A stretch of 64,000 bases of DNA. Origin: Escherichia coli (GTDB lineage: Bacteria; Pseudomonadota; Gammaproteobacteria; Enterobacterales; Enterobacteriaceae). Shown here one piece after another: positions 1 to 64,000 of the stretch. Location of the stretch: the NCBI RefSeq assembly GCF_017348835.2, contig NZ_CP071375.1; one strand, written 5' to 3'. Position 1 is the first letter of the stretch, and every line of letters begins with the position of its first letter. The position numbers and the translations under genes are program-made. The notes beneath the pieces were generated by a model, which did not search any database, was not told the origin of the DNA, and saw only the letters and a list, made by a program, of their open reading frames with translations.

Positions 1-2330
1 AGTGGCCCGTCAACGTGGATTAAGGTCAGCGGTTCTGGCAGAGAAAGATTGATGGGCGACGATAAACCCGGTTCCAGCATTTGCAGCGCGCTGCCGACCA
101 CTTCTTCCAGCGTTAACCACTCTTTCTTCAAATTAAAGCCGCCGGACTGAATTCGCGCCATATCCAGTAGATTATTCACCAGTCGGGTAGTGTTCAGCAC
201 GTGCTGACGGATCTCGCTGGCCTGGCGGGCGTGGGGTGATCCTTCGCTTGCCAGATCGAGCGTTAAGATTTCTGCCTGACCAAACAGCACCGTAAGCGGA
301 GTGCGTAAATCATGCGAAAGCGCCGCCAGCAGGGCGTTACGGATCTGTTCACGTTCGCTTGCCATCCGCGCCTGTTCTTCGCTGGCGGTCAGCGTCAGCC
401 GCTCAAGCGCATTGGCGACTAACAGCGTAAACGTCTCCAGCAGGCGCTGCTGTTCCGGGATCATCAACTGACGCAGATTCCCCGGTTCCACCACCACCAG
501 CCCGTAGGTTTTCTCACCGCTTTTTAACGGCAAAATCTGGTACGGCACGCCGGGTAACGTGTCGGTGCCCGCACCCGCAGGCAGGCCTTTATCAAAACTC
601 CACTGCGCGATGGCATCGTCCCACGGCGTCATTCCTTGCGGATGTGTTAACGGCTGCAATTTACCGTTGTCATCGGGCAACAACACCTGACTGCGGGCAT
701 GAAACGTGGAGGCAATAAATTGTTCGCTGGTGGCGGCGATGTCCTGCGGACTGCGGCCCACCGCCAGAGCTTTCGACATTTCATATAAGTGCCGTGTGCG
801 TTGCTCGCGGTAACGGGCTACCCGCGCCTGATAACGCACACCCGCAGTAAGGTTCCCGATCACCAGCCCGACGGTTAACATCACCGCGAAGGTCAGCAGA
901 TATTGCACATCAGAGACGGCGAGCGTGCCGCGTGGGGCGATAAAAAAGAGATCGAAACTCACCACATTAATGACGGTAGCAACCACCGAAGGCCAGCGTC
1001 CATAAAATAGCGCCACCACCACCACGCCAAGTAGATACAGCATCACCAGGTTGGCGGCATCAAACGCCATCAGCCACTGCATGGCAATTAAGGTGATAAC
1101 GGCGCATAACGCGGCGGCAACCACGCATCCCTGAATCTGTACCCGCCACTTGTCTTTAAAAGAGCGGCTATCCGGCGCGTTGTTAATCGTGCGGGCGGGT
1201 GGTTCATCAAGCGCGACCAGAACCTGATCGAGATCGGGGGCGATGCGCGCCAGCCGGTCAGCAAACGTTTCCCGACGCCACCAGCGGCGCGAGGCTGGGC
1301 GACCGAGAATAATCTTACCGAGATTATGTTCACGGGCATAACGCACTACCGCTTTCTCTTCCGCTGGATCAGAAAGTGTTGCCGTCTCCGCGCCCAGCTC
1401 CTGCGCCAGACGTAAGGCGCTGAGAATTGCCCGACGTTTTTTCTCCGGTAAGCGATGCAGGGCAGGGGTTTCAACATACACCGCGTGCCAGACGCTCCCC
1501 AGCCGTGACGCCAGCCGCGCCGCCGCGCGGACCAGTTTTTCGCTGCCGGTGTTATGGCCGATGCATAAAAGGATCGCGTCGCGCGTGTGCCAGACTTTCT
1601 CTTCGCCAGGATGCCCCCGCCAGGCGCGCATTTGCTCATCAACGCGATCGGCAGTACGGCGCAGTGCCAGTTCGCGCAGGGCGATCAGATTGCCTTTGCG
1701 GAAAAAATGTTCAATGGCGCGCTCCGCCTGCCCGGCAATATAGACTTTGCCTTCTTTCAGCCGCTGGCGCAGATCGTCCGGGGGCAAGTCCACCAGAACC
1801 ACGTCGTCGGCGGCATCGAAAAAAGGATCGGGCACGGTTTCCCGTACCTGAATTCCGGTGACGCCGCTGACCACATCATTCAGGCTTTCCAGATGTTGAA
1901 CGTTGACGGTAGTGAAAACATCAATACCAACTTCCAGCAGTTCTTCGATATCCTGCCAGCGTTTGGGATGACGGGAACCTGGCGCATTACTGTGCGCCAG
2001 TTCGTCCATTAAGATCAGCGCCGGGCGGCGGGCGAGGGCGGCATCGAGATCAAACTCGCTTATATGCCGCCCACGGTACGCCTGGCGTTTTAACGGCAGA
2101 ACAGCCAGCCCTTCCAGCATGGCGGCGGTATCTTTTCGCCCGTGGGTTTCTACCACGCCAACCACAATATCCAGCCCTTGCGCCCGCAGTCGCTGGGCTT
2201 CTGCCAGCATCGCCCAGGTCTTCCCGACGCCTGCGCAGGCACCGAAGAAAACTTTCAGCTTCCCCCGATGCGGCGCGGCAGTTTGTTCCAGCAGACGATC
2301 GGGGTCGGGACGTAAGGGTTCGTTATTCAT
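1..2330 (-). CDS. kdpD: Sensor histidine kinase KdpD, truncated by the window start (N-terminal ~776 codons present)
   Basis: Minus-strand frame is open from ATG at 2330 to position 1. It is absent from the ORF track because no stop lies in the window. Translation begins [14 protein letters not shown] and reads ...[16 protein letters not shown] at the window edge, matching remembered E. coli KdpD. Its start overlaps the kdpC stop. Confidence 0.93.
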
Positions 2331-2895
2331 CAAGTTTATCCAGCGCCAGATTGAGTTCGACAATGTTGACGATCGGCTGGCCGATATATTTCACCAGTGG
2401 TTGTTGGCTGTATTTTGCGATCAGTTGCGTGAGCTGTTCAACGCTGAGATTACGCGCTTTCGCTACGCGTGGGATCTGCCAGGCCGCCGCTTGTGGGGTG
2501 ATGTTATTGTCCAGCCCGCTTGCCGACGCCGTCACCAGTTCAACCGGAACGTTCGCGCTGGCATCCGGGTTAGTGGCCCGTAATGCAGCAACGCGTGCGG
2601 CTATTAGTTTATTCAGCTCAGGGTTACTGACTGCCAGATTGCTCCCGCCAGAAGCCTGTGGATTATAGGGCATTTCTGCCGTTGCCGACGGGCGACCATG
2701 AAAATAGCCGTTGCCGGTAAAATTCTGCCCGATTAATGCCGAACCGCGCACCGTATCACCTTCACGAATCAACGAACCATTGGCCTGCCAGGGAAACCAC
2801 CATTGCCCCAGCACGGTGGTCAGCAGCGGGTAAACGCCGCCAGTAATCAATAACAGAAAGATAAATGTCGATAATGCCGGACGTAATCCACCCAT
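2323..2895 (-). CDS. kdpC: Potassium-transporting ATPase subunit KdpC
   Basis: Track ORF 2323..2919 trimmed to the ATG at 2895 ([16 protein letters not shown]...), giving 190 aa as in E. coli KdpC. It starts 8 nt after the kdpB stop. Confidence 0.9.
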
Positions 2896-2903
2896 GGTAA
2901 ACC

Positions 2904-4952
2904 TCACACCAGACCGCAAACGGTCAGCAGTAAATCAATGACTTTGATACCAATAAACGGCACCAGCAGCCCACCCAGACCGTAAATCCATAAGTTACGG
3001 CGCAACATGGCAGAAGCGGTAAGCGGTTTATAACTCACGCCTTTTAACGCCAGGGGAATCAAAAAGACGATAATCAAGGCGTTGAAAATAACCGCACTGA
3101 GAATGGCGGAGTCGGGCGAATGCAGGCGCATGATGTTCAGCGCATTTAACTGCGGATACGTTACCGCGAATGCCGCCGGAATAATGGCGAAGTATTTCGC
3201 CACATCGTTGGCAATGCTGAAGGTGGTCAGCGAGCCACGGGTCATCAGCATCTGTTTGCCAATATGTACCACCTCGATCAACTTGGTCGGGTTAGAGTCG
3301 AGATCCACCATATTGCCCGCTTCTTTCGCCGCCTGAGTACCAGAGTTCATCGCCACCGCGACATCTGCCTGCGCCAGCGCCGGAGCATCGTTGGTGCCGT
3401 CGCCGGTCATCGCTACCAAACGGCCTTCCGCCTGATACTGACGGATCAATGCCAGCTTGGCCTCCGGTGTCGCTTCGGCGAGAAAATCATCGACGCCCGC
3501 TTCCGCGGCAATGGCGGCGGCAGTCAGACGGTTATCGCCGGTAATCATCACCGTTTTAATACCCATTTTGCGCAGCTGGGCGAAGCGTTCTTTAATGCCG
3601 CCTTTGACGATATCTTTCAACGCAATAACGCCCAGCACACGAGAACCTTCCACCACTACCAGCGGCGTGGCTCCCTGACGCGCAACCTGATCGACTTTTT
3701 GATCAACATCGGCAGGGAAGTGACCACCGTTAGCCTCAACGTGGCGGCGAATGGCATCGACAGAACCTTTACGGATCATGCGGTTGTCGATGTTGATCCC
3801 GCTCATCCGGCTTTGCGCAGTAAACGGTACAAAGGTGGCATGGAGCGACTGCACATCGCGCTCGCGCAGGTTAAAACGCTGCTTGGCGAGGATCACAATA
3901 CTGCGGCCTTCCGGCGTTTCATCAGCCAGCGAAGCCAGTTGTGCGGCGTCAGCCAGCGTTTTTTCATCCACGCCCTGCGCAGGGATAAACTCCGATGCCT
4001 GACGGTTACCGAGCGTGATGGTGCCGGTTTTATCCAGCAGCAAGACGTCAACGTCACCCGCCGCTTCAACCGCCCGCCCGCTGGTGGCAATCACATTCGC
4101 GCCCAGCATCCGACTCATCCCGGCGACGCCGATCGCTGACAACAGGCCGCCAATAGTGGTTGGGATCAGACAGACCAGCAGCGCCACCAGTACCGTTACG
4201 CTGACTGCATTACCGCCCCACGCGGAAAACGGCCACAGTGTGGCGGTTGCCAGTAAAAAGACGATAGTCAGGGCAATCAGCAGGATGGTCAGGGCAATCT
4301 CGTTCGGCGTTTTGCGTCGCTGTGCGCCTTCCACCATCGCGATCATCCGATCCAGAAATGTCTCGCCGGGGTTAACGCTACACTCAATCACCAGCCAGTC
4401 AGAAAGAATACGCGTGCCGCCGGTGACGGAGGCAAAATCGCCGCCGGATTCACGGATCACCGGTGCCGATTCCCCGGTGATGGCGCTTTCATCGACCGAT
4501 GCGCCGCCTTCAATGACTTCACCATCGCAGGGGATAATATCGCCAGCTTCTACCAGCACGATGTCACCTTTACGCAGTTGATCGGCAGGAACTTTGTCTG
4601 CCACAGCGCCATATTTCGGTTCGCGCAGCTTGCGAGCAAAAGCAGTTTTTTTCACTCCTTTCAGACTGTTGGCCTGCGCTTTACTGCGGCCTTCTGCCAG
4701 CGCCTCGGCGAAATTAGCGAACAGTACGGTGATCCACAGCCAACCGCTAATGGCCGCGCTAAACAGCGCATTGCCGGGCATCGCACCGCTTGCCATCGCG
4801 ATGCTAATACAGGTGGTCAGCAGACTGCCGATCCAGACGATAAACATCACCGGATTGCGCCATTGCGCCTGCGGGTTTAATTTTTTCACCGCTTCTTTCA
4901 GCGCCTGAACGACAAGTGTTGGTTCGAATAGCGCCAGTTGTTTACGACTCAT
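2904..4952 (-). CDS. kdpB: Potassium-transporting P-type ATPase catalytic subunit KdpB
   Basis: 682-aa ORF. P-type ATPase motifs DKTGTIT, MITGDN and [10 protein letters not shown] are visible. Position in the kdp operon fits. Confidence 0.97.
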
Positions 4953-4974
4953 ATTCAGTGCTCACTCAATATCA

Positions 4975-6648
4975 TCAGGAGAGATATTCCGCCACCGGAC
5001 CAAGCGCTAGGGCAGGGATAAAGGTCAGTGCGCCAACCAGCAACACGGTGCCGATTAACAGGCCAACAAACAGCGGGCCGTGCGTTGGCAGCGTGCCGGA
5101 GCTGGCGGGTTGGCTCTTTTTACTCACCAGCGAACCGGCAATTGCCATCACCGGGATAATCACCCCGAAGCGACCGACAAACATGCAGAACGCCAGTAAA
5201 CAGTTCCAGAACGGAGAGTTGGCGCTTAATCCGGCAAAGGCGCTGCCGTTGTTGTTAGCGGCGGATGACACGGCGTACAGCACTTCGCTAAAACCATGCG
5301 GGCCAGGGTTGAGCATGGCGCTACGTCCGGCGTCGGTCATCATCGCCAGCGCCGCGCCCATCAGCACCAGTGTTGGAGTAACCAGAATCGCCAGTGCAGT
5401 CAATTTCATCTCACGTACGTCGATTTTTTTACCCAGATATTCCGGTGTACGACCAATCATCAGCCCGGCAATAAACACCGCCAGCAGGACAAACAGCATC
5501 ATGCCGTAAAGACCAGAACCGACACCGCCGAATACCACTTCACCAATTTGCATCAGCCACATCGGCACCATGCCACCGAGAGCGGTAAACGAATCATGCA
5601 TCGCAATCACCGCGCCACAGGAAGCCGCCGTAGTCACGACCGCAAACAGGCTACTGACCAGCACGCCGAAACGGCTCTCTTTACCTTCCATATTGATGCT
5701 GCTGTCCGCGCCCAGTGCCAGCAGATGCGGATTACCCTGAACTTCTGCCCACATCACCACGCCTACGCAGATGACAAAAATCACTGACATCGCCCACAGC
5801 AACATGCGCCCCTGGCGGCGATCGCCCGTCACTTCACCAAAGGCAAAGCACAGCGCTGTTGGGATCAAGAAGATCGCCAGCATCTGCACGAAGTTGGTCA
5901 GTGCGGTTGGGTTTTCAAACGGATGCGACGAGTTGGCATTAAAGAAGCCACCGCCGTTAGTACCGAGCATCTTGATCGCTTCCTGAGAAGCTACTGGCCC
6001 CATGGGTAACAGCTGTTGCGCTCCTTCAACGGTATTCACTGCCTGATAGGGCAGAAAGTTTTGCAGCGCACCTTGTTGAATAAAAAACAGTGCGATCAAC
6101 AACGCCACAGGGACTAGCACCCATAACGTGATGCGTAGCAGATCGACCCAGGCATTCCCGAGTGTGCTCATGCTCTGGCGAGTAAACGCACGGATGAGGG
6201 CAAAAATCACCGCAATCCCGCTGGCGGCAGAAAGAAAGTTTTGTACCGTTAAGCCCGCCATCTGGCTGAAATAGCTCAACGTGGTTTCACCGCTATAAGA
6301 TTGCCAGTTGGTATTGGTGACAAAGCTGACGGCGGTATTCAGCGCCAGATCCCACGACAGCCCCGGCAACTGCTGTGGATTAAGCGGCAGATAGTGCTGA
6401 CCGAGCAACATAAAAAAAAGCACCGCCAGCCCCAGCATGTTCAGGCCGAGAATGGCACAGAGATATTGCTTCCAGTTCATCTCATGGTCAGAGACGCCAG
6501 GTAAACGAAAGAGTACGCGTTCAACGCCCGCTGTACCGGGAAGAGATATGTCATTAATCAGCCGTGCCAGCCCGCTGCCTAAAGGGCGCGCCAGCACCAT
6601 TAACACCAGTAAAAACGTGGCGATCAGTAAGAACCCTTGCGCAGCCAT
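4975..6648 (-). CDS. kdpA: Potassium-transporting ATPase K+-binding subunit KdpA
   Basis: Track ORF 4975..6792 trimmed to the ATG at 6648 ([24 protein letters not shown]...), giving 557 aa. Polytopic membrane protein. Its start overlaps the kdpF stop by 1 nt. Confidence 0.93.
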
Positions 6649-6737
6649 CAGAACGCCTCCGCATTGATCAGGGCATAAACCAGATAACCCAGTAATAAAA
6701 ACACCAGCAATACGCCGGCTATCACGCCTGCACTCAC
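6648..6737 (-). CDS. kdpF: Small inner-membrane subunit KdpF (29 aa)
   Basis: GTG at 6737 followed by [28 protein letters not shown] and a stop. This is the 3' part of the 67-aa track ORF 6648..6851 and matches remembered KdpF. It is below the size cutoff as a stand-alone ORF. Confidence 0.8.
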
Positions 6738-6818
6738 AGTGCACCTCCAGTGGCCTAAAAGTGATACCGGAAGGGTAGAATTCTGGCTGCAAAGATTTCG
6801 CAAAAATCTGCGGGTGGG

Positions 6819-6838
6819 GTGTAAAAAAAGTATAAAAA
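6819..6838 (-). promoter_or_regulatory. Candidate KdpE operator in the kdpFABC promoter
   Basis: The minus strand reads TTTTTATACTTTTTTTACAC about 80 nt upstream of the kdpF start. This is the T-rich direct-repeat element I recall as the KdpE-binding region. Confidence 0.55.
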
Positions 6839-7049
6839 TGGCAAAAGCCATGATTTAACTAATGTTTAGTATTAATTTAACTTTTGTGTAACTTAATTAC
6901 AGGGTGAATGTAAATAAACCATCAATAAGCAAAAATAAGTGGTCGGATGAGTAGTAAAATTACACAAAAGGCGGTACTATTTTCATCAGATAAACAAATT
7001 CATTTTTCCGGTGCTATTCACCGGGTAGATACAAAAGGGGGAGAAAAGT

Positions 7050-7256
7050 ATGGAACTCTACAGAGAATATCCTGCATGGCTTATCTTTTTACGCCGTACT
7101 TATGCGGTTGCAGCGGGCGTTCTGGCGCTGCCTTTCATGCTTTTCTGGAAAGACCGCGCCCGCTTTTACAGCTACCTGCATCGCGTCTGGTCGAAAACCA
7201 GCGATAAACCGGTGTGGATGGATCAGGCCGAAAAGGCAACTGGTGATTTTTACTGA
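7050..7256 (+). CDS. ybfA: Small membrane protein YbfA
   Basis: 68-aa [36 protein letters not shown]..., matching remembered E. coli YbfA. Confidence 0.85.
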
Positions 7257-7278
7257 TTGCTGAGTTCTGAATACATTG

Positions 7279-7314
7279 AAAACCGCTAGTGGAAACGCTG
7301 GCGGTTTTTTTCTT
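7279..7314 (+). terminator. Probable rho-independent terminator after ybfA
   Basis: AAAACCGC (7279-7286) pairs with GCGGTTTT (7301-7308), followed by a T run. The loop is rather long. Confidence 0.5.
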
Positions 7315-7357
7315 TTCGCCGTCTACACTTACTCCTGTAAACCGTTCAGGAGCAGTA

Positions 7358-7867
7358 ATGAATCAGCAACGATTTGATGACAGCACCCTAATCCGTATCT
7401 TCGCCCTTCATGAGTTACATCGACTGAAAGAACATGGCTTAACGCGCGGGGCGCTTCTCGATTATCACAGCCGCTATAAACTCGTCTTTCTGGCTCATTC
7501 CCAGCCGGAATACCGCAAACTTGGCCCGTTCGTGGCTGATATTCACCAGTGGCAAAATCTGGATGACTATTACAACCAGTACCGCCAACGCGTAGTTGTT
7601 TTGCTTTCTCACCCCGCCAACCGACGTGACCACACCAACGTTTTGATGCACGTTCAGGGTTATTTTCGCCCGCATATTGATTCCACAGAACGCCAGCAGC
7701 TGGCTGCGCTTATCGACAGTTATCGCCGTGGCGAGCAACCGCTTCTTGCGCCGCTGATGCGTATCAAACACTATATGGCGCTTTATCCTGACGCCTGGCT
7801 TTCAGGGCAGCGTTATTTCGAACTTTGGCCGCGTGTGATTAACTTGCGCCATTCAGGAGTTTTATGA
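7358..7867 (+). CDS. ybgA: DUF1722-family protein YbgA (first gene of the ybgA-phr operon)
   Basis: Track ORF 7289..7867 trimmed to the ATG at 7358 (MNQQRFDDSTLIRIF...), giving 169 aa. CAGGAG Shine-Dalgarno lies 6 nt upstream. The stop overlaps the phr ATG. Confidence 0.88.
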   Translation: MNQQRFDDSTLIRIFALHELHRLKEHGLTRGALLDYHSRYKLVFLAHSQPEYRKLGPFVADIHQWQNLDDYYNQYRQRVVVLLSHPANRRDHTNVLMHVQGYFRPHIDSTERQQLAALIDSYRRGEQPLLAPLMRIKHYMALYPDAWLSGQRYFELWPRVINLRHSGVL

Positions 7868-9282
7868 CTACCCATCTGGTCTGGTTTCGCCAGGATTTAC
7901 GTCTGCATGATAATCTCGCGCTGGCTGCCGCCTGCCGCAATTCGTCTGCACGCGTGCTGGCGTTGTATATCGCTACACCACGCCAGTGGGCGGCGCATAA
8001 TATGTCGCCGCGTCAGGCTGAACTTATCAATGCTCAACTGAACGGGCTACAAATCGCGCTGGCGGAAAAAGGCATTCCTTTATTGTTCCGTGAAGTGGAT
8101 GACTTTGCCGCCAGCGTCGAAATAGTTAAACAGGTGTGCGCGGAAAACAGCGTTACTCATCTTTTTTATAACTATCAGTATGAGGTGAATGAGCGGGCGC
8201 GGGATGTGCAGGTTGAGAGAACGCTGCGTAACGTGGTGTGTGAAGGATTTGATGACAGCGTGATCCTGCCGCCTGGCGCGGTGATGACCGGCAATCATGA
8301 GATGTACAAAGTCTTTACGCCTTTTCAAAATGCCTGGCTGAAACGGCTGCGGGAAGGGATGCCGGAGTGCGTCGCTGCACCAAAAGTTCGTAGTAGCGGA
8401 TCGATAAAGCCCGCGCCATCAATTACGCTGAATTATCCTCGTCAGTCTTTCGATACTGCGCATTTTCCGATGGAAGAAAAAGCGGCGATTGCGCAATTAC
8501 GCCAGTTTTGCCAGAACGGTGCCGGAGAATATGAGCAACAACGAGATTTTCCGGCAGTTGAAGGCACCAGCCGTTTGTCCGCCAGCCTGGCAACGGGCGG
8601 GTTATCACCTCGCCAGTGTTTGCATCGCCTGTTGGCGGAACAGCCGCAGGCGCTGGACGGTGGGGCCGGTAGTGTCTGGCTTAGTGAGCTGATCTGGCGC
8701 GAGTTCTACCGTCATCTGATGACGTATTACCCCTCGTTGTGTAAACATCGTCCATTTATTGCCTGGACGGATCGTGTGCAGTGGCAAAGCAATCCCGCCC
8801 ATTTAAAGGCCTGGCAGAAAGGCAAAACGGGATACCCGATTGTTGATGCCGCTATGCGTCAGCTTAACAGCACTGGCTGGATGCATAACCGGCTACGGAT
8901 GATTACAGCCAGTTTTCTGGTGAAAGATTTGTTGATCGACTGGCGCGAAGGCGAGCGATATTTCATGTCGCAGCTGATTGATGGTGATTTGGCAGCCAAT
9001 AACGGTGGCTGGCAGTGGGCGGCTTCTACGGGTACTGATGCAGCGCCGTATTTTCGTATTTTCAACCCGACAACCCAGGGCGAGAAATTTGACCGCGAAG
9101 GCGAGTTTATCCGCCAGTGGCTACCGGAACTACGCAATGTACCGGGGAAATCGGTGCATGAGCCGTGGAAGTGGGCGCAGAAAGCAGGTGTGAAGCTGGA
9201 TTATCCGCAACCGATAGTCGAGCACAAAGAGGCGAGAGTACAAACGTTGGCAGCGTATGAGGCGGCGCGGAAGGGGAAATAA
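7864..9282 (+). CDS. phr: Deoxyribodipyrimidine photolyase
   Basis: 472-aa ORF. Photolyase/cryptochrome C-terminal FAD-domain signatures are present (WREFYRH, DGDLAANNGGWQW). ATGA overlap with ybgA. Confidence 0.96.
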   Translation: MTTHLVWFRQDLRLHDNLALAAACRNSSARVLALYIATPRQWAAHNMSPRQAELINAQLNGLQIALAEKGIPLLFREVDDFAASVEIVKQVCAENSVTHLFYNYQYEVNERARDVQVERTLRNVVCEGFDDSVILPPGAVMTGNHEMYKVFTPFQNAWLKRLREGMPECVAAPKVRSSGSIKPAPSITLNYPRQSFDTAHFPMEEKAAIAQLRQFCQNGAGEYEQQRDFPAVEGTSRLSASLATGGLSPRQCLHRLLAEQPQALDGGAGSVWLSELIWREFYRHLMTYYPSLCKHRPFIAWTDRVQWQSNPAHLKAWQKGKTGYPIVDAAMRQLNSTGWMHNRLRMITASFLVKDLLIDWREGERYFMSQLIDGDLAANNGGWQWAASTGTDAAPYFRIFNPTTQGEKFDREGEFIRQWLPELRNVPGKSVHEPWKWAQKAGVKLDYPQPIVEHKEARVQTLAAYEAARKGK

Positions 9283-9310
9283 CAGACGCGTCAGGCAATC
9301 GAGCCCAGAT

Positions 9311-9420
9311 GCCGGATGCGGCGTGAACGCCTTATCCAGCCTACAAATTTGTGCAAATTCAATAAATTGCAGGAAATACGTAGGCCTGATAAGACGCGTC
9401 AAGCGTCGCATCAGGCATCG
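9311..9420. repeat. REP/BIME cluster between phr and dtpD
   Basis: GCCGGATGCGGCGTGAACGCCTTATCCAGCCTAC and GTAGGCCTGATAAGACGCGTCAAGCGTCGCATCAGGC are canonical E. coli REP palindromes in opposite orientation. Confidence 0.9.
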
Positions 9421-9431
9421 GTGCTGGCCTA

Positions 9432-11096
<1,665 letters not shown>

Positions 11097-11183
11097 TTAA
11101 TATGTCAAAAGATTGGCTATCGACGAACTGGCGAGGTAACGCTATGTTAACGGTGTAGCTATCAGAATACGGAAGGCGCGAAG

Positions 11184-11927
11184 ATGAAAAACACCGAACT
11201 GGAACAACTGATTAACGAAAAACTGAACAGCGCGGCGATTAGTGATTACGCGCCGAATGGTTTGCAGGTAGAAGGCAAAGAGACGGTGCAAAAAATTGTT
11301 ACCGGTGTCACTGCCAGCCAGGCTTTGCTCGATGAGGCAGTGCGTCTGGGCGCGGATGCGGTCATTGTGCATCATGGCTACTTCTGGAAAGGAGAGTCTC
11401 CGGTCATTCGCGGAATGAAGCGTAACCGTTTAAAAACGTTGCTGGCGAATGATATCAACCTGTATGGCTGGCATTTGCCGCTTGACGCACATCCTGAGCT
11501 GGGCAATAACGCACAGCTGGCGGCGTTACTGGGGATCACGGTCATGGGCGAAATTGAGCCGTTGGTGCCGTGGGGCGAACTGACCATGCCTGTGCCGGGA
11601 CTGGAGCTGGCTTCCTGGATTGAAGCGCGTCTGGGACGTAAGCCGTTATGGTGTGGCGATACCGGACCTGAGGTGGTCCAGCGCGTCGCCTGGTGCACGG
11701 GCGGCGGGCAAAGTTTTATCGATAGCGCCGCGCGTTTTGGCGTGGATGCTTTTATTACTGGCGAAGTTTCTGAACAGACCATTCATTCAGCCCGCGAGCA
11801 GGGATTGCATTTTTATGCTGCAGGTCACCATGCCACTGAACGTGGTGGTATTCGCGCATTGAGCGAGTGGCTGAATGAAAATACCGATCTTGATGTGACC
11901 TTTATTGATATTCCTAATCCTGCATAA
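11184..11927 (+). CDS. ybgI: NIF3-family metal-binding protein YbgI (GTP cyclohydrolase 1 type 2 homolog)
   Basis: 247-aa ORF MKNTELEQLINEKLNSAAISDYAPNGLQVEG... with NIF3 His-rich motifs (VIVHHGYFW, AGHHATE). Confidence 0.93.
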   Translation: MKNTELEQLINEKLNSAAISDYAPNGLQVEGKETVQKIVTGVTASQALLDEAVRLGADAVIVHHGYFWKGESPVIRGMKRNRLKTLLANDINLYGWHLPLDAHPELGNNAQLAALLGITVMGEIEPLVPWGELTMPVPGLELASWIEARLGRKPLWCGDTGPEVVQRVAWCTGGGQSFIDSAARFGVDAFITGEVSEQTIHSAREQGLHFYAAGHHATERGGIRALSEWLNENTDLDVTFIDIPNPA

Positions 11928-11949
11928 CGAATAATCAGAGGGATCGAAA

Positions 11950-12606
11950 GTGCAACGAGCGCGTTGTTATCTGATAGGTGAAACGGCGGTAGTGCTGGAA
12001 CTGGAACCGCCGGTGACGCTGGCTAGCCAGAAACGGATCTGGCGACTGGCGCAGCGTCTGGTGGATATGCCGAATGTGGTTGAAGCCATTCCCGGCATGA
12101 ACAATATCACGGTGATTTTGCGTAATCCTGAGTCGCTGGCGCTGGATGCCATAGAGCGTTTGCAACGCTGGTGGGAGGAGAGCGAGGCCCTGGAACCTGA
12201 GTCTCGCTTTATTGAAATTCCGGTGGTTTACGGTGGTGCAGGCGGACCGGATTTGGCGGTGGTCGCGGCGCATTGCGGGTTGAGCGAAAAACAGGTTGTT
12301 GAATTGCACTCCTCCGTGGAATACGTGGTCTGGTTTTTAGGTTTTCAACCGGGCTTCCCGTATCTCGGGAGTTTGCCGGAACAACTACACACGCCACGGC
12401 GCGCTGAACCGCGCTTGCTCGTTCCGGCAGGTTCTGTCGGGATCGGCGGGCCGCAGACTGGTGTTTATCCGCTGGCAACGCCGGGTGGCTGGCAGTTGAT
12501 TGGTCATACCTCACTCAGCCTGTTTGATCCGGCGCGTGACGAACCCATCTTATTACGTCCGGGAGACAGCGTGCGCTTTGTACCGCAAAAGGAGGGAGTA
12601 TGCTGA
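11950..12606 (+). CDS. pxpB: 5-oxoprolinase subunit B (PxpB, formerly YbgJ)
   Basis: 218-aa ORF with a GTG start; allophanate-hydrolase-subunit-1-like. Overlaps pxpC by 7 nt. Order ybgI-pxpB-pxpC-pxpA is as in E. coli. Confidence 0.92.
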
Positions 12607-13532
12607 AGATTATTCGTGCGGGCATGTATACCACTGTGCAAGATGGCGGTCGTCACGGTTTTCGCCAGTCGGGTATCAGCCACTGCGGCGCACTGGATAT
12701 GCCTGCGTTACGCATTGCTAACCTGCTGGTGGGTAATGACGCCAATGCCCCCGCGCTGGAGATCACGCTCGGTCAGTTAACGGTTGAGTTCGAAACTGAT
12801 GGGTGGTTTGCTCTGACGGGTGCCGGTTGCGAAGCGCGGCTGGATGATAATGCCGTCTGGACCGGCTGGCGATTGCCGATGAAAGCAGGCCAGCGTTTAA
12901 CGCTTAAACGCCCGCAGCACGGGATGCGCAGTTATCTGGCGGTCGCGGGTGGTATTGATGTTCCGCCGGTAATGGGATCATGCAGCACCGATCTCAAAGT
13001 GGGGATTGGCGGGCTGGAAGGCCGTTTACTGAAGGATGGTGACCGACTCCCGATTGGCAAATCGAAGCGTGATTTTATGGAAGCGCAGGGCGTTAAACAG
13101 CTGCTGTGGGGCAACCGCATTCGCGCCTTGCCGGGGCCGGAATATCATGAGTTCGATCGCGCCTCGCAGGATGCATTCTGGCGTTCGCCCTGGCAGCTTA
13201 GCTCGCAAAGTAACCGCATGGGCTATCGCTTACAGGGGCAAATTTTAAAACGCACCACCGATCGCGAACTGTTATCTCACGGTTTGTTACCGGGCGTGGT
13301 GCAGGTGCCGCATAACGGGCAGCCGATTGTGTTGATGAACGACGCACAGACCACCGGTGGTTACCCGCGTATTGCCTGTATCATTGAGGCTGATATGTAC
13401 CATCTGGCGCAAATTCCGCTCGGTCAGCCGATTCATTTTGTCCAGTGTTCACTGGAAGAGGCACTGAAAGCGCGGCAAGATCAGCAACGTTATTTTGAAC
13501 AATTAGCGTGGCGGCTGCACAATGAAAATTGA
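12600..13532 (+). CDS. pxpC: 5-oxoprolinase subunit C (PxpC, formerly YbgK)
   Basis: 310-aa [36 protein letters not shown]..., overlapping both neighbours. Confidence 0.92.
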
Positions 13533-14256
13533 CCTGAACGCCGATCTGGGCGAAGGCTGCGCCAGCGACGCAGAGCTATTAACGCTGGTTTCCTCTGCCA
13601 ATATTGCCTGTGGATTTCATGCAGGCGATGCGCAAACCATGCATGCTTGCGTGCGTGAAGCAATAAAAAATGGTGTTGCAATTGGCGCTCACCCGAGTTT
13701 TCCCGACAGGGAAAATTTTGGTCGCAGCGCCATGCAGCTGCCGCCAGAAACCGTTTACGCCCAGACGCTGTATCAAATTGGCGCGCTGGCAACGATTGCC
13801 CGTGCGCAAGGCGGCGTAATGCGTCATGTCAAACCGCACGGCATGTTGTACAACCAGGCGGCGAAAGAAGCACAACTGGCAGACGCCATCGCCAGAGCGG
13901 TATACGCTTGCGATCCAGCATTGGTTCTCGTTGGGCTGGCAGGAAGCGAGCTGATTCGTGCAGGCAAGCAATATGGCCTGACAACGCGCGAGGAAGTGTT
14001 TGCCGATCGCGGTTATCAGGCTGACGGCTCGCTGGTGCCGCGAAGCCAGTCAGGCGCGTTGATTGAAAACGAAGAACAGGCGCTGGCGCAAACGTTGGAG
14101 ATGGTGCAACACGGCAGAGTCAAAAGTATCACCGGCGAATGGGCAACAGTCACGGCGCAAACGGTCTGCCTGCATGGCGACGGCGAGCACGCACTGGCGT
14201 TCGCCCGCCGACTACGCTCTGCATTTGCCGAAAAGGGGATTGTTGTCGCAGCATAA
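13522..14256 (+). CDS. pxpA: 5-oxoprolinase subunit A (PxpA, LamB/YcsF family, formerly YbgL)
   Basis: 244-aa [23 protein letters not shown]...; the LamB/YcsF N-terminal DLNxDxGE motif is visible. Confidence 0.93.
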
Positions 14257-14291
14257 CCCCGATTAATAAAGAATGAAAAAAGGATATCACC

Positions 14292-15083
14292 ATGCCTGAA
14301 GGCCCGGAGATCCGCCGTGCAGCGGATAACCTGGAGGCGGCGATCAAAGGCAAACCACTAACTGAAGTCTGGTTTGCCTTCCCGCAGTTAAAATCTTATC
14401 AATCACCACTTATCGGTCAACACGTTACCCATGTGGAAACGCGTGGTAAGGCGTTGTTAACTCATTTTTCCAACGACTTAACGCTCTACAGCCATAATCA
14501 GCTTTACGGCGTCTGGCGCGTGGTTGATACCGGCGAAGAGCCGCAGACCACGCGAGTATTGCGGGTAAAACTGCAAACGGTTGACAAAACCATTCTGCTT
14601 TATAGCGCCTCGGATATTGAGATGTTGAGGCCGGAACAACTGACCACGCATCCGTTTTTACAACGCGTTGGTCCCGATGTGCTGGATCCGAATCTGACGC
14701 CGGAGGTGGTAAAGGAACGGCTATTGTCGCCGCGCTTTCGTAACCGTCAGTTTGCTGGATTACTGCTCGATCAGGCGTTTCTGGCAGGACTTGGCAATTA
14801 TTTGCGGGTGGAGATCCTCTGGCAGGTTGGGTTGACTGGAAATCATAAAGCGAAAGAACTCAATGCGGCGCAACTGGATGCACTCGCACACGCGTTACTG
14901 GATATTCCTCGATTTTCCTACGCTACGCGGGGGCAGGTGGATGAGAATAAGCATCATGGGGCGCTGTTTCGCTTTAAGGTTTTTCATCGTGATGGCGAAC
15001 TGTGCGAACGCTGTGGCGGCATCATTGAGAAAACCACGCTGTCATCTCGCCCGTTTTACTGGTGTCCGGGCTGCCAGCACTAG
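14292..15083 (+). CDS. nei: Endonuclease VIII (DNA glycosylase/AP lyase)
   Basis: 263-aa ORF. It has the N-terminal MPEGPEIRR (catalytic Pro2) and a C-terminal zinc finger CERCGG...CPGCQH. Confidence 0.96.
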
Positions 15084-16126
15084 GCCGTACGTTTCGGCGC
15101 ATAGGTTGAAATAAACCGCGCAATGGCAGGCCCTGTCAGCAAAATACTGAACAGGCGCAGGGTTTGCATCGCCATAATGAGCGCCATATCGGCATTGCTC
15201 CCTGCGGCGATGACCGCCACGGTATCAAGCCCGCCGGGGCTGGTGGCGAGGTAGGCAGTCATAAAATCAATGTGCATAAACCGGGTCAGTCCCCACGCCA
15301 TACCCGCACAAATAGCCAGCAGAGCAAAAATCGACAGCAGGATTTGTGGTAGCGGGCGTAGTGCCCGCAGTAAGATTTGTTTATCGAAACCAAGACCAAT
15401 CCGCCAGCCAATTGCCATATACGCCATCGCCAGCAGCCATTCCGGTAGTTCGATGGTGATGAGCTGACCAGACTGGAGCACTGCGCCCGCCAGCATCGGG
15501 ATGAGCATCGTGCCGGAAGGAAGACGCAGCAGGCATCCCACTGTACCGGCAACGACCGCGAGCAAAATAGTAAGCAGGAGATTAATGCTCACTGGCGGGA
15601 ACCAGACGATATGCTGGTTAACCGCTTCAGCGTTATCACCCAGCATCATGCGAGTGACCAGAACAGCGGCCCCCGCGACGAACAGCACTCGCAGATATTG
15701 CATAAACGCCACCAGGCGAATATCTGCGCCGTAATCTTGCGCCATAGCGACCATTGCCGCCGCGCCGCCAGGAGAGGAACCCCAGGCACCGGTATTTCCA
15801 GGCAATGAGCTATAGCGCACCAATAACCAACCCACGATGGCGCTGGAAAGCAGCGTTACCAGTAAAATTGCAAGCACGATCGGCCAGTTGACGGCCAGGG
15901 TGGTGAGAATCGAACCAGTGAGGTTTTGCGCAATCATGCAGCCAAGAATGGCCTGCGCGGCGAGAAAAGCGGAGCGGGGGAGTTGCAGGATAACCCCGCG
16001 CATACTGAAGATGATCCCGGCGATCATCGGCCCAAGTAATAATGCCGCCGGGAGATGTACCGCGAGGAAACCAATAGAAAGGAGAAGTGATAGCACACAT
16101 AACATTCCCCACTGCAAAACTGGCAT
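15080..16126 (-). CDS. abrB: Membrane protein AbrB (putative AidB regulator; AbrB duplicated-domain family)
   Basis: Track ORF 15080..16141 trimmed to the ATG at 16126 ([16 protein letters not shown]...), giving 348 aa. Highly hydrophobic. The start choice rests on memory of K-12 annotation. Confidence 0.85.
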
Positions 16127-16274
16127 CCTTTGCTCCCTCATTATTTACTCTTTGGTGTATCGATACAGCATAAAGAATGCCGGGCATGGAAAAAATAACG
16201 GTAATCAATAAAAGCCGGAAAATTGGCAATTAACCGAAGAAGCCCTCTCCGGCTGGAAAGGGCAATAGGCTAAA

Positions 16275-17336
16275 TCAGTTGTAGTTAATTTTGAAAAGTA
16301 CCACTGTATCAAAGGGACCAACGTCGATGGGCGTACCCGGCGTGGATGACAATTCTGCCGTGTAGGTTTTTTCATACACTAACAGGTCGCTGGTAAAATC
16401 GGCATACTCACTGTATTTGTTGAAAGTATAGGGTGAGGCATTTTCATCCAACAATCGAAGCTTCAGGCCATTGCCAATGAGCAGTGATTTATCTTCGTCG
16501 ATAAGGGTTTCATCGGTATAAAACGAAGAGCTGACTTTAAAACCGTCGGTACACTGGTCGTTTTGTGATTTGGTTGTAGTTATTTTAAATTGCTGCGACA
16601 TCGTATGGCGACGAATATCCAGCACGTTAAATCGGCCAAAATCAACGACCTGGGTTTCAGGTGAGATAGCAAAGTTGACGCTGCAATCCAGCACGCGGAT
16701 ATTTTCCAGACCGGTAATGTGATATTTCAGATTCTTCGCGGTAGGGTCTTCGTTCACGCTGCCTGCGCCATCAAACTGTACGACGATGTAATCGCTGAGT
16801 TTGCTCTGATAATCATGGGGCGGCATGGCGCGAACTTTAACGTAAAGCCGCATACGCGCCACAAACGTCCGCGATTTGTGCATAACGGTTGGATCGCCGG
16901 AGCAAAGTTTATTTTGCCAGCCCATCGCAATGATCTGCTCCGGGGTGTAAATATCAATATTCTTACTGTCGATGCACTGATTCGTGTCGATGCGGCTTTT
17001 CCCAAGGCTTGCGTCATAGTCCACGCCTTCATAGGTTACGCCCAATTGATAATAGGGATCCTGAATACCGGGGTAAGGGTTTACCCAGGCGTAGACGTGC
17101 TCGCTTTCAAAATTACCGTTTGTGTTGTTGTCACAGTAGACCGGAATTTTTATATCGTCAGATTCCCAGATTTTATCGCCGGGTTTGGAATTGGCCGGAA
17201 CGGCGAAGGGCATAATAGCTTCCGATTTTTCTACAGCGCCGTTTGCGGTACCAAAATAGCAGTTCAGCGCCAGCGCCGCTTTTAGCGGCAAAAAAATCAG
17301 ACAGATGGCGAGCAACACGCCTTTGGCGAATCTCAT
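16275..17336 (-). CDS. ybgO: Fimbrial adhesin-like protein YbgO
   Basis: 353-aa ORF with a signal peptide ([23 protein letters not shown]). Last gene of the chaperone-usher operon. Its start overlaps the ybgP stop. Confidence 0.85.
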
Positions 17337-18064
17337 TTTTTATTCTCCACCGGCTGCAGGCGGCATTGCCGCTGGCAGGAGAGCGTGTTCATACGCAATG
17401 CGCCGTAGTCGTCCATGTAGCCAAGATAAAACTGCTTGCCGCTATAGCTGCCCGTGCTGGTGGTGACCGAACTGAACGGTGCGACCATCGTGCTTTTAAA
17501 GCCAGGCAGCACGCCTTTCTCATCCCGCCCAAGATAGGCAATAGTCAGATAGTATCCGGTCGGGTTTTTCAGGGTAAGCTGGTTATTCTGCTGGCTAACC
17601 TGTAGCTGTTGCTCAACATGATCGCCCATTTTTTTGCGTAATGCGGCGGGTCGCCAGAATAGCTTAATGCGACTTTGGACGGCGACTTGCAGGATCGCAT
17701 GGCCCTCGCTGCCTTCCGGGACAGGCGGAATTTCACGCAGGTTATAGTAAAAGAGAGATTCGCGATCGGTGGGTAATTTCGCGGTGGCGGCTTGTTTCAT
17801 GATCCGAACCTGCGAAGCCGCTTTTGGCTCCAGTCGCTGGATAGGCGGCAGGGCGACGAGAAATTCATCGCTTTTCTCTCCCTTTTCATTTTCTATCCAT
17901 GAATAGGCGAGGTAGGGGAGTTTATCGCTGCGGTTTTCCACGCGCAGGCTGGTTGCTTTATCTTTGCTATTAAAGATGATGCGCGTGCGGTCAGGCTGCA
18001 CTGCGCCGTGGCTGCACATACTGGCAACCAGAAGAATCAAAGGGAATCCTTTAACAAATGTCAT
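17333..18064 (-). CDS. ybgP: Periplasmic fimbrial chaperone YbgP (PapD-like)
   Basis: 243-aa ORF with a signal peptide and PapD-like features (RIIF...V.N, LPxDRESLF..N.REIPP). Confidence 0.9.
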
Positions 18065-18078
18065 CGTCTTTTCCTTAA

Positions 18079-20538
18079 TTAATGACAGGGTAAAATCAGG
18101 CGCTTAGTCACATCTTCCAGATGTTCCGGCAGATGAATGGCACACGTTTTCTGGTCGCCCCAGTGCACGGTAAATTGTTGATTTTCATCGACCCCACTCA
18201 GCCATGCGTGACCGTTTTCGCCAACCATCCCGACGCTGACACCGCCTTCAGCCTGGCGAACATCGGCACCGAGCGGCGGGAAATGCCCGTTAGCATCGCT
18301 GATAATGACGTTGAGATCTTTCCCGGCGCGGGACGCCAGCGATTTAAAGCCGATGGCGCCTTCGGTCCAGGTTTCTTTCACCACGTTTTCGGAAACGGTA
18401 ACGCCGTCAGGCAAGTCGTTCATATTGACCGCCACCGTCGTAGGCTGGTAGCTGGAAACAAACGGTACCACGGCAATACCAAAGCGGTTGGTGTAGTCAA
18501 TATTGCCCTGAATCGGAATATCGCCCACGCCGTCGGTGCTGACCATCAGGCGTGGTTCATTGGTGGAACTGCGGCGATGGAATGCCGCGCCATGTTGAGT
18601 CGCGGTAAACGAGCCGCTCCAACTGGCACTGGCGGAAGTGTAATCATTGGCGGCATAGGTTCCGGTCAGATCCCATTCCCCCGCCGAACTGAGGTGTTGG
18701 TAATTGCCGCTGACCTGCGCACCGTTATCCGGGCGATCGGATTGTATTCCAGCCGACATTCCCCAACTGTTTCGTTCATCCAGGGTATCGTTCCACGACA
18801 TGCGGTGGGTGGTACTATTACTGTTGTTCTGCATGTCATAACCCAGTCGACCACTTTCCCCAATCGGTAAGGAGATCGAAAAGTAAATCTGGTTGTCGCG
18901 ATCTTTATCTTCATAATGGGTGGTGTTGAACGAGGTCGAGACAGAAATATCTTTCCAGTCGCCAATGTCGACGTTAAAACCGGCGGTAATGTTGGCCGTG
19001 GTGGAGGTATCCGCATTCCACCAGCTCTGATGCAGGATGTTGGCGTAGAGATTAAGATTCAGCGGAGTAATAGGCTGACCGAAGGAGAGGCTGATGGTTT
19101 GCTTTTCATCCTGCGCGTCGGCGTCATTGTATTTGTGATCAATGTAGTTAGCGTAGCTGTGAAAATGGCGATCGGAGAAGCGATAGGCTGCCAATGAGAT
19201 GGTGCTGTTGGTCGCATCAACCTGTTTGCTGTAGTTAAAGCGGTAGCTGTAACCCTGCTCATCCTGTTGAGTATCAAAATGGCTGTCGGCCCAGGTCACG
19301 TCAAACGACAGCGCCCCCAGCCAGAGCATATTTTGCCCAATACCCAGCGCGCCGGAACGATAGTCATCGCCTGCGAGAAGCATGCCGCCATATAGTGAAG
19401 TGTTGGAGAGCATCCCCCAGGAGACTTCATGGCTAATGAAGGTTTCATCCTCGGTGTGGTGCGACATAGAGGAACGCGGGCGACCGGCAGCCAGTTTATA
19501 GCGCACCTGGCCCTGACGCGTCAGGAACGGGGTAGAGGCCGCTGAAACCTGGAAGTTATTCACCCGTCCATCTTCTTCGCTCACTTTGACATCCAGTGTA
19601 CCTTGCACTGACTGATTCAGGTCATCAATAATAAATGGGCCTGGCGGAACTTTTTTCTGGTAAATCACGCGACCAGAATGGCTTATCGTGACCGTGGCGT
19701 TAGTCTGTGCGATGCCGCTGATTTGCGGCGCGTAGCCGCGTAACTCCCAGGGGAGCATTCGATCGTCGCTGGCTAACGCCGCACCGGTATAGGAGAAACC
19801 ATCAAAAATGTTAGAGCTAAAATCGGTTTCGCCCAGGGTTAATCGGGAACCTATTTGCGGTAACGGGCGGAACAGGTAGGTCCGTGAAATCGCCCCGGAT
19901 TGTTCACGGTTGTCGCCGCTATCGGACTGGCTAAGCTGATAATCGCTGCGCAGACGCCATGCCCCGGCGTTGAGGCCCGTGGTGCCATAGGCGTTCAGGT
20001 TGTTGCTGCTGCTGCCGCTTTGTGGGCGATAAGTGCTGGCAAACAGGTTGTAATCCATCAGGAAGCCAGGAATACCGTTATTCCACGTTGAGGGTGGCGT
20101 CCAGTTTTCTGAATGCCACGCCAGCCATGCCTGCGGGATTGTAATATTGAGCTGTTGATTTGCCTGATCGAAAGTAAAGATGATTTCAGGGAAGACACTA
20201 AAATCGACACATTCTTTTATTGCCGGTAATTTTTTACGAAAGTCAGATTTAAGTCCGAAGAGTTCGATCAGCGATTCATTGATACAAGGAATAATTTTAT
20301 CGCCAGATTTTTGCCAGCGAATTTGTTGCCCATTACTGATTTTATTATTATTAACCGTAACACTAACAAAATAATCGCCGGGAGCTACGACGCCTTTTTG
20401 ATTGAGCAACGAAATATCAACGCTATCCCGAATCGACTTATCGAGAACGTTAAGGTTAAATTCAGCTGCCAGCGCAGGAGGGGTTACCATTGCCAGACAG
20501 GAAAGAACAGAGAGTCGATAAATATTCACGGCATCCAT
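18079..20538 (-). CDS. ybgQ: Outer-membrane fimbrial usher YbgQ
   Basis: 819-aa ORF. Usher-typical N-terminus (EFNLNVLD) and a C-terminal Cys pair. A GTG at 20529 is an alternative start. Confidence 0.9.
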   Translation of the reverse strand: MDAVNIYRLSVLSCLAMVTPPALAAEFNLNVLDKSIRDSVDISLLNQKGVVAPGDYFVSVTVNNNKISNGQQIRWQKSGDKIIPCINESLIELFGLKSDFRKKLPAIKECVDFSVFPEIIFTFDQANQQLNITIPQAWLAWHSENWTPPSTWNNGIPGFLMDYNLFASTYRPQSGSSSNNLNAYGTTGLNAGAWRLRSDYQLSQSDSGDNREQSGAISRTYLFRPLPQIGSRLTLGETDFSSNIFDGFSYTGAALASDDRMLPWELRGYAPQISGIAQTNATVTISHSGRVIYQKKVPPGPFIIDDLNQSVQGTLDVKVSEEDGRVNNFQVSAASTPFLTRQGQVRYKLAAGRPRSSMSHHTEDETFISHEVSWGMLSNTSLYGGMLLAGDDYRSGALGIGQNMLWLGALSFDVTWADSHFDTQQDEQGYSYRFNYSKQVDATNSTISLAAYRFSDRHFHSYANYIDHKYNDADAQDEKQTISLSFGQPITPLNLNLYANILHQSWWNADTSTTANITAGFNVDIGDWKDISVSTSFNTTHYEDKDRDNQIYFSISLPIGESGRLGYDMQNNSNSTTHRMSWNDTLDERNSWGMSAGIQSDRPDNGAQVSGNYQHLSSAGEWDLTGTYAANDYTSASASWSGSFTATQHGAAFHRRSSTNEPRLMVSTDGVGDIPIQGNIDYTNRFGIAVVPFVSSYQPTTVAVNMNDLPDGVTVSENVVKETWTEGAIGFKSLASRAGKDLNVIISDANGHFPPLGADVRQAEGGVSVGMVGENGHAWLSGVDENQQFTVHWGDQKTCAIHLPEHLEDVTKRLILPCH

Positions 20539-20587
20539 ACCTGAACAATATTCGCAAAAGGCGGCTAATCAGCCGCCTTAAAAAGGA

Positions 20588-21154
20588 TTATTGGTAATCC
20601 AGAACGTAAGTTGCGTTAGCAGTAACGGCCCCCGCGGTAACCGAAACTGCGTTATCCATCTGTTCCATCCAGGCAAAGAAGTTTAACGTTTGTTCTGTTG
20701 AACTTGCCAATAAGTCAATTGTTGGCGCTTCTGTTCCCAATACAACAAATGATTCATCTTTGTTCATGAGACGTACGCCAACGCCGGTAGCCTCGCCAGC
20801 ACTGATGTTACTAAGGAGCGGCGTTGCACCTGTCGTTTTAGCTGTGCTGTCGAAGGTCACGCCTACCTTTGAGACCACGCCACCGTTGCCATCATCCCAG
20901 CCTGCAATATCACAGTTGATTAAGCGAATATTGACAGGTTTTTTCTCGCTATGATGTTCTCGATTTATGTGGGATGTGGTTACTTCACCCAAGTCAATGT
21001 TCATATCAAGGTCATTAGGGTGAATTTCACAAGGTGCTTCAATAACTTCACCTTTAAAGTGGATTTCACCAGATCCTTCATCTGCAGCAAAAACAGGTGA
21101 AGCGAATAGTAGAGATATGGCCAGGGCGGCCAGTGTTTTTTGTCCTTTAAACAT
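20588..21154 (-). CDS. ybgD: Fimbrial major-subunit-like protein YbgD
   Basis: Track ORF 20588..21169 trimmed to the ATG at 21154 (MFKGQKTLAALAISLLFASPVFA...), giving 188 aa. Type 1 pilin-like with a Cys pair and a C-terminal beta-strand ending ...YVLDYQ. Confidence 0.85.
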   Translation of the reverse strand: MFKGQKTLAALAISLLFASPVFAADEGSGEIHFKGEVIEAPCEIHPNDLDMNIDLGEVTTSHINREHHSEKKPVNIRLINCDIAGWDDGNGGVVSKVGVTFDSTAKTTGATPLLSNISAGEATGVGVRLMNKDESFVVLGTEAPTIDLLASSTEQTLNFFAWMEQMDNAVSVTAGAVTANATYVLDYQ

Positions 21155-21481
21155 ACATGAATCCTTCATGGGCTATGATAAAGTATACTAATTATTCCGA
21201 CAGAATAGTGGTTTTTTGTTCATGTAATAATATTAATGTTGCTACATTATGTTTGAGAGTTTCTCAAAGCTCTCGAATCATAAATAAAGTGAATTAATCC
21301 TATTACGAGTTTATTTAATTGTGGGTGCTACCCAATGTATTCTACATCGATTGGCGGGATAACGGTGGTGGTGAATGAAAAATTAGGATTTTATTTAGTT
21401 GTCGGATATGTATTCTTGTAACGTGTAATTATGTATTTGTGTCCGATTACGTTTTTTTGTCGATAGACATAACTAACGAAC

Positions 21482-21514
21482 AAAAAAAAGCCCGCCAGAT
21501 ATTCAGGCGGGCTA
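21482..21514 (-). terminator. Rho-independent terminator of gltA
   Basis: The minus strand reads AGCCCGCCTGAATATCTGGCGGGCTTTTTTTT. A 7-8 bp GC stem (21490-21496 with 21507-21513) is followed by eight T, about 25 nt after the gltA stop. Confidence 0.88.
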
Positions 21515-21540
21515 AACGATATATGGTTCAAATCAGATAA

Positions 21541-22824
21541 TTAATGTTTAACATCTGATTTAAAGTCTCGTTTTTCATAGCCGGTGTACAACTGGCGCGG
21601 ACGGGCGATCTTCATGCCGTCACTGTGCATTTCGCTCCAGTGAGCGATCCAGCCAACGGTACGGGCCATAGCGAAGATGACGGTGAACATGGAAGACGGA
21701 ATACCCATCGCTTTCAGGATGATACCAGAGTAGAAATCGACGTTCGGGTACAGTTTCTTCTCGATAAAGTACGGGTCGTTCAGCGCGATGTTTTCCAGCT
21801 CCATAGCCACTTCCAGCAGGTCATCTTTGGTGCCCAGCTCTTTCAGAACTTCATGGCAGGTTTCACGCATTACGGTGGCGCGCGGGTCGTAATTTTTGTA
21901 CACGCGGTGACCGAAGCCCATCAGGCGGAAAGAATCATTTTTATCTTTCGCACGACGAACAAATTCCGGAATGTGTTTAACGGAGCTGATTTCTTCCAGC
22001 ATTTTCAGCGCCGCTTCGTTAGCACCACCGTGCGCAGGTCCCCACAGTGAAGCAATACCTGCTGCGATACAGGCAAACGGGTTCGCACCCGAAGAGCCAG
22101 CGGTACGCACGGTGGAGGTAGAGGCGTTCTGTTCATGGTCAGCGTGCAGTATCAGAATACGGTCCATAGCACGTTCCAGAATCGGATTAACTTCATACGG
22201 TTCGCACGGCGTGGAGAACATCATATTCAGGAAGTTACCGGCATAGGAGAGATCGTTGCGCGGATAAACAAATGGCTGACCAATGGAATACTTGTAACAC
22301 ATCGCTGCCATGGTCGGCATTTTCGACAGCAGGCGGAACGCGGCAATTTCACGGTGACGAGGATTGTTAACATCCAGCGAGTCGTGATAGAACGCCGCCA
22401 GCGCGCCGGTAATACCACACATGACTGCCATTGGATGTGAGTCGCGACGGAAAGCGTGGAACAGACGGGTAATCTGCTCGTGGATCATGGTATGACGGGT
22501 CACCGTAGTTTTAAATTCGTCATACTGTTCCTGAGTCGGTTTTTCACCATTCAGCAGGATGTAACAAACTTCCAGGTAGTTAGAATCGGTCGCCAGCTGA
22601 TCGATCGGGAAACCGCGGTGCAGCAAAATACCTTCATCACCATCAATAAAAGTAATTTTAGATTCGCAGGATGCGGTTGAAGTGAAGCCTGGGTCAAAGG
22701 TGAACACACCTTTTGAACCGAGAGTACGAATATCAATAACATCTTGACCCAGCGTGCCTTTCAGCACATCCAGTTCAACAGCTGTGTCCCCGTTGAGGGT
22801 GAGTTTTGCTTTTGTATCAGCCAT
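21541..22824 (-). CDS. gltA: Citrate synthase (type II)
   Basis: 427-aa [39 protein letters not shown]... Catalytic His/Asp-containing segments ([17 protein letters not shown]) are visible. Confidence 0.98.
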
Positions 22825-23222
22825 TTAAGGTCTCCTTAGCGCCTTATTGCGTAAGACTGCCGGAACTTAAATTTGCCTTCGCACATCAACCTGGCTTTAC
22901 CCGTTTGTTATTTGGCTCGCCGCTCTGTGAAAGAGGGGAAAACCTGGGTACAGAGCTCTGGGCGCTTGCAGGTAAAGGATCCATTGATGACGAATAAATG
23001 GCGAATCAAGTACTTAGCAATCCGAATTATTAAACTTGTCTACCACTAATAACTGTCCCGAATGAATTGGTCAATACTTCCACACTGTTACATAAGTTAA
23101 TCTTAGGTGAAATACCGACTTCATAACTTTTACGCATTATATGCTTTTCCTGGTAATGTTTGTAACAACTTTGTTGAATGATTGTCAAATCAGATGATTA
23201 AAAATTAAATAAATGTTGTTAT

Positions 23223-23238
23223 CGTGACCTGGATCACT
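23223..23238. promoter_or_regulatory. CRP-like palindrome in the gltA-sdhC divergent control region
   Basis: cGTGAcctggaTCACt fits TGTGA-N6-TCACA at 8 of 10 core positions, about 300 nt upstream of sdhC. Assignment is by pattern only. Confidence 0.35.
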
Positions 23239-23532
23239 GTTCAGGATAAAACCCGACAAACTATATGTAGGTTAATTGTAATGATTTTGTGAACGGCCTA
23301 TACTGCCGCCAGGTCTCCGGAACACCCTGCAATCCCGAGCCACCCAGCGTTGTAACGTGTCGTTTTCGCATCTGGAAGCAGTGTTTTGCATGACGCGCAG
23401 TTATAGAAAGGACGCTGTCTGACCCGCAAGCAGACCGGAGGAAGGAAATCCCGACGTCTCCAGGTAACAGAAAGTTAACCTCTGTGCCCGTAGTCCCCAG
23501 GGAATAATAAGAACAGCATGTGGGCGTTATTC

Positions 23533-23922
23533 ATGATAAGAAATGTGAAAAAACAAAGACCTGTTAATCTGGACCTACAGACCATCCGGTTCCCCATCAC
23601 GGCGATAGCGTCCATTCTCCATCGCGTTTCCGGTGTGATCACCTTTGTTGCAGTGGGTATCCTGCTGTGGCTTCTGGGTACCAGCCTCTCTTCCCCTGAA
23701 GGTTTCGAGCAAGCTTCCGCGATTATGGGCAGCTTCTTCGTCAAATTTATCATGTGGGGCATCCTTACCGCTCTGGCGTATCACGTCGTCGTAGGTATTC
23801 GCCACATGATGATGGATTTTGGCTATCTGGAAGAAACATTCGAAGCGGGTAAACGCTCCGCCAAAATCTCCTTTGTTATTACTGTCGTGCTTTCACTTCT
23901 CGCAGGAGTCCTCGTATGGTAA
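23533..23922 (+). CDS. sdhC: Succinate dehydrogenase cytochrome b556 subunit
   Basis: Track ORF 23518..23922 trimmed to the ATG at 23533 ([34 protein letters not shown]...), giving 129 aa. Confidence 0.93.
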
Positions 23923-24263
23923 GCAACGCCTCCGCATTAGGACGCAATGGCGTACATGATTTCATCCTCGTTCGCGCTACCGCTATCGTCCTGACGCTCT
24001 ACATCATTTATATGGTCGGTTTTTTCGCTACCAGTGGCGAGCTGACATATGAAGTCTGGATCGGTTTCTTCGCCTCTGCGTTCACCAAAGTGTTCACCCT
24101 GCTGGCGCTGTTTTCTATCTTGATCCATGCCTGGATCGGCATGTGGCAGGTGTTGACCGACTACGTTAAACCGCTGGCTTTGCGCCTGATGCTGCAACTG
24201 GTGATTGTCGTTGCACTGGTGGTTTACGTGATTTATGGATTCGTTGTGGTGTGGGGTGTGTGA
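23916..24263 (+). CDS. sdhD: Succinate dehydrogenase hydrophobic membrane anchor subunit
   Basis: 115-aa hydrophobic ORF overlapping the sdhC end and the sdhA start. Confidence 0.95.
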
Positions 24264-26029
24264 TGAAATTGCCAGTCAGAGAATTTGATGCAGTTGTGAT
24301 TGGTGCCGGCGGCGCAGGTATGCGCGCGGCGCTGCAAATTTCCCAGAGCGGCCAGACCTGTGCGCTGCTCTCTAAAGTCTTCCCGACCCGTTCCCATACC
24401 GTTTCTGCGCAAGGCGGCATTACCGTTGCGCTGGGTAATACCCATGAAGATAACTGGGAATGGCATATGTACGACACCGTGAAAGGGTCGGACTATATCG
24501 GTGACCAGGACGCGATTGAATATATGTGTAAAACCGGGCCGGAAGCGATTCTGGAACTCGAACACATGGGCCTGCCGTTCTCGCGTCTCGATGATGGTCG
24601 TATCTATCAACGTCCGTTTGGCGGTCAGTCGAAAAACTTCGGCGGCGAGCAGGCGGCACGCACTGCGGCAGCGGCTGACCGTACCGGTCACGCACTGTTG
24701 CACACGCTTTATCAGCAGAACCTGAAAAACCACACCACCATTTTCTCCGAGTGGTATGCGCTGGATCTGGTGAAAAACCAGGATGGCGCGGTGGTGGGTT
24801 GTACCGCACTGTGCATCGAAACCGGTGAAGTGGTTTATTTTAAAGCCCGCGCTACCGTGCTGGCGACTGGCGGAGCAGGGCGTATTTATCAGTCTACCAC
24901 TAACGCCCACATTAACACCGGCGACGGCGTCGGCATGGCTATCCGCGCAGGCGTACCGGTGCAGGATATGGAAATGTGGCAATTCCACCCGACCGGCATT
25001 GCCGGTGCGGGCGTACTGGTCACCGAAGGTTGCCGTGGTGAAGGCGGTTATCTGCTGAACAAACATGGCGAACGCTTTATGGAGCGTTATGCGCCGAACG
25101 CCAAAGACCTGGCGGGCCGTGATGTGGTGGCGCGTTCCATCATGATTGAAATCCGTGAAGGTCGCGGCTGTGATGGTCCGTGGGGGCCACACGCGAAACT
25201 GAAACTCGATCACCTGGGTAAAGAAGTTCTCGAATCCCGTCTGCCGGGTATCCTGGAGCTTTCCCGTACCTTCGCTCACGTTGATCCGGTGAAAGAGCCG
25301 ATTCCGGTTATCCCAACCTGTCACTACATGATGGGCGGTATTCCGACCAAAGTGACCGGTCAGGCGCTGACTGTGAATGAGAAAGGCGAAGATGTGGTTG
25401 TTCCGGGGCTGTTCGCGGTAGGTGAAATTGCCTGCGTATCGGTACACGGTGCTAACCGTCTGGGCGGCAACTCGCTGCTGGACCTGGTGGTCTTTGGTCG
25501 TGCGGCAGGTCTGCATCTGCAAGAGTCTATCGCCGAGCAGGGTGCACTGCGCGATGCCAGCGAGTCTGATGTTGAAGCGTCTCTGGATCGTCTGAACCGC
25601 TGGAACAATAATCGTAACGGTGAAGATCCGGTGGCGATTCGTAAAGCGCTGCAAGAATGTATGCAGCATAACTTCTCGGTCTTCCGTGAAGGTGATGCGA
25701 TGGCGAAAGGGCTTGAGCAGTTGAAAGTGATCCGCGAGCGTCTGAAAAATGCCCGTCTGGATGACACTTCCAGCGAGTTCAACACCCAGCGCGTTGAGTG
25801 CCTGGAACTGGATAACCTGATGGAAACGGCGTATGCAACGGCTGTTTCTGCCAACTTCCGTACCGAAAGCCGTGGCGCGCATAGCCGCTTCGACTTCCCG
25901 GATCGTGATGATGAAAACTGGCTGTGCCACTCCCTGTATCTGCCAGAGTCGGAATCCATGACGCGCCGAAGCGTCAACATGGAACCGAAACTGCGCCCGG
26001 CATTCCCGCCGAAGATTCGTACTTACTAA
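24263..26029 (+). CDS. sdhA: Succinate dehydrogenase flavoprotein subunit
   Basis: Track ORF 24251..26029 trimmed to the ATG at 24263 ([24 protein letters not shown]...), giving 588 aa. FAD dinucleotide fold and the covalent-FAD His region (SHTVSAQGG) are present. Confidence 0.97.
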
Positions 26030-26044
26030 TGCGGAGACAGGAAA

Positions 26045-26761
26045 ATGAGACTCGAGTTTTCAATTTATCGCTATAACCCGGATGTTGATGATGCTCCGCG
26101 TATGCAGGATTACACCCTGGAAGCGGAAGAAGGTCGCGACATGATGCTGCTGGATGCGCTTATCCAGCTGAAAGAGAAAGATCCCAGCCTGTCGTTCCGC
26201 CGCTCCTGCCGTGAAGGTGTGTGCGGTTCCGACGGTCTGAACATGAACGGCAAGAATGGTCTGGCCTGTATTACCCCGATTTCGGCACTCAACCAGCCGG
26301 GCAAGAAGATTGTGATTCGCCCTCTGCCAGGTTTACCGGTGATCCGCGATTTGGTGGTAGACATGGGACAATTCTATGCGCAATATGAGAAAATTAAGCC
26401 TTACCTGTTGAATAATGAACAAAATCCGCCAGCTCGCGAGCATTTACAGATGCCAGAGCAGCGCGAAAAACTCGACGGGCTGTATGAATGTATTCTCTGC
26501 GCATGTTGTTCAACCTCTTGTCCGTCTTTCTGGTGGAATCCCGATAAGTTTATCGGCCCGGCAGGCTTGTTAGCGGCATATCGTTTCCTGATCGATAGCC
26601 GTGATACCGAGACTGACAGCCGCCTCGACGGTTTGAGCGATGCATTCAGCGTATTCCGCTGTCACAGCATCATGAACTGCGTCAGTGTATGTCCGAAGGG
26701 GCTGAACCCGACGCGCGCCATCGGTCATATCAAGTCGATGTTGTTGCAACGTAATGCGTAA
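26045..26761 (+). CDS. sdhB: Succinate dehydrogenase iron-sulfur subunit
   Basis: 238-aa ORF with three Cys clusters (CREGVCGSDG; CILCACCSTSC; CHSIMNCVSVCP). Confidence 0.98.
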   Translation: MRLEFSIYRYNPDVDDAPRMQDYTLEAEEGRDMMLLDALIQLKEKDPSLSFRRSCREGVCGSDGLNMNGKNGLACITPISALNQPGKKIVIRPLPGLPVIRDLVVDMGQFYAQYEKIKPYLLNNEQNPPAREHLQMPEQREKLDGLYECILCACCSTSCPSFWWNPDKFIGPAGLLAAYRFLIDSRDTETDSRLDGLSDAFSVFRCHSIMNCVSVCPKGLNPTRAIGHIKSMLLQRNA

Positions 26762-26763
26762 AC

Positions 26764-26884
26764 CGTAGGCCTGATAAGACGCGCAAGCGTCGCATCAGGC
26801 AACCAGTGCCGGATGCGGCGTGAACGCCTTATCCGGCCTACAAGTCATTACCCGTAGGCCTGATAAGCGCAGCGCATCAGGCGT
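26764..26884. repeat. REP/BIME cluster between sdhB and sucA
   Basis: Three REP units (GTAGGCCTGATAAGACGCGCAAGCGTCGCATCAGGC, GCCGGATGCGGCGTGAACGCCTTATCCGGCCTAC, GTAGGCCTGATAAGCGCAGCGCATCAGGC) in alternating orientation. Confidence 0.92.
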
Positions 26885-27061
26885 AACAAAGAAATGCAGG
26901 AAATCTTTAAAAACTGCCCCTGACACTAAGACAGTTTTTAAAGGTTCCTTCGCGAGCCACTACGTAGACAAGAGCTCGCAAGTGAACCCCGGCACGCACA
27001 TCACTGTGCGTGGTAGTATCCACGGCGAAGTAAGCATAAAAAAGATGCTTAAGGGATCACG

Positions 27062-29863
27062 ATGCAGAACAGCGCTTTGAAAGCCTGGTTGGACTCTTCT
27101 TACCTCTCTGGCGCAAACCAGAGCTGGATAGAACAGCTCTATGAAGACTTCTTAACCGATCCTGACTCGGTTGACGCTAACTGGCGTTCGACGTTCCAGC
27201 AGTTACCTGGTACGGGAGTCAAACCGGATCAATTCCACTCTCAAACGCGTGAATATTTCCGCCGCCTGGCGAAAGACGCTTCACGTTACTCTTCAACGAT
27301 CTCCGACCCTGACACCAATGTGAAGCAGGTTAAAGTCCTGCAGCTCATTAACGCATACCGCTTCCGTGGTCACCAGCATGCGAATCTCGATCCGCTGGGA
27401 CTGTGGCAGCAAGATAAAGTGGCCGATCTGGATCCGTCTTTCCACGATCTGACCGAAGCAGACTTCCAGGAGACCTTCAACGTCGGTTCATTTGCCAGCG
27501 GCAAAGAAACCATGAAACTCGGCGAGCTGCTGGAAGCCCTCAAGCAAACCTACTGCGGCCCGATTGGTGCCGAGTATATGCACATCACCAGCACCGAAGA
27601 AAAACGCTGGATCCAACAGCGTATCGAGTCTGGTCGCGCGACTTTCAATAGCGAAGAGAAAAAACGCTTCTTAAGCGAACTGACCGCCGCTGAAGGCCTT
27701 GAACGTTACCTCGGCGCAAAATTCCCTGGCGCAAAACGCTTCTCGCTGGAAGGCGGTGACGCGTTAATCCCGATGCTTAAAGAGATGATCCGCCACGCTG
27801 GCAACAGCGGCACCCGGGAAGTGGTTCTCGGGATGGCGCACCGTGGTCGTCTGAACGTGTTGGTGAACGTGCTGGGTAAAAAACCGCAAGACTTGTTCGA
27901 CGAGTTTGCCGGTAAACATAAAGAACACCTCGGCACGGGTGACGTGAAATACCACATGGGCTTCTCGTCTGACTTCCAGACCGATGGCGGCCTGGTGCAC
28001 CTGGCGCTGGCGTTTAACCCGTCTCACCTTGAGATTGTAAGCCCGGTAGTTATCGGCTCTGTTCGTGCCCGTCTGGACAGACTTGATGAGCCGAGCAGCA
28101 ACAAAGTGCTGCCAATCACCATCCACGGTGACGCCGCAGTGACCGGGCAGGGCGTGGTTCAGGAAACCCTGAACATGTCGAAAGCGCGTGGTTATGAAGT
28201 TGGCGGTACGGTACGTATCGTTATCAACAACCAGGTTGGTTTCACCACCTCTAATCCGCTGGATGCCCGTTCTACACCGTACTGTACTGATATCGGTAAG
28301 ATGGTTCAGGCACCGATTTTCCACGTTAACGCGGATGATCCGGAAGCCGTTGCCTTTGTGACCCGTCTGGCGCTCGATTTCCGTAACACCTTTAAACGTG
28401 ATGTCTTCATCGACCTGGTGTGCTACCGCCGTCACGGCCACAACGAAGCCGACGAGCCGAGCGCAACCCAGCCGCTGATGTATCAGAAAATCAAAAAACA
28501 TCCGACGCCGCGCAAAATCTACGCTGACAAGCTGGAGCAGGAAAAAGTGGCGACGCTGGAAGATGCCACCGAGATGGTTAACCTGTACCGCGATGCGCTG
28601 GATGCTGGCGATTGCGTGGTAGCAGAGTGGCGTCCGATGAACATGCACTCTTTCACCTGGTCGCCGTACCTCAACCACGAATGGGACGAAGAGTACCCGA
28701 ACAAAGTTGAGATGAAGCGCCTGCAGGAACTGGCTAAACGCATCAGCACGGTGCCGGAAGCAGTTGAAATGCAGTCTCGCGTTGCCAAGATTTATGGCGA
28801 TCGCCAGGCAATGGCTGCCGGTGAGAAACTGTTCGACTGGGGCGGCGCGGAAAACCTCGCTTACGCCACGCTGGTTGATGAAGGCATTCCGGTTCGCCTG
28901 TCGGGCGAAGACTCCGGTCGCGGTACCTTCTTCCACCGCCACGCGGTGATCCACAACCAGTCTAACGGTTCCACTTACACGCCGCTGCAACACATCCATA
29001 ACGGCCAGGGCGCGTTCCGTGTCTGGGACTCCGTACTGTCTGAAGAAGCAGTGCTGGCGTTTGAATACGGTTATGCCACCGCAGAACCACGCACTCTGAC
29101 TATCTGGGAAGCTCAGTTCGGTGACTTCGCCAACGGTGCGCAGGTGGTTATCGACCAGTTCATTTCCTCTGGCGAACAGAAATGGGGCCGGATGTGTGGT
29201 CTGGTGATGTTGCTGCCGCACGGTTATGAAGGGCAGGGGCCGGAGCACTCCTCCGCGCGTCTGGAACGTTATCTGCAACTTTGTGCTGAGCAAAACATGC
29301 AGGTGTGCGTACCGTCTACCCCGGCACAGGTTTACCACATGCTGCGTCGTCAGGCGCTGCGCGGGATGCGTCGTCCGCTGGTCGTGATGTCGCCGAAATC
29401 CCTGCTGCGTCATCCGCTGGCGGTTTCCAGCCTCGAAGAACTGGCGAACGGCACCTTCCTGCCAGCCATCGGTGAAATCGACGAGCTTGATCCGAAGGGC
29501 GTGAAGCGCGTAGTGATGTGTTCTGGTAAGGTTTATTACGACCTGCTGGAACAACGTCGTAAGAACAATCAACACGATGTCGCCATTGTGCGTATCGAGC
29601 AACTCTACCCGTTCCCGCATAAAGCGATGCAGGAAGTGTTGCAGCAGTTTGCTCACGTCAAGGATTTTGTCTGGTGCCAGGAAGAGCCGCTCAACCAGGG
29701 CGCATGGTACTGCAGCCAGCATCATTTCCGTGAAGTGATTCCGTTTGGGGCTTCTCTGCGTTATGCAGGCCGCCCGGCCTCCGCCTCTCCGGCGGTAGGG
29801 TATATGTCCGTTCACCAGAAACAGCAACAAGATCTGGTTAATGACGCGCTGAACGTCGAATAA
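27062..29863 (+). CDS. sucA: 2-oxoglutarate dehydrogenase E1 component
   Basis: 933-aa [41 protein letters not shown]..., matching remembered SucA over its length. Confidence 0.98.
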
Positions 29864-29877
29864 ATAAAGGATACACA

Positions 29878-31095
29878 ATGAGTAGCGTAGATATTCTGGT
29901 CCCTGACCTGCCTGAATCCGTAGCCGATGCCACCGTCGCAACCTGGCATAAAAAACCCGGCGACGCAGTCGTACGTGATGAAGTGCTGGTAGAAATCGAA
30001 ACTGACAAAGTGGTACTGGAAGTACCGGCATCAGCAGACGGCATTCTGGATGCGGTTCTGGAAGATGAAGGTACAACGGTAACGTCTCGTCAGATCCTCG
30101 GTCGCCTGCGTGAAGGCAACAGCGCCGGTAAAGAAACCAGCGCCAAATCTGAAGAGAAAGCGTCCACTCCGGCGCAACGCCAGCAGGCGTCTCTGGAAGA
30201 GCAAAACAACGATGCGTTAAGCCCGGCGATCCGTCGCCTGCTGGCTGAACACAACCTCGACGCCAGCGCCATTAAAGGCACCGGTGTGGGTGGTCGTCTG
30301 ACTCGTGAAGATGTGGAAAAACATCTGGCGAAAGCCCCGGCGAAAGAGTCTGCTCCGGCAGCGGCTGCTCCGGCGGCGCAACCGGCTCTGGCTGCACGTA
30401 GCGAAAAACGTGTCCCGATGACTCGCCTGCGTAAGCGTGTGGCAGAGCGTCTGCTGGAAGCGAAAAACTCCACCGCCATGCTGACCACGTTCAACGAAGT
30501 CAACATGAAGCCGATTATGGATCTGCGTAAGCAGTACGGTGAAGCGTTTGAAAAACGCCACGGCATCCGTCTGGGCTTTATGTCCTTCTACGTGAAAGCG
30601 GTGGTTGAAGCCCTGAAACGTTACCCGGAAGTGAATGCTTCTATCGACGGCGATGATGTGGTTTACCACAACTATTTCGACGTCAGCATGGCGGTTTCTA
30701 CGCCGCGTGGCCTGGTGACGCCGGTACTGCGTGATGTCGATACCCTCGGCATGGCAGACATCGAGAAGAAAATCAAAGAGCTGGCAGTTAAAGGCCGTGA
30801 CGGCAAGCTGACGGTTGAAGATCTGACCGGTGGTAACTTCACCATCACCAACGGTGGTGTGTTCGGTTCCCTGATGTCTACGCCGATCATCAACCCGCCG
30901 CAGAGCGCAATCCTGGGTATGCACGCTATCAAAGATCGTCCGATGGCGGTGAATGGTCAGGTTGAGATCCTGCCGATGATGTACCTGGCGCTGTCCTACG
31001 ATCACCGTCTGATCGATGGTCGCGAATCCGTGGGCTTCCTGGTAACGATCAAAGAGTTGCTGGAAGATCCGACGCGTCTGCTGCTGGACGTGTAG
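29878..31095 (+). CDS. sucB: Dihydrolipoyllysine-residue succinyltransferase (E2o)
   Basis: 405-aa ORF with an N-terminal lipoyl domain ([11 protein letters not shown]), an Ala/Pro linker and the C-terminal catalytic DHRLIDG motif. Confidence 0.98.
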
Positions 31096-31116
31096 TAGTT
31101 TAAGTTTCACCTGCAC

Positions 31117-31288
31117 TGTAGACCGGATAAGACATTATCGCCTTCTCCGGCAATTGAAGCCTGATGCGACGCTTAACGCGTCTTATCAGGCCTACGGGAA
31201 GCACCGATGTAGGTCGGATAAGGCGCTCGCGCCGCATCCGACAAGCGATGCCAGATGCGACGCTTACACGTCTTATCAGGCCTACGGG
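31117..31288. repeat. REP/BIME cluster between sucB and sucC
   Basis: At least four REP-like palindromes (e.g. GCCTGATGCGACGCTTAACGCGTCTTATCAGGCCTAC, GTAGGTCGGATAAGGCGCTCGCGCCGCATCCGAC). Confidence 0.9.
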
Positions 31289-31370
31289 TGACCGACAATA
31301 CCCGGAAGCGATACGAAATATTCGGTCTACGGTTTAAAAGATAACGATTACTGAAGGATGGACAGAACAC

Positions 31371-32537
31371 ATGAACTTACATGAATATCAGGCAAAACAA
31401 CTGTTTGCCCGCTATGGCTTACCAGCACCGGTGGGTTATGCCTGTACTACTCCGCGCGAAGCAGAAGAAGCCGCTTCAAAAATCGGTGCCGGTCCGTGGG
31501 TAGTGAAATGTCAGGTTCACGCTGGTGGCCGCGGTAAAGCGGGCGGTGTGAAAGTTGTAAACAGCAAAGAAGACATCCGTGCTTTTGCAGAAAACTGGCT
31601 GGGCAAGCGTCTGGTAACGTATCAAACAGATGCCAATGGCCAACCGGTTAACCAGATTCTGGTTGAAGCGGCGACCGATATCGCTAAAGAGCTGTATCTC
31701 GGTGCCGTTGTTGACCGTAGTTCACGTCGCGTGGTCTTTATGGCCTCTACCGAAGGCGGCGTGGAAATCGAAAAAGTGGCGGAAGAAACTCCGCACCTGA
31801 TCCACAAAGTTGCGCTTGATCCGCTGACTGGCCCGATGCCGTATCAGGGACGCGAGCTGGCGTTCAAACTGGGTCTGGAAGGTAAACTGGTTCAGCAGTT
31901 CACCAAAATCTTCATGGGCCTGGCGACCATTTTCCTGGAGCGCGACCTGGCGCTGATCGAAATCAACCCGCTGGTCATCACCAAACAGGGTGATCTGATT
32001 TGCCTCGACGGCAAACTGGGCGCTGATGGCAACGCCCTGTTCCGCCAGCCTGATCTGCGCGAAATGCGTGACCAGTCGCAGGAAGATCCACGTGAAGCAC
32101 AGGCTGCACAGTGGGAACTGAACTACGTTGCGCTGGACGGTAACATCGGTTGTATGGTTAACGGCGCAGGTCTGGCGATGGGTACGATGGACATCGTTAA
32201 ACTGCACGGCGGAGAACCGGCTAACTTCCTGGACGTTGGCGGCGGCGCAACCAAAGAACGTGTAACCGAAGCGTTCAAAATCATCCTCTCTGACGACAAA
32301 GTGAAAGCCGTTCTGGTTAACATCTTCGGCGGTATCGTTCGTTGCGACCTGATCGCTGACGGTATCATCGGCGCGGTAGCGGAAGTGGGTGTTAACGTAC
32401 CGGTCGTGGTACGTCTGGAAGGTAACAACGCCGAACTCGGCGCGAAGAAACTGGCTGACAGCGGCCTGAATATTATTGCAGCAAAAGGTCTGACGGATGC
32501 AGCTCAGCAGGTTGTTGCCGCAGTGGAGGGGAAATAA
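31371..32537 (+). CDS. sucC: Succinyl-CoA synthetase beta subunit
   Basis: 388-aa [23 protein letters not shown]... (ATP-grasp). Its stop overlaps the sucD ATG. Confidence 0.98.
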
Positions 32538-33406
32538 TGTCCATTTTAATTGATAAAAACACCAAGGTTATCTGCCAGGGCTTTACCGGTAGCCAGGGGA
32601 CTTTCCACTCAGAACAGGCCATTGCATACGGCACTAAAATGGTTGGTGGCGTAACTCCAGGTAAAGGCGGCACTACCCACCTCGGCCTGCCGGTGTTCAA
32701 CACCGTGCGTGAAGCTGTTGCTGCTACTGGTGCTACCGCGTCTGTTATCTACGTACCAGCACCGTTCTGCAAAGACTCCATTCTGGAAGCCATCGACGCA
32801 GGCATCAAACTGATTATCACCATCACTGAAGGTATCCCGACGCTGGATATGCTGACCGTGAAAGTGAAACTGGACGAAGCAGGCGTTCGTATGATCGGCC
32901 CGAACTGCCCAGGCGTTATCACCCCGGGTGAATGCAAAATCGGTATCCAGCCGGGTCACATTCACAAACCGGGTAAAGTGGGTATCGTTTCCCGTTCCGG
33001 TACACTGACCTATGAAGCGGTTAAACAGACCACGGATTACGGTTTCGGTCAGTCGACCTGTGTCGGTATCGGCGGTGACCCGATCCCTGGCTCTAACTTT
33101 ATCGACATTCTCGAAATGTTCGAAAAAGATCCGCAGACCGAAGCGATCGTGATGATCGGTGAGATCGGCGGTAGCGCAGAAGAAGAAGCTGCTGCGTACA
33201 TCAAAGAGCACGTTACCAAGCCAGTTGTAGGTTACATCGCTGGTGTGACTGCGCCGAAAGGCAAACGTATGGGCCACGCGGGTGCCATCATTGCCGGTGG
33301 GAAAGGGACTGCGGATGAGAAATTCGCTGCTCTGGAAGCCGCAGGCGTGAAAACCGTTCGCAGCCTGGCGGATATCGGTGAAGCACTGAAAACTGTTCTG
33401 AAATAA
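32537..33406 (+). CDS. sucD: Succinyl-CoA synthetase alpha subunit
   Basis: 289-aa [36 protein letters not shown]... The phospho-His loop GHAGAI is present. Confidence 0.98.
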
Positions 33407-33505
33407 ATATCTGTAATAAGAAATAGCCCTCGCCGCTTCCCTCTACAGGAATGGCGAAGGGCTGTCGGTTTCGACATGGTTGGCCATCGTATGATGGCCT
33501 TTTTT
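33405..33505 (+). ncRNA. sdhX: SdhX (RybD) 3'UTR-derived sRNA of the sdh-suc transcript; 5' end approximate
   Basis: About 100 nt lie between the sucD stop and the operon terminator. Internal hairpin GCCCTCGCC...GGCGAAGGGC, then the terminator hairpin. The sRNA is assigned from established knowledge of this locus; the processing site cannot be read from DNA. Confidence 0.55.
33482..33505 (+). terminator. Rho-independent terminator of sdhCDAB-sucABCD / SdhX
   Basis: GGCCATC-gtat-GATGGCC stem-loop followed by TTTTTT. Confidence 0.9.
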
Positions 33506-34072
33506 ATGCCTTAAACGGTTAACCACGGTCGAAATCTGACTGCAGGCTTGACTGCATGACCACAGCCACTGTGGATTGTCGCAACCGACCGCAAGCCACG
33601 AATAAGAACGACGGCGAATTTCGAATCGTTACCTGATGCACTGGCTTCCCAGCGTTTGACCGTAGCGTTAAGTAAATCAACAAAAGCGATGTTCACCGCT
33701 TTTCGTCAAGTCGTGCCATTTGTCAGCCAGGATCGGGTCTTTACCCCGGATATTGCAGCATCGCAAAAATTCTTAGAGGGATATGCTATAAATCAAAAAT
33801 AAAATCTTTGTTGATTGTTTATCATAATATCCACAGATATGATAAATGATATCAATTTAATAATTTTCACTTAATGTGATTCCGGATAATTCGAAAGGCG
33901 CTGTGCTTTTCGGATTATTATTATCTGATTAAGATATTTGTCACGCCAGGCTTACTGGTTTATAAATGTCAATCATGATTCTTATAAATTATTTATTGCT
34001 GCTTTGGTTACCATTACTTCGTAATAAGTAATGTATTTTTGATTGTTTAAACTATTTTTAAGGGACGGCATT

Positions 34073-34978
34073 ATGCGAGGGAAAATACCTAAAACGGAAC
34101 TGCTGGTGACTTTTGAGGTCGTCGCACGTCATGAAAGTTATACCAGAGCGGCAGAGGAGTTAGCGTTAACCCAAAGTGCAGTATTCAGACAAGTAAGTGC
34201 GCTGGAGGAATTTTTACGTACTCCGTTATTTTCACACTCTAAAAAACGTATTTTTCTTAATGATGCAGGGAAGTATTACCTGGGGATAGTAAAAGAAACA
34301 TTAAATAAGCTGGAACGCGATACCAATACCATTATGACCTGGCAGCCTACGGTTCAGGTTATTGAACTTGCCGTTAATCCTACTTTTAGTACCCACTGGT
34401 TAATCCCAAATTTACATGAATTCACAAAGTTACATCCCGATATTATTGTTAATATTCATTCTTTAGCTAATAACGGCGATTTTCTTAATCGGGAGTACGA
34501 TGCTGTCATTATGCGCGAAAATTTTTGCGCGCCCTGGGCGGAAGTAGAATATCTCTTTGATGAGGAGATTTTGCCGGTATGCAGCGGCAGTTTGCTTGCA
34601 ATGTCCGATCAAAAACTGTCAGTGGCAGAACTGCTTACTGAGTTACCGCTTCTGCATCAAAGCACCCGTATTACTGGCTGGGAAGAGTGGTTTGCTTTAT
34701 CTGGCGTTAGCAGTCCGCTGGTCAATAACGGACCACGTTTCGATTTGCTATCAATGCTGATTGCCGCCGTGCGCTCTAATCTCGGCGTGGCGCTGTTACC
34801 ACGTTTCGCTATTCAACATGATTTGGATAGTGGCGATATGGTGATCCCCTGTGATGTGCCTATTCGTACCGGTAATCGTTTTATTATGACGTGGCAGGAA
34901 GAGAAGTCTGACTCACCGCACTTGCAGCAATTTCGTGAATGGTTGCTGGTGAAATCGGTCGTACCGCAGGAGATGTAA
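34073..34978 (+). CDS. LysR-family transcriptional regulator (accessory segment)
   Basis: Track ORF 34043..34978 trimmed to the ATG at 34073 (MRGKIPKTELLVTFEVVARHESYTRAAEELALTQSAVFRQVSALEEFL...), which has an AAGGGA Shine-Dalgarno. It has an N-terminal wHTH of LysR type plus a C-terminal substrate-binding-like domain. Not a K-12 gene at this locus. Confidence 0.85.
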   Translation: MRGKIPKTELLVTFEVVARHESYTRAAEELALTQSAVFRQVSALEEFLRTPLFSHSKKRIFLNDAGKYYLGIVKETLNKLERDTNTIMTWQPTVQVIELAVNPTFSTHWLIPNLHEFTKLHPDIIVNIHSLANNGDFLNREYDAVIMRENFCAPWAEVEYLFDEEILPVCSGSLLAMSDQKLSVAELLTELPLLHQSTRITGWEEWFALSGVSSPLVNNGPRFDLLSMLIAAVRSNLGVALLPRFAIQHDLDSGDMVIPCDVPIRTGNRFIMTWQEEKSDSPHLQQFREWLLVKSVVPQEM

Positions 34979-34981
34979 AAC

Positions 34982-35008
34982 CTGCGCCTGGCGGGATGCC
35001 AGGCGCAG
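34982..35008. terminator. Bidirectional hairpin between the convergent LysR gene and the adenosyltransferase gene
   Basis: Perfect 10-bp stem CTGCGCCTGG / CCAGGCGCAG with a 7-nt loop. It lies 4 nt after the LysR stop and 4 nt before the minus-strand stop. Flanking A/T runs are short. Confidence 0.65.
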
Positions 35009-35011
35009 TTA

Positions 35012-35614
35012 TTACCAGTCGATACCCGGCTGGGCCTGAATGCCGTTATCAAAAGCATGTTTGACGGGGCGGATTTCGCTTACCGTATCCGCCATTTTTA
35101 ATATCTGACTGTGGCAACCGCGTCCGGTGACAATGACACTTTGTTGTGCCGGGCGGTTTTGCAGAGAAGCGATCACTTCTTCGGTATCCAAATAATGGTA
35201 AGCCAGCATATAGGTCAGCTCATCAAGCACCACTAAGTCGTAACGCTTGTCAGCCAGCATCCGTTTGCTTTCCGACCAGACCTCTTTCGCCGCGTCGATA
35301 TCCGCTTGCCGGTTCTGTGTCTCCCAGGTAAAACCAGTTCCCATAATATGAAACTCAACCCCCAGCGGCTGGAGAAGGTTGTATTCGCCGTTGTCCCATT
35401 GCCCCTTGATGTACTGCGCAACCCCCACCGTTTTGCCATGACCCACCGCGCGCGTCACAGTACCAAACGCGGCAGTGGATTTCCCTTTGCCGTTGCCGGT
35501 GAAAACAATCAAGATCCCTTTTTTCTCTATCGCCGCTGCGACGCGCGTATCGACCTGTTCCTTCAATTTCTGTTGGCGCTGCACATGCCGTTCAGTTGAA
35601 ATTCGCGCTTCCAT
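35012..35614 (-). CDS. Corrinoid (cob(I)alamin/cob(I)yrinic acid a,c-diamide) adenosyltransferase, CobA/BtuR/CobO family
   Basis: 200-aa ORF with the P-loop GNGKGKSTAAFG and the family-typical ...VVLDELTY...VIVTGRG... layout. Last gene of the minus-strand cluster, 9 nt after the fumD stop. Confidence 0.88.
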   Translation of the reverse strand: MEARISTERHVQRQQKLKEQVDTRVAAAIEKKGILIVFTGNGKGKSTAAFGTVTRAVGHGKTVGVAQYIKGQWDNGEYNLLQPLGVEFHIMGTGFTWETQNRQADIDAAKEVWSESKRMLADKRYDLVVLDELTYMLAYHYLDTEEVIASLQNRPAQQSVIVTGRGCHSQILKMADTVSEIRPVKHAFDNGIQAQPGIDW

Positions 35615-35623
35615 TCATTTTCC

Positions 35624-37276
35624 TTAATGTCCCGCAGGGCAACTGGCGCAGCGATGTTGCTGCTCAAACTGACTAAAGAAATTATTGCCTTTATCATCTA
35701 CCAGGATGAATGCGGGCAGATTTTCCACTTCCATCATCCACACCGCTTCCATACCCAGCTCCGGATATTCCAGGCAACGCAGACTTTTGACATATTCTTG
35801 CGCCAGTAACGCAGCTGCACCGCCAATACTTCCCAGATTGAAGCCGCCATGTTTGTGACAGGCATCGGTGACCTGCTGGCTGCGGTTACCTTTCGATAAC
35901 ATCACCAGACTGCCGCCAGCCGCCTGGAAGGTATCGATATAACGGTCCATTCGACCGCCCGTGGTTGGACCCAGTGAACCGCAGGCCATGTTCTCCGGTG
36001 TTTTCGCCGGGCCAGCGTAATAGACAATATGATGCTTCAGGTACTCCGGCATCGATTCGCCGCTATCCAGCCGCGCTTTTATTTTGGCGTGGGCGATATC
36101 GCGCGCCACTACGATGGGACCACTTAACGACACGCGGGTGCCTACCGGTAATCTGGCGAGATCCAGCATCACGTCACGCAACGGACGGTTTAGATCCAGT
36201 TGTACATGTTGCGCGTGATTTTCTTCCCGCAATGAGGCTGGAATATATTGCCCCGGATTGTGTTCGAGTTTTTCCAGCCAGATACCGTGTTTGTTAATTT
36301 TTGCTTTGATATTGCGATCGGCAGAACAGGAGAGCGCCATAGCTATCGGGCAAGAGCCACCGTGACGCGGCAGACGAATGACGCGAATATCATGAGCGAA
36401 ATATTTCCCCCCAAATTGTGCACCAATACCAAATTGCTGACTGGCCTCGAGCAACACTTTTTCCAGCTCAATATCACGGAATGCTTGTCCCTGCTCGTTT
36501 CCGCTGGTGGGCAAATTGTCGTAATATTTCGTTGAGGCCAGCTTGGCAACTTTTAAGGTTTGATCGGCTGAAAGCCCTCCGACGGCAAAGGCGATGTGGT
36601 AAGGCGGGCAGGCAGCGGTGCCCAGCGATTTCATTTTTTCGATTAAAAATGCGGTCAGTTTTTCTGGTTGCAATAAGGATTTGGTTTCCTGATAAAGCGC
36701 GGCTTTATTGGCAGAGCCGCCTCCTTTATTAACACAGAGGAAATGGTACTCATCACCAGCGACAGCGCTGATATCAATCTGCGCCGGGAGATTGGTTTGC
36801 GTATTGACTTCGGTATACATATCCAGCGGCGCATTTTGTGAAAAGCGCAGATTATTTTCCTGGAAAGTACTGTAAATGCCTTTACTTAAGGCTTCGGCGT
36901 CGTTACTTCCGGTCCATATCTGTTGCCCTTTACTGGCAACAATAGTTGCGGTGCCGGTATCCTGACAGTTGGGTAATACCCCTTTTGCTGAGACTTCAGC
37001 ATTACGTAATAACTGCAACGCAACGTATTTATCATTACTACTGGCCTGCTGATCGTTAAGAATGCTGGCGACCTGTTGCAAATGAGTGGAACGTAAGAAA
37101 AAAGAGGCTTCATAAAATGCCTGCCGGGCAAGCAGCGTTAATGCTTCAGGAGTGATTTTTATCACTTCTTCGCCGTCTAATTCCGTTACTGTAATATGTT
37201 GATCGCTAATTAATGTATATTCTGTACCGTCTTTATTTTGTAGAAACGGTTCTTGCCAGATAAATGGTTTGGACAT
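35624..37276 (-). CDS. fumD: Class I (Fe-S) fumarate hydratase homolog; mesaconase/fumarase FumD
   Basis: 550-aa ORF collinear with remembered FumA (MSKPF..., [60 protein letters not shown]). Its position beside glutamate mutase and methylaspartase matches the described FumD. Confidence 0.9.
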
Positions 37277-37383
37277 ATTTCACTTTTCACCTTAAACGTT
37301 AGTGTTACTTAATTGCCGTCTAACTTCATGATCCGGCTTATAAAAATGCGTAGTCATTGGCTTCAGATTGCTTAAGAGCCCCC

Positions 37384-38664
37384 TCAGGGCAGAGCAACGT
37401 TCGATTCATTGGTTTTTAATGCTTTACCCCGACAGCCCTCGCCGAAATGTTCGCCTTCCCACCGACTCACCATCGCAGCGCCCATTGCGTTACTCATGAC
37501 GTTTGTCGCGGAACGCCCCATATCAAGGAACGGATCAACGCCCATCAGCAAGATCAGCCCCGCTTCCGGAATATTGAACTGGTTGAGCGTGGCGGCGATA
37601 ACCACCATTGAGGCGCGTGGTACGCCAGCCATTCCTTTCGAGGTCAACATCAGGATCAACAGCATGGTGATTTGCTCACCGATGGATAAATGGATATTGC
37701 AGGCCTGGGCGATGAAAACTGTGGCGAAGGAGCAGTAGGCCATTGATCCAACGAGATTAAATGAGTAGCCAATGGGTAAGACAAAGCTGGCAATTTTGGG
37801 GGAAACGCCAAATTGCTCCAGTTTTTCAAGCGTTCCCGGAAAAGCCGCTTCAGAACTGGATGTGGTAAATGCCAACAGGGCGGGTTCCGAAAGGGCGCGG
37901 GTCAGGCGTCTGATGCAGGGGCCGACATAAACGATGGCCAGACCGATAAGCAGCACCCAAAGTAATAACATGGTGAAATAAAATTCACCCATAAAGATCC
38001 CGGCGCTCACCATAACGGCCAGTCCTCGTTCAGCAATCAATGCTGAAATAGCGGCGAATACGGTCAGGGGAGCGAAGAGCATGACGTAGCCAGTGAGCTT
38101 TAACATGGCATGTGCCAGCGAATCTAAGGCGTGAACGATGGCGCTGCCTTTCTCGCCAATCGCCGTCAGGCTACAGCCGAGGAAAATTGAGAACACCACG
38201 ATTTGCAAAATTTCATTGTGCGCCATGGCATCGACAATGCTGGTGGGGAAAGCATGCGAAATAAATACTTTTAGCGTAAAGGGTTCTGCCGCGACCACTC
38301 CGGTGGTTTCGGCACCGTGTGCAACAAAATTAATTCCTGTACCTGGCATGAAGAAATTTACCGTTATCAAGCCTAAGGCAATTGACAGCAATGAGGCGCA
38401 AATAAATAAAAAGAGTGTTTTAGAAAAAATACGACCAAGGGCTTTAGCATCGCCCATTTTAGCAATACCTACCACCAGGGTAGAAACCACTAACGGAGCG
38501 ATAATCATTTTTATCAGTCGTAAGAAAATCGTCGTGAATATCGATATTTCTTGCGCATAGAGTTTTGCTGTTTCCGGTGAAGCAGTGTTATTGAGCACTA
38601 CGCCGATAATCATTCCAAGTACCAGCGCCAAAAGAATCATCGTGGTTAAACTTATTTTCTTCAT
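37384..38664 (-). CDS. Dicarboxylate/amino acid:cation symporter (DAACS; GltP/DctA-like)
   Basis: Track ORF 37384..38685 trimmed to the ATG at 38664 (MKKISLTTMILLALVLGMIIGVVLNN...), which follows a strong GGAGGA Shine-Dalgarno. Polytopic, with DAACS-like segments (SSSEAAFP, VPRASMVVIA, DMGRSATNV). Substrate unknown. Confidence 0.85.
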   Translation of the reverse strand: MKKISLTTMILLALVLGMIIGVVLNNTASPETAKLYAQEISIFTTIFLRLIKMIIAPLVVSTLVVGIAKMGDAKALGRIFSKTLFLFICASLLSIALGLITVNFFMPGTGINFVAHGAETTGVVAAEPFTLKVFISHAFPTSIVDAMAHNEILQIVVFSIFLGCSLTAIGEKGSAIVHALDSLAHAMLKLTGYVMLFAPLTVFAAISALIAERGLAVMVSAGIFMGEFYFTMLLLWVLLIGLAIVYVGPCIRRLTRALSEPALLAFTTSSSEAAFPGTLEKLEQFGVSPKIASFVLPIGYSFNLVGSMAYCSFATVFIAQACNIHLSIGEQITMLLILMLTSKGMAGVPRASMVVIAATLNQFNIPEAGLILLMGVDPFLDMGRSATNVMSNAMGAAMVSRWEGEHFGEGCRGKALKTNESNVALP

Positions 38665-38709
38665 TTTTTCCTCCATCAGGTGCACGGCGATAAATCAGAA
38701 TCAGGAGAA

Positions 38710-38741
38710 GTAGATGCCTGAATAGAGATTCAGGCATCTAC
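38710..38741. other. Perfect 14-bp stem-loop in the spacer between the DUF4387-like gene and the transporter gene
   Basis: GTAGATGCCTGAAT-agag-ATTCAGGCATCTAC. No clean T run on either side. Possible attenuator, RNA-stability or processing element. Confidence 0.6.
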
Positions 38742-38824
38742 CTGCTATTACAACCTTACAAATAGCTGAAGTGTTGAACTGCAATAAGTGACGGGATGTC
38801 AGTTGGCTAAAAGTGTTCGGATTT

Positions 38825-39142
38825 TTACAAATCGAAACTCATATTTAATAAAGGTGCGTGTTGCTGTGCACCATAGACATCATTGTCACCTACATTCCCG
38901 GAGATAATATCTCGTGGCATGACGATTTTTACTGCGTTAGAAGGATCAAACCAGACAATACGATGAATAAAGTCAGGTCCAACATGATATAAGCGCGCAA
39001 TCAGTTCTGGGGTTAATTGCCCTGATGATTTAACTCGCTCATAGTTTTCTTTGGTTTTAAATAAAATATCTAAAACCAGTTCGTAAGGTCCGGCATTTTT
39101 CGAACGAATGACTTGCGCCAGTGAGACAATTGACTGTTTCAT
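38825..39142 (-). CDS. Small conserved protein of unknown function (resembles DUF4387, the usual partner of AtuA-like proteins)
   Basis: 105-aa ORF MKQSIVSLAQVIRSKNAGPYELVLDILFKTKENYERVKSSG... Its ATG overlaps the stop of the upstream 456-aa ORF (ATGA). Family name is from memory and needs an HMM check. Confidence 0.7.
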   Translation of the reverse strand: MKQSIVSLAQVIRSKNAGPYELVLDILFKTKENYERVKSSGQLTPELIARLYHVGPDFIHRIVWFDPSNAVKIVMPRDIISGNVGDNDVYGAQQHAPLLNMSFDL

Positions 39143-40509
39143 GCCTGAACTCCTTCTGGCGTCACCTGTTCAATATGGAAATCAAAACGCAGAGCGTCGT
39201 TGGCTTCAATCAGGTGATATATGGAAAATTCGTATACCGGCCCGCCCTGGATATCAGAAGGGGAGAACGGGAACGCCAGATTGCCTGCGGTAGCGATGCG
39301 GTTTTCATAGCCGTAGTGCAGCATGGTAGAGCGCACCAGCGAGCAAACGCTATTGGCAATTTCCTGGGTCGGTGCAACTACATCAAGAACAATTCCCAGC
39401 TCATGCCCGGCAGTTTGCATCGGTTCATGGTCTCCCATCACCCCGTTTTTGCCGTACAGGTGGAAATTGATGCGAATGCTGTCATCGTCTAACGACAGGT
39501 TACGCGAAACGCTGGTTTTGACTTCATCGATGATTTTATCGATCCCGGCGATCATGATCGGGTCGCGCGTTCCGGCGATGGTCAGACAGCGGAAGCCCAC
39601 CCGTCGTGCACCTTCCAGTTTCAGGGCATACGGCGTTTCTTCATGCTTAGAACCGCTGACGTACACTTCGCCGTCATTGACCGCTTTAAATGTGCAGCCT
39701 TTCAGGTTCAACACGCCGCCAGGTCCTGGCAGGAAGTAGGGATCGGATTTCTCATACAGTGTGTGTGCAGCTGCTGACGTTTCGGTAAATTTACGCTTCG
39801 GATTAAATGTCTTCAGCGTAAAGCCGTTGTCATCAATGATGCCCATCGCACAGTCAGAGCCTGAGCCGGGCGTTGCAGCGATTGCCGCGCATTCAAGGAT
39901 TTTCCCACAATGCAGCGCCAGACCTTCATCAAAGCCTTGCATGATCGGGAGCGCTGCAAAGCAGGCCGGGTCGTAAGCGCGCCCGCCCAGCACCACTTGC
40001 GCGCCTTCTTTCAGCGCCCGCTGGAAGGGTTCGATGACCATTTGCGCAACGATATACGTACTTTCGTCAATCGCGTCGTGGGTTAACGGCGGGACAAAAT
40101 CCAGCGCCGTGATTTTGCCGTTATCCAGTGCCTGGTGGACGATGGCTTTGTCAACGTCTGCCGGGATCAACGCCATCGAGAACGAGAGGTGCTCTTCCTG
40201 GGCAATCTCATGAATTATTTCTCGGCACCACTCCAGGTGTGGTGCGGCACCAGAACCGCCGGCCGTTCCGATCACCACCGGTATATTATTTTGCACGCCT
40301 GCGGTGATCATATAGCGCAGATCGCGCTTGACTCCTGCGCGATCGGTAAATGGTTTGCCTGCCCCGAGGTAGTGGGGGCCTGGATCGGAAGAGCCTGCAT
40401 CAACGGCGATCAGATCGGGCGATTCTGCCATCGCTTTGCGGAAGCTCTCTTCCGGGAATCCATACCCGAGGATTGCCGTTGGCGATAAGACTTTAAAAGA
40501 ACGAGCCAT
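39139..40509 (-). CDS. Protein of unknown function, AtuA-like (DUF1446 family)
   Basis: 456-aa ORF MARSFKVLSPTAILGYGFPEESFRKAMAESPDLIAVDAGSSDPGPHYLG... It starts 3 nt after the methylaspartase stop. Soluble, with a glycine-rich VVIGTAGGSGAAP segment. Family name is from memory. Confidence 0.7.
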   Translation of the reverse strand: MARSFKVLSPTAILGYGFPEESFRKAMAESPDLIAVDAGSSDPGPHYLGAGKPFTDRAGVKRDLRYMITAGVQNNIPVVIGTAGGSGAAPHLEWCREIIHEIAQEEHLSFSMALIPADVDKAIVHQALDNGKITALDFVPPLTHDAIDESTYIVAQMVIEPFQRALKEGAQVVLGGRAYDPACFAALPIMQGFDEGLALHCGKILECAAIAATPGSGSDCAMGIIDDNGFTLKTFNPKRKFTETSAAAHTLYEKSDPYFLPGPGGVLNLKGCTFKAVNDGEVYVSGSKHEETPYALKLEGARRVGFRCLTIAGTRDPIMIAGIDKIIDEVKTSVSRNLSLDDDSIRINFHLYGKNGVMGDHEPMQTAGHELGIVLDVVAPTQEIANSVCSLVRSTMLHYGYENRIATAGNLAFPFSPSDIQGGPVYEFSIYHLIEANDALRFDFHIEQVTPEGVQA

Positions 40510-40512
40510 TTG

Positions 40513-41754
40513 TTAATCCTTAGCCTGCAACAGCGCGATAGTACGATTCATTTCGTTGAAGACGATATCGAGGCCTTCGTCAAAGCCCATCCCTGGCTTT
40601 ACCAGCATACGCATAGGGCGAGCGGCAAGGGCGACGTGGACACAGGTGCGGGCACTGACATCAGTTTCATTGCAGGTGCCGCCCTGGTACGCTTCCATGC
40701 TGTGGCTGTTGCAGTAAAGAACCGCATCGACGATGTTGTGAATACTGCCCAGATCTGGGGTTTTGATTTGTACCATGTGACAACTGGCGGCATCAGTGAA
40801 ATCAACAATATCCTGGTAGGTGTTACACCATTCATCGGCCACAATTTTCACGCCGGAACCGAGGCGCGTCAGCTCTTTGGTAATCGCGGTCAGCAGGCGA
40901 ATTTGATCGGGCTTGTTACCGGCATCGACCGGTCCTTCAATGTAGAGCGGCAGGCCTTGCGCTTCTTTTTCCAGGCTGGCGATGTATTGCGCACAGCGAA
41001 GCGGATCCATATCGAAGATCAGACCGATAGTGCCGTATACATCGATGTGCAGGGTAGGGTGGTAGCGTGCGCTGGTGCGCTTGCTTAGAATGCGATCCGA
41101 CAACCAGCGGACATATTCGCGCAGTTTTTCACCTTTAAAGCCCAGCTTCTCTTCGACGTTATTAATCAGCGCATGGGGCAGCACGTCGATGCCCTTAAGG
41201 ATCATCTTATCGACGGCGATATATCGATCGTCGCCGCTCTGACCAAATAATGGAATGGATTCCGCCACGCGTGGCAACTGCCATTCATCACAGACCACTT
41301 CAGTTTTCAAACGGCTGGTTGCCAGCGCGGTAGCATCAAGCAGCGCCTGTGATAATCCGTAGCGCACGGCGGTATGCAGCAAGTTGCCGTCAATACGCAA
41401 TTTGTCGAAGAAACGGGCATTCGGCAGGAAAGCATCCACATCGCGGCCTACCAGTAATGGCTTAATATGGTCGTTGAGGAACGGAATAAAGTGCTCTGCG
41501 AGGAACAGTGGATCGCGACCACCTGCCCCGGAATACTGTACGGCAGCACAGTCACCTACAGCGACCGCGCCGTTTTCCAGAATCAACTGTACCGATACGC
41601 ACTCCCCGGCCTGACGAACGGCGTTAAACCCCTGTGTTACCGGCTCCCCGGTATAAAAAAAGCCGTCATGACCCGCTCCGTTTTTTATCGCCTGCTGGTC
41701 ATCGAAATAGAATGAGGAATAGCCAGCGGTGAACAGGGCCTGTTTTATTTTCAT
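40513..41754 (-). CDS. mal: 3-methylaspartate ammonia-lyase (methylaspartase; enolase superfamily)
   Basis: 413-aa ORF collinear with remembered Clostridium tetanomorphum methylaspartase (FYFDDQ.AIK.GAGHDGF.YTG, DCAAVQYSGAGGRDPLFLA, VLPHALINNVEEKLG.KGEKL, ADEWCNT, HMVQIKTPDLG, GGTCNET, KPGMG.DEG). Same length. Confidence 0.93.
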   Translation of the reverse strand: MKIKQALFTAGYSSFYFDDQQAIKNGAGHDGFFYTGEPVTQGFNAVRQAGECVSVQLILENGAVAVGDCAAVQYSGAGGRDPLFLAEHFIPFLNDHIKPLLVGRDVDAFLPNARFFDKLRIDGNLLHTAVRYGLSQALLDATALATSRLKTEVVCDEWQLPRVAESIPLFGQSGDDRYIAVDKMILKGIDVLPHALINNVEEKLGFKGEKLREYVRWLSDRILSKRTSARYHPTLHIDVYGTIGLIFDMDPLRCAQYIASLEKEAQGLPLYIEGPVDAGNKPDQIRLLTAITKELTRLGSGVKIVADEWCNTYQDIVDFTDAASCHMVQIKTPDLGSIHNIVDAVLYCNSHSMEAYQGGTCNETDVSARTCVHVALAARPMRMLVKPGMGFDEGLDIVFNEMNRTIALLQAKD

Positions 41755-43199
41755 TATGGTCTTCCTATTAATTTACTGTGGGATACAGCATTGATGTCAT
41801 CTACAACCATCTGGAATGTCGGTTGGCGTCCTTCACAGCGTGCGCGTTCCGCAACGTAATCGTGGTGGAGGTCGAGAATATCTTTTGGCAATGGAACGGC
41901 TCCGGCTTCCAGTACGCGTATCGCGCCGGTGTTGTCACGGACCGGAAGAATTTTGCCCGCGTTGCAGGCGGCTGGCGCAAACGGCACATCCAGTACGCCC
42001 GCTTCAAATGCCAGCACCGTACCGCGCGCAATATCACCATTACCCAGTTCGAACACTTTATTCAGTACCGCGCGAACCTCGCTCTTAATCAGTTCAATTT
42101 CCAGTTCAACCGCAGGGCACGGCGGGAATTTCTGCTCATTGACCATGTTGAGCATCTGGCGGGAGGCTTTCAGCCCCTGAATGTTGGCAGCGGCAGTCGG
42201 GATACCCCAGGCTTCGTGCGGACTTTTGGTGATGACTTTAGTGGCACCAGACATCCCCGCGACGGCTGCGCCCCAGGAGATAATAGCGAACGCTTTCGAT
42301 TCGTCTTCCGGAAAGCCGCCCATCCACTGGTGAAACACGGTACTTAATTCATAGTCGGTATAGCCATAGCTCTGAAAGTATTCGTGTGCAAGTTCACGCA
42401 GAGACTGGATCGCCGCAACATCCTGCGTCAGGCTGCCGACCTGTCCATAACCAACGGTAATAGATTTCACACCCTGTTCCAGCGCCAGCAAGCCTTCGAT
42501 TATGGCGATAGAGTGCGAGATAAACGGCGGGATCAGCGTACCCGTTAGTGGGCCAAACGGTTCGCGGTTGATGCGGATCCCGTGTTCTTCATACATCCCC
42601 ATTAAACGATCACAGTACTGCCAGTCGCGGATCGATTTTTCCAGCGTTACGCGTTTGGCATACGGAATGTTGTAGGAAATGCCGCCGCCTTCATAACTGG
42701 TAAAGCCGCTGGCCATTGAGATTTCAGCCAGCAGACGCGCATCTGGCGTGCCGTGGCGGATCTGTAGCGGTTTTTGCAGGGTTTCGGTGAGGCGACGGCA
42801 AGCTGCGACACCATGGTTAACTACCGGTAAACCGTTCAGTTTAGAGGTTCCGGCTTCGATGGATTTTTTAATCCCTACAGCCGCTTCTTCGTACCGATTC
42901 AGACGGGTATATGCATCGATGGTGCTTGGCAGCAGATCGCACTCTTCTTGTAGTGTTTTCAGTAGTTCGATGTGTTCGTCCATCAGCGCCACACCTGCGC
43001 GCGGTTGGCTAAGGGTTTTACCTTCCTTGTCTGCTTTCAGCAGCGCAAGAGAGAAGCGTTTATGCTCAGGGATGGTTTGTTGGTATTTAACGCCATCTTC
43101 AAAGTTTTCAACATCCTTGCCGGTTTCCCAGGTTTTCAGTACCTGTTGCCGCTCGGTCATGAATTCGTCATGGGTTAATTTCTTATTTCGAAGTTCCAT
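41754..43199 (-). CDS. Glutamate mutase epsilon (E, catalytic) subunit (GlmE/MutE)
   Basis: 481-aa ORF MELRNKKLTHDEFMTERQQVLKTWETGKDV...SQPRAGVALMDEHIELLKTLQEE, which parallels remembered clostridial GlmE/MutE. Its stop overlaps the methylaspartase ATG by 1 nt. Confidence 0.9.
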   Translation of the reverse strand: MELRNKKLTHDEFMTERQQVLKTWETGKDVENFEDGVKYQQTIPEHKRFSLALLKADKEGKTLSQPRAGVALMDEHIELLKTLQEECDLLPSTIDAYTRLNRYEEAAVGIKKSIEAGTSKLNGLPVVNHGVAACRRLTETLQKPLQIRHGTPDARLLAEISMASGFTSYEGGGISYNIPYAKRVTLEKSIRDWQYCDRLMGMYEEHGIRINREPFGPLTGTLIPPFISHSIAIIEGLLALEQGVKSITVGYGQVGSLTQDVAAIQSLRELAHEYFQSYGYTDYELSTVFHQWMGGFPEDESKAFAIISWGAAVAGMSGATKVITKSPHEAWGIPTAAANIQGLKASRQMLNMVNEQKFPPCPAVELEIELIKSEVRAVLNKVFELGNGDIARGTVLAFEAGVLDVPFAPAACNAGKILPVRDNTGAIRVLEAGAVPLPKDILDLHHDYVAERARCEGRQPTFQMVVDDINAVSHSKLIGRP

Positions 43200-43217
43200 T
43201 GATTGCAGCCTTAATTG

Positions 43218-44606
43218 TTATAGGGTTAAGCATTGAATACTGGTGCGCGCGGCGGCCAGCGGATCGACTCTGGCGACGTTTGCCAGCAGTGGTAATAGCC
43301 CCGGGGAATCGCGGTAATATTCAAATTCGGTCGGTAAGAGAATGCGTTTACCGTCGTCGTTTAACTCGCGGTATTTCAACCAGTGATGCATATCGAACTG
43401 ACTGGCACGCGAGAGCCATCCGCCGGATCCGACGACTTTACGCACGGTTGTCAGGTCACGTCCCATCTGCAAATCGACATTGCCGACGCAGGTGCAGACC
43501 TCTTTTTTGGTGCCCGCATGTCTTTCGGTGGCATAACCCACACACAGTCCGGCCAGGACGGTATCGAAATATTTCTCTTCTGCATTTGCGGGTAAGTAGT
43601 CGGGATGAGCGACTAAATGACGGAGATAATGATAAAAAGCGTCCAGCTGTGCGGGTTGCTGAGCAAAATTCACATTGACTAACTCTTTCGCACTTTCACC
43701 AACCACCATTGCCGAGACGCGCATTCCCAGATCGCCTTCCACCGTCCGTTTCACGAAGGGTTCCGGTACGCCGTGTAAAACGGTGTCGGGCGAGAGCGTG
43801 TTGGCACAGGCGGAATAGACATCGGTGGTTGCGCCACCCATGTCGATCAGCATGAACTCTTTCCAGCTGTGATCGACGCTACTGATTGCCTTAACCAGTT
43901 CAAAGACTGTCCAAGGTGTCGGCATTGGTTCTTCGCCTGTTTTATCAACAATGACATCCAGCCCTTTCCCTTTAACGATGCGTTTAAGGAATATGTCGCA
44001 AATAGCCTGGCGTGCGGCTAAAGGGTTCGGATGGTCAAGATCGGGCAGAACATTGTCGACGATGGTCAGGTCTTTATGCCCGAGGATCTCCTGCACCTCG
44101 TCCTGAATATCCCGGTTTCCGGCATAAATAATGGCGCAGTCGAGTTTGGATTCTGCCAGCACACGGGCGTTATTCAGTCCGTAGCTTTCTTCTCCGCCGT
44201 CGGTGCCGCCGGTGAACAAGAGAATATCGGGCTGCGTTTCTTCCAGTGCCTGGATATCACGGCGGTTCAGCTTGTAGGCGTAATATTGCGCAATTTTAGC
44301 ACCCGCAGAGTGAGCGGTTACTTTCGCTGTTTCCAGGGTGATAGAAGGCACCAATCCCATTGCGGCAACCGCCAGCCCACCTTTGGCAGAGGAGGAATAC
44401 TTCAATGCAACCTCACCGCTGTTTAACAGGGGGAGGGCATTATCTACGTTTAACACCTGGTTCAGGCTGGAGAAAAACCCCTTCGCCAGATGATGGGTGG
44501 TGGTTGGGGTCAGTACGTGGTTAACCAACGTTAACGCGTCCCCCTCCCGGGTGAAGAGGGCTGCTTTGGTCCACGTCGATCCAATATCGACAGAGACGAT
44601 TTGCAT
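43218..44606 (-). CDS. Glutamate mutase L component (GlmL/MutL; ASKHA-type putative reactivase/chaperone)
   Basis: 462-aa [21 protein letters not shown]... (actin-like ATPase phosphate-1 motif DIGSTxTK). It lies between the S and E subunit genes as in the Clostridium mutS-mutL-mutE arrangement. Its ATG overlaps the S-subunit stop (TGATG). Confidence 0.85.
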   Translation of the reverse strand: MQIVSVDIGSTWTKAALFTREGDALTLVNHVLTPTTTHHLAKGFFSSLNQVLNVDNALPLLNSGEVALKYSSSAKGGLAVAAMGLVPSITLETAKVTAHSAGAKIAQYYAYKLNRRDIQALEETQPDILLFTGGTDGGEESYGLNNARVLAESKLDCAIIYAGNRDIQDEVQEILGHKDLTIVDNVLPDLDHPNPLAARQAICDIFLKRIVKGKGLDVIVDKTGEEPMPTPWTVFELVKAISSVDHSWKEFMLIDMGGATTDVYSACANTLSPDTVLHGVPEPFVKRTVEGDLGMRVSAMVVGESAKELVNVNFAQQPAQLDAFYHYLRHLVAHPDYLPANAEEKYFDTVLAGLCVGYATERHAGTKKEVCTCVGNVDLQMGRDLTTVRKVVGSGGWLSRASQFDMHHWLKYRELNDDGKRILLPTEFEYYRDSPGLLPLLANVARVDPLAAARTSIQCLTL

Positions 44607-45055
44607 CAGATTGCCTCTTCAAGAATGCGAGTATCAACGTCATGACGTTGGTTGATATCGTGGGCCATCAGCTGACAAACCTCTTCTAAGTCATGACTTG
44701 GGGCAAAGACGCGATCAAATCCCATCTCTTTGAACTTGTTTTCCACGTCAGCGAAGTCATGTTTTCCTACCACCAGGTTACCGCCCACATAGAGCAGGAT
44801 GTCCCCCAGTCCACGCTCGATGCAGCGTTCGCGCATGCCCAGACAGTCGATATCGCCATGCCCATAGATAGAGGAGACGACAATCGCGTCAGCGCCAGTT
44901 TCAATGGCAGCATCAATATATTCGTCCTGGCTGACCATTACGCCCAGATTAATGACTCTGAAGTCGTGGTTGCTAAAAACGCGGTCCAGAACTTTATTGC
45001 CTACTGCATGGCAGTCCGCGCCAATAACGCCAATCACAAGTGTTGCTTTCTTCAT
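44606..45055 (-). CDS. Glutamate mutase sigma (S, cobalamin-binding) subunit (GlmS/MutS of the methylaspartate pathway)
   Basis: Track ORF 44606..45118 trimmed to the ATG at 45055 ([24 protein letters not shown]...), with an AAGGA Shine-Dalgarno 7 nt upstream, giving 149 aa. It has the DxHxxG base-off/His-on B12 motif (DCHAVGNK) and parallels clostridial MutS. Confidence 0.9.
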
Positions 45056-45504
45056 GGGTAATCCTTTGTAAGACAGAGAGTAAAATAAGTTACACACGTC
45101 GTATTTATGGCCGTTCATAACGGCACAGGTTTAATATCACAGGAGTGTCTTTATCTGACCGTAATGTTGCAATTGATCTATTTTCAAAATGTCTTTCGGG
45201 AAATGATTGTTTAAAGTGTGTTTTTAAATTTCCATGTTAATTCAGTGTGTTATGTCAACTAATGTCATGAATGTTAAATTTTTAAAATTAACTTGATTTG
45301 GTGTATTGAGATATTTGTGATCTACTTCTAATTTGCATTTTAGTGATATGGGTTTAGCCATAAGTAAATGCATTTCATAAAATTTAAGTCGAATTTCACT
45401 ACCATTCATTTCTGCTTAATGTAAAAGTAATGTTGAAAATAACAAATGGTTAATGATTAATGCGAATTATGACCTTCGTTAGCTCTTTTGATTTGCGTAA
45501 AAAA

Positions 45505-45528
45505 GAGAGATACATAGAGAGATACATG
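45505..45528. repeat. Tandem 12-bp direct repeat in the AT-rich spacer
   Basis: GAGAGATACATA GAGAGATACATG, two adjacent copies with 11 of 12 identical. Confidence 0.8.
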
Positions 45529-45613
45529 AAGGTGCTACCAGTATGAGTAATGTTATTTAAAGGTTTTATTACGTCTGGCAATAACGCAGGTCATTTTTCG
45601 CGACTGGGTGGGT

Positions 45614-46036
45614 TTAATCAGTATAATCCTCATACAATAGTTCAGGATTAACTGAACCGTTAACGGAGTTTTGATGTTGAAATTTAGAAATGGCGGAGTC
45701 AATCAATGAAGACAGTATTGAAAAAATAACTGTGTCAGAACTAATTTCAATTAATCCTTCTCGTTGCTGACCAAAAAAGATATTTATCTTGATTTCATTT
45801 GTACTACGGCAATCAATATGCAGTAATTTTTGATCGCTGAGATTTTCTGTTTCATAAATGTTTTTGGCGATAGTCGGATGTATTGATGCCAGACATCTGC
45901 TCAGATAAGCCAGATCCTTTAGGGAACACCCCGCTGAGTAGAGGATGTCAGAGAATTTTTGTGTGTCAACTGTTGGCTCTGAAGCGTATGTTGCATTGAC
46001 TGGAAGAGTATTGAAAGAGATCTGAGATGGTATCAT
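45614..46036 (-). CDS. Hypothetical acidic protein, 140 aa, AT-rich orphan
   Basis: ORF MIPSQISFNTLPVNATYASEPTVDTQKFSD...; no signal peptide or TM segment. About 17 D/E versus 9 K/R by my count. It lies 81 nt downstream of the 314-aa ORF on the same strand. The Shine-Dalgarno is weak and I recognise no family. Confidence 0.55.
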   Translation of the reverse strand: MIPSQISFNTLPVNATYASEPTVDTQKFSDILYSAGCSLKDLAYLSRCLASIHPTIAKNIYETENLSDQKLLHIDCRSTNEIKINIFFGQQREGLIEISSDTVIFSILSSLIDSAISKFQHQNSVNGSVNPELLYEDYTD

Positions 46037-46117
46037 TATTTAAATCTTTCCGTGAGTAATAAAAATTAATCCCCAGGCATTGTTTAGCAATATTTGCCAT
46101 AGGGGATATATAGAAAA

Positions 46118-64000: not shown

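Follow-up and report, generated by a model that had tools for sequence, protein, structure and literature searches.

A close orthologue of citramalate lyase CmlAB in the Escherichia coli glutamate island and the probable completeness of its methylaspartate pathway

Results and Discussion

We analysed a 64-kb stretch of E. coli DNA, referred to below as the window, which carries an accessory island located between sucD and cydA. By sequence, the AtuA/DUF4387 pair at 38825-40509 is a close orthologue of the structurally characterised citramalate lyase CmlB/CmlA. The island therefore appears to encode every step that leads from glutamate to pyruvate and acetate, and we consider it highly probable that this region specifies a methylaspartate pathway for glutamate catabolism that is complete and self-contained, with CmlAB carrying out the lyase step.

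Layout of the island

Positions 35012-45055, limits that coincide exactly with the cobO stop and the glmS start, hold glmS-glmL-glmE-mal, the AtuA/DUF4387 pair, the genes for a DAACS carrier and a FumD-type fumarase, and cobO, all on the minus strand. The gene inventory given for this region in the initial annotation was borne out by Pfam and NCBIfam family matches. The island and its flanks contain the following features:

34073..34978, plus strand: LysR-family regulator (Pfam HTH_1 and LysR_substrate; RefSeq CDS, L001 18062-18967), convergent with the operon end
34982..35008, minus strand: strong terminator-like hairpin (consensus scan; 11-bp stem, 9 G-C), directly past the cobO stop
35012..35614, minus strand: cobO/btuR-type ATP:cob(I)alamin adenosyltransferase (Pfam CobA_CobO_BtuR, E 4.7e-64)
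35624..37276, minus strand: fumD, class I fumarase/mesaconase, mesaconate to (S)-citramalate (Pfam Fumerase and Fumerase_C)
37384..38664, minus strand: DAACS (SDF family) dicarboxylate/amino acid:cation symporter (Pfam SDF, E 3e-102)
38825..39142, minus strand: cmlB, predicted small citramalate lyase subunit (Pfam DUF4387, E 7.6e-39; match to PDB 9erq_B/9evf)
39139..40509, minus strand: cmlA, predicted large citramalate lyase subunit (AtuA/DUF1446 family), (S)-citramalate to pyruvate and acetate (or acetyl unit)
40513..41754, minus strand: mal, 3-methylaspartate ammonia-lyase, methylaspartate to mesaconate and NH3 (Pfam MAAL_N and MAAL_C)
41754..43199, minus strand: glmE, catalytic E subunit of glutamate mutase (Pfam Met_asp_mut_E, E 1.7e-214)
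43218..44606, minus strand: glmL/mutL, glutamate mutase accessory protein, reactivating and chaperone-like (Pfam MutL, E 3.8e-139; RefSeq glmL)
44606..45055, minus strand: glmS, B12-binding S subunit of glutamate mutase and first operon gene (Pfam B12-binding; RefSeq CDS)
45056..45613, minus strand: AT-rich region of 558 nt, about 30-39% GC, 5' of glmS, presumed promoter/regulatory region (sequence and composition)

The whole window is collinear with E. coli PE164 at 99.99%. The "glutamate fermentation" cluster ECs0755-ECs0764 of O157:H7 (Kronen & Berg 2015, PMC4682846) is the same island at the same sucD-cydA site, and all nine ORFs of the island are full length and 98.5-100% identical to their counterparts in O157:H7 Sakai, the characterised mesaconase FumD included. 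FumD matches ECs0757 at 542 of 550 residues (98.5%) and scores 1271 bits on the class I fumarase model NCBIfam NF011921 (cutoff 1060). The cobO product is 100% identical to ECs_0756 and Mal is 99.5% identical to ECs_0761; the O157:H7 MAL works in vivo (bioRxiv 10.1101/2025.11.12.688011).

From glmS to cmlB the junctions are either overlapping or gaps of at most 18 nt, and the genes probably form a single operon under the LysR regulator. In Citrobacter, Klebsiella, Salmonella, Buttiauxella and Pseudescherichia loci, too, the LysR gene lies at the distal end in opposite orientation, and its product is a putative regulator of the island. The hairpin past cobO is likely the 3' end of the operon. 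An AAGGA motif precedes the glmS ATG at 45055. Sigma-70-like sites did not exceed the number expected from shuffled sequence (17 found against 24 expected), and no such site upstream of glmS was convincing; Rfam over the whole window detected no cobalamin riboswitch or other element within the island. Two ORFs further upstream of glmS (45614-47062) were considered as pathway members and left out of the system, since neither matches a family in Pfam, NCBIfam or PADLOC and none of the 80 related loci contains them.

All parts of the pathway are present: glutamate mutase S and E together with L, methylaspartase, mesaconase and, as CmlAB, the citramalate lyase. Glutamate would enter the cell presumably through the DAACS carrier, whose gene accompanies the cluster chiefly in Enterobacterales and Aeromonas. 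The carrier scores below both equivalog cutoffs (GltP, 303 bits against 638; DctA, 314 against 513), so the models assign it no substrate. B12-dependent GlmS/GlmE would then convert glutamate into (2S,3S)-3-methylaspartate, with GlmL reactivating the mutase and CobO providing adenosylcobalamin. Mal would deaminate methylaspartate to mesaconate, FumD would hydrate mesaconate to (S)-citramalate, and the heteromer of the AtuA-family and DUF4387 proteins, CmlA/CmlB, would cleave citramalate into pyruvate and a C2 unit (acetate).

Identity of the AtuA/DUF4387 pair

The larger protein aligned with subunit A of PDB 9ERQ/9EVF over residues 1-456 of both without gaps (E 6e-292), with 421 of 456 residues identical (92.3%), and its fold is the same (TM 0.95). 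The smaller protein matched 9erq_B/9evf over its full length, again without gaps (E 1.3e-56; 88/104 identical, 84.6%). The subunit lengths, 456 and 105 aa, are those of the PDB CmlAB, a fold with no other solved relatives. The depositors named the chains "Citramalate lyase subunit A (cmlA) / B (cmlB)", and the two complexes are AMPPNP-citramalate and ADP-pyruvate. In Pfam, both proteins scored above the gathering cutoffs, with 65.3 bits for AtuA (PF07287; gathering cutoff 22.8) and 132.8 bits for DUF4387 (PF14330; gathering cutoff 27). The window protein agrees with the PDB chain at all 164 columns that are invariant in 23 CmlA homologues, a measure of invariance and not of ligand contacts.

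The crystallised chains probably come from Raoultella planticola. When R. planticola cmlAB is placed in E. coli, growth on mesaconate via FumA and Cml needs the cml plasmid, and acetyl-CoA acquires label from mesaconate; the products are given as pyruvate and acetate, and ATP is nowhere mentioned (bioRxiv 10.64898/2026.01.16.699985). Since a literature search for a primary biochemical paper on CmlAB found none, its matches being the 2015 FumD paper and this 2026 preprint using the enzyme, the functional evidence consists of the depositors' names and titles and a preprint in which the enzyme serves as a tool. From their similarity, the E. coli proteins are expected to share the activities of these orthologues.

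The initial annotation held that nothing in the cluster cleaves citramalate and that the pathway is open-ended in cis. Both statements are refuted by the finding that 38825-39142 and 39139-40509, already listed there as ORFs, are the CmlB/CmlA orthologue. Of the three ways out that it offered, the one in which this pair supplies the step is backed by the CmlAB orthology, by synteny and by the in vivo use of the orthologue. As it correctly stated, the FumD study had left the fate of citramalate open; in that study the DUF1446 gene of the cluster was called "unknown" (PMC4682846).

Other routes for citramalate in the window and the genome

We found no gene for a CitDEF-type lyase or for the citramalyl-CoA route in the window. 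With the K-12 proteins CitC/D/E/F/X/G as queries, tblastn over the six-frame translation of the 64 kb returned nothing at E<=0.01, and the RefSeq annotation of the matching PE164 stretch contains no CitDEF, CitE-like lyase or CoA-transferase, in agreement with the initial annotation. Across the annotated window, the nearest functions are only sucCD (ligase) and ybgC (thioesterase). In Burkholderia and itaconate degraders, succinyl-CoA:citramalate CoA-transferase and (S)-citramalyl-CoA lyase also turn mesaconase-made citramalate into pyruvate and a C2 unit (PMC4682846); that route needs a CoA-transferase and a CitE-like lyase, neither of which is in the window.

A distal enzyme, such as the core CitDEF, isocitrate lyase or methylisocitrate lyase, might cleave citramalate instead. 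Clostridial citrate and citramalate lyases are homologous (PMC4682846), and nearly all complete E. coli genomes (5421 of 5426) carry citDEF. However, citrate-grown O157:H7 extracts with 0.48 U/mg citrate lyase had no detectable citramalate lyase, and neither these nor extracts with 0.79 U/mg isocitrate lyase or with methylcitrate-pathway activity exceeded 1 mU/mg (PMC4682846). Moreover, citDEF lies about 115 kb from the island site in K-12 and belongs to the core set, whereas the island is accessory. We regard recruitment of a distal enzyme as extremely improbable.

Synteny across phyla

The gene cmlB directly follows cmlA in 77 of 77 loci, and glmS-L-E-mal stands directly upstream of cmlAB in 58 of the 64 informative ones. 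The glm-mal-cmlAB arrangement ranges over Enterobacterales, Aeromonas, Rhodocyclales, Riflebacteria, Spirochaetes, Lentisphaerota, Aminicenantes, Holophaga, Bacillota and Planctomycetota. Of six cmlAB loci without glm-mal, four were looked at (Desulfospira, Shewanella, Syntrophobacter and Peptococcaceae), and only the last was informative: it carries a TRAP transporter, cmlAB and a split class I fumarase without glm or mal, and is an independent cmlAB module.

In clostridia, the known citramalate lyase is a CitDEF-type enzyme served by the accessory proteins CitCXG (Buckel & Bobi 1976, cited in PMC4682846), and it catalyses the same reaction at the same pathway position as CmlAB. It is encoded beside glm-mal and mesaconase genes, with citDEF in the place of CmlAB in clostridial clusters (PMC4682846). 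CitDEF relies on an acyl-carrier subunit whose prosthetic group is phosphoribosyl-dephospho-CoA, whereas CmlAB lacks any Cit homologue and, in the PDB complexes, has an adenine nucleotide bound. The two types were never found together in one locus: CitC/D/E/F/X/G occurred in none of 80 cmlA loci, and among mal-anchored metagenome loci cmlA was found in 10 (9-151 nt past mal), citD/E/F in 21 and both in none. CmlAB is a non-homologous replacement of the clostridial acyl-carrier enzyme.

The position of the pair also bears on whether the pathway might instead stop at mesaconate or citramalate, which would be exported, for example via the DAACS carrier, and perhaps act on the host, the AtuA/DUF4387 pair being unrelated. 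Citramalate secretion was raised by Kronen & Berg, whose extracts lacked citramalate lyase activity (PMC4682846), and the carrier's missing substrate assignment leaves room for such a role. However, the island was not expressed in the cells extracted (no methylaspartase activity) and the assay was free of nucleotide, and therefore the negative lyase result has no bearing on CmlAB. The pair also shares 92% and 85% identity with a lyase whose crystal structures hold citramalate in one case and pyruvate in the other, is packed tightly behind mal, and accompanies glm-mal in phyla without the DAACS gene. Since cmlA begins 3 nt past mal and its stop overlaps the cmlB start by 4 nt, export or operation in the reverse direction, as suggested in the initial annotation, is made unnecessary, and we consider export very unlikely.

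Proposed cleavage chemistry

The free C4 carboxylate of citramalate would otherwise be unable to give a stabilised enolate. Because the PDB titles place AMPPNP with citramalate and ADP with pyruvate, it is most likely that ATP activates this carboxylate. ATP might be used stoichiometrically, with acetyl phosphate released and turned into ATP and acetate by acetate kinase, or it might prime an acyl-enzyme, for which the family-invariant Cys207 is the candidate residue. A purely structural or allosteric nucleotide is possible, and which of these applies is probably already known to those who deposited 9ERQ/9EVF.

Terpene-pathway AtuA (Pseudomonas, Thauera) has the PF07287 and DUF4387 module in common with CmlAB. 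Unlike CmlAB, it is a single chain that acts on a CoA-ester substrate; its reaction, itself a tentative assignment, is acetate release from a tertiary hydroxy acid, as proposed for CmlAB. Fused AtuA-DUF4387 chains of 608-735 aa, which came from a representative-library search, share 58 invariant residues with CmlA, and the sampled forms are only 37-45% identical to it. The top 120 matches of a CmlB homology search were all stand-alone DUF4387 proteins and uninformative on fusions. As a tentative proposal, CmlAB may be an ATP-dependent C-C lyase forming pyruvate and either acetyl phosphate or a Cys207 acetyl-enzyme, and the wider AtuA/DUF4387 family, including terpene-pathway AtuA and eukaryote-like fused forms, may share a CoA- and ACP-independent expulsion of acetate from tertiary hydroxy acids. 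If true, this would account for the fact that citramalate lyase never showed up in enterobacteria when assayed without nucleotide.

Distribution and integrity

The island is present in 1135 of 5426 complete E. coli genomes, about a fifth. It might be a cryptic, silenced acquisition whose pathway is complete and makes no contribution under any natural condition. E. coli does not synthesise B12 de novo and the region 5' of glmS is AT-rich, both of which agree with silencing. For O157:H7, Kronen & Berg found no conditions under which the cluster was expressed, no methylaspartase activity and no growth gain from glutamate (PMC4682846). However, 1117 genomes retain an intact island at this site (coverage of 80% or more, identity of 95% or more), cmlA and cmlB are under strong purifying selection (dN/dS 0.03-0.07, with mal and glmE in the same range), and a dedicated adenosyltransferase, a transporter and a regulator are aboard. 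A cryptic island is therefore unlikely in our view.

Significance

The identity of the citramalate lyase is already known to the field and is not new; the 9ERQ/9EVF structures became public in October 2025, and pathway engineers already make use of the enzyme. Public annotation has not followed. RefSeq names the pair "AtuA family protein" and "DUF4387", Sakai and older records call them "acyl-CoA synthetase" and "3-methylaspartate ammonia-lyase", and NCBIfam has no model for CmlA or CmlB. With such labels, metabolic reconstructions of these genomes will wrongly show a dead end.

The fate of citramalate in pathogenic enterobacteria has been an explicit question since 2015, and the answer appears to lie within the island itself. 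About one fifth of complete E. coli genomes, O157:H7 included, would carry genes for every step of a B12-dependent conversion of glutamate to pyruvate, acetate and ammonia, and so would Citrobacter, Salmonella, Klebsiella, Yersinia and Morganella loci and many anaerobes.

Gene content and setting of the island

The window is E. coli chromosome, and all 64 kb are collinear with strain PE164 at 99.99%. The island lies on the minus strand, with the cobO stop (35012) at one end and the glmS start (45055) at the other, exactly as initially annotated.

Genes of the island, assigned by Pfam and NCBIfam
44606-45055 (-), glmS, transcribed first
43218-44606 (-), glmL
41754-43199 (-), glmE
40513-41754 (-), mal
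39139-40509 (-), AtuA-family ORF (cmlA)
38825-39142 (-), DUF4387 ORF (cmlB)
37384-38664 (-), DAACS/SDF carrier
35624-37276 (-), class I fumarase (fumD)
35012-35614 (-), cobO, transcribed last

The glmS ATG (45055) is preceded by AAGGA. Intergenic distances from glmS through the DUF4387 gene are -1, 18, -1, 3 and -4 nt, the DAACS carrier gene is bordered by gaps of 160 nt and 107 nt, and the fumarase-cobO gap is 9 nt. A strong hairpin lies 3' of cobO, and a LysR gene is convergent with the operon end. The genes are probably carried on a single transcript, which may be under LysR control.

Between sucD and cydA (33407-47800), the island sits where K-12 has sdhX-mngR-mngA-mngB, making them alternative cargoes of a single chromosomal site. 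No Rfam match to SdhX was found downstream of sucD in the window; a terminator-like hairpin was seen at 33482-33499 in the same interval. Two hypothetical ORFs, 45614-46036 (-) of 140 aa and 46118-47062 (-) of 314 aa, lie between glmS and cydA in a stretch of 28-39% GC. They matched no Pfam, NCBIfam or PADLOC family, occurred in none of the 80 related cmlA loci, and are only 95% identical to the O157:H7 Sakai sequence, compared with 98.5-100% for the pathway genes. Elsewhere in the window, the Lys/Val tRNA array after cpoB (56964-57683) has 6 tRNAs, versus 7 annotated in PE164, and the alignment to PE164 is interrupted within it at 57278-57305, suggesting that the window lacks one of the repeat units. 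The window also contains common E. coli RNA elements unrelated to the island.

RNA elements of the window
26768-26838 (-), naRNA4
31212-31282 (+), naRNA4
9345-9387 (+), ES036
55899-56037 (+), cpoB/ybgF thermometer

The AtuA/DUF4387 pair is very probably a citramalate lyase

The initial annotation listed no classical citramalate lyase or CoA-transferase gene, and both its inventory and this absence were borne out. RefSeq genes of the whole matching stretch are kdp, pxp, the ybg fimbrial genes, gltA, sdh, suc, the island, cyd, tol-pal, tRNAs, nadA, aroG, gpmA and others, with no CitDEF, CitE-like lyase or CoA-transferase among them. K-12 CitC, CitD, CitE, CitF, CitX and CitG gave no match at E<=0.01 when searched against every frame of the window by tblastn.

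The AtuA-family protein aligned end-to-end with chain A of PDB entries 9ERQ/9EVF (E 6e-292, 421/456 identical), which the depositors named 'Citramalate lyase, subunit A (cmlA)', and the DUF4387 protein matched chain B, 'subunit B (cmlB)', at 88 of 104 residues. One structure, titled 'Citramalate lyase - AMPPNP - citramalate complex', was released on 2025-10-22, and the other, 'Citramalate lyase - ADP - pyruvate complex', on 2025-10-08. Expression of Raoultella planticola cmlAB in E. coli conferred growth on mesaconate, which was abolished by plasmid curing, and acetyl-CoA in the expressing cells received label from mesaconate (bioRxiv 10.64898/2026.01.16.699985). Since the 92%-identical orthologue of the AtuA ORF is a citramalate lyase, the statement that nothing in the cluster cleaves citramalate does not hold, and the pathway is not open-ended in cis. 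The suggestion that the pair at 38825-40509 supplies the lyase step was the right one.

In the proposed pathway, GlmS/E, aided by GlmL and CobO, would convert glutamate to methylaspartate, Mal would yield mesaconate, FumD would hydrate it to (S)-citramalate, and CmlAB would release pyruvate and acetate. Mal of O157:H7 is active in vivo (bioRxiv 10.1101/2025.11.12.688011). These four predicted steps from glutamate to pyruvate and acetate, by Glm, Mal, FumD and CmlAB, are shown or strongly supported. The DAACS carrier is a presumed glutamate importer; it scores below both the GltP and the DctA equivalog cutoffs.

Relation to the O157:H7 cluster

The island is the 'glutamate fermentation cluster' of O157:H7 described by Kronen & Berg (2015; PMC4682846). 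Sakai ECs_0755-0764 occupies the same sucD-cydA site. Protein identity to the window is 98.5-100%, and the set includes FumD (ECs0757), which was purified and preferred mesaconate (PMC4682846). In that paper the fate of citramalate was 'still unclear' and the DUF1446 gene was listed as unknown. Citramalate lyase activity was absent from extracts in which citrate lyase, isocitrate lyase or enzymes of the methylcitrate pathway were abundant (PMC4682846), which rules out recruitment of a distal enzyme such as citrate lyase, another option raised initially. The citDEF genes belong to the core set (5421/5426 genomes), and the island is accessory (1135/5426). The cells assayed in 2015 did not express the island, as they had no methylaspartase activity, and the assay mix was nucleotide-free (PMC4682846); for both reasons, these negative assays are silent on CmlAB.

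Kronen & Berg observed no laboratory expression of the cluster (PMC4682846). Every island ORF is intact, and dN/dS of cmlA and cmlB against Citrobacter and Salmonella is 0.03-0.07, an approximate value as dS is near saturation; mal and glmE are alike. Upstream of glmS lies an AT-rich region of 558 nt, in which there was no recognised riboswitch and no clear promoter.

RefSeq, Pfam and NCBIfam names do not yet reflect citramalate lyase. In Sakai (L085, 21934-23618) the DUF4387 gene is mislabelled 'acyl-CoA synthetase' and cmlA '3-methylaspartate ammonia-lyase', a name also given to CmlA homologues from Salmonella, Riflebacteria and Lentisphaerae in several NCBI records (e.g. P0002, P0059, P0072).

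Distribution of cmlAB and citDEF

When one genome from each species was scanned, 80 cmlA loci were found. They represent Enterobacterales, Aeromonas, Rhodocyclales, Rhodospirillales, Riflebacteria, Spirochaetes, Lentisphaerota, Aminicenantes, Holophaga, many Bacillota and Planctomycetota. Immediately downstream of cmlA, cmlB was found at 77/77 loci with DNA there, and glmS-glmL-glmE-mal lay immediately upstream at 58 of the 64 with enough upstream DNA. Cit genes were found within 10 kb of cmlA at none of the 80. As a reciprocal test, metagenome contigs were anchored on mal: cmlA followed mal by 9-151 nt in 10 loci, citD/E/F occurred in 21, and both in 0 (Fisher p ~5e-6, an indication only, as the loci are not phylogenetically independent). 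This split is the pattern expected of two non-homologous enzymes for one step, in line with the citDEF-type citramalate lyase genes of clostridial clusters (PMC4682846). Four wide-flank mal loci had neither. Over ~10 kb on each side, cmlAB and citDEF were both missing from glmS-L-E-mal loci on L094 and L109, which belong to the L094-L110 series of human-gut contigs, and on L133 and L142. Their lyase may be encoded elsewhere, or they may use yet another solution.

On an uncultured Peptococcaceae contig (L072, 5681-16132), cmlAB lies between a TRAP dicarboxylate transporter (DctP/DctM) and a split class I fumarase, also flanked by MerR and a sigma-54 activator, with no glm or mal at the locus. 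The presence of fumarase without glm or mal ties CmlAB to the mesaconase product, not to glutamate mutase, and the locus looks like a stand-alone module for mesaconate or citramalate use.

Role of the bound nucleotide

Cleavage of a free carboxylate would need an unstabilised acetate enolate, and for this reason the known lyases act on thioesters (acyl-S-ACP or CoA). CmlAB has neither; one of its crystal structures contains an ATP analogue together with the substrate, the other ADP together with the product. We infer its cleavage chemistry as one of three readings. ATP may be a stoichiometric co-substrate, giving citramalyl phosphate and then acetyl phosphate, which would be ATP-neutral after acetate kinase acts. 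By analogy with citrate lyase, ATP could instead prime an acyl-enzyme that turns over by acyl exchange, with Cys207 of the HxGKIxEC motif as a candidate residue. Alternatively, the nucleotide may be structural or allosteric.

In a structure search, the CmlAB fold was shared with no other solved structure. When CmlA is compared with distant fusions of AtuA and DUF4387 in a single chain, D37xGSxDxGP, GGxGxxxH91, GRxxDP181, HxGKIxEC207, HxLYE253, KxE299, N410 and YH432 are invariant, and this residue set suggests a mechanism common to the AtuA/DUF4387 family. A 1096-aa protein of the representative library (P0372) is a triple fusion of AtuA, DUF4387 and a family III CoA-transferase. This fusion hints that some proteins of the AtuA family work on CoA esters or hand over to them, a role also proposed for the terpene-pathway AtuA.

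Neither part of the system is new: the cluster was described in 2015, and the lyase is known from the 2025 structures and its use in the 2026 preprint. What is still of interest is the part played by the nucleotide, the reach of the mechanism in the AtuA family, and when E. coli turns the island on.

Follow-up and report, generated by a model that had tools for sequence, protein, structure and literature searches.

The gene cluster for the methylaspartate route of glutamate breakdown in E. coli raises the question of which enzyme cleaves citramalate. Kronen & Berg (2015) found E. coli to be without citramalate lyase activity and regarded what becomes of citramalate as unclear; in strains that carry the cluster, neither citrate lyase nor isocitrate lyase nor methylisocitrate lyase provided a detectable level of this activity, and the cleavage step was therefore unassigned at that time (PMC4682846). 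A DUF1446 gene adjoining mal had already been pointed out in the same paper. We analyzed this gene and its downstream partner (ORF456 and ORF105) in a 64,000-nt stretch of E. coli DNA (contig NZ_CP071375.1; the window), following an earlier note, made from the sequence alone, that had put the pair forward as a candidate for the enzyme still lacking in the methylaspartate route of E. coli.

Organization of the gene cluster

Six minus-strand genes in the order glmS-glmL-glmE-mal-ORF456-ORF105 are separated by intergenic gaps of at most 18 nt. The first, glmS (44606–45055, with the start at 45055 taken from RefSeq), encodes the B12-binding S subunit of glutamate mutase (NF002612, 252.6 bits; RefSeq annotation of the identical strain PE164) and overlaps by 1 nt (TGATG) with glmL (43218–44606), which encodes the glutamate mutase accessory protein, or reactivase (TIGR01319, 890 bits; NF040745, 509 bits). 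A gap of 18 nt leads to glmE (41754–43199), the gene for the E subunit of glutamate (methylaspartate) mutase (TIGR01503, 866 bits), and a second 1-nt overlap (TAATG) joins it to mal (40513–41754), whose product is assigned as methylaspartate ammonia-lyase by the equivalog model TIGR01502 (544.9 bits) and by Pfam MAAL_N and MAAL_C. ORF456 (39139–40509; 456 aa) starts 3 nt past the mal stop, and its own stop is overlapped by the start codon of ORF105 (38825–39142; 105 aa) in an ATGA at 39139–39142, which probably couples the translation of the two proteins. Each of the two ORFs has a good Shine-Dalgarno sequence ahead of it (AAGGA for ORF456, GAAGGAG for ORF105).

The spacer between ORF105 and the ATG of the next gene measures 160 nt (38665–38824) and folds with an energy of -41.3 kcal/mol (z = -2.9 relative to shuffled sequences). 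It contains a minus-strand hairpin (38709–38742) with a stem of 14 perfect base pairs and a single G-U pair, closed by a CUCU loop and followed by a tail of only moderate U-richness. A consensus terminator scan of the spacer returned only a 5-bp terminator-like site (38744–38731) within or overlapping the upstream arm of the hairpin; because the U-tail is weak, the scan does not support a classical intrinsic terminator, and the hairpin is probably a partial terminator or an mRNA-stabilizing element. The packing described in the earlier note, from the short gaps and the ATGA overlap to the 160-nt spacer with its hairpin, is thus confirmed by the coordinates.

Beyond the spacer, the minus strand continues with a GltP/DctA-like dicarboxylate/amino acid:cation symporter gene (37384–38664; Pfam SDF, 343 bits; RefSeq CDS), whose product does not reach the cutoff of either the GltP or the DctA NCBIfam model and is probably a glutamate uptake protein. 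It is followed by fumD (35624–37276; NF011921, 1271 bits), which encodes a class I fumarase/mesaconase; FumD of E. coli O157:H7 is a mesaconase with a kcat/Km of 2e6 M-1 s-1 (PMC4682846). The last minus-strand gene, cobA/cobO (35012–35614; TIGR00708, 246.6 bits), encodes a corrinoid adenosyltransferase for the supply of AdoCbl to glutamate mutase, and a strong terminator of 11 bp with nine GC pairs lies 3′ of it (34982–35008). A plus-strand gene for a LysR-family protein (34043–34978; Pfam HTH_1 and LysR_substrate; called by RefSeq as a shorter CDS of 906 nt) converges on the cobA end of the cluster. The LysR gene occupies the same position in 13 related loci, and an LTTR is drawn for the cluster in Fig. 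5 of PMC4682846; its product is a candidate regulator of the cluster. An Rfam scan detected no RNA family in the cluster. The window is 100% identical to strain PE164, in which cydAB and sucABCD flank the cluster.

Family assignment of ORF456 and ORF105

Pfam membership was judged by gathering threshold, and both ORFs lie above it. ORF456 scored 65.3 bits against AtuA (PF07287; cutoff 22.8; E 6e-18) and ORF105 scored 132.8 bits against DUF4387 (PF14330; cutoff 27; E 8e-39), in agreement with the families named in the earlier note, whereas no NCBIfam model matched either ORF. The AtuA match is weak, at 65 bits on a 437-position model, and ORF456 is a divergent AtuA/DUF1446 protein. AtuA-DUF4387 fusion proteins also exist, for example in Tremella, with 40% identity to the ORF456 product over 442 aa. 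Such fusions are about 600 aa long, the Thauera AtuA having 615 aa, and one fungal member also includes a family III CoA-transferase domain. The glycine-rich stretch VVIGTAGGSGAAP that had caught the eye in the sequence corresponds to residues 78–90 of the ORF456 product, and it does contain residues that are invariant in 26 diverse homologues (G81, G84, G85, G87 and A88; H91 is likewise invariant).

Some NCBI/UniRef homologues of ORF456 (hits P0002, P0059 and P0072) are labeled methylaspartate ammonia-lyase. We rejected this name for ORF456, which has an AtuA domain only and is without the MAAL_N and MAAL_C domains of the enolase superfamily; the true Mal is encoded by the upstream gene. Kronen & Berg had pointed out the mislabeling of a DUF1446 protein in this way (PMC4682846). 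Components of the classical citramalate lyase, namely CitE (HpcH/HpaI aldolase-like), CitF and CitD, had no Pfam or NCBIfam match in either ORF or in the ten cluster genes (34043–45118), and the annotation of strain PE164 lists no cit gene in the ~20 kb around the cluster.

Identification as citramalate lyase CmlAB

Both proteins have close full-length counterparts in the PDB. The ORF456 product is identical to chain A of entry 9ERQ at 421 of 456 positions (92.3%), and it shares with that chain all 158 of the 158 positions that are invariant in the 26-homologue set; the ORF105 product is identical to chain B at 88 of 104 positions (84.6%; E 1e-56). Chains A and B of 9ERQ and 9EVF, released in October 2025, were named by the depositors 'Citramalate lyase, subunit A (cmlA)' and 'subunit B (cmlB)', and the entries are titled 'Citramalate lyase - AMPPNP - citramalate complex' and 'Citramalate lyase - ADP - pyruvate complex'. 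ORF456 and ORF105 are thus very probably cmlA and cmlB, predicted to encode the two subunits, large and small, of the heteromeric citramalate lyase that works independently of CoA and ACP and was first characterized from Raoultella planticola. By transfer from this orthologue, CmlAB of the window would convert (S)-citramalate to pyruvate and acetate and bind an adenine nucleotide. We consider the names citramalate lyase CmlA and CmlB transferable to these genes with confidence.

Our literature search for the original description of CmlAB yielded two papers only, a 2026 preprint in which the enzyme is applied and the 2015 article on FumD. In the preprint, cmlAB and FumA suffice in E. coli for converting mesaconate into pyruvate and an acetyl-CoA precursor, and mesaconate-dependent growth and 13C labeling required CmlAB; the enzyme serves there as a tool, and its reaction is given as a plain cleavage to acetate, with ATP unmentioned. 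Together with the gap left in 2015, the structures bear out the proposal that the pair is the enzyme that had been lacking in the methylaspartate route of E. coli, and they contain both proteins as chains of one two-subunit enzyme, as had been predicted. The substrates proposed at that stage rightly included citramalate, but they were hedged over several compounds and citramalate was not singled out. The description of the pair as uncharacterized and as a new activity is out of date: the identity of CmlAB is already known, and it is not a new enzyme. The step that Kronen & Berg had left open in the methylaspartate pathway of enterobacteria is filled by CmlAB.

We also considered that the pair acts on a different C5 step, such as epimerization of methylaspartate or ATP/CoA-dependent activation of mesaconate or citramalate, with citramalate cleaved elsewhere. 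The nucleotide bound in the solved orthologue would be unusual for a simple lyase and speaks for such a role, as does the CoA-transferase domain on the fungal fusion. This reading is nevertheless very unlikely, given that the depositors named the orthologue a citramalate lyase and trapped complexes with substrate (citramalate) and product (pyruvate), that cmlAB and FumA were enough in vivo, that E. coli has no other citramalate-cleaving activity (PMC4682846), and that the cluster is without a gene for a CoA ligase or CoA-transferase. Instead of the activation or epimerization step entertained in the earlier note, CmlAB takes over step four of the classical pathway.

Conservation of the locus across genomes

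We surveyed synteny in 80 species-level loci across phyla. The cmlB gene lies directly 3′ of cmlA in 78 of them, which is every locus long enough to show it, and glmE and a class I fumarase gene are found near cmlAB in 60 and 34 loci, respectively. Linkage to mal and glm in other taxa, which had been put forward as a check, is conserved, with mal directly 5′ of cmlA in 64/80. Among the mal-less loci, one (L081) has a split fumarase directly 5′ of cmlAB, and another (L066) has a TRAP (DctM) transporter gene 5′ of cmlAB and a fumarase-like tblastn match ~3 kb 3′. The locus closest to the PDB protein, from Klebsiella sp. (98%), has the order glmSLE-mal-cmlAB-gltP-fumD-cobA, as in the window. Acetate kinase and phosphotransacetylase, whose enrichment was looked for as a sign of an acetyl-phosphate product, are not among the 25 commonest cmlAB neighbor families; as both are encoded by housekeeping genes, this says nothing about the product. 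Directly 3′ of cmlB, 42 of the 80 loci, none of them enterobacterial or from Aeromonas, carry a gene for a 315-aa Walker-A protein that is absent from the window and for which no Pfam, NCBIfam or PDB relative scored above threshold. The complete cluster is present in 1125 of 5426 complete E. coli genomes (about one fifth), including O157:H7.

RefSeq names the cmlA product 'acyclic terpene utilization AtuA family protein', and this name and the above-cutoff Pfam match would fit a true AtuA-type enzyme of acyclic terpene (citronellol/geraniol) catabolism that adjoins mal by coincidence. We regard this as almost certainly wrong: the AtuA match is the weak one described above, the mal/glm linkage is kept across phyla, the orthologue binds citramalate and pyruvate, and the cluster is without atu/liu genes (geranyl-CoA carboxylase AtuC/F, hydratase, acyl-CoA dehydrogenase, AtuD, AtuE).

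A Val158 allele of CmlA

CmlA of the window has valine at residue 158, where 117 of 117 other homologues and 9ERQ chain A have glycine. The position falls outside the 26-sequence invariant set, in which the sole non-Gly residue there is that of the window itself. The nearest E. coli allele differs from CmlA of the window at this residue only, and residue 158 is placed by prediction at the C-terminal end of a β-strand in the conserved N-terminal domain. These observations would suit an impaired enzyme in this strain. Silence of the genes could also be envisaged, with a silenced AT-rich promoter region: the region 5′ of glmS (558 nt) has a GC content of 32%, and the cluster was unexpressed under all laboratory conditions tried (PMC4682846). 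That CmlAB is impaired or silent here and makes no metabolic contribution seems unlikely to us, as all ten cluster genes are intact and full length relative to their family models, one Gly-to-Val change need not abolish activity, and the identical allele occurs in two independent pig isolates.

Proposed pathway and mechanism

With CmlAB as citramalate lyase and FumD in the same cluster, the cluster would therefore encode every step that leads from glutamate to its products ammonia, pyruvate and acetate. In this self-contained 10-kb module, glutamate would enter through the GltP-like symporter and pass through the GlmS/GlmE mutase, served by the GlmL reactivase and by CobA for cofactor supply, and through Mal; FumD would then make (S)-citramalate, and CmlAB would cleave it to give pyruvate and a C2 unit that ends up as acetate.

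Judging only from the titles of the PDB entries, we lean slightly toward a chemical part for ATP in the CmlAB reaction. ATP would phosphorylate the C4 carboxylate of citramalate, C-C cleavage would yield pyruvate and a stabilized acetyl-phosphate enolate, and either acetyl phosphate would be released or acetate would be formed with ATP regenerated. The invariant CmlA loop G81-T-A-G-G-S-G-A-A-P-H91 would bind phosphate, and the highly conserved CmlB loops RSKNAGPYE and GDxDVYGAQQHAPLL would help to build the active site. A tentative and rather doubtful extension covers split CmlAB, the ~600-aa fused bacterial and fungal proteins and AtuA of the Atu pathway: the AtuA + DUF4387 superfamily may consist of lyases that depend on a nucleotide and split acetate or acetyl phosphate off 3-hydroxy-3-substituted carboxylates via an acyl-phosphate, with the 315-aa Walker-A protein as a third component lost by enterobacteria. 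If true, the 'acetate enolate' problem would be solved in this way without a thioester.

RefSeq, Pfam and NCBIfam still call these proteins 'AtuA family' and 'DUF4387' with no function given, and the assignment is of value for annotation. With CmlAB, the large AtuA family gains its first point of entry for structural work, and a CoA-independent citramalate lyase is of biotechnological interest.

Comparison with known systems

CmlAB is a non-homologous replacement of the clostridial CitDEF-type citramalate lyase complex. The classical citramalate/citrate lyase (CitD ACP, CitE and CitF with CitC/X/G; Clostridium tetanomorphum and its relatives) catalyzes the same net reaction, (S)-citramalate to pyruvate and acetate, at the same place in the pathway, the fourth step after mesaconase. 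In contrast, CmlA and CmlB match only AtuA and DUF4387 and have no sequence or fold kinship with it, and the cluster is without ACP, prosthetic-group or acetyl-thioester machinery; the solved CmlAB orthologue binds an adenine nucleotide instead.

AtuA of the Atu pathway belongs to the same Pfam family, its AtuA domain is linked to a DUF4387 module, as in split and fused proteins alike, and the chemistry proposed for it is similar (R2C(OH)-CH2-COO- to a ketone and acetate). The statement in the earlier note that AtuA-type proteins have no assigned biochemical function was therefore inaccurate, since an acetate-releasing cleavage had already been proposed. CmlA differs as a divergent branch (65 bits), with split rather than fused subunits, a free C5 dicarboxylate rather than a CoA ester as substrate, and a context of glutamate fermentation rather than atu/liu genes.

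ATP-citrate lyase, which uses a nucleotide in the C-C cleavage of a 2-hydroxy-2-substituted succinate, offers an analogy for the proposed CmlAB mechanism only. Its citryl-phosphate/citryl-CoA route is a precedent for activation of a carboxylate as an acyl phosphate before cleavage. Homology between the two was not detected, with no ATP-grasp, succinyl-CoA-synthetase or citrate-synthase-like domains in CmlAB, and ATP-citrate lyase, unlike CmlAB, requires CoA and produces acetyl-CoA.

The closest system is CmlAB of R. planticola (9ERQ and 9EVF; Berg laboratory), from which the window proteins differ in host and by 35 substitutions in CmlA, including the window-only G158V, and 16 in CmlB. In keeping with a CmlAB of this type, the window has a full-length CmlA homologue, a separate CmlB encoded directly downstream and linked genes for citramalate-making enzymes (mal, glmSE and fumD).

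Identification of the gene pair as citramalate lyase

Against Pfam, the 456-residue open reading frame (39139-40509, minus strand) gave a weak but significant match to AtuA/DUF1446 (65.3 bits) and the 105-residue frame (38825-39142, minus strand) matched DUF4387 at 132.8 bits; NCBIfam provided a model for neither. A sequence search of the PDB aligned the longer protein end-to-end with chain A of entries 9ERQ and 9EVF from Raoultella planticola (E 6e-292; 421 of 456 residues, or 92.3%, identical) and the shorter one with chain B of the same entries (E 1e-56; 88/104, 84.6%). The depositors named these molecules "Citramalate lyase, subunit A (cmlA)" and "Citramalate lyase, subunit B (cmlB)". The two entries, titled "Citramalate lyase - AMPPNP - citramalate complex" and "Citramalate lyase - ADP - pyruvate complex", were released on 2025-10-22 and 2025-10-08, respectively. 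Judged by sequence, the pair is citramalate lyase CmlA/CmlB, and the PDB match settles the question.

That CmlAB is a heteromer of 456- and 105-residue subunits binding citramalate and pyruvate, and that it performs the fourth step of the methylaspartate pathway independently of CoA, ACP or CitDEF machinery, is either shown or directly transferable from the orthologue. By Pfam, NCBIfam and the annotation of strain PE164, the cluster encodes no CoA, ACP or CitDEF components, and none resembles CmlA or CmlB. The entries 9ERQ and 9EVF bear out the core of the earlier note, which had proposed a two-subunit enzyme for the step missing from the methylaspartate route of E. coli. Both the complexes with substrate and product and the in vivo data contradict the view that the pair carries out another C5 step, for example epimerisation or activation. 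In a preprint using the enzyme, for which cmlAB was cloned with one ribosome-binding site per subunit, mesaconate-dependent growth of E. coli and 13C flow into acetyl-CoA needed CmlAB together with FumA. Earlier work had identified and named the enzyme and solved it for a 92%-identical orthologue, which means that the assignment is not a discovery; the gene pair and the pathway gap were on record in 2015.

Organization of the cluster

The cmlA gene starts 3 nt past the methylaspartase stop and cmlB starts within the cmlA stop (ATGA at 39139-39142), with good Shine-Dalgarno sequences ahead of both. Farther upstream, glmS/glmL and glmE/mal each overlap by 1 nt, and 18 nt separate glmL from glmE. 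Inspection of the minus-strand frames and their junctions confirmed the positions and tight packing described previously, and the ATGA overlap would fit translational coupling of the two subunits.

Family models named the surrounding genes, all full length and on the minus strand, as glmS and glmE (glutamate mutase), glmL (mutase reactivase), mal (methylaspartate ammonia-lyase; 40513-41754), a gltP/dctA-like symporter gene, fumD (class I fumarase) and cobA (corrinoid adenosyltransferase). The FumD enzyme from E. coli O157:H7 works efficiently as a mesaconase (Kronen & Berg, PMC4682846). With CmlAB as step four, the 10-kb cluster encodes the whole route by which glutamate becomes pyruvate, acetate and ammonia: uptake, the supply of cofactor and each of the four catalytic steps. 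A strong terminator lies 3' of cobA, and just past it, on the other strand and convergent with cobA, is a gene for a LysR-family regulator.

Both subunits are 100% identical to the copies in E. coli strain PE164, in which the cluster lies between cydAB and sucABCD. The island appears to take the place of mngR-mngA-mngB, which in E. coli K-12 sits between sucD and cydA. Two hypothetical protein genes, of 314 and 140 residues, lie between the glm cluster and cydA; they take up 45614-46036 and the gene beside it, and correspond to RefSeq LZG51_RS16725/16730 in L001.

The 160-nt spacer 3' of cmlB, before the gltP-like gene, folds better than its shuffles (z = -2.9) and contains a hairpin (38709-38742) of 14 perfect base pairs and one G-U pair, with a 4-nt loop and a tail of only moderate U-richness. 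A consensus terminator scan did not report the full stem; its one terminator-like site here, of 5 bp (38744-38731), falls inside or overlaps the upstream arm. More probably, the hairpin acts as a partial terminator or as an element for mRNA stabilisation or processing, setting the ratio of the six upstream to the three downstream genes.

Conservation of the pair and its neighbors

A survey of one genome per species yielded 80 loci, drawn from many phyla and sharing 55-92% identity with CmlA; in 78 of them cmlB lay directly 3' of cmlA, and the other two end at cmlA. Directly upstream was mal in 64 loci; 60 loci had glmE and 34 a class I fumarase, and the Klebsiella sp. locus closest to the PDB protein (98%) has the gene order of the window. 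Among the loci lacking mal, cmlAB is immediately preceded in L081 by a split MesAB-type fumarase, while in L066 a TRAP (DctM) transporter gene precedes it and a fumarase-like match lies some 3 kb beyond it; such neighbors are expected for an enzyme consuming mesaconate-derived citramalate.

A CmlB search covering 1.8 billion representative proteins identified AtuA-DUF4387 fusions of about 600-735 residues, several of them fungal, including one from Tremella with 40% identity to CmlA over 442 residues and DUF4387 at its C-terminus. As "Rosetta stone" proteins, such fusions independently support a functional unit. Among the fusions P0339, P0381, P0353, P0340 and P0372, the fungal ones include Tremella, Lojkania and Xylariaceae; P0372 (1096 residues) also has a family III CoA-transferase domain, and P0340 repeats the C-terminal ferredoxin-like segment of CmlA.

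A further protein, about 315 residues long, highly conserved (44-74% identity) and bearing the Walker A motif GAEGSGKST, is encoded in 42 of the 80 loci, none enterobacterial or from Aeromonas, directly downstream of cmlB in most and upstream of glmS in a few (for example, L020:11694-12647, L024:11675-12595 and L054:4048-5001). It is not present in the window and had no above-threshold relative in Pfam, NCBIfam or the PDB; it may be a third component of citramalate lyase or an NTPase accessory to it.

Proposed mechanism

The substrate complex used a non-hydrolysable ATP analogue and the product complex contained ADP, which suggests ATP turnover in catalysis. In a scheme drawn from the PDB titles, to which we give a little better than an even chance, ATP would phosphorylate the C4 carboxylate of citramalate, C-C cleavage would yield a stabilised acetyl-phosphate enolate instead of an acetate dianion, and either acetyl phosphate would be released or the phosphate would pass back to ADP with release of acetate. 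The alternative is that the nucleotide is structural or allosteric in CmlAB. For the ATP-dependent scheme, a candidate phosphate-binding site is the invariant glycine-rich loop G81-H91 of CmlA, a stretch singled out in the earlier note. All 158 positions invariant among 26 diverse homologues are identical in the window CmlA and 9ERQ_A. The active site probably involves two very conserved CmlB segments, RSKNAGPYE (13-21) and GDxDVYGAQQHAPLL (85-99); model confidence for the latter was low when CmlB was modelled in isolation.

Val158 and expression of the window copy

The possibility that this particular CmlA copy is impaired or silent is worth keeping. Codon 158 (40036-40038, minus strand) encodes Val, where 9ERQ_A and 117/117 other homologue representatives (at least 61% identical) have Gly, and residue 158 is all that separates the window protein from the E. 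coli allele nearest to it (TUM13936, WP_000124254.1). This residue ends a predicted β-strand in the conserved N-terminal domain, and the Val158 allele, which may be a natural hypomorph, is common to the pig isolates PE164 and F2_81. Upstream of glmS, a 558-nt intergenic region (45056-45613) of 32% GC, compared with 51% for both cluster and window, looks like a long regulatory or silenced region. It may explain the lack of observed laboratory expression of the cluster, which was absent under every condition tried in 2015 (Kronen & Berg, PMC4682846).

Annotation and relation to AtuA

The pair is carried by 1125 of 5426 complete E. coli genomes, in all of which RefSeq labels it "AtuA family" and "DUF4387", and the remaining use of the finding is annotation transfer. 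E. coli ST2747 keeps only the last 127 nt of cmlB (NZ_CP007392.1 1462700-1462826, match H22; labelled "DUF4387 family protein"), seemingly left over from a deletion of the cluster. The CmlA homologues P0002, P0059 and P0072, and P0381 in its UniRef name, are called "3-methylaspartate ammonia-lyase" because of gene adjacency, a misnaming already remarked on by Kronen & Berg (PMC4682846). Elsewhere in the window, matches at Rfam gathering scores are ordinary E. coli features unrelated to cmlAB: two naRNA4 (REP-derived) elements (26768-26838, minus; 31212-31282, plus), the ES036 sRNA (9345-9387, plus), the cpoB/ybgF thermometer (55899-56037, plus), and six tRNA matches with an RtT element (56964-57683, plus).

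The earlier note was not quite right in denying AtuA proteins an assigned function, as a proposal for AtuA is already on record. A terpene-catabolic role for the pair is contradicted by the genomic context, and the cluster contains no atu genes; CmlA represents a divergent branch of the family and not an Atu-pathway enzyme. The reaction proposed for AtuA and citramalate cleavage are of one chemical type, each converting R2C(OH)-CH2-COO- to a ketone and acetate, and the CmlAB assignment makes the old AtuA proposal more credible.
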